A stretch of 63,100 bases of DNA, filler included, from Rhabdomonas costata (lineage: Eukaryota): assembly GCA_019059605.1 (NCBI GenBank). It is 23 parts of 23 records of this genome, joined end to end, with 100 filler letters (N's around TTAATTAATTAA, not from the genome) between each part and the next. Parts side by side here need not be neighbours in the genome. Positions count along the whole stretch, not along the records: positions 19,257 to 21,896 come from JAHMHO010002490.1; 22 more parts are not named here. One strand, given 5' to 3'. The notes beneath the pieces were generated by a model. That model had not been told where the DNA came from and made no database searches. It was given only the letters and a program-made list of their open reading frames with translations. Below are positions 1 to 63,100 of this stretch, piece by piece; the stretch's first letter is position 1, and every line of letters starts with the position of its first letter. A program made the translations under genes and the position numbers.

Positions 1-399
1 AACATCGAACTCATCGCTGAATGGGAAGGCGTCGTACAACTTGACTGGGGTGGCGCGCGGCTTGCCTCCTGGGAGCATGGTGCATAGGGCGGCGATGTCC
101 GCAGGGCGGTCCATTGGGGGTAGCTCGGGCTGCAGGGGAATAAAGACCGGCGGCAGATCTCTGAATGTCGATCGGGCTGTCCGAGCGCCCCTGGTGGTTT
201 TCGGGGGTTGGACAGGTGAGGCGGACTTGGTAAGGTTGGTGGGCGGGCTGGTTTGGATCTCGTAAGCTGAAGTGGGCGGAGCGGCTTTGGTGACGAGAGA
301 AAATCCAAACAGCTGTCCCGTTTGTACCAATGGGGCAAGGAAGAGGCCCACAATGGCCGCGGCCGTGACAGTCCATACGCATAATGTCACTTTTGACAT
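1..399 (-). CDS. GT17-family glycosyltransferase (GnT-III/MGAT3-like), 5' part; runs off the window edge
   Basis: This frame is absent from the ORF track. ATG at 399 gives MSKVTLCVWTVTAAAIVGLFLAPLV (type II TM anchor), a Pro/Thr-rich stem, then KPRATPVKLYDAFPFSDEFDV, resembling the GT17 start motif (R/K)vyDa..FsnE.D.L. A pyrimidine tract ending in AG lies upstream on the minus strand. Confidence 0.7.
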   Translation of the reverse strand, partial: MSKVTLCVWTVTAAAIVGLFLAPLVQTGQLFGFSLVTKAAPPTSAYEIQTSPPTNLTKSASPVQPPKTTRGARTARSTFRDLPPVFIPLQPELPPMDRPADIAALCTMLPGGKPRATPVKLYDAFPFSDEFDV

Positions 400-1577
400 C
401 CCAAGACAAAGTTGAAAGCAAAAAAAGAAAATTGACAAGAGTACACTGAAAAAATGAGATAAGCATGTCTGTCACTTCAAGTGGTTGTTGGGAAGGCTGT
501 CGCGGTCCCGTTCGGGCGTCTGCTGAGATCGGGTTTTTCGCGGATGCTCTTGTGCAGAGTGTCATATACGGGGCACAACATCGCATTGGAAGCGACTTTT
601 CTTTTTGTTTCTCTTATTCTTTTTTAAATATACTTTTTGGGTTCGAGTTTCTCTTATTCTCAAATGAGATAAAGTGAGCATGCAACACAAGATCCGCGGG
701 TAAACGTCAAGCAGCAAGCAGCAAACATCAAAGAAACAAAGTTCTGCACAGAAAAAAACGAGAAAGGGAGCAAACGTCTGCCTATGCTGAGAAGAAAGCA
801 TCGTATCAGTTCTCTTATTGTTGTTTTCTCCTTCTTTCATCAAACTAGGATTTCCGCCCCAGCGGTGAATTCGCTGGAGAAGCCTCGTGCGGTGGTATTC
901 CCCAGAAAAATGGGTTTTGGTCAGATTTAACTCGCAAAGACGAAGGTCTTCAATGCAAGCAATGAGAAAGGTGCCTTCGAATTTTCTCTGGCAGCAACTC
1001 TAACAATGCCAGTGGACTGAGGAGTACAGGCGGGGCTGTGGGGGGGGGGCGTGTAACATCGTTTAACAGATAAGCTCTTTTTAATAATATTTCGGGGCAG
1101 CAGTACAGCGCACCTGCCCGGAAAAATAAAGTCATCAGTGGGTACAGGCACACTTTACCAACCCCCGCGCTCGAAAAATAACCCCCCCAAAAAAAAACAC
1201 CGTTAAACTGGTTGTTTGGTTCGGTTGTGTGGTTGTTCGGTTAGTTGATGGGTGGTGAGCTGTGCGCTCAGCACACATGCCAAAAGCGATAGCCAAATAT
1301 TAACCTTCAATCGATGAAACGCACACATCAATCACATCGCGCAACGCGACGGTTTCATGAGGTCGATGAGGATGAGGGGGAGGGGATCAATAGAAGCCCC
1401 AAATACGATTTGATCTTAACAGAGAAGGTAATGCAGACTGGTGAAAAGCCCTTCAGCTCCTGACCGCATCAAACCTCTGTCCCCGACTTGTTTTCCCATT
1501 TCTGACCTCTCCACTGATTTATTTGAATTGGTCTGATCTCTGTCACGTCACTCTTCTCTATCCACTGCTGCTGCTGC

Positions 1578-1683
1578 TAGACGTCTAACACCCGTCTAAC
1601 GCCTCCTAACCCACGCGACATCCGTTGGACAAGTGTTAGTCGTCTAACGCCCGTTAGACGACAGTCTAACACCCGTTAGACGG
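1578..1683. repeat. Cluster of short palindromic GTCTAAC/GTTAGAC repeats
   Basis: GTCGTCTAACG-CC-CGTTAGACGAC (1639-1662) and GTCTAAC-ACCC-GTTAGAC (1664-1681), plus further GTCTAAC copies at about 1583-1600. Confidence 0.8.
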
Positions 1684-2651
1684 GCCACCACCACCAACTG
1701 TGCATGCCCCACTCAACACCGAGAAAAAAGCGCACATGAGGAATGTCTTTCCCCATTGGCTTGTGCTTAAAAGGGAAGTTGCCAGAGACCTTCCGGAGAA
1801 CCGCGGAGTGCCCTCTTGGCCAGCCATTGCACCCATTCACCCCATAGTGTCTAGCTACGGAATGGTGCACAACCCTTCAACAGCAGGGTACTGTCTTCGC
1901 ATTTCGTCCCTAACTCATTTCTGTCGAATTCCGAATTGCAGCACCATCTCTCTTACCAATCTCTGCAACTCCGCTGTGGTATATTTCATAGGCAGATGGC
2001 ACCAGCGTTGTGGGCGGAATTTTCACCCCAAATTTAGGAGAGAGGGTTAAGTGATTAGCAGATTAGCAGAAACCTGAACATCGGAGTTGGGTTGGAGGGA
2101 TCCGGAGGGATCCAGCCCATTGCGTTTCATCACGATGTTCAAACCAAGGAGCTGAAGGTTTAGCAGCACGCTCGCATCCTCCTGCGAGGCGTTCCTTCCT
2201 CCCCATCACAAGTAAGGGACTCTAACTGGTCCGAAGCCACTGTGATTTGAACAAATGGCTTGCAACCCAAATTGGCGAGCACAAGCGTCGACAGTCAGTC
2301 GGATGAAATGTCAACAGAAGACACCCCACAGTGGTCTCTTCAGAGGTCAGGTACAACACATCTAAAAAAAATGGCCAAAATGTAAATGCCCATCTAAAAG
2401 ATCACACAATTACGTCAACCAAATGAAGCCCGGAGGCCCAATTAATGGGCCACTCAAAAGCAGAAAGACAAACCCGCTGTTCTTTATAGAAAAGTCAGCG
2501 AATAATAGCACACAGAGAGAAAGGTGCAAGGTATGATGGTAAACTAACGCAAGATAATAGTCAGAAGGGTTTCTAAAGAGCACCTCGCACAAAGGAGCAC
2601 GCGACAGACATCTCAAGAAAGGCCGAGGTGCGCGCACAGCTCCCCAAAAAC

Positions 2652-2751
2652 NNNNNNNNNNNNNNNNNNNNNNNNNNNNNNNNNNNNNNNNNNNNTTAAT
2701 TAATTAANNNNNNNNNNNNNNNNNNNNNNNNNNNNNNNNNNNNNNNNNNNN
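2652..2751. other. Artificial contig linker N44-TTAATTAATTAA-N44 (first of 22)
   Basis: Identical 100-nt linkers start at 2652, 5404, 8155, 10905, 13658, 16407, 19157, 21897, 24648, 27394, 30143, 32891, 35639, 38386, 41134, 43878, 46624, 49370, 52120, 54866, 57612 and 60357. The contigs between them are about 2640-2653 nt. Confidence 0.99.
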
Positions 2752-5700
2752 TTTGGTTTTGACTTCGGTAGTTCTGGTGATGGTGGTGGTTGTGGTGGGT
2801 GACGGTGGGTGGTGTGGGCATAGCGGTTGTGCTGGTTCTGGTTGGGGGTCAGTAGTGTATGGTTAGTGCGTGGTGGCTTCTGGAGTTGGTGATTTTGGTA
2901 GGCTGTTTTGGGACTTGGTTTCTGAGATTGGGGTCTTTGGTTCTGGGTCTGTCTCTGCAACCTCCTTTTTAAATTTCTGTATCCGGTTTGATTTGTTTTG
3001 TGGTTTGTAATTCTCGCGTGGATTAAAGACGTCACTCGTATTTCCCAGTATGACCCCTCAGTGACGTTTCACTCGTGATACATTTAGGTAGCACCTCAAT
3101 TTCGACTTGCCTTTACCAAAATTACACCTCAAAATCTACTTTCATACGTTGGCCATAGAGATGGTGTGGTTAATTCACAGCGGGAGGGTTTTGGTGGGAT
3201 TGTGTGTATTTGTCTCTCTCTTCATTACACAATCCCCATCATTTCCTCCTCCATTTACGCCCCTTCATCCATCCCTCTCGCTTTTTGTTGAGGAATCATA
3301 CCTTGCGCTCATTGCATTTTCTGCAGTGCCGCGTGTACTTGCCACCGCTTTGGTGGCAAACGCTCTTCCGTTCAAGACTTGCGGCTACGATGTCAGTATC
3401 TAGCTTCACCACAGAGAAACAGGTGAGTCTTCTGGCTAGTAAGTAATATAATCGGAATTTTTCGGCTACATCTCCTTGTTGTTTGATTATACACCACCCC
3501 ACCAATTATGAATGGTTTTTGTAAACAGTTCACAGGAAATGTTTTTTCTCCTGCAGGTGCTGAGTTCAGTTTTATTTCATCCTTTTTTTCTAGTTGCCAG
3601 TCCTCACTTGTGACTTCTCTCTTACTCCTTTCGTGCTTTGTAGCCCACTTTACACAAATGTATTCGCACAAAAAACGCACGCGCCTCATTTATGGGCATT
3701 TGGGCCCAGAAAGAAGACAAATGGAGTTTTTTTACGTCCAGTGTAGCTTTTGTATGGCTGCCGAATACAAGGGTACAAAACAAATGTACATATTGGATAC
3801 TCGCGCAAAACCAATGGACACATGGTAATTGCATCTGCGGTGGAATTAAAGAGCGCTGCAAATGCGAATGGAAAGTAGCGCACAGAATATTATTTATTAA
3901 TTCAATGAATTGAACACAGCCATTCGCGCACACAATGGGATGGTTGCCACAGATGCACCTCCCGCACACCACCAGCACACAGCAGCTTTGCATAGCCAAA
4001 TCAGCGCATGCGGAGTGGTGAATGGTAAGAAGGCAGGAATTGGAGAGATTTACAAAGAGAGATGGAGAGAATGTTGGATACGTGGAGGTCACGGCACTGG
4101 TTCACCGGTATAAGTGTCATTGATCCCGTGAACACGAATAGAGGAAGACTACTGAAGGAATTGCAGAGGTGTGCTGGGGTGTAATAGATATAGGTGGAGT
4201 TGAAACATAGAGAGGTGCAGGTGCATGAAGAAATCATGCAGCTGACCCACGTGACAAGAAAACAAATGTCCACACAAATTGGCGCCACTTATTTTAAAAC
4301 CCACGACAAACACTAGTGACCCATGTACAAACACTAGTAATCCCATTAAAACACCAAGTAACGACAACTGAAAACCGATATATCACGGTAGCTTATCGAC
4401 GACAATCCCAACCCGCCATTCCAAAATACAGCCACGGTGATTTCACAACATTCCAACATCAAATCCAGCACTCCACAGCACACATCCTTTGGACCCACTC
4501 TTCCAGCACAAAACCACTACTACAACATTTACTATACGTTTGCATCTACCACGGCATCGTAATCACAAACCCAGAGAAGCAAACGCGACCCAAAGAGACA
4601 ACACGTGGAAGCAAACCAGATGATGAACGTATGTGTGAAATCAAAGACACACCGAAGGACAACCAGGACCACGAAACACAACCACTGCACCTGCGCATGT
4701 GAAAAGAATGCCAACAAAAATTCCTCACACACCGAATACAAAGAGATTCCCGAATTCAAGGCAAACAAACAACCAAACGCAAAAAACACTAAGACCGCTG
4801 GAAATCTCACTCTCAACATAGAAAATCTATCTAAGCACCGTAAGACAGTAATATAACCAAATCAAGAAGGCCTGCTCCGACTCCGACTAACACTAAATAC
4901 ACAAACTCAAATACCCACGCTAATTACCGACCACCCCACCCAAAAGAATGCCAACTAACTAGCCACTACGGATAACCTCTACTCACACAAAACCCACACA
5001 GAGACCAACACACAGACCACAAAATGCAAAGACACCAGAGGTCCACCAGAGGTAGTGGAGAATCATCCAACCTACCCACAACATTCTCTTCAAGTACATC
5101 CAATGGTCTATCCAACACCTAGCGCACTCAACCAATGGTATAAATGCACATAGTGGGGACTAAATACCCACCTTGTAGCTGATTGGTATCCATACCTGCC
5201 ATGGCTCCTGCTGCGCATACCTATGCTTTGCAACCCACAGATGAGCCCATAAGCTTCCAACCTCATAGAATGATAGAAGGCACCACTAGAAGAAGGCTAC
5301 CGCGGCGCCTTCCGCATCCACTCATACTTAGGCATGCCTCGACGCCTAGACATGCCTAGACAAACATTGCACAGCAAACGCCTGAAGATAACCAACCACA
5401 ACCNNNNNNNNNNNNNNNNNNNNNNNNNNNNNNNNNNNNNNNNNNNNTTAATTAATTAANNNNNNNNNNNNNNNNNNNNNNNNNNNNNNNNNNNNNNNNN
5501 NNNTTGTTTGTGGGGCTGCAGGGGCAGCCGTGTGGGGCATGGGAGGTGCGGGGGGAGGAGGAGATGAAGGTGTCGCGGCTGCGGTGGCAGTACGGCGTTG
5601 GTGGGACTTACCTGTGCCTGGTGGGCGCGTCGAGCGCGTGGGCGATGGGATGGCAGCGGCCAGGGCTTTGGGACTCTTTCTCCTGGTTTGCTTGAGATTG

Positions 5701-6291
5701 CTATTGTCCCGAATCCATTATCCTTTGTGGTCGCCTCGGCGGTGGGAGTGTGTAACGGGGCTACTGCTCCCACAACTTTCCCGATCTGGTGCTGTGTGTC
5801 AACAGTTCCACTTTTGGATTTTGTGTGAGAGGTTAGGTGACATTCTGCTTATGCGCCGAGGATGAAGGGGTGGAGGGTAACGGTGATGAGTGGCAAATCA
5901 AAAACAATCATAATGACAAAATATATATAAATCCCGGTCACCCAAATCCGCTGTGTGTGTGTGCTGGCTAACAATCAGCTTGGGCTTTAATGGAGCAGCG
6001 GGACTGCATTGTGTCATGCTGGAGTTCAGCGCAAGGGCGTGGCCGGATGAGGTGAACGCGTCTTTTAATAGGTGTGCTTTTTCACATTGTGTAGAGCAAA
6101 TTTTTTTACCATCGGTAGCTATCACCCCTTCCCCAGCCACAACCGCAAAAGCCTTGCTTCGCTTGAGCCAGTGGTTAAGCTCTTAGCATCCAAGCATGAC
6201 GAATTAACCTGTTATGATTGATGAAGCCCTTCACCTATGCACAGGGAAATAGCTGTGGGGCTTCTGATCCCATCGCTCGTTGCTCTGCAAG

Positions 6292-8103
6292 TGACCTCGC
6301 TGTCTTTTCGCGACCATTACGAGATTCTGATGGCGTGGAAAGGCCAGAGCGCTTCCGAGGAGTGCAAGAGGCTGCGGGAGGAGATCTGTGGAATGAAGAA
6401 TGAGCTTGGGGAGCTGCGAGAGAAAGCAGGCCACGTCGCACATCTGGCTCATGAGGTTGACCTTCTTGTAATCGTCTCTACCCGCCTTCTTTTATCGGAG
6501 GAAGTGTGCTTTCATTTTTGCACGGTGGTTTCATTGTAATGTTTCTTTCGCTGAGAATGAGAGGCTTTTTCATGCGTTTTCGTGGTGCTGGTAACGTAAA
6601 CGTAAAGAAGAGTTATTTAAAAATGATAAGCGGGGCCTGTTATCTAATTTTTACCCTCCAGACCGGATGCAATGCTGAAGCAACAGGCACTTGTCCAGCC
6701 GCCAGATCAGAGCTCTGCTGGACTTGGTGAAGCCTCTGCAACTCACCAAACTGACAAAATCGCTTTTTCGTGTCCTTTCCGTTCCATGTGATGCTCGTGT
6801 AAATAAATAAAACGGGTCATTCAAAGCTGCCATCGCCACCACCACCTCGTACTTGACACAGGATCGCTGCTAGAGTAAAAAAAGATACTTTTGGAAAAAG
6901 GATACTTTTGGCGCCGGGGCCAACGCCGTGATGGAGGTTAGTCTCTCACCGCTTCTCACGCTCCGTGGGATTCCGCTAGAAGACCAGAACGGGGGTAGGA
7001 TGGTTGAGCAGCCAACGCCAATCTCGGGTGTGAATAGCGAGGGGACAGAGGTGAAACAGACCAGGTTTTGTTGTTTTCCCGGATTGTCCAGCTGGTTTGG
7101 TTGTTCTGGCCCCTAACCCTATCCCTGACTTGATGACAGAAACAAAGGCCCAGAGGGAAGTCACCTCCTCAAGGACAGCCCCCCAAACACCCCCATACAA
7201 TGTATCCCAGAACGTTCTTTTTCGTCGGTGTTGTGGTGGTTGTGGTGGCAGGTGCGGACCCCCTTGAACGGCTTGCTGTCGTGCTGCACGTTGCTTGGGG
7301 ACACGGCACTGACCGCTGAGCAGGCGGAGTATGTGGACATGATGCTGGCGTGCGGGTCGCAGATCACGAACAACGTGGACTTTGTGCTGGCATGTACTTG
7401 TTTTGTTTGCTTTTGTTGTTTCCTTCTCTTTTTTTTTTCGTCTTTAGTAGCTAGCGTGTCGGACTGGGACATTGACGTCTGCTGTACTTTGTCGCTTGTT
7501 AACTCTTCTCAGGAGAACGCACGGCTGAGCCACAACCAGGTACTTCTGCAGCAAATGCCCTTCTCGCTGCGCACGGTGTGCCAGGAGGCGTTGGCGATGG
7601 TTCAGCACGTGGCGAACCGGAAGGGTGTGGGGTTGGGTCTGGAGTGCCCGCCACAGCTGCCGCTGGTGGTGGGGGACCCCTCGCGGCTGAAGCAGGCCCT
7701 TCTGAAGTATGTGTGTGTTTGTGTGCGCGTGTGTGTCAAATAGAGTAATAGGAGAGATATGCATTTTCTGCATCGATGGTACACTCCATTAGCAATAGGG
7801 ATCAGATAGGCTTTATTTTTGGCTTGCTGCTGTGGTTGAGGTGGTTTGGATGCAATGGCAAGAATGAGCCCCTTCCGACACGGATCAAAACCTTCCAAAC
7901 CATCTCTTGGCCACTCTCAGCCTGCTCTCCAACTCCATCAAGTTCACCTCGAAAGGCTCCGTCACCCTGAGGGTTGTCCTCCGCCTCTGCCCCGAGCCCA
8001 GTGCGCCGAACGCCTCCCTCGCGGAGCTGGCGCAGGTTCGTCTGGAGGTGGTGGACACGGGGGTGGGTCTTAGCGCGGAGCAGGCGCAGGGCCTGTTCCG
8101 CGA
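6292..8103 (+). CDS. Sensor histidine kinase (HisKA + HATPase), partial, spliced
   Basis: Exons ~6292-6455, 7252-7389, 7513-7706 and 7921-~8103 give the H-box AHLAHE|VRTPLNG, then GDPSRLKQALLN-LLSNSIKFT (N-box) and EVVDTGVGL (G1 box). The 3' end is truncated by an inverted chimera. Confidence 0.92.
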
Positions 8104-8254
8104 GGGGTCCCCCACCACCAGCGGCAGCTGTGGCGGGTACTCCAAACCCACACANNNNNNNNNNNNNNNNNNNNNNNNNNNNNNNNNNNNNNNNNNNNTT
8201 AATTAATTAANNNNNNNNNNNNNNNNNNNNNNNNNNNNNNNNNNNNNNNNNNNN

Positions 8255-10904
8255 GGGGGGGTGTTGGATGAAGTTGAAGAAGAACAACTTCGGATGAAGC
8301 GCCCCAAAACGTCTTCTTTCGCCGGCACGTTGGAGGTGCTTTCTTCGCTTTTTTGTTCTTCTTCAACTTCATCCACCGCATCATCCACAAGAAACAGACC
8401 TGCAGTTTTCAGAGTGACTGTCACAGCTCCTTGACCTGGGTCATAGATCGTCCTTCCAAAAGTGCGTCAGTCACCTGCGGTTTTATAAAGTGACAACAGC
8501 TCTCTTTTCTTTGTTGCGAAGATTGTTCTGTGTGCGCTGCTTCCCCCTTTTTTCTGTCGCTCTTACAGACAACATCACGTTCAAGTTCACGCCTGAGGAG
8601 AAGCAGCAGTACCGCAAAGACGTCTTTCCAGGCCTCCGCCACTTCTGCCACTCTTGCTGGAAAATCCATCCTCTTTTTGAATGAACCAGGAGCAGTGTCG
8701 AAATTTAGGGGATTCAGCGAGATTTAACGCCAGTGACACCACGCAGTTGTTTCAGCCGCTGACCAATATCTATGTTTGCTCTGCATTTCTTTCAGGTCCC
8801 ATGGCTGCGCAGATGGGGAAAAAAGACATTACGACCATCAAAGTGCGCCTTAATTTTTCGTTGCTTTCGACTGCCTTCTTTTTCCTTCATACACAATGTG
8901 TTTTGCTTCTGGGCATGGTTTATCATGCGTGCTGCTGAGCATTATTCCTTTTTCCTTCAATTGAAGCAGTGATCATTGCTTTGACTAATTTCACGAATGC
9001 TTACCCCACGCTTCTCCGACAGCGTTGGTTTCAGTGGTGCATTTTACATTCGGGCCAGTCTTTTTTGCCGCGTGGACGGCGTCGTGGCCGAGCCGGTGGA
9101 ATTTGCACTTCGTTCTTTGCCGCTATCTCTCATTCTGCGCGTGCCAGGAGAACCAGTACTGGATCACAGAAAAGTCTGACGGGTTGCGGGTGATGCTCTT
9201 CGGCATGCGGGCGCCTGGTTTCCCCGTTTGGTACACTGTCAACAGTCCAGGTGGGTCGTGTTGAAGCGGTGAAGGTGTTTTTGTTTTTCTTCGGTGGGTT
9301 TGAAGTTCTTTTCTCGAGAGTGGATGGAACGGTAGGGCTACGACAAGTGTTCGTTCTTTTCTTCGCTTTTTTTCTCGTTTTTCCCCTTCCCTTCCGTCTT
9401 TCTCCTTTCTTTCGCACACATTTGTTTCAAACAGTTGACAGTCAATTTTAAAACAAATTTATACTACCTAGTCCTTCCCGTGCGTGCTGAATCTGTAGAA
9501 TGGTTGTGCTGCAAGCTGGGTGCTTCACTCTGCCTGGCATCTGCAAAAAAAAATCCCGCCCGAATTTTGTATATGGTGGTGATCCGGCAGATGGCGTTGC
9601 GGAAGCTGGACAGCAGAAAACGCCTGGTTCAAGATAGCGCAGATGGATGGTGCTGGATGGCGTCGCTGGCGTTTTGCAGACACGCAAAGGTGGGAAATAC
9701 TGGAATCCTCGCACTCGTCTTTCGCTGACTCAGGCCAGAGCGATGTCGCGGGAGCGCAGAGGCGACTGATGCCCCTTCCGCTGCTGCCTTCTTGCGAACT
9801 GGAGGCGGCCTTCCAGCGCGCTCAGCGGCAGCAACTCACTGCGGTGGAGGTGGACTTGCAGGGCGTGGCTCACATCTTTGATGTCGTCTCTCTGCGGTGC
9901 GTATTCAAATCCCGAAAATCTATGTGTTCTCTCAAGTCCGTGGCAAAGCGCCAAATTTTTGTTCTGATTTCTGATATACACCTGTGAGTGTGAGGCCAGT
10001 GAGTTTTTTCATTCCAACCGAATGTACACCGTATAACCACGCACAAAGGCTGTGGCAAAAGGCGGACCTCCAAGCCAGCGACGGCATGCCTCCCACTCAG
10101 CGCCTGGAGCGGCTGCTCGGCTTCTCGTTTGCGTACTGCTTCGACCGCACCTACGAGATGTACCTCTGCCTTGAAGAATTCCCGTTTCCCACCTCGGAAT
10201 CCATGGTCTGTCAGGCTTTCCCTCCTGCGTGCCCCACAAACTATGTGCGCCGTGCCCTCAGAGATTATGTTTCAAATCGAGAATCGTCATGAACCCCATG
10301 TTTCATTCCCAGAAACAACCCTTGCGCCCAAACTCCCAACCCCAAACTCTATTAGGTTTTTCACCCCTCCCCAAGTTATCATTTATCATAGCAGCGGAAA
10401 CTGGCCACTTTGACTCGTTTACAGGTGAGCTGTGTGTTTGAGTAACCATCTGGTGTTAGCATTGGAATCGGTTTCTTGTTCAACGCCAACTTTTTGGTAT
10501 CATCTCCAAAGTAGAGCCCGTTTTTCCTTTCTCAGAGCAAAGCTTCAGCGGAGCTCCTCCCCTTCAATAACCTGAGCTTTCATGTCGCAGTTCTTGTCGA
10601 CGGTGAGCTGGTGTGTCAGAGCGCAACTCTTCCTCAATCACCGAAGCACTCTTAAACGCAAAGTGATCGTGCGCCGGGAAAGCTAAGCTTCCCACATCCA
10701 GGACCCACTCCATCCACCATTATCTGCTCTCACGACTCCCCGCTCCATGTGCATTGGTGCGCACAGCTGTGGAGCCTGAAGCACCAAAGGCACCATTATT
10801 CCATCTTCGACATCGTCTGTGTGGCCTCTCTGCGGGGAACCACCACGGAGTTCTCCAACTTCCTGGACGCTCCGATGAGTGCAAGGTATAAGGAGTTTGA
10901 TACT
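8255..10904 (+). CDS. mRNA capping guanylyltransferase domain (euglenozoan CGM1-like), partial, spliced
   Basis: Exons ~8255-8335, 8398-8461, 8569-8631, 8796-8842, 9148-9250, 9734-9896, 10049-10205, 10536-10610 and 10767-. These give FPG-PMA, motif I WITEKSDG, AYCFDR, motif III VLVDGEL and motif IIIa YSIFD. Confidence 0.85.
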
Positions 10905-11160
10905 NNNNNNNNNNNNNNNNNNNNNNNNNNNNNNNNNNNNNNNNNNNNTTAATTAATTAANNNNNNNNNNNNNNNNNNNNNNNNNNNNNNNNNNNNNNNN
11001 NNNNAGAGCAAACTTGGATGGCAAGGACCCCTTTCTTTCGTTGATGGAGCACATTCGCAATGGACATTTCCAGTGAATATTGTAATATTTGATCTCGCAG
11101 GGGGTTAGGAAGCCATGCACGTGTCCCCTAGAAAAAGGTTCACTGCTGAACGTATGCCAA

Positions 11161-11700
11161 ACATTTTTTTGATATAAACATTGTTTGTGCTGTTTCATTT
11201 ATTATCATATTTTGTGTTTCTACACCGAGATCTTTTAGAGATTGTTTGTTTTTAAGTTGTTGTATAAATGTGTCTTTGTTAAAATTTGTGTCTGTTTTTT
11301 GTACCATCATAAAATTGGTTTAGAATGTCAAAAACATGTGTAAATTATGAATGTATAAATACTGTTTCATTTTTTCAGACATTTCTAAGTCATATACATT
11401 CCATAAACTTAATTGTTGTAATATCTTTGATAATTCATCTTGTAATGTTTTAATCTGTTGTTTTATTTTACTTGTTTTGCCAATGTCGCTCAACAATTGA
11501 AAAATTGTTGTTATATGTAGCATATAAAGAATAAAAAACATGTAATTTGTCATGAGGCTCCAATATTTAAATTTGATTAAAGTATGACTAATAAAATCAG
11601 AACTTTCATAATGACTCAAAAAATCAAGTAGAGGATTCATTTTTGACATGATGTAGTAAAAAATAATTCTAATATATCAAAGTAATAATGGTTCGGTTTG
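11161..11700 (-). other. AT-rich island with broken coding-like frames
   Basis: For example 14 of 60 bases are G+C in 11401-11460, against about half in the flanks. ORF 11320-11649 and an adjacent shifted frame (MMVQKTDTNFNKDTFIQQLKNKQSLKDLG) are K/N/I/Q-rich. Confidence 0.6.
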
Positions 11701-12592
11701 CTTTGCATTCTTTTGTTTCGCCACAGAAGAACACATGAACAGACACTAATCTCGTAACCAGAGGCCCGGGGGCCAGGTCATGAGGTCATGGTGCCGCGGG
11801 GGCGCTTATAGCCCGCAAAAGCGTGTCTGTGAGATCGGGTAGGAGAGGTTTTCGGAAGACAAAAGAAATGTTTGGCTGATCTGAACGATCACGTAGTAAT
11901 AATATAGTGCGTGTGACCAAGCGCCGATCTGCCAAACTGTCCACTGTAGAGTCTGGGCAGTGGGATCTGCCGGAGTCGCATCTTCACAACCAAAGCTCGG
12001 CTCGTCCGAAATCGGACTTACCCAAAAAAATCCTTGTCAAACGTAGAAAATCGCATGAAAAGAAATTCATACGATTATTGTACCTTACTTGGTTTCACTT
12101 TGTCTCTTTCCTTGTAATTTGTCGTTTCCTTCCTGCATCGCTTTCTTGGCCGCATGCCTTGCTTCTGTCCAAAGCACTTTTGCTTTCTACTGCTGAACAC
12201 CTGGCATTATTGTTTCCCGAAACCGGTTGCTACATAAACAAGAAAAAAAACGTGATATTCTGTCTGACCCTGCCTTTTTCTGCGGACATGTGGATTGGAT
12301 GGGTTCGAGTGGAAATTATTTTACATATATTTTTTTGTTATATATAGTAATCACGCTAATATATAATGGCAGTTGACACAGGCCTCTCAGCTTGGCTCAT
12401 GATATGATAGGCCCCGCTTGTCTTCATTTTCATTCTCATCCACATCATTTTTCAATTTTCCGTTGCCTGACGGTGTGGGTCAACTACGAACCCGTTTTAT
12501 CATCCAATCTCGTTTTTTTTCGTCGTGTGGGCTCGTCACCGCGCTTCAACGACAAGGTTGGGTTGGTGGTTGCCCCTGTGTATGAAAAACAG

Positions 12593-13450
12593 CCCCGGAG
12601 GAGTCTCTACTGGACGAGGGAGTGCTGCCCGCGGCGCCCCTGCCGGTGTCCAAGGGCGGAGGAAAGGCAAAGCCCAAGGTCAAGTGGGAGCTCGTCCTGA
12701 AGCGGATGAACGAGAAAAACGAGGCCTTGCGCAGAAAGAGGGCTGCCAAGGAGGTGATGGGGCCTCCTGCCCACTCTTTCCCCCTCCCAACTGTCGCTGC
12801 TTTCATGGAAGCAAGAATTCCCACACCCATTCCAATTGTGAGTTTATTCCCATACTCAATCTGCAACCAGCTCTTTATTCTCAACTGTTCTCAACTTTAA
12901 AAAAAGAATATCCGTAACTTGTTTCCCTTGACCAGGAGATAACAACGGGAGGGGGTTAAGTTGTGAGTTCTGTACATCCATCACTCGCCATCCGTCGGTG
13001 GGGGTGGGGTTTGCCTGAAATCCGTGCCTTGCCGAAGCATGCCACCTCCAGCGGTGGCAGCGCACGCCACAGACATTTGTGTCTGGTGCCTTTTGGCAGC
13101 TCGTGTGCGGATCACAGTCATGACTCGCAACGGTGGGTGGGTGTGGGCAGGGATGCCTTTTCTTTACCTTTTCGTTGTTCTTTCTGATGTCGTTCGTGAT
13201 GCTCTTGGACCCACCCTTCACCCTCTCGTCCAACTGGGGGGAGCAGATGTCTGTGTGGGTGCCTTTTTTCAGAAAGAAGTTATGAACAAACTCCGGGGGA
13301 TCGTGTCGACCGGCCCGAAGCCCAAGAAGACCCCGGAGCAGGAGGCCCAGGAACTCGCTGCCGCCCAGGCCCTTGTGCCAGAATTCCTGCGCCGTATGGA
13401 GGAGGACCAGCTGAAGCGCAAGGAGAAAATCGTGCAGGGCCCCACCCCGG
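12593..13450 (+). CDS. Hypothetical charged/coiled-coil protein, two internal exons
   Basis: AG|12593-12753|GT and AG|13273-~13450|GT join in frame: KPKVKWELVLKRMNEKNEALRRKRAAKE|KEVMNKLRG...EFLRRMEEDQLKRKEK. Codons have high GC at the third position. Confidence 0.6.
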
Positions 13451-13879
13451 GTAATACACATGCCCTATATATGGGTATATGTTCCCATTCCCGACCTCTG
13501 TAACAATAACAAAAAATCGTTGCTGATAAGTGAAAGAACTTTATGCTGGCACACCGGCGAGTCTACAGTTCTTCCTCTTATCAGTATGCAGGTCTGCGTA
13601 AAATGCCAAAAAGGGCCTTGCAAGCCTGTGTTAAGGCAACAAGGGCTCAAACACACANNNNNNNNNNNNNNNNNNNNNNNNNNNNNNNNNNNNNNNNNNN
13701 NTTAATTAATTAANNNNNNNNNNNNNNNNNNNNNNNNNNNNNNNNNNNNNNNNNNNNGAGATTTGTTTCAGCGGGACCTGTTTCATTGAGAAAGGGTATA
13801 CAAAGAACCTTGAAAATGTCATGCAGTCGCTGCCAAAGGGTTTGAGCTCAACAGGCCAAAGACTGGATTCCTGGGGTTG

Positions 13880-15650
13880 AAATTGGCGATGTCAGGATGT
13901 CTAACTTGTGGCAAACCCACGAAAGCCAAAGAAAACTCAAAACTTCTTGGCATTGATGAAACCACACCCAAGTGTCAAACCCAATGCTCAAACCCAGCTC
14001 AATTGGGGTATTCAAAACTCACCACGTTTTGGGTGTTCCACCTCCACACACACAAACACACACACCTCCCAAACAATTTATGCTCAGTTTATGAGTCACA
14101 GTGGCACTGATAGAATGAAGAGCAGAGGATGCTCCGCTGCCCTCTACCAAGAAGCCCAAGCGACAGGTAGAGTTGGGGAGGCAACTTTGTCACAAACCCG
14201 TCATAATGAAGATTTACTGATTGAGCACAAGGTGAAAGGGAGAGGGGGCACTCACCGGTAGACAGTGATGTTTGGATTGGCTCGGCCATTAATGGACCAA
14301 TGCAGGATGTCGCTCGGAGATGAACTCACCGTGAAGTTCTGGCTAACCCCTGGAAAGACAAACAGAGGTCAGCCAGAGGTGTCTGTCCTTGCCCCTGCAG
14401 GGTTGGCAAACAGGGGCCCAGGAGCTGATGAAGCAAATTCGGGTGCATTATCCATTTATTCAGATGCAACTTGCAACAGCATGATATCTACAACCAAAAT
14501 GCGGCTTCGATGGATGGATGGCCATCCACGTCGGGGTACGCTGTATGCTCCTTCTAACCGTAACTGAGCATTCACCAACCCATCTCTCCTCGCACCCCAA
14601 GGAGTGCTGCAGGCCGCTGTAATAAAGATTCTCGATTCCTTCCCCTCTCTTCCAGCAAAAATGAGTCAAACGACAACTGCACCCACCGGCTCCGCGTGTG
14701 GGTGTGGGTGTGGTGTGTGTGCGAGTGTTGAGCGCAGATAAGGCTGGCTGATGCGGAGCCGATGTCTCTGTTCCTCGGATGTCTCGCCACGTCACCACGA
14801 TTCTAAGGCTGGCGCTGCCTCAAGATCAAGTTGCGACGTGCTGCGTGTGGTGTGTATGTCTGCGTGGGGGGAGCTACAAATCTTCCCCGGCTGTCCAGGC
14901 TCGAGCAAGGCGTGAGCGCAACCGGCCACAAAAGATGCACTGCCATCCCAGGCAGTTGAAAAAGAAAGGCAGCAAAGATGAATTGGTTAAGGCGGACAGG
15001 GGCGAGAGTAGTGCAAACCATGGTAGTACGGGTAGGTGATCCTGATTGGGTCGATGAAAAGGTCGTACTGAGAGACAATGAAGCTGATATCCATCTGCAC
15101 ATACGTGGCCTGCCAGGCCGGAGTGTAGGCCACGTCCAGCGAGCTCAGCACTGGCAACGAGACAGGCAGAGGGAGAGGCTAGCAAGGAATGACGGCTAGC
15201 AAAGAATGATGTGTCCAAAGAACAGTGATTCGAACGGCCTTGAGATCGTGCAAGATTTGGTCCCCCACGCTCCCAGGACGCAAAAGTTGAGCAGACAAAT
15301 GATTATGGATGCAAAATACCCAACGGTGAGCCCATTCCCGAGGACTCCACTCACCCCCCTGCTAGCCGATCACATAAATGTCAACGAGATCCCCGTTAAA
15401 TCGGAAGGCATACAGAATTCCCAACTAGGTACACGACAAACCTGAGCACCCCTTCACCACGTTAACCGGGCTGGTTGTCAGGGAGAATGCACCAATGGTC
15501 ATCACAAAGGGCCCAATCTGTGTAAGCGAAGGACAAGTATGCAAATGGAAGACTACATTGTTTCACAAGCCCTTTACAGTCGGTGAAAAACTAACAGGCT
15601 GCAGCACGTTGAAGGCAACTACATAATTATCATGCAGCACACCGCGATTG
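13880..15650 (+). mobile_element. Possible decayed tyrosine-recombinase retroelement (TATE/VIPER-like)
   Basis: Intron-free coding-like sequence broken by stops and frameshifts. LTVKFWLTPGKTNRGQP and GHPRRGTL resemble YR motifs (v.f..GKt; HS.RRG.l). The match is weak. Confidence 0.3.
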
Positions 15651-16506
15651 CCTGTCGAAGAAAACGGTGAGTGTGAAACTCCAATAAAAAAGTAGCTCCG
15701 TCTTTAAACAAGGCCAACTTATGATGGTGTTGCAGAGAAAAGTGGCAAAATAAAAAGGATGACCTGGGCACAGGTCGAGGGCATCGAAATACCACCCATG
15801 AGGATCTGGGTCTGCCCCGGGGGAACATAGATGTCACTGGAGGTCTGGAAAAAAAACAATTAACAAAATGGATGTTGCGCTGGGCCCAAGGAACGGGAAC
15901 GCACACATACACACACCAGATCCAAATGCAAAACAATTCACCCCCCCCCTCCTCGGAAAAAAGCACAGGTGTCCTTTCCTTTTGCGTTTCGATGCAGGAC
16001 CAAATCCAACCAAAGGGAGCATGGTTCTCATCTTGACACCCTTCAGCCGAATCGTAATGCATAATACTGGATCCCATATGCGGTGAGAAACCGACGTTGC
16101 GCCGCTGCAAAAGCTATTTTCCCAGTGCAGACGGCAGGCAACAGAGAATCAAGATGAGGGGAAAAGGGAAACAACCTGCTGCATCTGGTTGACACCTGTC
16201 AGCGCGAAGCTGATTGTTCCCGTGGTGTCATTGGCAGCAAATGATGTGTACTGCGAGGAAACCACAAAAACAAGAAAAGCAGGGTGTTTTTTTGTTGCTG
16301 CCCACTCTGCATTCATTGTCACAAAACAGCAAGCCCAACATTCGAAACAAGAGACCGCATCCTCGTGGAGTCTAAGAGTAAGAGTGCTCCAAAGACCCCC
16401 ACCCCCNNNNNNNNNNNNNNNNNNNNNNNNNNNNNNNNNNNNNNNNNNNNTTAATTAATTAANNNNNNNNNNNNNNNNNNNNNNNNNNNNNNNNNNNNNN
16501 NNNNNN

Positions 16507-19156
16507 TTTTGGTGGTACCCTGGGTGGAGGTATGGCTTTTCCCTGCCTGTCGGATGTGGTGCTTGCCTATTCAAACAGCACCTTCGGGTTCCCCGAGGTT
16601 CGACGAGGCCTTCTTCCAGGGTACTTCCATGACAAACACATATCACTGGACGGGGATGCACACTGATCTTCTCACAAACCTGGCGATACAAATCCAAATG
16701 CTCCCATTGAGGCGCACCCTGAGAAAGGTCAGCTCCTGTACAGAAGTTTGGTCCTGTGGCGGTGAAAACCAAAATCTTCAGCTTTTCTGTTGCAGACAGT
16801 ATCCCCTGAAGCATTGGTTGGGAAAGTGCGTTGTTGTGCTTCTCTCGCACAAATAAGATTCTGATGTGATCCTCCAGCTCCGAAATAACGAGGTCGCCTT
16901 CACCACAACTATCATTAACAAGAGCCATCGGCAAAGTTGGAAGGTCGTTTGGTACTGCAAAGCAGATTTCCTGCTCAAGGCTTTCTTCACAAAGACGTGC
17001 GTCTGTGACAACACAGCGGTGTGATCTGACAAAGGCTTTGAGTTGGGACCGGGGAACCCTTGCAATCCCCTCTGCGAGTTGCATCACACCGCGGTGAAGC
17101 TCGTCTTTGTCTAAGTAAGTCTTTTGAGCAATACCACGCCTCTCGGCTTCAATGCCACTCATGGCGCCCGCGTGCAAATAGATGTCGCAGCTCGTGGACC
17201 AGCCCACTGTGGCAGGAAGAGTGAGAGTGGTAGCCATACCTGGAGAAATTCCGTGACCACAAAAGGCGAGGTCGAAAACGGCATCTTGAGAACAACCTCT
17301 CCAGTCCGTCAGCATGGCCAGAGCAAAACCTCCACCAATAGCTCTCCCGTTTACAGCACAAAGGACTGGAAACGGCAAAGTCCGCACTACTGCAAGTGAG
17401 CGGAAGGTGTGGAACATCATCTGAGAAACTTCCCCAGCAGCGGGTCGCTGCCGCCGAAGTCGACGGAAGAGAGAGGGATTTGCTCCGATGCAAAAGTGCG
17501 CCTCCCCACTGCGAACAACGAGGCAACGCACCGTCTCGTTACCGTGAAGTGCTTTCACGCACACGGCAAACTCCGACATCATATCAACGTCTTCTTTTCC
17601 ATCAGAAACACTACCCTCGAGAACGTTGAAGCCATCCGCGCTGATAAGTTCAATAATAACCACACCATTAGGCTGGATTTCCAACCGAACACGTCGGAAA
17701 GGGCCATTTGCAGAAGGCACAAGATGCGTGACGCTAGGGCAGAGAACTTGAAGCATAATGCTTAGCGCGTGGGACCAGCTCTGGGCCGGAAGAGACACCT
17801 TGCATTGTTTAAGCAACTCCGGAGACGTAACTTGAAACCGGTGAAACACTTGAGACAGTTTTACCACACCCAAGACGTCATCGAAGATGCCAAGAGCGCG
17901 ACCCTCAGAAGCAGTCATACGTTGGTCCCCACGGCCGCCCAGCAAAGTAACGGTCATCCGGCGGAGACGGCGAAGGAGGAGCCATTCCAGAGCAGCAATA
18001 TCCAACGAAGCGGGGAAAAATGGTGGTCGAAGAATGCAATTGGGGTGACTGAGAGAGACATCCGCTGCGCAGAGTAGACAGCAAGCAAGCCCGGACACCT
18101 CTTTCTCGCAGTAAACCACAACAGGTTGTTCCACAGAGGACAAAAGGCTCACAAATCGCATAAAAGCAGACGATTCAGCAGCAGGAAAAAGCTCCGCATT
18201 GTCAAGATGAAGATACACCGCTTTGCAGGGATCCAGTGAAAGGCAAAGGGTCTTGAAAAGGCTGGGCTTAATTATTTCTCCTGTCAGCTTGATATGAGTG
18301 TACGTTGAAGTTGACTCAAAGCTGGCAGCTTCGTATACGAAAGAGATGGGGGGCGAAGAATTGGATTCCTTTGTCAGCCCAGAGCTTAGTACTGCGGGTG
18401 AGGAAAGGCCCTCTGGACCAGGTGAACGCTCAAACTTCACATTTCGAACCGCTATCACCCCACGGAAAGTTAGAGCAATCTCGCCGCTGTCGTCATAAAG
18501 CAGAATGTCACCCTCAACCTCACCCTCGCGCTGGTGCTTTGGATCGAGGAGAACATGGGCAACCATTACCCTGGTCGCGCTGCGGTAAACATTGGCCTTC
18601 GCCATCTTTACCGGCACAGTGAACTTGAGCTGAGCGAACTGATGTAGCTGCGGTGCCATCAGTAGCTGAAAGGCGCCATCAATCAGCCCTGGATGAATGT
18701 CGAATTCATTCCACGTATCTGGGGCGCGAAGCCAACCGACAGCTTCCCACTGAGAAACCTTCACAGAAGTGACAGTTCGAAACTCTGGGCCGTAGGACAG
18801 ACCGATTCGGGAGAATTGTGCGTACAGCTCCTCGCCTGAAATCGAGGTCGAGCATCGAAGTAGAGTCTCCGGTAACAAACCACCTGTGGGGCGAGAAGGA
18901 GCAGCATGCACCTTAGCCGTGGCATGTACTGTGGTCTTTCCAGAATCAGTTTCGTCCAGGCTGCAAAAAAACGCAGAACTTCCGCTAAAGTAAGTCCGAA
19001 CAACCGTAGGTACAGAAGGTGACATCCTGTAATCATGCAAGATGAGTGCTCGCTCAATTACAACATCATGCAGACATGTGGTCAAAGCGAGAGTTGTGTC
19101 TGAATCCCGACGTCGCAGGGTTGCCAAGAGCATTTCCAGTATAGCGCCAACAAAAA
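16507..19156 (-). CDS. Type I polyketide synthase fragment: dehydratase followed by three enoyl-CoA hydratase/crotonase domains
   Basis: The frame is open across the whole contig with no intron. DH: LYAQFSRIGLSYGPEFR, HPGLIDGAFQ. ECH1 is degenerate (PVVVYC..VSG..CAAD). ECH2: HFCIGAN, PVLCAVNGRAIGGG, GISPGM. ECH3: NFCTGADL, PVICVCHG, continued on the inverted end as TLGGGMAF...FGFPEVRRGLLPG. Confidence 0.9.
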
Positions 19157-19309
19157 NNNNNNNNNNNNNNNNNNNNNNNNNNNNNNNNNNNNNNNNNNNN
19201 TTAATTAATTAANNNNNNNNNNNNNNNNNNNNNNNNNNNNNNNNNNNNNNNNNNNNTGTGATGGGTGTGATTGGTTGTTTTTGGAGTAAGGTATGCCATG
19301 CCATTGCAT

Positions 19310-19650
19310 GCATGATGACACCATTAAAACTTTGTACCTTCAATGTAACGTCATCATGCGTGCAATGGCATGGCATACCTTACTCCTAAAACGAACATCA
19401 TTCACAGGATACAGTGCCATTCCGGCTCCCCTGGAATCGGCCCCATGATGACCACCTTGATTCAGGAAATGGGACTGTTCTGCGGGTGCCTCCCCTACAG
19501 CCAAGATGCAAAGGAGGGCTGGCACCACGCGTTGACCAACGCGGAGGGGTGCCTCACAAACAGACCCCAAACCGACGTTCGAGTAAATGCAGCAAGAAGA
19601 CACATGATACGTTCTGTACCACAAGCAACCAAGAATCTACAGCAGTTCCG
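19310..19650 (+). mobile_element. Decayed apurinic-like endonuclease N-terminus of a non-LTR retrotransposon
   Basis: TPLKLCTFNVTS followed in another frame by TLIQEMG resembles the APE motifs (i.twNv.g; lQE). The sequence is frameshifted. Confidence 0.35.
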
Positions 19651-19804
19651 ATTCTATTCAGTTTCTGAGGAAAGCAAGAACTCTCTTGGATAGCGGCCTG
19701 CAGACGCCTTCCTCTGCGTGGTCCCGCTCGATTGCCTCGGCGTAGCCTGAGAAAGCAGCAGCAGCAGCATCAGTGAGAACAGCAGCCGCAACGAGCTGCT
19801 TTGC

Positions 19805-20922
19805 TCCGAGCTCCGTGAGCTCCTCGTCGGAGTCGTTGACCCCGGGAACAAGAAGAGTAGTCACCTCGACATGCACCCCGGCCTTCACCATCGTCTTGAT
19901 TCTCAGCTTGATTGGCGACAGGTGAAGCCCTGTGCAAGGGGGGGGGGTTGACACCCAAAATACTGAATGTCATCTTATGAGAGAGATTTTTCCTTGGGGC
20001 TGACATTTAGTGTAAAAATGTTCATATGAAATGTCTGTGAGATGTCGCATTTGAACAGCATGATCGGTTGCAAACATCTTCGCATCAGCGCAATGCAGTG
20101 GCCCTACTTTAACTTTTGGCACTGTTGTTTCTGCTAACTTTTTGGCATTGCCTGTGCCAAAGGAAGAGCTATTACTGCACAAAATCCAGTTATGTCCTGC
20201 AACTGGCATGACTCCCGAAAAGTTTGAGGGGAGGAAGACAATGGCTGAAAAATGCCGAGTGGCACATTCCTTTATTTCTGGATGCTTCACTTGAGGGAAG
20301 GGAAATCATAAACGCAAATATTTGATGAACGGGCAATGCGGCACCGCTGACATCTGCTGGGAATTTATTGGCCATTTATTGATAAAAAGTAACAATAACG
20401 TATTTTCTTAAATTAACATGCTCCATAAGACTTCCAACTGACGTGCCCCATTAAGAAGCCCATTTTCACATACGCTCGTTTCTTGACGTTACACCTTTTA
20501 AGGTGCTGCTGGCTTTGCGGACCTGCTCGTTGATACAAAAACACACGCATCCGATGAGAATAACACCGATTGCCAACCAAGGTTTTAGGAGACAGGAATC
20601 ATATACGAGGTGAAAGGATTCCGCGTGTCCTGCAAGTACTGTACCCGATTTGGCGCCCGGCCCATATCCACACGTCACAAGGGCAAGTCTCAAAATCATT
20701 CCAGACAAAAGTTGGGATGCGCGCTCTGAAATAAGTACGCAACCACGCACACACGCAACCACACATACCGGTGAACTCCGAGTAGGTCTCCTCGCGGTAG
20801 GACTTCAGGTCCACATTTGCGGCGTCAAGGTGAGGCATCACCAGCTTCAAAGCCTCCCCAGACATGTACCCGTTGGTCACCAGCACCGTTAACAGACCAC
20901 TCGCCTTGGCAAGCTTGAAGGT
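19805..20922 (-). CDS. amrS: AmmeMemoRadiSam-system radical SAM enzyme (AmrS-like), two internal exons
   Basis: Exons 20922-20769 and 19929-~19805 are joined by a phase-1 GT-AG intron: TFKLAKASGLLTVLVTNGYMSGEALKLVMPHLDAANVDLKSYREETYSEFTG-LHLSPIKLRIKTMVKAGVHVEVTTLLVPGVNDSDEELTEL. The CxxxCxxC exon is not seen on this contig. Confidence 0.85.
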
Positions 20923-21464
20923 CTGCCACGAAAAAGGAATCCGAACGAGTCATGTGAAGCCGAACCTTAGCCACCGCCCTCGCCATCACTGAGGCTATTC
21001 ACAGGCACAACGAAGCTGTGAAGGGGGGGGGGGGAGCAGTGACTGAGCAGCTCATCTGTGAGTTTCCTTTGCCCTTTGCAATAAGTCATAAACCAGATGG
21101 AAGATGCAACTTCCTTACACTCTTCAAGTGTAAAATGCAAACGAGTTTCGAATACATTGAAAAAGCTAATTAATTCGCAAAAAATCAGAATAGCAAACGC
21201 TGAGGAAAATTCGCCCCACCGCATTTTTACTTGCAAACTCTCCACGTTGAATATCTTGATTTTTTATCATGCAAATCACGTTTTGAGTATGACAGCATTC
21301 AAAACGGTTTTCTTGCAAGGGATGATTTGTAATTGTGCGAGTAAAGCTGTTTAAAATTTATTGAAAATGTCATTTAAAGTACATGCAGGCGCAAAGGCAA
21401 GCTTGCTCGAGCACCGGCACGTTGCACATTCGAGTCCTCACCGTCAAGTGCAGAAAATGGGAAG

Positions 21465-21896
21465 GTCCGTAGCTGCCTGTCTGCCTGCCGTGTGACCCAT
21501 CTTCTTCGAGCCCCTTTCGTTCGACAGTGGAGCCTCTCTGGCAGACCAGGCGAGGCGGGCCATCAAAGATTTTCTGAATGGCGTGGTCGGGGCACCTCTG
21601 TCGGAACAGCAGTGGGCACTCGCCAGTCTTCCTACCCGCTTGGGTGGCCTGGGCGTATTGGACCCTTCTTCTGTGCAGCCGGCTGCGCATCTTTCCTCTT
21701 TCCTGTCGACGTCGTTGGAAGCAATCACATTCCGCCTTCCTCAGCTGGACGTCAGTCACGGTCAGTTAATAGCCCTTGCTCAGTTGACACCTTCGGCACG
21801 CGCGTGGACCGAAGCCCTGCGCCCATTTCTCGAAGTGGGTCTTCCGTTGAGCGCAGAAGTCGGTGCTCACCCCGAGTTTGAACGCTGGTGCGAGCA
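21465..21896 (+). mobile_element. CRE/SLACS-type non-LTR retrotransposon fragment (post-RT region), frameshifted
   Basis: VRSCLSACRVTHLLRAP, a frameshift near 21511, then QWALASLPTRLGGLGVLDP...AAHLSS. This matches the CRE-clade LP.r.GGLG block. Confidence 0.7.
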
Positions 21897-21996
21897 NNNN
21901 NNNNNNNNNNNNNNNNNNNNNNNNNNNNNNNNNNNNNNNNTTAATTAATTAANNNNNNNNNNNNNNNNNNNNNNNNNNNNNNNNNNNNNNNNNNNN

Positions 21997-22560
21997 TGTG
22001 TGTGGTGGTGCCTGCTGTCTCGATGCCTTCTGTGTCTGTCGCGATGCCTTCTGTGTGTACGCGCTCTCTGTCTCAGGGTCTGTCTCATGGTCTGTATCAA
22101 CCATGCTCTCTTGCTTCGTAACCATGCTCTCTGTAACCATGCTCACTCTGTCTCTGTTTCTGCTATTGTGTTGGTTGGTTGGTGCGTAGGGTGTGATGTT
22201 GGGGCTAGCGGTGTGGATGTGCCTGGTGCTTGCTGTTACGGTCCCTGTTGTTGATGCTGGTTCTGCCTCCGTTCCTTCTGTGTGCCTCCAACCCTGCTCT
22301 CACCTACCATGCTCTCTGGTTTCTGTTAGTGTCACTATTGCTGTTGCTGTAGAGGGGTTGTGTTCTGATGTCAAGCTTAGTGTGGTGGTGCCTGCTGTCT
22401 CGATGCCTTCTGTGTCTGTCGCGATGCCTTCTGTGTGTACGCCTTCTGTGTCGATGTCTGTACCTTCTGTGTCTACGTCTCAGCCTTCATGTCTTACGGT
22501 GCCTGTTTCTACGCCTTCCGTCTCTGTTGCTATGCCTTCTGTTACCAGTGCTTGTCCTGT
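21997..22560. repeat. Degenerate 21-nt minisatellite with a ~63-nt exact direct duplication
   Basis: The unit ~CGATGCCTTCTGTGTCTGTCG repeats (SMPSVSV on +, TDTEGIA on -). About 22000-22062 is identical to about 22380-22442. Confidence 0.8.
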
Positions 22561-24249
22561 GCTTGTTGTTGCTGATGGTGGTGTGAGGGATGCGTGGATT
22601 TCTGACGACGTGGAATTCTGGGGTCATGGTTGCTGGTGGTGATGCTGATGTGTGTAAGGACTGTACTCTGTTGATGTGTGACGTTGATGGTAGGGTGTGT
22701 TTTGAGGGTGCGTGGAATTCGAGGGTCAGGATTTCTGGGTCCAGGGTGTCAGGATGTTGTTACCAGTGCAATTTTGCTCACCAGCTTCGTGGTTTTGCAT
22801 GTGTCACAGCTTCTTAGAACCTCCGAGTCCTGAACATGAAAGAGACAGAATGAGCTCTACCTACCGTGATTGCAAAAAAATGTGCAAGTCGCTGCGCTTA
22901 AGTCGCCGCGAATCCACGCTTCGACACTACGAGCATTATTGAGACCGTGACATTATTGACAGGATCAGTGACTCAGAAAGCAACCGCAATCGCAACCAAG
23001 ACTTGGAGCGAGAGAGTGATAGAGTAAGAGACAGCAGTGAAACGCCACCATGCAGAGACGCCGACGGACGTACCCCGCCACTTGAACAGTACTAACACGA
23101 TCCCTCTTCTACTTTATGATACCGCCGAAAATGCAGGCCATTCCACAGGGTAAACCAACAAAACCACAATTCCCAGACATCCAGCGCAAGAGCCCACCTG
23201 CCGCGCATGTGGTTTGGTAGGCAATTTCATAGATAATGTCTAGAGATGAGGATGAAGTAGTCTAGAATACTTGAGAAACGTAAAGTTTTGGTGTATGGGC
23301 AATGTGGTAATGTAGAAGGACGAAATTGAGAGGTTAAACTGTGGCTCGAGATGCGATGGGCTCCTGTTCACCGAGTAACGTGCGAGCCCTAATCACCTAT
23401 AATGTTGGAGAGTGTAGTGATATGAACTGTGGAGAGTCACACACAACGTTTTGTTAGTTAACCATTACAAGTACCGGAGATGTTTCAGTGTTGAACCAGT
23501 CTTCAGGCACACCCATTGTCATTGTCTAACGGTGAGTTGCCTCCAACACGTTTCCTGCTTCCTTTCGTATGTTGCTCATTGCACAGTCGTCGTGTTAGTG
23601 AGATGCAGTTGTTAATATATTACCATGTGTGAGTCGGAAAGAATACACACCAAAAACGAGGTAAAATATGATGGAAATCTACACACAGCACATTCATCAA
23701 CTGGAAGTCGTAAGTCTCAACTCAGACACCATTTTTCTTCCAAAAACACACGTTTGTGAGAACCGACGTTGCAGCACTCATCAGACCCCCCAGTAGCGTG
23801 TGCTTTGTAGCTGTGATCACATCCGGAATGCCAGCCGTAGTCTCAGACGGTTGAATTACACGCAGATCTTCGTTGGGTCAAGCCAATATTGCTGCAGTAT
23901 TTCCGGGATTTAGAGTCATCGGATGAAGTTCAAAGCCGAGCCAGAGGCTTACTGCATTGTAGCCCTCTAAAGACACCCAGACATAATTCCATGCCCTTAT
24001 GAATTCATGTGCTTTGGACTGTTTTATAAGGTAAAACGTGGTTATGAGCTCCAGATACCGAGGAAAAGACTTAACCACCTCATTTAAGTCCGAGTGGACA
24101 ATGACCTACGTCCTGGTGTCGGTGTTGCTCGGCACAATTCAGAGGTATAGTGAAACCCATTCCTGTTGTGCTTGGATACACCCTCCTTCACCTATATTTG
24201 GATTCAGATTCAGATTCAGATTGTTCAGATTTTCCGCAGAGAAAACGCA

Positions 24250-24640
24250 CGCGTAATTTAAGCACTACCTTTAACCGATCTATTCCGCATAATTGGAAGG
24301 CTTGAGTGATACCATGTGACGACGCTTCAGCTGTCACATAACTCCGGCCAAACCACAGCGCACAGAAGTGCTTAATTTTGGCAGCGATATTATCGGGATA
24401 CCGTGGTTTACCGGACACCGTTGTGGCAAAAACACCCAGTACAACCATTGACTCAGTTTCCACAGCAACCTCTACCAATGTTCAAGACTACTGGATAGTT
24501 ACATAACCGCAGTATATCGCACATAAATTGACTACACTCCAGCTGTATTGAGTTCTTACCTATAAAATACTTCATAAGAATTCACAACACCAGCTGTCAG
24601 CACCTTCACCAGTGGTTCAGTCATACCCACTTAAGATAAA
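24250..24640 (-). mobile_element. Decayed pogo/Tigger-like DDE transposase C-terminus
   Basis: GMTEPLVKVLTAGVVNSYEVFYR* (resembles T..lQplD.gv..sfK..yr), then TVSGKPRYP...W...ITQAFQLCGI. Stops are present. Confidence 0.45.
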
Positions 24641-24867
24641 AACGTTGNNNNNNNNNNNNNNNNNNNNNNNNNNNNNNNNNNNNNNNNNNNNTTAATTAAT
24701 TAANNNNNNNNNNNNNNNNNNNNNNNNNNNNNNNNNNNNNNNNNNNNGTGTGGTATGCCATGACAGCTGAAATTTCGGATTGTTAATCGGGGGGGGGGGC
24801 TTGTGCCTCGGAGAGTGAGGGGATTTTGCTGCGTTTTCACTCTGCGTGCTTTTAATTGTTGCTAAAG

Positions 24868-27125
24868 AAACGCGTTTCTGGAGTCTTCCTGGGACAGTGC
24901 GATGTTGTGAGTGAAGAACATCTGTGTCCGATGGCTGGTGGCTGTGGCCCCTGTGGTCTCTCTCTCTTTCTCTCTCTCCCACTCTCTGTGACCACCCCTC
25001 TTCCGATGCGTAGGCCCCCACTTCCAGTGAGGTCTTCCAGCTGTTCAACATCGACTTCGCCGTGAAGGAGGTCCTGCCATCGCTGTGCCTGAGGTTCGAG
25101 GAGTTTTCCATCCAGACCGTCTTCCTGCAGGTCGCCCCCTCCCCCCGCAACGATTTTTACAAAAGCGTGAACTCTTTAAATGGAAAACCCCTTTCCCCAA
25201 AATCAGCGGTGAAGATGGCTTTTGACATGAGACAACAACAACATTTTTTTAAGGGGAAGGGGACGAGCTTACAGGATTGTTTGGAATTCGTCGCGTGCAT
25301 GTGGATAGATGAGTCTGTGACGACTCCGCAATGAAAACGGACCGGAACCCCTGCTGCAGCCCTGGCAGGGTTCAGGCTCCAGGGGGTCTGAGTCTGGGAT
25401 GAGCTTTTCGCATCTCCCCCCCCCCAAAAAAAAGCTCCTGTGTATCTCACCGAATACTGCTACCCGGTGTGCTCATGCCTGACCCTAAAAACCTCATGGC
25501 TGACCTGATATCTTTCATTGCGTCGAAACTGAAGGCAGCGCAGCCAATACGATACAAAAAAGTGAAGTTTCACATCACTGCCCTGAGGTTCGACACATCT
25601 AAGCAAATAGTAAGTGGGGAGTGGATTCAAAATGGGGGAAAAGGTGCTGCCAGTTTGTAAGCATCCGCACAGCAACTCGAAAGGGGGGGGGTGAACCGTA
25701 GCTTTTTTTTTTAGCTTTGCTCGCCTGTTATAATACCATGTGATCTTTTGTGATTTTACCGAATACAAATACGATGAAGTTCATGTTGCCATACTGTGTG
25801 CTTGTTTTGTGTTTTCAGAACTCTTCCGATGAGGAGAACCAGAGCGTGCGCTGCCGTAGGCAGCGGGAGCATCACGGGGAGATCTCACTGTACACTTGGG
25901 CAAGTCGGTGTGTGCATCTGCCTGCGGGAGTAGACTGCGGTGTCGTCTCACTTATCCGATTTTGCAGTACACGCCTGTGTCCTTTCGCACCCACCTCAGT
26001 GTTTGTCCTTCCCTGTTGTGTGTCGCGAGCTGAGTGGACTGCCAGGGTCAGGTTTGCGGTGTATTTTTTTTTGGTGTTCGAGCATACAGAGAGAATATGG
26101 TTGTTTGCTGCCCCCCTTGGCAATGTGTTGCCTCACCACCGTGCGTGTTTTCAACCTCGTGATGTTTTGTCCTTTCAGGACATTGATGCCGAACGGGAAG
26201 TTCGCAATAGAGGAGCGTGCTATCACCGCAAAGGAGTACTTCCCCCTGCTGAAGCAGGTTGGCATAGCTATTAACAACCCCCCCCCTCAAAAACAACGCT
26301 CTCTCTCTCTCTCTCGAAGTGTATCTCATTGATTGTTGGAGTCGTGCGATGGATGTTGGTGTCAAATTTCGTGGCCGGCTCATGGTGCCTGTTCGGAGTA
26401 AAGTTGCTTTGGTGTTGATGGGCAACGAGTTTGTATATGGCATGGATTGTGTGATTACTTCGGGCCCTGCAGGCGGACCCCACCCTGGCCCCGGTGCGCC
26501 GGCATCGCCGGTGCTTCGTGCACGCCGGGCAGTACTTCCAGCTGGACGAGTATGAGGACCGACTGGTTCTCAGCGTGCAGGTGCTGTTGGGGGATCGTGC
26601 TGGCCGGGCGAGGCTTGAGTTGATTGAAGGGTCCACATTGTGTCACCAGCTTAAGGATCGTTCAGCCGTTGCCGGCAGAAATCTCGCATAAGGCGGAGAG
26701 CTTTGTCGCGCCGATGAAACATCTGTGGCAGACCGATGAAGAGCGAGGGCCGAGGAAACCCTGGAGCTAAGACTGATGCTGCTGAAGAATAGTAGTTGGT
26801 AACTCTGTGTGTCCCCGGTGAGTACCGGCCAAAGGGTGGATTCCTCCTACGAGATGTGGGAGGACACGGAGTCACTGCCAGACAGGCTCTTCAGCAATCG
26901 TTTCTCTAAGCTACGGAAACGCTGGCTCCAAGCTCTGTACGATTATTGGTACTTCTGTCTGTGGCTGGCAGGTCAGTTCGGAGGAAAGTGAGGTACGGAT
27001 GCCGGCGTGGATCATGCCGTTTGTCCTGGGCAACGTCACCCACGATCCGCAATACCGGCTGTTCAATGTTGCCCGGAGGCTCGGGCAAAACGCCAGCGCC
27101 AGCAGCCCCGCCGTCCACCGTGCGG
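24868..27125 (+). CDS. TTD14-like protein (CYTH-like C-terminal domain), partial, spliced
   Basis: Exons 24868-24906, 25014-25130, 25819-25907, 26179-26257, 26473-26580 and 26972-~27125 give EFSIQTVFLQ, VRCRRQ, EERAITAKEYFPLLKQ-ADP..PVRRHRRCFVHAGQYFQLDEY and NVTHDPQYRLFNVA. Confidence 0.75.
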
Positions 27126-27565
27126 TGTGTGATGCGCCCCTGCCCCCTTACGTATATATAAGCAAACACACACACCACTGGTTAGTCGGCACCCCACGGC
27201 ACCGTGCGCTCGCGAGCACCGGGTCCAACAGCACATGCACCCCTCAGGGAATAGTGGTTACCGACAGCCAATCAGCCAACATCTAGTCAGGCGCGAATTG
27301 AGCCCAACGCACACAGGTTCTCGCACATCCGCGTGTTTGTGCGTGGCTCAAAGTTGCTTGCTGCTCCGTACTACCTATTAATATCACGGCACCNNNNNNN
27401 NNNNNNNNNNNNNNNNNNNNNNNNNNNNNNNNNNNNNTTAATTAATTAANNNNNNNNNNNNNNNNNNNNNNNNNNNNNNNNNNNNNNNNNNNNTTTGGAC
27501 AGCCTGCCCACCGTGTACATGACGGAGGATTAAGAATCCCTTCCCCTTCCCCATTATTATTTCAG

Positions 27566-30142
27566 AAGCATTGTGTATCTACGTGCTCCCACCCAAACAC
27601 TGGAGGTGAAGGTGTACCGGCGCACCACCTTCATTGATGCCCACGCTCTGACTCACTCTGGATCACTCGTTCCTCATTTACACCCCAGACGTACATGCGC
27701 ACAGTGGAACCTCAGCAAAGAATATCCAGAGCCGGTGGCAAGCCCTACAACTGTGGGAATGTTTGTCATCGCTTCCAGTCGGTATGCCTTCTTCCCGTGC
27801 ATTTCATGCTCAATTCCACCCACAGCCCCCAATGTGGCGAACCATCTGCAGACAAGCTCCGGCTGTTCCTGCAGTCTCAATCATTTCCTTTCTTCTTGCA
27901 CCAAGGATGATGCTTTTTAATTCTCTTCCTGAAGCACGAGGTGACACTCCCTCCTTTTCGTTGGTTCGTTGTCCCTCTTTTCCTGCGTCTTGTTTCTTTT
28001 TTGCGATGTTCACACACGAATGCACCAACAGCATTCTGGAATCACTGGTTCTGCTTGCCCACCTGCAGGGTACCAGGGTACCCCTGTACCCCTGCAGGGT
28101 ACATTCGGTCTTTAGGTGCGCTTTCTCTTCTCCAATCGATGGGCAATGGACTACACACAACCTCCGCAGTGGTCAGCTCACTTCTTTCTTCCATTTGCTG
28201 TGACCTTCTTTCTCTCTCTCCCATTGCCAATTGTCCCTGAGGTTGACTGGAATGCAGTTTGCACGTCCCCTCTGCCATGCCGCAACCACCTTATCTCCTT
28301 TTCCGGACTTGGGTTTAGTGCGGAGGTAAATAGTGTGTCTAGGGCATCTGATCTCATTGCGAGGGGTTTTCTTTTTGCCCTCCTTTTTCAAGAGGATTCA
28401 TGATTTCTGAACTCAACTGGATCTGCATGGAGGGTTTTAGCCAGTTTGTCTGCCTTCAAACATGGAACGTCCACAAGCCGCCACCGTCACCACATCGCCT
28501 ACTTTCCTTCATGGGGCGAATCCTTTCGGGTTTTCCCTTGTTTCGATTTGCTGTCCAGACGAGGTTTCACGTCACACGGCCTGGGCGCTCACTGCGCCGG
28601 GGCTACACCATGTGGGGTCGGCAGATCTTCACAGTATCTCTTGCGTCAGCTCCTTCAGTCCGCCTTGTTCCTGTTCTCATGCGCTCACAGACATCGACAC
28701 ACACACACGACTGCAGGGGTGCTGCCACGTAAGCGGCAGGTTCAAAAGACTTGATGGAAGGCCCAAGAGGAGTCTTCATTTCAAAGTCCATTTGCAGACT
28801 TCCAGAACCCCTCAACTCGCCATTCCTACTGAACAGGCGGAAAATGAGCAATGACCATGCTCTCAAAACTCGCCCAGCGTACTCCCTCCAAATCTGGGAG
28901 ACGGTTCACATACTGTTTATCTCTCCCTCTTCCCCCTAATCATCAATCATTGTGTTGCAGGTGTGCCCGGAGGTCTGCACATGGGAGTAACATCCCTCCT
29001 CACGCGTGCGCCAAGGACCAACCACTGTGCACCTTCCTCTTTCTCCCATGTCATTAATGAGCATCCTCCATTCCCTCACCGCCGGATCCTCTCTGGCGGT
29101 CAAAAAGATCTCTCTCGCGCGCGCTTTGAGTATCTGATTTTCCTCCGTCAACCTGTTCGTGTCAACTCACTGCAGCGGAAAACGGTGCCCTGACTATGTT
29201 TGTATGCCCCGCTTTAGTCCAATTTTTCTTGCTTTTTGGGTTCAGTGTCTTTCTTTTGCGGCAGCAACCTGCTGAGGAGGCTTCTCCACCTCCTCGGCGT
29301 GGAATCACTCCTTCCCTGCCCTTCTTCGGATTCCTTGGTTTTTTTTTCGGGGGAGCTCATCGTGAGCGTGTCCACCCACCCACCAGCTCAAGGAAGGACA
29401 TTGTTGGCCCCTTCTGTTCGTGTCATTTTCTGTTTGTGTGGTAGTTTTAAAAGGGTCTTCTGAAAGGTGTCGCCTGGAAGGTTTTAGGACATTCCACTGC
29501 GTTGTTGTACTGGTCCCCAGGATTACTCAATGATCCACGCAGAGAAAGCCTGTCAAGGCATCATCCGGATCTGCTTCTGCTTGGACAACCGTTGTTGGGA
29601 CATCACACCTGGTGGTTGGAATGAACTGCCCGCCCGATGTTATCTGGGAAACGACGTTTTAAGTCCCCCTTTAAGTGGTACCAAATAACAAACGACGAAG
29701 GTTTTAATATTCGCGGTCGTTGTGCCAGTACGCCAGTGTTGCTGAGTACGTGGTTCCTATGGGTCCCGGAGTGAAGCGAATTTTTTTGTTCCAAGTGGCC
29801 GTACCATCCGATTTTCCGAAACTGAACTTTGCCTACGAATGTTTTCTGTGCGATCGTTCCTGGTGATGTGCACATGTGCATACCCACACCACTTTCACAG
29901 TGTTACTCTCTTCCTGAGGTCCTGAGCTTCGGTGACCCGCTGGGAAATGTCATGTCCCACCCATGTCACCTCCTGCTCCGCAGCGTCGGCATCTTCCCTG
30001 GAATGCCAGGAAGCAGGAGTGCCGCAGAAGGCCCCCTGTCTTTCTTCTGCTGGCTCAGAAAGTGTCATACCTTCGGCTGCTATCGCTGCACTTCCAGCCG
30101 CCACGACACATCCTCTGGAACGCCAAGACGCACCCCCACCCC
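27566..30142 (+). CDS. Hypothetical multi-exon protein (unassigned exons)
   Basis: Several AG..GT-bounded GC-rich blocks (~27566-27605, 27689-27781, 28961-29026, 29264-29337, 29900-). The first two are phase-compatible. No family was recognised. Confidence 0.3.
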
Positions 30143-30873
30143 NNNNNNNNNNNNNNNNNNNNNNNNNNNNNNNNNNNNNNNNNNNNTTAATTAATTAANN
30201 NNNNNNNNNNNNNNNNNNNNNNNNNNNNNNNNNNNNNNNNNNGGGTTTGGGGGTGTGGGTAGCCGGAGTATAACCCATATTCTTTCTTTATAAAAATACA
30301 TTTGACCAAGTGGGGAACACAGGAACACAAGAATAGAGTACCGAATTCCATTTCGCTAAAAAAAAATGATTGAAAAAATAGATGCACTTAGATAGTTGAC
30401 ACACTTTAAATACCACCACTTGACCAAGTTTCAAAAAAGTGACCGGCAGGGTAGTCAAGCACTGCTAAAAGTTCAGGTAAAGTTTAAGTATAAAGGTTAA
30501 AGCAACTTCGTCCAACCCAGCCACCTACTCCGGCCTCAAACCAAAATAAAACCGCTGAACTTCAACGACGACGATGACGCTACTCCACAAAAGCGAAAAA
30601 AAAACGTTTGGCAGTGCTCAGTCTTTGCCGTTTTGTCTATTTAACGGTGTGGCAAGTGAAACAACCGTGCCTTATGACAGCGCACAACGTACACCCTTTG
30701 GTTATTCTGTCAGTGTGACAGTGATTGGCCAAGATGGACATCTAGATGGTGACAGTGTAGAATGAAACCTACGTCGTTTTTTTTTTTGCTGGATTTGCTC
30801 ATCGAGAAGTCGCGCGCCAAGTGGAATCAATGGGAAGCTGGGAGGTTTCCTTGCCTGCGGTTTGTTGCCTCAG

Positions 30874-32890
30874 GTGCTGAATGTCTACCTGCAGTCCTAT
30901 CCCAACAGCTCGGTCGCGATCAACCTGCGGGCATGCAATAACTACCGCCTTTACAACGGCAAGGTGGCGGAGCAGGAGCTCAAGGTTCTGCTGGACCTGC
31001 AGGCGTTGTCCTACAAGTTCGAGAACGACTCTGTCCGGCACAACCTGGTGGTGTTCAAGGTTTGCGTGGGTGGGTGAGGAATAGTTTCCTTGCTCATGAC
31101 GCGGAGCAAAGCCACGTGGAGGGCAGTTCACTGGAAGACCACTTGTGGTTTTGCACAGCAGTATGCTTTGGAGAATCTGTTGCACCTGCTGTGTGCCAAG
31201 ATATGCTGCTCCTAGTGCAGCAGCGATTAGGCGTGGGGAGGCGGGGAGGTCTGCTACATCTCCAAACACCCAAACAGGGAGGCGAGAATGCCCTGCAGAT
31301 TCTTCCGCCCCTGATCGATGTCATTCCCGAGGCCCGGCTGAACCTGGTGATCTATCACCTCCGCAACGAGGAGGTCCAGGAGGCCTACCAGCTGATCAAG
31401 AACCTGGAGCCCGTCACACCCCAAGAGTAGCGACCCCCCCCCTTCCCGTCATCATAATTTTCTCCACTTCATAGTGAAGTGCTGGTCCTTTGCTGCACGC
31501 ACACGGCTTCACAACTGCCCCTGATTGGGGGAACCAGTGGTGACACTTTCCCGTCTTCTTTCCCGTCGTCCAGTGATCATGCATTCCAGATGAGCGCCAA
31601 ACATTGTGATATCTCAACTGCTGGCCCGCCAGTTGTCAAGACCAGTGCCAGCGGCATTACCTGATACATGTTGCCTGCTACAGCCGATGCTACTAGTGGT
31701 GCTTGGACAACCACGTCTGTTGCACCGCTCTGCTCTTTCCCTGGGGGCTTGGGGTGGCATCGGGGAGAATGCGGATGTGTGTACACGTGCATTCACTCGC
31801 CAACCGCAGGTACATTCTGAAGGGCGTGGTGAACGCCAGCATTGGCCAGATGACAGACTCCCGTGAGCACATCAAGATGGCGCAGCAGTATTTCCAACTC
31901 GTCGGGGCCTCGGCCTCGGAGTGCGACACGATTCCTGGCCGACAGTGCATGGTTTCCCTCTTTCCCTCCTTCCCCTTGTAGCCTACAGGCCTGTTGTCGC
32001 GCGTCTTGTCACGCTCCTTTGAGAATGCTGCGAACCGATCACGCAGTTGGCTGAGCAGTCATTTCCTCATGGTTTCCTATCAAAATAAAAAGAACCAACA
32101 ACAGGAAACGGGACGGTTGTTCCTTCTGTGTTTTGGTTGCTCGGCTTTTTGCGTTTACCGCACACAAAGCGAGCATGGCGAGATTACAAACCGGTTCTGT
32201 GAATTCAAACTTAGTATGCCCTGTTGTTGTGCAGGATCAGTGATCGCAACAAGGGCTTGCTCATTTACGCGCGCGCACGCACACACACATACACTCTTTC
32301 TCTGCGTGCAGGCTTCGTGCTTCTTCCTCCTGAAGCAGTTTGATGATGTGTTGATCTACCTGAACTCCATCAAGACGTATTTTCCTCAGGACAACGACTT
32401 CAACTGGAACCTAGGCATCGCACAGGTTGCCTTTTTGAACGCGATGCTGCGAAGTGGGACGTGATTTTCTGTGGTGCGAGAAGGGTCCTGTTTGCACCGC
32501 AACTGGCTCATGGAGTCAACTGGCTCATGACATTCCCACAAAATGCAAACCAACTTTGACATAATAAGCAGTGTCAACTTATGGTTTTCCGTATCTGCCA
32601 TCTTGCAACTGCACTATTAGTACTGTCCTATCCGGAGTGATCCGCGGCAACTTTGCGATGGAACTCACAGCAACGTTATCAGAAGTGTCCATATTGCTGC
32701 CAGAAAGTGGCGGCGGCGAATTTGTATCACCCCGAAATACGGCTTCGTGTTATGCACATTGTCCCTAGGCCGCCGCTGGTCAGTACAAGGACGCGATAGA
32801 GACCTTGCTGCTGATCACGAAGGAGGCCTACCGCCAGGAGTACTGCTACATCACTTGGCTGGCGCGGTGCTACATCATGGCCCAACAACC
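30874..32890 (+). CDS. IFT56: Intraflagellar transport protein 56 (TTC26/DYF-13), partial, five exons
   Basis: Exons 30874-31059, 31278-31426, 31810-31951, 32312-32425 and 32769-32890 are all GT-AG and phase-compatible: [100 protein letters not shown]. Confidence 0.97.
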
Positions 32891-34889
32891 NNNNNNNNNN
32901 NNNNNNNNNNNNNNNNNNNNNNNNNNNNNNNNNNTTAATTAATTAANNNNNNNNNNNNNNNNNNNNNNNNNNNNNNNNNNNNNNNNNNNNGTGTGGGTGT
33001 GTTTGGGCGGGGGGGGTGGAAAAAAGGGAAAAGGGAAAAAGGCAAGGAAAGGGAGCAAGTCAGATTAGCACATGCAGAATTTGACCTCTGGTTCCTCAGG
33101 TTCGGGAAGCACAGCAGGTTCTTCTGCGATCGGAGATCCTCCAACAGTGCCCTGGGCTTCATCCTCGGCCACTGTGGCTCTGTGCAGCCCACTCTCAGTG
33201 CTCTTTTCATTCGCTGGCTTTCTGGGAGAATCGCTATCAAATGAGTTGCCAGTTAGAGGATTCACCTAAGGAAACAAACAACAGTTTGGTTTGGGTGACC
33301 GGGAAGGTGTAAAATGTTGAAATTTGTTCATTTGTGGAAGGAATGCTATGGATGTAAGACCAACTACCCCAGGCGGTGATGAATCTCTGCAGTAAGCATG
33401 AGGTTTGTTTGTGGGTATGCTCGAGCATAACGATCATTTTCCAAAACCCTCGCTTCCGACCTAAGCCTGGTCTGTTGATACTGACTGCGCAGGTGCATAC
33501 CCCCATTTGCTTCGAACGTACTGCTTTTTTGAGACCAACTGCAACAAAAGTTATTTTCTTCTGCTCCTGCTGCTTAACTTACTCCATCTCTCCAGCACTG
33601 AGACCAACTCTTGTTGTATATGTTTGTGCCGATCTTGTGGGTCGGGTACCGACCTACGGGTGAGTTGGCTTGTAGTCGCTTGGCTATAAGGATTCGCATC
33701 CAAACAGGAACTTCAGTCAGCGGAACGGAAAAGCAGCAAAAAGAAGAAAGTTTTTGTTGGAAGGAAATGGAAGAAAAGGGTGCAACACGACTGAAAAGAG
33801 AAGGCACACACACCACTTCCGCTTTTTCTTCCGCCGAGCGAGGTTGATGCTCTTCTTCTTCGTCTCCCTCATCACGGTTGGCTGTGGGCTGTGGGCCCTT
33901 ACTCTCTCCTGTACCTAAAGAAACAAGCAGAGAGAATAGAAATTGAGAAAGTGACCTTGCACTTTGGGAAACAACTGCACAATTAGATCGTTGCAGCCTG
34001 CAATTCTTTCTCATAATTCGGGAAACTTCATTCACATTCCGAAAACTTGATGTATCATCCGACAGTGAGGGTCCGATACATTTAAGAAATGAAAATTCCC
34101 GCTTGACCCGCTTGTAAAACGAGACTGGAAAATTGGTTTTCCTCGGTTTCTCTGGTGGTTTACTTCGGGCGGCGGGCGGAACCTCGGTGGCTTTGCCCCG
34201 GAAGGACGGCGAACGGTTACCAGGGGATGGGACAGATTTATTAAAGGTGCGTCAGCTGGCCGGGGGCGGTGGGGACTGCCGGCTGAACAGTCACCAAACC
34301 AAATCACATAACATAACAGCATTCTATGGGAGGAAAGACTTCTGATCCCTCCAATGCAATACGAATACCTACCCCGCGCAGCTCTCAGCAGACAGGATCT
34401 TTGCCACCCTTACAATATCCATTACTCCGTCTTGCGCGGTTACATTGGTTGCCTTTGGCCCCTTTGAATCACAGGTATTCTCACCTTTCTTCTTCACATT
34501 CACTCCATAATCAGTTGACCTCCACGCATACTCCATTCCGGTGCCATCAAAATTCCGGGCTCTATAATCAGGTCCACCAAGCAGCTCCAGCCGAAAGTGT
34601 TCGGTGTAAGTGCCTCATGAATGTCCAAACATGCACCCCATGGGCCCTTGGCATGTCTTCTGGTCGAGATTTCTCTTGAACGGATAAAAAAGAATATGGC
34701 ATGGCCAGGCGCAGAGAGATAGTCAGAGGGAAGTTGAAAAATACCTTCCAGAGGGAAGTCGGAAGCTTCCCAAAGCAAATTTCAGAAGAACTACCATCCT
34801 ACCATGCAGAGTTGACCCATATTGGCGATATTTTGCTGGTGAAAGCCCCCACCCCCCAATAGGAATTCATGTGCACCTACACAATTTCT

Positions 34890-35440
34890 GGGCAGAAACC
34901 AGCGGCAAACCTTGGTCTAACTCCATGGGAGGCCCTGTATTCTCTTCTTCGTCACCCAGCGTCTTGTCTTTGTCTTCAGGGGAGCCCAAATTCTGTTCCA
35001 CGGGCTGGGAAATGCCAGCATCACAGGAGTCCGTCTTGCCCCCTTTGGCCTCATCCTGTGACTCTGCAGGCGCTTGCCCCTTCTTCTCCTTGTTCTCCTT
35101 CTTCTCCTTGCTCCTGTCTTTTTTTGCATCCTTCTTCCCAGACTTGGCTTTTCGGGGGTGCTTCTGCCCAGAGCTGCTGGACCGCGAGGAACTCCTGCTG
35201 TGGCTCGAACTCCCTCGGCTGCTTGAGCCGCTGCTTCGGCTTCGACTGGTGCGTTCGCTTCCGCTGCGAGTGCTGTGACTCCTGCTGCCGCTCCGGCTGC
35301 TGTGACTCCCTTGGCTTTTTTTGCCATGCGACTTGGTGCTTTTCCTTTTCCTGCTGTCGTGCCCGGACTTCTTCGAATGTTTTTCGGCCTTGCGGTCGGC
35401 AGGGGCCTCATCATCTTTGTCCTCCGGAAAAGGCGTGAGT
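34890..35440 (-). other. Ser/Arg/Lys-rich low-complexity coding-like segment (exon or pseudogene)
   Basis: A frame not in the ORF track reads EDKDDEAPADRKAEKHSKKSG...SRSRSSGSSSRGSSSHSRSSSRSSSSG...KEKKENKEKK. Stops flank it and no clear splice sites were found. Confidence 0.4.
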
Positions 35441-35738
35441 GATGTGTACGTGTAATACCAATATATCAGGGCAAATTTCGCGGTAAATTAGCAACAGTAT
35501 GAAGTATGAGGTTTTCAAAGCTTTCAGATAAGCCAAGGTCAATTCTTCCCATCAGTTAAAATGTCGTTGAGGCTTTCCCGCGTTCGATACTGCCCTCAAA
35601 CCTCGGTAGGCTCCGTGGGTTGTTCTTCACCCCCACCCNNNNNNNNNNNNNNNNNNNNNNNNNNNNNNNNNNNNNNNNNNNNTTAATTAATTAANNNNNN
35701 NNNNNNNNNNNNNNNNNNNNNNNNNNNNNNNNNNNNNN

Positions 35739-38360
35739 TTTCGCCCTGACAAGCTCGGGACTAAGGGGATGAGAGCCAAGCGTCGTCGCATTGAGTCTGG
35801 TGAGTACAAGAGTCCACGAGTTTACAATTTGCGTGTGCCCCTCTGCATTTAGCACCTCGACCTGCTAGTTCTTACTCGGACAACCTCGCAGCTTGCTTTG
35901 GTAATATTTTTCATTTGATGTTCGTTGATAAGAATGCTGCTTATAGAAATCCCAGAAGGGAACGCAATTGTCCAAAGGGGGCAGTGCTGGGAGAGGGGGG
36001 GAGCGTTGTGGTCTTCGAGCTTCGTGTAAAGGGTGAGAGGGAGATTGTGGAAGGTCAGACGTGTTGCATTGCGTGCCCACGCGGGTGTGCGTTGCTGAGG
36101 GAGAGGGCGACTGCAGCCGTTGGTAGTCGCTTTAGTTGACTTCCGCTTTTGGTTGAGACGTTATTAGCGTGTCCAAAAGAGGCCGTGGCTAGGTGATTGG
36201 GGCCTTGGGAGATACCAGTTCAAGCATGGTCTGATTTGCAAGGTCTAGTAGCGAGGACGCTAGGCTGCTAAAGCTAGTGCAGGTGGTGGCTTAGCATCGC
36301 TTTCCTCCGACGTTCGCGAAAAGGTATATGAGCGGGAACGGTGGGAGGGTCGTGGCTTGGGACGCTTCGGGTAGTCCGGTGTTCATAGGTCTGCTGGACG
36401 GTGCCGAGTTGTGCCTCGTACAACGTTGTTGGGAAGGAACTAGGATAGGGTACCATTGGGGTAGTCCGAGGGTCCGCCAGCGAGGACCTTTGCTAGAGCT
36501 ACCGAACGATAAATTGGCTGCGGAACAGGCCGGTAAGCCGAATTTGCTGCAAGCTGCTCTTCGACTTGCCGCACCTTCGGACAGACACGGCGTAGGCAAG
36601 AGAAAGACTTGGGGTTGCCCACGAAAGTGGCCTCCATGACGTTTTGGTGACATGTTGTCCATCGTGCTACTTTACATGCTTGATGCCCCCTCCCCTCACA
36701 CCTTAGACTCGCATCTGATTCATTTGATAGATGGAATGACCGAAAGGAAAATTTGACAATGGCGCGGGCAAAGCCTGTGTGGCACCACACACGGTACTTG
36801 ACAGGAAACATGTTCCTACTAGGGACCCCTTTTCTGGAAATGGAGCATCCTCCATGCGCACGAATTGGGCTCCTGGGACATTGGTGAGAACGAATGTTTT
36901 ATTTCCGAACGAAAGTATGTCGGTGCCCCCAAAAAGAGAAAAAATGTGGGCTCTCTGAGAGAAAAGCAAGGTTTCGGAAAAGTTAGATTAATACGATCCA
37001 ATGATGTGCGAGTCTGCAAGTTTTTGATGTAGCCTGCTTCTCTGTTTTTGGTCAGGCGATTGGATGGCGTCACGTGTGGTGATGTGCACAGGAGCGGACG
37101 CGGATGGGTCGGTCCCAGACAAAGAGGAGAGCTTTCGCCCTCACAAACTCGCAAGGGGGCCAAGGGCCAAGCGTCGTCGCGTTGAGTTCGGAGAGGACAA
37201 CAGTCCCGGAGGTAGCACTAGCACCTTGGGTGTGCCCCTCTGCATCGAACGCTTTAACCGTTTGTTGCCTGCGTTTGGGTCCGTTGTCTTTTTTTGTATG
37301 TGCAAACGTCAGAAGATGTGACGGTTTTTCTACGGTATGACGCCGTCAAATGGCCATGGCAAAAGCCGAGGCAAGGGGGCCCCGCGTTTTGCATTGACGT
37401 GCATCGTGCAACACAACGAAGGAGGGAGGTCTGCGCCCCAGGCAAGAATCCCGTCATTATCAACGCAGAATAAAAGCTGCTGGTCCCGATGATGCGCTCA
37501 GGGTGCCTTTCCTCACACAGGCCAGAGCGAATCTGTCAGCAAGTTTTCGATGTAGCCTGCTTCTCTGTTTTTGGTCATGCGGTTGCACGGCGTGACTTGT
37601 GGTGGTGTGCGCAGGAGCGGACGCGGATGGGTCGGTCCCAGACAAAGAGGAGAGCTTTCGCCCTGACAAGCTCGGGACTAAGGGGATGAGAGCCAAGCGT
37701 CGTCGCATTGAGTCTGGTGAGTACAACAGTCCCGAATATAGCACTAGCACTTTGGGTGTGCCCCTCTTTATCGAACGCTTGTCGCATTTTGCCCTAGGTT
37801 CTTTTTTGGTGTACCAGGGCTGTCGCGCCAAGCGATATTGCTCCGATTCAGATTCACCCAGCAATCAGGCTGGATGGCGTACGGTGAGAAAACTACAGTA
37901 CTTTCTCTTGTAAATACCAACCCGGAATGCTTAGTGTCCACTGCGGTGCCAGCATGAAGCATTGTCCTGGGTTCTATCCTGAGGGCTGTCAAAGTTCGAA
38001 TTATGTTGTGGTGAAAGAGAGGTGTGCTCAGTAGCCCAGGTCGAAGCTTAGTCTTAAGCTTAAGCTTAGGTCCCGGGTGCCAAAACGGGCATCCCAGGAC
38101 CTTCGACGTCCAGAAAGAAGCCTTTTGCTCCTCGGACCAGGAGCGCGAGTTCCATCCGTCGTCCTCCCCGTTGCGTGTGTTTGAGTGAGTTGCAGGTGTC
38201 CTCACCAGCATTGTGTGTGCGCAGATGAAGATGTGGCTGGTGCGGTCCGAGACAAAAAGAACATCCACCCTGACATGAGTGCCACGCTGGCTAAGGCTGA
38301 GCTTCATGACACTCAGACCGGCGAGGAAACTGATCTCGGAGACAGTACTTTGGGTCTGCC
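35739..38360 (+). repeat. Dispersed direct repeats of a ~250-nt intron+exon unit
   Basis: Copies lie at ~37015-37260, ~37540-37790, a partial one at 35739-35860 and a diverged one at ~38185-38360. The core is CAG|GADADGSVPDKEESFRPxKL...RAKRRR.E.G...STSTL|GT. Confidence 0.85.
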
Positions 38361-38485
38361 CCCTCCTCCGGCCCCCACAAACAACNNNNNNNNNNNNNNN
38401 NNNNNNNNNNNNNNNNNNNNNNNNNNNNNTTAATTAATTAANNNNNNNNNNNNNNNNNNNNNNNNNNNNNNNNNNNNNNNNNNNN

Positions 38486-40457
38486 GTGTTGGTTGCAGAA
38501 GGTCTGCATAAACAAATGCACAGAGAAGCCAAAGTCAACAATAAGTCAACATTGTTGCGGTTGCATTTGATCTCCGGAGCCAGACCAGGCTCAAACCTTA
38601 CAGTCCGAGGTGACTCGCGATAAGGGCTTGCCATGTGAGTCTCGGTTGTGTGTGTCCTCCCTCTCCAAACAGGGCAAACAAAATTCTCTCGCAAATTCGC
38701 AAATCACTTCCCGCATCCAATGTCTCTCGTAAAACTAAGGACAGCGTCCAGTTCTCATTGTGTGTGTTGATGATGGATGCGCTGGCATGGAATTGTTAAC
38801 GCGCGAGCGGGCGGATTGGTAAGAACGGTGACCTACCATCCTGCACTCCGCAAACTTGCCCTGCAGAATGCGGATGGCGTCAAGCACAACGTCACCACTA
38901 ACGATCGCAGTGGTGGTGGCAATAGCGGGCACAATGTTTCCCGCAATTGCTGTGCGCACGAAGAAAAACCGAATGGGTGTGAAGAGGGTGGAGGGGCACA
39001 GCGGGCAACAAAGAAGCAGATCATGAAGAAGGAGAAGCACGCGCTGCAGCTTTAGCAGAGCCACCAAAAGCCAAACGCTCCCCTCTTCCCATTCCGTACC
39101 TTTGACTTGGAACTTGCTCTCCATGGGAATCCCATAGATGTGGGCCCTGTGCGAGTAAAAACCTCGCGCGGACACAAACGCGAAAGCACTCGTGCATACA
39201 CAGCACAGACAGGAAAATCCAGAAATCAACAACAACAACAACAACAACAGAGGGCATACAAATACAGAATGGCCGCAGATTGGAGCGGTGTGCTGAGTCG
39301 AGCGTAGCGTCTCATTGCATGCACCATTCATCGTGGCTATTGAACAACACAAACAAAATAAAAAGTGAGTACAGGGGGAGGAAAAGAAAGTTAGAGTAGC
39401 ACACTACAATAAATAAACCTCAAGGGGGGCTAAGCACGAGTGGGTGGGAACTTCATACCCGTTTCAACTCATCTGTCGATTCTCACAACATGACCCAATA
39501 TGGCAAAATCGCTTGAAAATCAGAACAGGTCCAAGTTGACGTCTAAGCGCCAAGTATGGGGGGGGGGGGCGGCGGCGGCGGCGGAAAGGGCCGTCAACCT
39601 TAAAATCCTGTCCCCCCCTGCACAGCAACTTAAATTACCTGCTTTAGAGAGGTGCCACCATAAAAGAAAATTCATTAAACTTCTTAAAGGGTTCCCGAAA
39701 GCTCGTGAGGCCATGCCGTAGCCCAACGGTCAATTTGTCGGCCCCAGCCCCACAAACCTCAAGTTGGAAACAGCGGAGACAAAGTCCACGGCTGTGCTGT
39801 CGTCTTTGTCGAACGAGGTCCGCTCCCGTGCGAACAGGGGAACGAAACTATGTGTGCGCGTGCGTATGTGTGTGTGCGCGCGCGCCAATGTTGGGGTGGG
39901 ATGGCCACTCACTTGAGGATAAACGCAGCGCAGGACAGAATAAACCAAGGACAGTCACACCCCCGAAACTCAAAGGAAAGTATGCAACCCAATTTAAACA
40001 TAGTCTCCTCAGACCCTATGCAATTGTCATCGATTCGGCAGGATGATTATGGGGTCCCGTGACCCCCCCCCCGCCATTTTCGTTCGCACCCGTATCAAAG
40101 ACACGTCTTGTTTTGTGTTGCTGCGCCGCGGCAGGATGTTGCGCCCGTCCGCACATGCAGGTTGGGTGGCGTGTGGTACTTTCAGGGTTGCCGCGATAAG
40201 GCAAATGCCAACTCACAAGAGAAATTCGTACGGACAGTTTTTCTGATTGGTGACCGTAAAACAGTCGAGAAAACCAACAAACCATAAAACGCCGCATGAG
40301 CATGAACCAACATTGCAAAAAAAAAAAAAGGTTCGAGACGGTTTGCAAACGGAGAAAAAATCAAGGAAAAGGCAGGGGACCTGTGCACAAAGCAGTGGGC
40401 GTTCTGCTGCGGGGAGAGGACCGTTTCCGCAGAGAGCGCAGAGAGCTCTTTGGGGTC
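38486..40457 (-). CDS. UBA2: SUMO-activating enzyme subunit 2 (UBA2/SAE2), partial, spliced
   Basis: Exons 40457-40381, 39847-39758, 39146-39100, 38949-38837 and 38503- give [54 protein letters not shown]. Confidence 0.9.
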
Positions 40458-42076
40458 CTTTTTGAGCACAAGACACCCAGATGCAAAAACGGCCACAAAA
40501 TCGCGAATTCATGACCGAGTTAGTTCTTGGGTTCATAGGGGTCTGCCACTCTGGGAGAGATGTTAAAGGAAGACTAAATTGATTAAAAAATAACAGCTGA
40601 TATTTTCATTCAATGGATGGGGCAAATGTTGACTCTAGCTGTGAGTAAGTTTGCCCTCACCATCATACAAATGAGGACGACCCAATCGTTGTGCACACGG
40701 GAACGCACTCTATGCTCACTTCCAGGCACGACGGGACATGCCTGCGGGGGGAGCTCCGAAAATCGCGGCATTGGAGTAGGCGGAGTCGTTGTCCAAGTGG
40801 CGTCCTTGCACTGCAAGAGCTCCACAATGGCGCTGTGGTGAACCTGCACGGACCCCATAGCAGCTGTCATAACCGTTGCCCATACACCGCCGCCTGTGGC
40901 ATGCTCCCAAGGACACGAGCTTCGCCTTGCCAATCACCAAAAGCCGAAAGAAGACCATGACCAGCGTTTTCCGACATGCCTGGATCTAATCTCGAACGAT
41001 CAATGTCTCACCGCGGTAGGAAGAGGTAAACCACGTCCGCAGTCTTCAAAAATTGGAGAGGGATTATACATTGGAAGGGGGGACCTGTCAAACGGTGTCT
41101 TATTGTAAACATACTGACTGCGACCCCAAAACCNNNNNNNNNNNNNNNNNNNNNNNNNNNNNNNNNNNNNNNNNNNNTTAATTAATTAANNNNNNNNNNN
41201 NNNNNNNNNNNNNNNNNNNNNNNNNNNNNNNNNGGGTTTCATTGAAAATATTTCGACGTTGAATGGTTGAAAATTTTCCAGTTCAGATGCGTCTGGGTCC
41301 TTATGCGCTGTCTTTTCGTTTTCTGCTCTCACCTCTGAATACTTTCGAGAAAGCATATAAAACAACTGCTTTTAATACTCTTCATATGACAAAGCTCGAT
41401 TCGAAGGAGCCCTATTACACAGTAAAAGATGGCTAATAATTCGCTTTCTCTTAGCTCCTTCTCCCATTGCCCACGTTTTAAAAAGGGGAATCTGACCTTT
41501 TTCGCCCATAAACAGGCGTAAGACAGAGCCCAAGCTGGTGTCTCGGGGTCTCTGCCCTTCCCAAAGCTTATTTTCAACTGCAGATGGTTAGCACGGAGCA
41601 AAGCGACGCCGCAAGCAAATAATGGTAGCGTTAAGCTACGTTAAGCTAATGTATAAGCGAGTGTTTTTAATGCTCCGCGTCATATGACAAAGCTCGGTTC
41701 GAAGAAGCCCTACTAAACAGTGAAGAAAATGGCTCTTGGCTTTTGCCGTGATTTCAGTCCCTTTTTCCCCAAAAAAAAGCCAAATCGGACCTTTTTGCGA
41801 TTGCTGAACAGCGCGCATACAACCGCCTTTCTCCAAGGGGTCAGTATTTTTCCCCAGTTTGGCACCAAGTCTCCCATAAAAACCAACAGGGGAGGGGGGA
41901 CTCCGGATGGAAATTTTTGTCCGAAAAAAGCGAACATTTTCCTAACCGACAGGTTCACTGTGTGAACAATCGGACATCTGCCGATTTTATTTATTCCACA
42001 CTCATCATCTCTTTGACGGAGTCTTCAGTGGTTTGCTGGTGAGAAGGGGTAGTAGCGGCGTGGGATGTCTTGACAG

Positions 42077-42597
42077 GTGCCGTTCGGACAGCTGCCATCA
42101 ACAGGTCGCACTTTGAGATCTGCATGGGCCCTGTGATTGATGTCCTGAAGCGCAACGCCAGCGTGGAGAACCCGCTTTACAGCTACTACAAGTATTTTGT
42201 GACTGTGCTTGCGCACATAAGGCAATTAGAAGGTTCAGTTCCGGTGTCAACTATGAGAAATGTCTGACGAACGCGGGATTTCGAAAAGAACTCGCTTGGG
42301 TTTGTGTTATCTGTCACCTCTGGATTTCGCAACTGAACTCTTGCACTCTAACTCAGGCATTTTCGGTTTTCGGAGGTTTTTTTTTTAATCCTTTGGTTTG
42401 TTGTTTGCGTCTCTACCCCCACCTTATTTTTGAGATGACGTGGGCCATTTTTGACACGTTCATTCCACAACCCCCCGGCATGATCTTCTTCGTTGTGACA
42501 GCCATTCTTTGCCACAGTTAGCAGAAGGAAACGGTTGTTTTGTTTCCGCAGCACCAAGGCGACAAAGGCTGGGGCCCCGGAGAGCGCCACGAAATAA
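42077..42597 (+). CDS. PKAR: PKA regulatory subunit, C-terminal end of the CNB-B domain (last two exons)
   Basis: Exon 42077-42191 encodes AVRTAAINRSHFEICMGPVIDVLKRNASVENPLYSYY. It splices in phase 2 to 42552-42597, which ends in TAA. F...(L/M)GP..D.LKR is the PKA-R CNB-B signature. Confidence 0.8.
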
Positions 42598-42811
42598 CTG
42601 CGTGGAAGAATTTCATAGTTAGAGAAGCAGTTGTGTGTTGTGGTGAGCCCTTTTCTCCCGAGGATGCCATGTGCTTTCGTTCTTGCGCTTTCCGTGTTTC
42701 GTGAAGTCTTGCATTGTGTTTTCTCCTATGTTTGTTTCGCACACGTGGTTTTTGTATGGCTCTGCTTTTTCCTCTTCTCTTGGCTGACTTTTGCAGCTTG
42801 TCGTTGGTCCA

Positions 42812-42814
<3 letters not shown>

Positions 42815-42856
<42 letters not shown>
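42815..42856. repeat. (AC)n microsatellite, about 21 units
   Basis: Perfect AC run downstream of the PKA-R stop codon. Confidence 0.97.
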
Positions 42857-42858
<2 letters not shown>

Positions 42859-43977
42859 TGTTCGCTTTTCCTGTCAGCCTTCCAGCCAACTCTTCCTTTC
42901 CCTCTCCCCACCCCCTCTTTTCCCTCGCGCATCCCTGTGCTTGTTACATGTAATAGTCGTCACGTCGCACGAGTGCTGCAGAAGTCGTGTTTGTCTTTCC
43001 TCGCACCATCCTGCGCTTTCTCTCAACAATGACGGCATATTATCCATGATTCGCGTTTGGTTATTTGAAAGGGTGTGATAGACGGATGTACAATGTGGCT
43101 ATCAAGTCGAACGGCTATCGAACCAACGTTGCCAGTTGTCGAACGGGCATTTGCCGGGGTTCACACGTCCCACACGATGTTGGGCGTATGACCATGGTCT
43201 AACCGACATTGCGTGGGCTCGTTCCTTTATGAACGGATCCCGCGACGAGCTAGCAGGGTATGTGTCGGAAAGCGAAACACAGTGAGGGAGCCAATACAGC
43301 GAGGCAGTGTCTCAGAAGCGAGGCTCGGGGGGTTCTGGGGAGGCGGTGTCTCCGAAGCAACATGCGTTAAAACGTCACGTGGGCCGCGCGCCGTTACCGG
43401 GGCGTTGGGGGTCAAACGCTTCCCACCCCCTATTTCGGTTTTCGGGCATCGTATTTCCCGTTTCTGTGCGCCCTCCCGTCGCCTTGGTGCCCTGTTTGTT
43501 TGTCATTTGCCCCCCGCTCTTCATGCCGATTTGCTCTTCCGCGCCTCTTTGCTGCTTTGCCCCCGCGTTACCTTTGTTTACATGGCGCAATGGGCCCTAG
43601 GCCCGTGAACGGCACCATTGCCCTGGGCAAAACCGTGGCTTCCTCCGCTTTCCGCGACTCGGCAAACCACACCTTGCCGAGGAAAAAGGGGGGGAAACCG
43701 CGGGCACACCAGCAAAGCGGGCGTAACGGTTTAGTAGGACACCGGGTGAAAGGCACACCGCCTCAGAGGATTTCGGGTCACCCAAAAAGAAAGATTAACA
43801 ATCAAAATGTATAATTTGGTTTCAGGACGAAATCAACCCCCGAAATCAACCCACCCATTTAGAACGCACAAAAAAACNNNNNNNNNNNNNNNNNNNNNNN
43901 NNNNNNNNNNNNNNNNNNNNNTTAATTAATTAANNNNNNNNNNNNNNNNNNNNNNNNNNNNNNNNNNNNNNNNNNNN

Positions 43978-45133
43978 GGGGGTGGCCGTGGGAGAGCTCG
44001 TGGGGGTGCTTGTGGGCGTCGAGGATGGAGTGGAGGTCGGAGAAGAAGTTGGTGTGGATGAAGGGCTAGCAGTCGGTGTGAAGGTAGGGGTCGAAGTAGG
44101 TGTGGAAGTGGGCGTTATCGTTCCCGTAGGGGTAGGGGTAGGAGTGGCCGTTGGTGTGGCAGTCGTGGAGGGGGTAGGAGTGGGTGTAGACGAGGGAGAA
44201 AAGGTTGGTGTTGACGACGGGCTAACCGTAGGAGTGAAGGTTGGAGTCGGAGTTGGTGTCGAAGTGGGTGTCAAGGTTTCAGTGGGAGTTGGAGTGGGCG
44301 TTGAGCTGGGGGATGTGGTGCTTGTTGGTGTACTGGAAGGGCTGGATGACGGTGTAGATGTAGGCGTCAATGTGGTCGTCGGAGTGACGGTGGCCTCGGT
44401 GGTCTGAATTTGTATGTTTGGGTGACTGGGACGGTGAATAATTTTGTGTTTCTTTGAGTATGTTTGTGCACGAAAAAGAGACGGACGAGAGGGAGAACGA
44501 TTGCGAATGCATGAAAAGATACTCGGAGAAGAGTGAGGAGTGCTTCTTGAATTCGCTGGGACTATAATTGCCTATCCTCAGTGACCCTCCTGCCAAGCGA
44601 TTCGATCCTGCAAATCCAGTGGTGTGAAATGAGAAGTTATCAGTCAAATCAAACCTCACGGAAAAACAAAACTGGTGGATGGGTTTAAAACAGCGAAGGA
44701 CGGTGAAGCATTCATAACCACATCCCTTCCCACAAAAGAGAGTCTATGGCCGTATGGGCTCACAGGAATTGGTATTCACCTCGTGCGCTTTTGAGACAAG
44801 GAAAGACAAGTGCAACAACTGTTCCCGTGCCGAACCCTCGGGGAGAGTCGAGGCTTGTGCACGGTAACACAAGTGCTCAGGAGTTGAGACTGAATATATG
44901 AAGTATGATACGGCGATGGTAAAGCAACGAAAGGTTTTTAAGAATAGCGAACGCCACTCACGATGTGAATAGCGCCGCTGCGCAATCGGGAATAGGGGTG
45001 GGGGGGGGACAAAACAGTCCATAGCCGAAAAAACAGCAACCTGGAGGCACGCTAGGATGACGGTTGCCACGATGAGAACCACCACACCAGCCCGAATGGT
45101 CAGTCGGGCGGGGTCATCCCGTGGGATTCTCAT
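43978..45133 (-). CDS. Membrane-anchored Pro/Thr/Ser-rich mucin-like protein, partial
   Basis: A putative first exon at 45133-45041 reads MRIPRDD...[17 protein letters not shown]. The exon from 44403 reads [22 protein letters not shown]... with synonymous codon variation, so it is coding rather than a satellite. The middle exons are uncertain. Confidence 0.65.
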
Positions 45134-46915
45134 TGCTTTGGAAGGAGATGCGCGAGATGTGGGACTAAAGGCACAAACTTTTCGGCGAACAATAGAAGTC
45201 ACGGAAACGACATGGAATGGCACACAAACCTTGTAAAAAAAGGTATAAAAAATGCGCAGCGCAGCGGGACATTTCCCACTTTTATTCCACCCACAGCCTA
45301 CCATTGATCAAAACAAAAACAGAAATGCACTATTTTTCCGTTCAGCAACCCAACTTGACTTGCCTGCCCCATTCTGGGAAGAGAGGCAGGGGGCTTGGCG
45401 CGGTTTTCCTTGCTCACATGCTTGTGGAGAAGTGCCCCTTCAGTGAGGCAGGGGGGATGGGGACTCGCCCGGAGAAAGCCCCGACCTGGAGGAGGAAAGA
45501 TTGGTAACCAAATACCCACAAGGAAGGTGGATACAGCAATCAAAGTATAATGCAGCTGTCCCATGCACACCCCAATCCTGGGGTGTGCTTGGAATCTGTC
45601 ATTAGATATTCACCGCAACACTATCCGTGATTTACATCATAACCAGGTTGTCATCTTCCCTCAACCTCGTTGTCGACCACCATCACCATCAGCTGAGAGT
45701 TACGTGAATCTAACATTGATAAAAGCCCCCCCCCCCAATCTGCATTGGGACATCTGAGTTTGGGTTCAGCTGTGTTTGAGTTTGGGAGGACTTTCAGGGG
45801 GCGAGCAAGACGACAAAACTCTCTAACAGCTATCCCGCTCCTTCCCATGGCACGGCGACATGTACATCACACTTGCATGTGCATAGGTGCTCGGCGGAGC
45901 AGTCAACCAGGCCAACCAATCGCACAGCGACGCCACCAAAAACCCACCTACACACATACAAAAAGAGAATGAGAGGAAAAGGAAAAAAGCGCGCAGAGCA
46001 GACGACACCCTGCGAAAACCTTCGGCCACACCCAGAATAGGCCAATGGAGAGGCAAAGAGCTGTACAAGAGCAAGCATGCAACCACTGCCGAAGAAATAG
46101 CACGACAAGCAGCAACGAACCACACAAAAACTATGGACACTTCTTTCTCTCTTTCATGTGTCTTTGGAGTTCTTCATAGCTGGGTTGTCATCCGGTAAAG
46201 GAGGAGCACCTGTGAAAAGCACCCACAGGTATACATTGACCGATGGGGAGAGGAAGCTCGGTACCTTTGCATGAAGTAGCCGACTCGGTATATTTTCTGC
46301 TCATTTTCTGCCCATTGCAAAGTGGGCTCATGATGGAACGGAAGAAAGCAGCAACATGGGCAACCCTTCGAGCGGGTCTGAAAAGCATTCTGTGGGTTAG
46401 CAACGCATGGAAGGGAGGGGGGGCATCACACCATACAACATACCCCCAACCTTTCCTTTCAAATGCGCATCTGCTGCGAACCACACATAACCATAAACCC
46501 TGTTTTGGAAATAACAGGTTCGGAACCACCGCAGACGAAATGATCACTCATTATTTATAACACTGCACTTTTGTCCGGCTGAAATCCCAAGCAACTAGTT
46601 GCATTACTCACCCGCCCCACCCCNNNNNNNNNNNNNNNNNNNNNNNNNNNNNNNNNNNNNNNNNNNNTTAATTAATTAANNNNNNNNNNNNNNNNNNNNN
46701 NNNNNNNNNNNNNNNNNNNNNNNTTTGTGTGGAGAAGTGAGCAATCGAAAAACAAAGCAAGAGAAAAGTTGTCCACAAAAGTCCACTGGACTACGCCCTC
46801 CAAAACCGAACCATTGCAGGAAAGACAGAAAATGTGAGCAGCAAAAAAGGGGAGGGGCACAGAAAATAGGGTTACACCGGAATCTCCATTCTCAAAGAAA
46901 CCCTGACAAAGGGAT

Positions 46916-49369
46916 TCAAACATCCCATTGCCCCTCTTCCACAGTGCTGCTGCTGCTGCTACTGGCACTCGTGGTGCAGCGGCCCAAGAAGGGTGGAGGT
47001 AGCCCAATCTCAGCCCAACCCGAGCAGCACGGCTGCCACTGCAGGGCGTAAGCGTGATGGCCCTCCCGAATGCTCTGAATTAGGAACCGGCATCCGTCGC
47101 GCAGGGGCGGAGCACAGGGGTGGTCCGCAGCTGCGGCGGAGGAGACCAGGGCCTCCAGCTGAGCCAGCTGGGGGTGGGGAGGCTCTCCCGAGCGCCGCCA
47201 CTCCTGGAAGGTGGAGAGCATCATCTGATCACGGGAGCCCTCCTCCAGGGCGTTCCCTTGCTCCGCCGCAGCCAAGCTGTACATCCACTCGTCTGCAACC
47301 CAACGTGCGTCTGTGTGTGTGTGTGTGTGCGTGCGTGTGTCTGGGTGCAAGTTGAGCGCATACCTGCGCTGGGTGCGGAGATGGTGCCCGTCCTGGTCTT
47401 GTGCTGGCGCCCTGTTTTCTGTGCTAGTGGGCACCCGAGTCGGCTGGCGGCTGTTTGTGAGGAGAGGAGGGAACCGAGAGGTTCATGAATAAAACGAAAA
47501 AAGGGGCAGTGCCCGTCAAATGGTGAAAGAACAGCGCTTAGTCACAAAATCCCTGGAAGCAGTCATTCGGTGTGCAAAAAACAACAACAGAAGAGCTTGC
47601 TTGTGCTGTGGGGAGACGGAGGGTAACTGTGGTTGTCTCAGATCCTCCACTTCCAAGTTTTAAACTACCATTTTTGGATACTTTCGAAAAGCTGGAATTG
47701 AAGATTTTTCCTGGCTGACAAGCAGGGCCTGGAATGACCATGCCTCTCACAGGCAAGGGTCACCGAACTCATTCCCACCAGAAGACATGTCCGCCGACAC
47801 AGGACGCGGGGCAAACTACCTTCCCCCCCACACCCACCCACGCATACCCCTGGTACTTCCCACAGGGATCCCAAGCACAGCCACATTGCACAACATTGGG
47901 GATCGCCCAAGCATACCTTGATCGCCCTCTGTGCGTAACTCCTTGAGCACGCGGTAGCAAGGGCGGGAACGTCCCGGTTCACCTCGCCCAACAAAGGCCA
48001 CCTGGAGAAAAAACACGACATCAGAGTACCTTCATAGCAACAACCCTATGTGCCAAACGAGGTTGCTCGAAGAAAAACAACATAACGACCTGCCTACGAA
48101 GAGATTTGGAGATCGCAAATCACCAAATATATCCCAGCAGGTGGAAGCTTCAATGTGAGCATTCGCCACTGAAGAGATCGGATTTTTATGTCGTGGTCGA
48201 GTTTGGGATAATGGGATAAGGACAAAGCGCCAAACCCGAAAATTGCGCGCACCTTGAACCATCCCAGCAGTGGGTGAAACCTAACCGGGGTGGCTGTCCT
48301 GCTTCGTCAGGAAGGGGGGGGGGCAGACAACCAGTCCACAACAATTAAGAAACCAAAAACGGTATACTGACGAATGACTCGAAAAAGAAACGATAGGACA
48401 GGCCACAACGTACCGGAGTAAACAAATACGCGAACCGCGCCTTCTCCATCACACCCTCGTCCACCAAAAGATCCACTTCCGCAGCCTTGCACAGCCGGCA
48501 AAGACCCACCGCCATCCCCACCGGGACCCCTAGCACGTTGCACGCCCGCCACCCTGCACACCCCATGGGCCCAGCCATCACCCGCCCGTACGAGATCCCC
48601 ATCGTAAACCGGAAGCGAGCTGCCAAAGGGGAGCTCAGCAATTTCATGGCGGCCTGCACGGCGGCTCTGCAGTGGTCTGACTTCCGGTAGATCGCCAGGA
48701 GTTGGTCCCCGAAGAAAATCGTGAAAACGCCCTCACCGACGGAAGACTTCATGAGGGCCACCGCCTCAGCCATGCCCGAGGCAAGCGTATCGGGGGAAAG
48801 CAATCTATGTGAAAAAGATTCGGTGGTCAGATGACTCGCTGAGGCAGCAGCCAAAGGGAAAACCAATGGATTTTTTTTTCGGGATTGCTGGTGAAGACCG
48901 ACCTTTTTTCTAGTAGAGCAACTTTCAGAAACAAAAAACAACAAAGGGAGCTCAATCATACTCGCACATCCGATGAGTACCCACGTGGTTGATGCACAGC
49001 AGCGCAGCAAACCGGAGGGGTAACCCCGGCGGAGTGGTTTGCGAGGTTTCTGGGGATATGTGCAACATGTCGCCAGAGTCTTCCAAGCTTGCCGCAGCGA
49101 CATCAGCCAAGTGCAGGCTCGTCCGGGGGCCCCGAGCGGAAGACCGGAAGGTGAGGGTCCACTCGGACTGAACTCGGGATCGTGGTAGATCGTTTGGCAG
49201 GAAATGCCTGTAATGGGACAAGCTCGTCACCATCATCATAAAGCTGCAATGCAGACGATTCAGCTCCCACGAGACGGAATACATGGGCTGAATGTCCTCA
49301 AGCTGCATCGCCGCCACTCGAGCCATCTGCCGTACAAGCCTTCGGACAAGACAACTCAACCACAAAACC
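46916..49369 (-). CDS. HAMP + degenerate class III nucleotide cyclase-like protein, 3' part, spliced
   Basis: Exons 49369-48968, 48804-48414, 48001-47917 and 47292-46916. HAMP: MARVAAMQLE..E...SFMMMV.SL..YRHFLP. Cyclase: FFGDQLL, GISYGRVMAGPMG, VLGVPVGMAVGL, LLVDE. C-terminal DEWMYSL. Confidence 0.8.
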
Positions 49370-49563
49370 NNNNNNNNNNNNNNNNNNNNNNNNNNNNNNN
49401 NNNNNNNNNNNNNTTAATTAATTAANNNNNNNNNNNNNNNNNNNNNNNNNNNNNNNNNNNNNNNNNNNNTTTTTCTCTCGATCATCAGAGTTGGTTCAAT
49501 ATTTCAGGCATTTTATCCTTTTCTAAGCTGACGCTGAAAGCTGCATTTCTGTTTGCTGTGCAG

Positions 49564-50311
49564 ATCTATGGCCCTATTCATCCGAAAGATGCTTACTTCA
49601 TCCTTGGCCGGGGCTCAGAAAGTCTTCCAGGAAAGTATCACGTCGCCAAAAAGTATGCAGAGGCTTACGAGCGGCGTGCGTCTTCTCAATTCTGGTGGGA
49701 TCCCTGACACGCACTGGCCTTGCGGTTTCATGCATAACTACTTGGTCTTGCTTTCCTTTGCAACGGGCTGTGCGGTTGTGTGCCTGTTGTTGCAATGCGT
49801 TACTTTTTTATTTTCGTTCCGCTGCCAACGAAAATTATGTGGTTCTGTTTCCCTCTACGCTGCTACTCGAATTCGAAAGTGCGTTGTGTGTTAGACTAGC
49901 CGGAAGGTCCAATGGTGATCCAATACTGGGCCCCAGGAAGCAAAAGGGAACTTAGGCGTTATTGTGTCATTGTGCTGAAGCTTCTTAATTGTCTCCCACC
50001 TCTGAAGCGTGGGTGATCAGCACTGTTCTTCGTTGTGCCGCGCCTGCATACTGACTCTGGCTGTTTGCGTCGCATGGCATGTGCGCCCACACAGGGGTCT
50101 GCAGTTCGCGGACTTCCGGCACTTGGACGACCAGAGGATCCGCGAGTTCGAGGACCTTCAGATGGCCCAAGAAATTGCACAGCTGAAGAAGGAGATTGCG
50201 GAGGGCAGGCTGCTGCCCAACCAGCCAGTGGGGCGGATTCAGTTCCCTCCCTCCCCGTTCTTCCCCGCTCGCAGACCCCAGCCCTCCCTGAAATCCTTGG
50301 AGGCTCTGTGA
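49564..50311 (+). CDS. Hypothetical protein, last two exons
   Basis: AG|49564-~49679 and AG|50095-50311(TGA): GLQFADFRHLDDQRIREFEDLQMAQEIAQLKKEIAEG. Codons have high GC at the third position. Confidence 0.5.
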
Positions 50312-50962
50312 GTGACTACGAGAGGGACTTTTGATGACAGTGTGAGGGTTGCCTGGGCGGTGAGCTGCGACAGAGGGACGGTGTTCCGTCAATGCTCTTG
50401 TACTTGTTTCTCTGTTTTGGGCGAAAAATGTTAGGAAATGCATAAAAACAGCTACTGAGCACGTTTCGCGGCGCTGCCTGCGGAGTCAGCAGAAGTTAAA
50501 CGCTGTTCTTTCGACTGGTGGACCTGACCAGACCCGAAGGGGAAGGGGTGGTAGTAAGGCTGCCTAAGCCATTCGATTTGTGGTGCTGCGGAGGTATTTG
50601 TTGGTTGAAGCAGGGGGGATCAAGGCAGAAGCATTCATTGCGAGAAAACTGCGGAACTAAAAATACGGAGACAGTTGTTTTGTGTATTTTTGAATGTTAG
50701 TGGATCAGTCACTCTCAAAATGGGCCGGCCTTCACGCTGAGAAGTTCGAGCTTATGGTGGTGGCCCTTCCGGCTCCTCCATCAAAACCTAGCCGGTTTTG
50801 TCTCCTTCAATAATGCGAATGAAAAGTGGAGTGATTCGCTAAGTAACTCGCAGGCGGTTGTGCTTACTGGTTTGTATGTTCCTATTTCAGTATTGCTGCT
50901 TTTATTCTCGTTCTGATACTCTGACACTCTGTCGCTCACACTGAAGTGGTGGGGCCACTCAT

Positions 50963-51897
50963 ATGGCAGAGTCCTCCAGTGCTCGAGGAGCTGGGGCAGA
51001 ACATCATCCCGAAGATGAACTCGAGGACATGGGGTTTGCTGCTTTCTTTTTTTGCTTTCTCTTGCCGGTGAAACCCATGAACCTAAACGCAGCGATCCCG
51101 GCAGAGTGCATGCCCCAGCGATTTCCTGAAACCCCGAAAGTGCGAATTTGAAATATTTTACGGATTTTTGGAACGCCGAAAAATAGAAATTTCTGCGGAT
51201 TTTTCAACCAAGTTCAAGGCAAAAAAAAAATACGAAATTATGGGGTCCAAATAGCCGTCTACTTGGGTCTGCGCTGAAACAACACTGTTTTGCCCTTTCT
51301 TACCAATAGTTTGCGCCCTGGCCTTTGCAGCTCGGTCGTCAGAACACACATCACTTAATCAGCGTGCTTGCAGGTTACACCGCAGCAGCCTAACAGCCAG
51401 TCAGCCTCAACATACTGGGGGAAGTTTACATTGTTTGAAAAATCGCAGCTTTCTCACGAATCCCTACTTGCTCCATACCCAAGGCGATGCTCTGAGATTC
51501 GAAATTTTTGACACTTGGGCAGCAGTGCTGACCTTTGGGGGGACATTGGAGCGGCGCGGCGATAGCGAAGCAGTGGGGTGGTTCACCAGGTCACCAGCCG
51601 AAAAGGGCTGTTGCAAAGAGAATACAGGGAAGAGGGAAACAAGGGACACAAGGGACCCCCAAAACTGGCAACTTTGAGGAACGAGTCAACGCAAAGCCGT
51701 ACGTTTCTGGGCGAAAAAAAACCCTGAAAATAGATTCTGGGAAGGTTTTTCTAATTTCGGAGCTAGCAAACAAGCCCAGCATGCCTTTCCTCTTTCCTTA
51801 GTGAGATCTCCCTCTCCTCGGTACCCCCGGAGCTGCTCGGAAAGATCTGGCACCGCCTTGAGGAGAAGGTGCAACGCGCAGTTCAAAGGAAGCTTCT

Positions 51898-51965
<68 letters not shown>

Positions 51966-52111
51966 TTAACTCTCACAGAACTGCCTTGGACAGAAATGGT
52001 CCTGCAGCTGCACCGCCTCCTGGGGAGACTTTGAAGACACCTGTTCCTCCCACACACGGCGCCGCTCTATCGGTCTGTGCCATGCACGGGCAGATGGGTG
52101 CGAAAAATTGA
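50963..52111 (+). CDS. Protein with an F-box-like motif and a 22-Gln tract, 5' part
   Basis: Exon 50963-~51033 (MAESSS..ELEDMG) splices to an exon from 51802: EISLSSVPPELLGKIWHRLEEKVQRAVQRKLL-Q22. Confidence 0.5.
51899..51964 (+). repeat. (CAG)22 trinucleotide repeat
   Basis: Perfect 66-nt run. Confidence 0.98.
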
Positions 52112-52419
52112 GGAATGTGNNNNNNNNNNNNNNNNNNNNNNNNNNNNNNNNNNNNNNNNNNNNTTAATTAATTAANNNNNNNNNNNNNNNNNNNNNNNNN
52201 NNNNNNNNNNNNNNNNNNNGTTTGTTGGGACTGGTGGAGGATCGTACTTCAACAACACTTGGAACGTTTACCACGCTTTTCATGTGGACGGTGCTTTGCA
52301 AAGGATGAGTTTAGTCTTTGCGTCGCCTGGTGAAGGCATTTTTCTGGTGCCTTGGGATCTCAAGGTCATTGAGATGCAGAAATTGTTTGACAATCGGTGG
52401 CACTTTCTTGCAATCACGG

Positions 52420-54865
52420 TCCACATGAAAAGCGTGGTAAACGTTCCATGTGTTGTTGAAGTACGATCCTCCACCAGTCTCAACATAATTCAAAACGCGC
52501 TCCAGAAGCACAGAATAAATCTGGGTCATAGTATACTCTGATGCTTCCCACAAATCGGACGCAGCCCATACAAACCCGTGGGTGAGATTGGATGCTTTCA
52601 TCCAGAAGCAAAACGTAACTCCAGAGTTGGCTTTGCTCCTTGTCGTCTGCAACTTAAGACCAATGTTGTAATCTGATGGCGGATTAATCAACTGCCATGA
52701 AGAGCGGAGCCAATCTTTTCTCGAAGCAGAACTGAACAGTACACCTTTCGGGCTCCAAAACGGAGGCGTGGGAGCGAGCTCCAGTCCGACAAACACCACG
52801 TTCATCGGATCGTCAGATGACAGGTTGAGGGTAGCATTCTCATAAATTAGGTGAAGTGGGCCCGGAAGGCAGGGAATCCAGCGAACTTTTCGGCGAATAG
52901 TGATGCTTCGGTACAAAGTGGCACCTGATATGACGCGGCACGACTGGTTAGTCTCCGAAAGGTCCACGAATTCATACGGCTTCGGGGTGGCAATCGCGCT
53001 TGTCCGACCCAGAGGTGACAACGAGTTTGGATCAACTGCAGCGTAGAGACTGTACATCTTCTGGGCGACAACAGATGGTTGACACGTGATCCGAACGAAG
53101 AGAGGCTGTGCAAGAAAGCCCCGAATCCGTTTATCAGAAATGCAGGTGTCACACTCCACATTCTCAAACTCCATGGCCTGGCAATCAGCAAGGGAATTTG
53201 CAAACGCGACCCTTGCAGTGTACTGTCCTTGCTGGTTGCGGTGGCACGTTGCTTTCACATACATGAGAGTTTCCGATAATCCCGCTGACTGCAGAATCAC
53301 GCACCGACCATGCGCAGGAGAGTGAGCCACAACAATGGGGATGTAACTCATCAAGGTATTGGAGCAGTTTGCGCTTGTAAAAGTCTCCACAAATATCTCG
53401 GTGTTGTAATCAGGATAGTCGGAAAGCACATAAGCCAAGGTAAACCCGGCAAGGATCACTGTCATTACGGGAAGCAGGGAAATCAAGGCAAGCCGCAGCT
53501 CAAGACGTGCCATCACAGTTTTCAGCACAAAATAACCGACAGGAATCAATGCCGTGAACGCTGCGAAAACCACAATCCCGGAGATCAGGCTGCCATACAG
53601 GGAATACTGCAGTGCCGGGGTGTGTGAAGGTGTGCTCCAGCCCAGCGCAGAAGAGCGTACGTACAAAATGGTGTTTGATCGAAGTGAAGCACTGTTGGGA
53701 GTAATCTTTATCAGAACGGCGGAGGTGTTATCGACGGTCTCTGGAAACCTCAGGGTGCAAACAAGACGATAACCGCAATATCCAGGCGTATCTGCGGGAA
53801 CAACATGCCACTGCCACATGTTCGGAGAGCACTGAACACTTGCTCCACCACGACTGAACATGACAGAAATATCCGTTGCATTAACACGGGACGCGTACCA
53901 CGCAGCAGTCTCATTCGTGGGAGTGCGACTCAGAGACACCAGCAAGGTAACACTTCTCACGTACATTTGGGAAAGCAATGGAATTTCACAGAGCGAAGCC
54001 GTGCAATTTGCAGAGCTCAATCCAAACATCAAAGTGTTCGCAATAACAGCGCCAGAAGCAATATCCTGAGACACGGCGTGGGAAGAATTCAGCATAGCGC
54101 GGTAGAACAGCAAGTCCTTTGCTCCTGTGGGATAGTCGTTGATGAATTTTGTAAACAGACCCCCTCCGTTCCCAAGGTTCGCATACGTAGACATGCACCA
54201 TCCGGACGGTTCAGATGTTGCAAACGGAAGACCATTGGATATGGAGGTCAAGAACGCCAAGGTGCGGGTGTAGTTCATTGCAGGTATGGCATCAACCGCG
54301 AGAGTGTAAACAACAAACCCATAGGGCGATAACGCAGTTGAGCACATCACTGTTCCGGGAGGACAGGAGCACACGCACTGCAGCATCTCCTCTGACCATC
54401 TCACCGACACCGCAGCGGTACCGGCACAAGAGGAAGCCAATGTGCACACATCAGGGGTCACCCCATAGTCATTCGCTGGGTAAGGGTTGTACAACTGATT
54501 CCATACATAATATGCAGTGTGGATGCCCCCGTCCAGCGCAGAGTACGTATCAAGAACATTACACACCGCCGAAAGTACCAGGCATTTAAAGTCGGCGGTG
54601 ACGACAAAGGTGTTGGCCCCCGTGATAATGGCTCTCGCTCGGCAGCTACGGAAGTCACCATCGTCTGCAAAGGTTGAGAATTTCGAGCAACCTAGCCGGG
54701 CTGTTCGGCTGAGCAGTGAAGCTTCGCACCAGTTCTCGTCACTGCCGTCAGGACAGTCGTTGAAGCTGTCACAAAGCACATACTCGGGAAGACATGAGTA
54801 AGTATCTTGGCACCAGAGTCCTCGTCCGTCCGCACAGCCAGACAGGTTGGAATTGACCACCAACC
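52420..54865 (-). CDS. Large Cys-rich membrane protein: LDL-receptor class A repeat, two TM helices, LamG/concanavalin-like domain; intronless fragment
   Basis: CQDTYSCLPEYVLCDSFNDCPDGSDENWC (LDLa), two hydrophobic helices, and GVTFCFWMKA. The true continuation (..LFDNRWHFLAITV) lies on the inverted contig end, so the ORF-track stop at 52311 is an artefact. Confidence 0.8.
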
Positions 54866-56001
54866 NNNNNNNNNNNNNNNNNNNNNNNNNNNNNNNNNNN
54901 NNNNNNNNNTTAATTAATTAANNNNNNNNNNNNNNNNNNNNNNNNNNNNNNNNNNNNNNNNNNNNGTGGGGGGTTCGCCTGGGCTCTTTGTTTCAGATTT
55001 TTAGACTTAAGGTAAAAAGATCCGAGTGAAAAATTCAAGTGGCGCTCCGGCTTTGGATCACAGCAGGTTGTGATTCAGTTTATTTTTATTTTATTGTTGT
55101 TTTTTTTTCGTTTCTCGCCATACCCTTCTCAAGCATCTCATTCCTGCCAACGAATTTTTTCGGGTGAGGTTCGACTTGCCTTCTCACCTCGTGACCATTG
55201 TTGGGTGCGTTTCGGTTGGTCCCACATGTTATTCGCGTCCGCCCTATGTGGTACCGCTTGATACCCTCAGTTTCAGAGCAACGGATAGAGACGATGACGG
55301 TTCTCCCTCCCTACTCAAAAGCAGACTGGTGGGAGGATCACAGTCTATGGGCTTCTTCCCTGCTCCCTCTGCACCCGCTCTTCTCGCTAAATGGGCATGC
55401 TCGGCAAAGGTACTCTTACCCTTTAGCTCAGCTACTGACGATAAATCAGAAGATTAAAAAAGCGACGCGGGGACACAACACCAACAATGGGTTCGCCATT
55501 TTTTTCTAAAAAAAAAGAGAACGGTTTCGTTCATTAAGTCTACCTTTCGGTCATCAATGAGGCGGTGACTCCCCACTGGCCTTAAAAATCTTCAGCAGGC
55601 CTGAACCGATAGCCAGAAGAGAGAGAGAGGTTGAGATACCACAGGGATGCTCCCGAACTTGCCTGGAGTTTCTACGCACTGGGGGTAGAGAAAGTTTCCT
55701 GACCTTGCCCCCTCGGCCGGTTGTGGTGCCCCTTGGCGGCTTTTTGGCATCCCTTTGCGCCGCAATCTTGCCGCAGGCAGCGCAATGTTTAACCACAACG
55801 TATGCACAACAAAACGTACTCCTCATCCCACCCTCGCCACACCACTCAGCATTCATTTGCTTGTTCTGCAATGTTACAGGTGGTGCATCACCATATACAA
55901 GTTTCAAGCCTCTCTTTTTATGTGAGGGGAGAGGAGCCATTCGAAAAGAGTAGGAAACAAAGCCAGTGAGATGCAATAATAAGAAAGCCGAAGAAAGCCA
56001 C

Positions 56002-57572
56002 CCGTCCACTGCAGCATCAATGGCGACGGCCACGCTGAGGGCCATGGGGAAGGACCCCGCAGGGATCGCCTCAGGCTTGGGGTGCAGACGACTGATCGAG
56101 CGGGCCAATGCAGGGGTGCTGGCCCGCAGTCTGTGCACATCCTCGTGGATATGTGTGGCCAGCCTCTGGATGTTGTGCACGTGCAGGCGGTCAACGTTTC
56201 CTGCATTCGGAGTGCCCGAGTTCAGGTAATTAATCAGCCTGCGGTAGGAAGAAGGCCCATACAACAAAAATCCAGCGCGGTTGTAGAAGACCAAAGAAGG
56301 CGCCAGCAACAACAAGAATGAGAAAGAGTTTTCAAATAAAACGCAAAGCGGAAAGTTTCGCGCCACTTGAATTTTTGGATTTTCCGGTGGAACAAGTCCG
56401 CACAGCGAAATGGGACAAGCGTAAAAAGAAAGCGCGAAAAAATGGATACCGTGGGCAACCAGCGTAACAGCAAAGCAAGGCGTGTTCTTGAGAGGAAAAA
56501 GAAAGCCGCTGCTGCAGCACACCCCAGAATCCCAGCCTGCACTTCATCCAAGTGCTGCACAAGATGCAGGCGGTTGTCTGGGGTGATGGCGGGGCCATCG
56601 TCGGCGGGAAGCCCCTCCTCGTCCAAGTTCAGCTCCACCGGGGTGGTGGTCATCCCTGTGGGAAGCGCCGTGGTGGGAGGCGAGGATGCGGGAGGGCTGA
56701 CCGTCACAGAGTGAGGCCGCTCCACTCTTTTCAGGAGGGCTAGGGAACCCCGAGCTTCCTTGGAGGTCTCTGCGGGGGCAGGCTTTTCCGTGTTGGGCGC
56801 TGCCCCGCCTTGCTCCTCATCGCTCTGTTGCGACGTAGTCTCGAGGAAGGACTCCAGCTTGTGCAGACCAAACATCAACACCACCGCAAGGGAGAACCCC
56901 GCAGCCACTCCCTGAGAGCGCAAAGCCAGTGACGCTCGTAGCCAAGTGCACATGGATGCAAGTGCACACAATCTGGGCGAAAAAAAACCTGAAAAGAGAG
57001 GCACCTCAATGCAACTCAATATGGGCTCAAATCGCTGCTGCTGCTGTGTTGAGGTCGAATTTCCAGTCAGTGACTCGAGTGTGAGCCAGCAAACAGGATT
57101 GGGATATGGATGGCCGCGGAAGACGGTAGGATGCGGGGGACGGAACACCAGAAGGATGGACTGTGCTCTGCATCCTGTTTCCTGTCTTCTGGTGCTGCCG
57201 CTTCCCTTTCCTGAACGTCCCAGCGGCGACCGGCGGTTCGATAGCAAACGCTAACGAACTCTGACTAAATACGCACTACTAAACCACCATCAACGTAACC
57301 AACAATCCTGAAAATTCAAAGGTGCATCCACAGCAGCCTCTGTCCCGTCTGCAAAGCGAAAAGAGTACCAGGTCTTTGGAAAAGGTGTCGTGCTTCAGCA
57401 ACGGGAAAAGCTCCCTTCCAACAGCGGCCAAAATTATCCCCGCGCTGAAGTTCTGTGTGACGGCTTGTAAACGCTGCCCAACGTGGAAACACGCAGCGAC
57501 TACACTTCCAACTAACATGGCTGCAGCAGGAACACAGGCAACCAAAAAAGCCCCTAATACTGCGGAGTGCAT
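56002..57572 (-). CDS. ZIP-family divalent metal transporter, 5' part, spliced
   Basis: Exons 57572-57369, 56911-56523 and 56238-56002 give QNFSAGIILAAVGRELFP, GFSLAVVLMFGL, a long loop containing His residues, and VAVAIDAAVDG (TM4). Confidence 0.82.
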
Positions 57573-57711
57573 TTTTCAGGGAGTTGGCAAAAAAGGGGGT
57601 GAACAAAAAACNNNNNNNNNNNNNNNNNNNNNNNNNNNNNNNNNNNNNNNNNNNNTTAATTAATTAANNNNNNNNNNNNNNNNNNNNNNNNNNNNNNNNN
57701 NNNNNNNNNNN

Positions 57712-59200
57712 GGGGTTTTGGGTCTTTACCCACCTGGTCAACTGAGAGGACCTTTTACATATGTTGAAATGGACAGGTGCCACATCTATTGAAGAAGATC
57801 GATTCCGGATCAATCACTCTTTCTCAATCCAGCAAAACTAAATTTTCGCCCACTGAAATTAATTCCAGTGAACCAAAATAGCAACACTTTGAATAATGTT
57901 TTGCTATCACGTGTCAGTGGTAGCAGTAAACTAAGAACTAACGACCACAATATTTAACCCTCTTGTACAACACGTCAGGCAGTGCCTGTGGTACGTCGCT
58001 GCGTTTCCATAAACTGGTGTATGAAACACACCTCCGCCACCTCCTGTCAGACGGAACAACTGGATCTGAACAATTACGTGGCTCTTGCGACTTTCCAGAG
58101 TCGCAAAATTGATCCACTCACATACACGGCCGCTCTTTGTGAGCGCTTTAGATTCACCAAGTTGAAAAGAATTCCTTTTCCATAGTTGTCATTTCTTATG
58201 CAGGGGGCATGGCCGAGCTTTTCCGCAACCACTCAAAGCGCAGCTGAAAAATCATGTTGAATCTTGGTAGACTACTATATGCAGCACCCTTCCACAACTT
58301 CACACACTCTTAATTGTTTCTCATACTCCTCCTCAGTGGACTTAATCAAATTTGCTCCGCAATTCAATTTACTACGTCAAACTTTACCGACTTGCCGCTT
58401 CACTTTTATTCACGAAACTCATCTCGGATGTGACTTGACCTCATTAGATTTGACCACAAACACTCGTATATGAAGTGGAATAAAGGGAAAAGTGGAAATG
58501 CACCTTGTTATTTACACTTCTCCTGTGGACTCCGCCTCTTGATGGAATAATTTGTTTGTGGAGTGTCTTCTGCCTCACCGCATCGCTTTGCAAAACTCGG
58601 AGGGAATGACAATGGGACGCCTTCGGTCCTGTAGCAATTTAAATGCTACCATACTTCCAAATGTCATCTTGCCTCATTCTCTTTGGCTTTCAAATAGATC
58701 TGCTGCACAAACAACATTGCTATTGTAGCGTTTATATTGCATTTCTGTGGACAACATATTAAGTCAACTTATGCACCCACAAAACATACGGGAGCCATCA
58801 CATGAAGGTCAATCATATGAACGATTTGGGAATGTCTGGCATTGGAACGCATAGCATCAGCGAATAAATTGTGAAAAGAATCCCATTTGCATATGGTCAT
58901 AAGAACCTTATAAAGACTTTGTTACCATCTGATCGTAAATTACATCACACCATCACACTATAACCCCATGAAAAAGAATACACAGTAGACTCACACATTT
59001 CCACCTAAGCAAATGCAAAATTATCAATTAGAATCCCATCGTACGCGTGAACCTCCTTCTAAACCACTGACAATCTTCTATTGCAATCACTTAAAACACA
59101 CAAAACACCATCTAGCCACGTGCTATAGCCTCGATTAGAATACCATTGGACGTGTGCATCGCCACCTAAACTCATTCAAATTACTTCTATGATGTTGTTT
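57712..59200 (-). mobile_element. Possible heavily decayed LINE ORF2 (endonuclease end to RT start)
   Basis: No ORF is intact. Scattered remnants in the expected order: QWYSNRGYSTWLDGVL (~59150), KEFF (~58170) and KSD*SGID (~57810). Confidence 0.25.
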
Positions 59201-61906
59201 TGTTTTTGAAAACGCTAGCAAAGCAGAGGATACCCAAATGAGTTCTTCATATCAGAGGAGGCTTCATGCATGGTAGAGGTTTGGGTATTGTGAACGTTTA
59301 TAGGAGATAGAGCGTTGCCGTGGTGTGTGTCAGTTTGAGTGTTGACTAACTACTCAAGTATTTAATTTGTGAGCTTTTCGAGCAGAGTGTAGTGTGGGAA
59401 GAGGCTATCAATCTATTGAGCAGTTTTATTTCAGAGAATGGAGTTTCGGAGATGCGGTCGCAGTGCCGTGAAGCAGACGTTCACAGAGAGTAGGAATGAT
59501 AACTCAGGACCACGACTTACAAATATTTGGACCATAAGTGGGACAACTGGAGAGATGCAAAGGTCATGTGATGTTTGCGGTGGAGGATGAAGAGTATGCC
59601 GCGGTTTATGACGGAAGATGAAGTACAAAAATAGTTAAGTGACAATTGTGTGGTGTGAGAAACCCAAGACAGGAGTCACTGGGGTTTCACCGGAGAAAAG
59701 AGCGGAGGGCAGGTTTATCGTGTAACTATCATATCATAGTGTGCCAGAAGGATATAAGCAAAGAGGGTGGAGCACTTGCGCGAGGCCCTGGAGAGAAACC
59801 GTTGGCTTTCACTTGGATTACGTAGGTTTTACAAGAAATGAAATTCACATAGGTGTGTCGAGGGAAGGGTTTGGAAGTATGGCGCATTTCATAAAATAAA
59901 CAAAAGGTGTGGTGTCAACAATGGAAGGCAAATGATGCAAGCATGGAGGGCGCGGATTAAAGGGCGTATTTTAACAAGAGACGATGAGATCAAAAGATGT
60001 GTGTATTTTTGTGGGCTACCTCTACACAAAACATGACCCTGGAACCAGGTAGTGCTGGAGCCAAGCCGGAAGAGGTCCACTCCATGTTCACCCCCGGCAT
60101 GCCCGTTGAGATTAAGGTTCACAAATCAGCGAAACGCTCCATATAAGCTGCCGTTTTTCCGAAGACGGGCCACTTCTCGACACCAGTGGTCCCACCAGGC
60201 ACCAACCTGCCTTCGATGGACGAAGTTATAGCAGACTCCTGGCAATTAATCACGTACATCACCGATGGACACCCGCAGCAATGCGCAACCATTTTTCTGG
60301 ATTGCATGCGTGAGTTTGTCATCAGTACAGACGCACCCAACCTATAACCACCACCCNNNNNNNNNNNNNNNNNNNNNNNNNNNNNNNNNNNNNNNNNNNN
60401 TTAATTAATTAANNNNNNNNNNNNNNNNNNNNNNNNNNNNNNNNNNNNNNNNNNNNGACACACGAGGGACACTGGAGCGTACCCAGCAAGGCAATTCCAA
60501 TGAGCGGCAAGGGGGCCAGCGAAGAAAGCTGGGGCACGACCACTCACAATGCACCACTCGCGAAAGCAACGCTCATGACAAGTTGTGAATGACCGCAGCC
60601 AGGGAAGGGCTTTCGGCCAAAGTAAACGGTGCAGCTGTTGGTCGTCGAAATCAATAGGTCCGCTCACTGTGAAGGAGAGGACATTTGGGTTAGAAAGAGG
60701 GCCATGAAGTTGAAAAGACGACCTTAGCGGCAAATGTTACGAAGAAAAACATGATAAGGCATACGTTGCAGGAGGACTTGAAACCGAAAAAACAATGCGA
60801 TTTACCCAGGCAATGATCGTACTTTCTGCCCAAACAGATCGACACGTCTGACGGCAGGGGTTTTCAACATGCATTGCGGCTGGACGTGGTAAAAAATTCC
60901 CGCTACCTTCACCAACGGTCAGGTTTGCAGAAACGGACGCAAGGCGGCCAAAGCAAACCACCTCCTTGCCACACACTGCCATCCCTTCACACACCGCTTG
61001 ACTTCCGCTGCTGATCGCGAAAAGAACTTCGGGGATCCGCCAACCGTCGTTGGTCCCGAAACCTTTCAATCTCTTCGGCGGCTTCTGCATCTCTGCGGCC
61101 CTTACTTGCCGTTGCTTTCCGTCGTGGGAGCAGCCTGGGATCTGACCCACTGGCACACGTACAACTTCACTCCTTGTCCTCGGCGGGTATCATCGTTCCA
61201 CCTCTGCTGCCGTGGCCATACACTGAGGAAGGCGTGTTATTCGAGAACAATCAAGGTAGAATGTTATTTGCTTCCAAGGGCCATTGGTTCGGAGACACGT
61301 CTATATCAAGATAACTCCGTATCAGCATGAAAATGGAACAGGTGCTGATTAAGTTTCAGATTTCATTCCCTTACGCTCCCCGCGGTTAAAAATTGGCATT
61401 GACCAAAGTTGGGAAGAAGCGAGGGAAGGGATTTCATTCCGGTAATCACCGGAATCCATTTATACCCAATCCTGTGCCAAGAACAGAGAGAGGTTTTGAG
61501 GGCTGTAAAGCAAAAAGGCGCGTTTCGCGGAAGACACCAGGCAACAACGAAGCCACACCCACAACCGCAAATGCCACAGCGACATGCTTCCCCAACAGCC
61601 TGTGCAAGCCCCATCTCCCCCAGAAACCAGAGCACTAGTATCCTATAAATCTATAAATGATCTCAACGCGCTCTGCCAAGCCACTGTGGGTTTGTGAAGG
61701 CATCCCTTAGTCTTATCGCACGATCAAGACAATCCGTGGAAACGCTTCATGACACACAGGCGACCTCCCCATCTCGTGGGGGGGGGGGTTATCCACCTCC
61801 TCAACCCAACCCGGCGCATACCAAGGCAGGCTACTGAACGGGGAAGAGGAAGGGAGATTTCATGGGGTACTGCTGAGGAAGCCTTTGGGCACAGCATGCC
61901 ACGCAC

Positions 61907-62965
61907 CTGACAAAGCTCTCGGGAAGCCCACGGTGTGCGTTGGGCTCTCCCGGGGCCCACGCCAGGAAGTCCACCGCACTATCGTCGCTCCACTGCCAGG
62001 GTCCCGCTGGCTTGGGCTTGTGCAGGCCAACCCAAAAGTTGCCCCGGCAGCACCCTTTTTTGAGGGGGGGGGGTTGGTCGGTTAGCAAAAAGGGGAACCA
62101 TTGCAGCATTGCAGGAAGAGCATCCCTGCAGGGGGGAAGAGGTTTCACGGTGGTGCAAGTACGTCATTGGTACAGTCATTTCTGTGTGAACTTCAACAAG
62201 CTCAACAAAACACACACAGGGGAATTTCAAAGGTTATCTCCATCGATTGTTTATCAACATCTCTTACTGACTTTTCGAATAGGCGTGTAAAACAACATGA
62301 ATGGATCGCAGTTGGCAAAAATTCTAAAGCAGACAAATTTCGCGTGCTAGTGAAATATAAATCGGGTAAGAATGGTGGTTGGCACGCATCGTCATCCCAT
62401 GGATTCGTAGCAGAGATGCATTCCCTTCAGCAGCGTTGAGTAAAGTTCTAAAAGGCACTCCCATCTCCCTTCACATTCGCGACAAATAGCTTTGGTAAAG
62501 GTTGTTTCTGCCTACAGCGCTACAGCGGGCTTTCGCACCCTCTTCCGCCGCGTGGCCGCTTGTCGAGAGAAGGTTAGCTCTAATGGGAAAAATTCTTGCA
62601 GATTACAACGCGGTTCTTGGAAGCTCCATCTCCCTGGGCTCACCAAGTCTCTATATGACACATCCCTCCCCCACTGATTCATGTGGACGGATGGTCGTGT
62701 AGATGCCTGAAACACACATGCACCAACTAAGTCGCCGATGAACCGGTTCTCGGCGGCAGTATGCACGCTGGCCAAGTGACCGCCAGGCCACCGCTGGACG
62801 CAGTCCCTCTCCGCGTCATCCCACACCACACGAGCCACCACCACTCCAAAGCACGCCCTAGGGACACAGCCCTGACGGCAGAGGGTCTGGAGCTCAAAAA
62901 GAAGCGCCACACCCACCCCGCGAAACTCCAATTCCCACCCGGATTCACGGCAGTTGCGAGCGATG
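61907..62965 (-). CDS. C-type lectin domain protein, partial, spliced
   Basis: CRESGWELEFRG|ACFGVVVARVVWDDAERDC..GHLASVHTAAENRFI|..FWVGLHK..WQWSDDSAVDFLAWAPGEPN. The introns are GT-AG and phase-compatible. Confidence 0.88.
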
Positions 62966-63100
62966 GCTATGCCACGGCTTCCAGAAATTTCTCGGAGCCC
63001 CGCAAAGAGTTAATCTGGAAGTAGATGAATGAATTCAAATCAAGCCTTCCTACTCAAATATCTGCCCCAACGACCGCACAGCGAATTTACTCGAAAGAAG

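Follow-up and report, generated by a model that had tools for sequence, protein, structure and literature searches.

On a single short contig of the Rhabdomonas costata assembly we have recognized two internal exons of what we judge, with a probability of roughly 0.72 on the sequence evidence, to be an intron-containing nuclear eukaryotic gene of the AmmeMemoRadiSam radical SAM enzyme family (AmrS, TIGR04337). The window, by which we mean the whole stretch of DNA analysed (63,100 nucleotides, filler included), consists of 23 contigs, each 2640-2653 bp long, strung together by N...TTAATTAATTAA...N linkers, and features on either side of a linker are unrelated. Both AmrS pieces are located on one contig (19257-21896, 2640 bp), and all that we say about the genome is drawn from it; the window as a whole amounts to ~61 kb of short, unrelated contigs, and no repeat common to this contig and the other 22 was found.

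The two exons are read from the minus strand. Exon A (20769..20922; 154 nt, 51 codons plus 1 nt; GC 0.571) encodes TFKLAKASGLL...YSEFT+G, corresponding to profile positions ~139-194, and lies in an open frame that starts at 20949 and within which TFKLAKASGLLTVLVTNGYMSGEALKLVMPHLDAANVDLKSYREETYSEFTG is encoded. Upstream it is bordered by the 3' end of a preceding intron (20923..20952, minus strand), comprising an in-frame TGA (20950-20952), a pyrimidine-rich tract and an AG (20923-20924); the sequence directly preceding the exon, TTCCTTTTTCGTGGCAG, contains the sole AG between that stop and the start of homology. Exon B, with a minimal extent of 19805..19929 on the same strand, covers profile positions 194-235 and may extend to ~19781 or 19793; its peptide, GLHLSPIKLRIKTMVKAGVHVEVTTLLVPGVNDSDEELTELG, is encoded within an open frame starting at 19969.

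Between the exons lies a phase 1 intron of spliceosomal type (19930..20768, minus strand), with a GC content of 0.449 and 8-10 stops per frame. It starts with GTATGT, the donor after exon A reading ACCG|GTATGT, and ends in C10-TTGCACAG, where the run of ten G at 19938-19947 of the plus strand becomes the pyrimidine tract of the acceptor when read on the minus strand. A further homopolymer of the plus strand, twelve G, occupies 21023-21034. The exons abut at profile position 194 with one split codon and zero residues lost or duplicated, and exact collinearity of this kind across a GT-AG interval is far beyond chance. A GT donor, an AG acceptor with its pyrimidine tract, and the exact restoration of frame and homology thus mark the interval as a probable spliceosomal intron. 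The sequence-only reading had proposed an 839-nt GT-AG intron, and this proves correct to the nucleotide (20768..19930, exactly 839 nt, with abutting profile positions on either side); the three peptides it quoted, VTNGY, DAANVDLK and VEVTTLLVPGVNDSDEE, are all present in the translations.

Composition also sets the exons apart. Their GC content is 0.57-0.58 and their third-position GC (GC3) is 0.785, far higher than the 0.50 and 0.55 of two long ORFs located elsewhere in the window, and the GC3-rich exons contrast with a GC-poor intron and with their surroundings. An Rfam scan found neither a group I or group II intron nor any other Rfam family on the contig, its sub-threshold, miRNA-like matches being caused by an imperfect palindrome. 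This palindrome (141 nt, 19266-19406, arm identity 79%) lies at the far left end of the contig and could be a foldback repeat or a contig-end assembly artefact. The dinoflagellate spliced-leader motif gave 0 matches at up to three mismatches. Elsewhere in the window, the neighbouring contig (16509-19154, minus strand) is crossed from end to end by an uninterrupted frame of 882 codons with polyketide-synthase dehydratase (PS-DH) and enoyl-CoA hydratase domains, and by these domains it is part of a large modular PKS-like gene, intronless across 2.6 kb. Another open frame (52314-54863, minus strand, 850 codons) has no Pfam match.

Both pieces point to the same family. Against NCBIfam, TIGR04337 ranks first for exon A (35.2 bits, E 5.9e-9, 51 residues at model positions 137-187 of 349) and for exon B (22.9 bits, E 3.4e-5, 45 residues at model positions 191-230 of 349), leading the next family by ~8 and 7.6 bits, respectively. 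On exon A the runners-up are YjjW with 27.3 bits and PFLA with 22.2, and on exon B the next family is BssD with 15.3 bits; the activase models TIGR02493 and TIGR02494 score 22.2 and 13.6 bits on exon A and 12.3 bits on exon B, below AmrS and far below their cut-offs. The curated TIGR04337 cut-off of 220 bits applies to a whole protein, and the exon scores are close to the per-residue density that it implies, on a fragment too short to pass it. Our own profile, built from 100 full-length relatives (320-370 aa) among the 120 listed matches of exon A, was run against 2284 six-frame ORFs and recovered exon A at E 2.7e-20 (139-194) and exon B at E 3.5e-10 (194-235), with the third-best ORF at E = 1. 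Of the columns invariant in 10 reference AmrS proteins, 17 of 20 are kept in the aligned span, the three missed being gaps upstream of exon A that arise from the alignment program's placing of one residue; within the matched central block (A, V.NG, E, N.D.K, Y, L, E.T.L..PG.N), none of the 16 invariant columns is missing. The AmrS assignment made earlier, for which a comparison with the AmmeMemoRadiSam and PflA-type models had been suggested, therefore holds for each exon separately, ahead of both PflA- and YjjW-type activases.

The fragment has no close relative in the collections searched, as judged from the match statistics and identities that follow. Exon A gave 174 matches at E <= 0.001 among 199 candidates in a search of 5.8 billion clusters, with identities of 52-68% over most of the exon and one match of 75% that covers 78% of the exon. 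When 1.84 billion representatives were searched exhaustively with phmmer, 350 matches had an E <= 0.001 but not one had an E <= 1e-10; the 150 that were listed show identities of at most 69%, and 62-64% is the top value for matches spanning most of the exon. When the spliced 93 residues were compared with 407 stored proteins, the most similar were P0294 (58.7%) and P0173 (57.8%), followed by prokaryotic sequences at 54-57.6%. P0294 is the EukProt protein RCo033262 (397 aa) and is 78% identical to P0173, an intronless ORF of 393 aa on a Logan contig of 1487 bp. A third eukaryote-labelled protein, P0183 (NCBI KAJ4458131.1, 456 aa), is named 'putative AmmeMemoRadiSam system radical SAM enzyme [Paratrimastix pyriformis]'. 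The eukaryotic origin of these three is that given by their source labels, to which P0183 adds a contig of 332 kb.

Against the cut-off of 220 bits, TIGR04337 scores are 362.5 for P0183, 281.5 for P0294, 268.8 for P0173 and 299.4 for P0138, the last an ENA-derived protein of 520 aa that joins AmrS to a C-terminal flavodoxin domain. Another of the proteins gathered, P0248 (803 aa), is an AmrS split by an intein with a LAGLIDADG domain. The gene on our contig is thus not the first eukaryotic AmrS in the databases. The sequence-only reading took the family to be mainly prokaryotic and named prior description in protists as evidence against its proposal; that view has to give way in part, since the eukaryote-labelled P0183 and P0294 pass the cut-off, and it stands in so far as no describing paper was found. 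In the portions of the literature that we consulted for AmmeMemoRadiSam, for AMMECR1 or Memo with radical SAM, and for Paratrimastix, no description of a eukaryotic AmrS was found.

The placement of the fragment leaves several origins as candidates. We built a maximum-likelihood tree of 65 rows, comprising the fragment, 40 phmmer representatives (300-470 aa), P0138 cut to 345 residues, P0294, 12 matches from the exon A cluster search and 10 matches from the search that yielded P0294; 109 representatives outside 300-470 aa were excluded, as was P0224, an apparently frame-shifted sequence. The fragment sits on a long branch within a set of 17 rows (support 99/92, from a bootstrap not fully settled), and the three members of this set that carry names are all archaeal: Methanobacterium, Methanobrevibacter/Methanoflexus and Thermoprotei. 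The eukaryote-labelled P0183, P0173 and P0294 fall outside the set, as does P0138. Constraining the fragment to form a clade with P0173 and P0294 lowers the log-likelihood by only 5.9 units (AU p 0.443). The phylogeny with eukaryotic sequences that had been proposed thus does not join the fragment to the eukaryotic copies, but neither does it reject such a clade, and the candidate readings are retention, transfer from an archaeon, and kinship with the other eukaryotic copies.

The surroundings of the exons bear on whether this DNA is eukaryotic. Neither the 975 nt upstream of the exons nor the 540 nt downstream showed AmrS homology, as is expected of a split gene; in a bacterial gene carrying an insertion, the flanks would still be homologous. 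The upstream flank holds a non-LTR retroelement fragment (21465..21896, plus strand), decayed and 5'-truncated, which runs off the contig and is separated from exon A, upstream and on the opposite strand, by 543 nt, placing it in the presumed upstream intron of the AmrS gene. This position weighs against our main reading, as does an exon GC3 so far above that of the two long ORFs. It represents a region C-terminal to the reverse transcriptase domain, with 83-86% identity to residues 721-863 of P0121 (1187 aa, PF00078), and its sole relative is an ENA cluster consisting of P0121 and four members. A frameshift near 21512 and the 5' truncation are as in dead non-LTR copies. The abutting exons, the GT-AG interval, the difference in composition between the exons and what surrounds them, and the reverse-transcriptase fragment on the same contig together argue for a split eukaryotic gene rather than a bacterial contaminant. 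An earlier claim of nuclear origin, made from the intron, thus gains a second footing in this decayed LINE-like element.

The exons hold ~93 of ~340 residues, or 27% of the protein. By tblastn and profile search, a CxxxCxxC exon was found neither on the contig, which ends 975 nt upstream of exon A, nor elsewhere in the window. The N-terminal Cys cluster and the C-terminal Cys pairs, invariant in our alignment A1 and situated outside both exons, likewise have no match in the window, and the C-terminal third of AmrS was not recovered there with 100 prokaryotic queries, the profile or five closer relatives. With 100 of the 120 listed relatives (320-370 aa) as queries, tblastn produced 602 HSPs at E <= 10, among which exons A and B alone are significant; the five closer relatives, run against the contig, gave no AmrS piece beyond these exons. 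One HSP on another contig (50573-50689) was considered as a further AmrS exon and went unconfirmed (tblastn E 0.004, profile E 4.1). A plus-strand resemblance inside the intron (20218-20367, QWLKNAEWHIPLFLDA ... APLTSAGNL) to the AmrS block expected after exon B was set aside as well: in comparison with P0173 and P0183 it has an E of ~1-1.7 and two stops, and is compatible with chance. With flanks of 540 and 975 nt, a measured intron of 839 nt and so short a contig, missing exons are to be expected.

Downstream of EELTELG, the sequence-only reading had noted a break in homology, and both the profile search and the alignment with P0173 bear this out. The latter runs past EELTELG through AKQLVAAAVL to 19775, and there is no profile match beyond ~19775. 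In frame after EELTELG, a read-through tail (19661..19804, minus strand) continues for 48 codons, none of them with family homology, until a stop at 19658-19660; it contains a (GCT)5 repeat, has a GC3 of 0.54 versus 0.785 in the exons, and is probably for the most part intron or non-coding sequence. Candidate donors are in-frame GTs with a first intron base at 19792 or 19780, and a GC at 19804. Most simply, the sequence after EELTELG is the start of the next intron, within ~12 codons, a reading suggested by the drop in GC3 from 0.79 to 0.54 at this point. The fusion or chimera that had been offered for the break finds no support, the break being more simply accounted for by the beginning of an intron or by a truncated relic.

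Three other explanations of the contig have to be weighed against that of an intron-split eukaryotic AmrS gene. It is highly improbable that the pieces belong to another radical SAM family, such as the PflA/YjjW-type activases of glycyl-radical enzymes. YjjW and PFLA are indeed the next families for exon A, the solved structure nearest to the AmrS profile is that of PflA (3c8f, 7.3e-16), and many AmrS proteins carry the JGI label 'pyruvate formate lyase activating enzyme'. However, TIGR04337 leads on both pieces, the source-given names among the 120 listed matches are all AmrS or this generic JGI label, and full-length relatives score 269-362 bits for TIGR04337, whereas no activase model exceeds 71 bits on them. 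Barely credible, too, is a contaminating bacterial or archaeal AmrS gene with an insertion, or a chimeric assembly. In its favour, the sequences closest to exon A alone are prokaryotic (56-68% identical across most of its length), the fragment groups with archaeal-type sequences in the tree, and the GC3 of the exons is unlike that of other ORFs in the window; yet such an insertion would have to carry exact GT...AG ends and a pyrimidine tract and split one codon without loss or duplication. Moreover, homology stops at the AG acceptor of exon A, 9 codons upstream of which there is an in-frame stop, and residues 1-138 are absent beyond it; the contig lacks any group I or group II intron or other Rfam family, and it bears a eukaryote-type reverse-transcriptase element.

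The remaining explanation, which we consider rather unlikely, is that the contig preserves a gene relic, with exons A and B as the sole remains of an AmrS pseudogene that has been truncated or rearranged. Loss of its 5' part may have occurred at the retroelement insertion or beyond it, and its 3' part may have decayed after EELTELG. The lack of any further AmrS piece on the contig or in the window is consistent with this, as are the 48 codons through (GCT)5 to a stop without family homology, the nearby decayed LINE fragment, and the weak, chance-compatible resemblance on the opposite strand to the missing next block. On the other hand, 93 codons run without stop or frameshift, the invariant residues of the matched block are fully kept, and the strong third-position GC bias of the exons is unlike their surroundings; the flanks are also of about the size of the one measured intron, so that exons lying off a short contig are expected. 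The fragment is too small to separate an intact gene from a relic.

If the contig does carry part of an intron-split AmrS gene, the other exons would lie beyond its 2.6 kb. Those for the N-terminal third would supply a Cys-rich region along with the CxxxCxxC [4Fe-4S] site, and those for the C-terminal third would supply the PWH..F.P block together with the terminal Cys pairs. A further intron would begin no more than ~12 codons after EELTELG. Homology with the radical SAM superfamily predicts that the protein, when complete, would bind a [4Fe-4S] cluster, cleave S-adenosylmethionine reductively to a 5'-deoxyadenosyl radical and act on a substrate, and it may be partnered by AMMECR1-like and Memo-like proteins. 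The function of AmrS is known by inference alone.

AMMECR1 and MEMO1 are conserved eukaryotic proteins whose human forms are linked to disease, and in prokaryotes both are tied to AmrS by name and co-occurrence. To our knowledge, neither has a settled biochemical role. The main paper on Memo-AMMECR1 systems is reportedly that of Burroughs et al. from 2019. In the parts of their text consulted, Balaji and Aravind (2007) describe a radical SAM enzyme and a dioxygenase-like protein as neighbours of AMMECR1 and propose RNA base modification, and an excerpt of Kaur et al. (2020) cites, as newly described, the Memo-Ammecr1 systems of Burroughs et al. (2019). Within the window, a tblastn search of ~61 kb of unrelated short contigs found no Memo or AMMECR1 at E <= 1; the queries were the Memo and AMMECR1 domains of P0151 and three Memo-AMMECR1 proteins, and at that threshold only P0288 matched, through its radical SAM portion. 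We also examined 80 prokaryotic AmrS loci with 5-kb flanks (L001-L080), a biased sample in that the loci were the best-matching ones from the first 600 pattern hits; iterated profiles detected Memo or AMMECR1 within ~5 kb at four of them (L032, L037, L078 and L080). Pfam identified neither in 110 ORFs from 15 of the 80. With only 4 of 80 loci showing such neighbours, the link among the three proteins in this sample lies mostly in their co-occurrence and, occasionally, in fusion rather than in adjacency. In P0151 (838 aa), a bacterial protein, radical SAM, Memo and AMMECR1 are all joined in a triple fusion. Rubrerythrin, NadA and RtcB recur as AmrS neighbours at several of the 15 Pfam-scanned loci.

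The sequence-only reading went further, suggesting that this protist may carry a complete three-part system. That it keeps a working, archaeal-type AmrS beside AMMECR1 and MEMO1 homologues, as a complete AmmeMemoRadiSam system either inherited from the archaeal ancestor or acquired from an archaeon early enough for intron gain, we regard as decidedly doubtful. If true, it would provide a eukaryotic setting in which to find the long-sought substrate common to the human disease-linked AMMECR1 and MEMO1, and eukaryotes that still bear the radical SAM partner could reveal what the trio does. As it stands, the fragment would add one more eukaryotic lineage with an intron-bearing, if incomplete, AmrS. 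Its value is that of a pointer to the full assembly and not of a discovery in itself.

Compared with known systems, the exons resemble bacterial and archaeal AmrS, with which they share TIGR04337 as best model, 54-58% identity over 93 residues and every invariant residue of the matched block. In contrast to those genes, the one described here is split by an intron, is present only at profile positions ~139-235 of 349, and has its cluster-binding and Cys-rich parts outside what was found in the window. PflA (PDB 3c8f and 3cb8) belongs to the same radical SAM superfamily and is the nearest structure to the AmrS profile, our search having found no solved structure of AmrS itself; exon A aligns to TIGR02493 positions 79-138, but the activase model scores lower than AmrS on both exons. 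AmrS is ~100 residues longer than PflA and has extra N- and C-terminal Cys motifs, with which the invariant Cys columns of alignment A1 are consistent. The eukaryote-labelled AmrS proteins P0183, P0294 and P0173 are full-length members of the family. The fragment stands apart from them in the tree and its identity to them is scarcely above prokaryotic values, but P0294 and P0173 are the sequences most similar to the spliced residues, and the GLHLS.IK stretch with which exon B opens is shared with these proteins.
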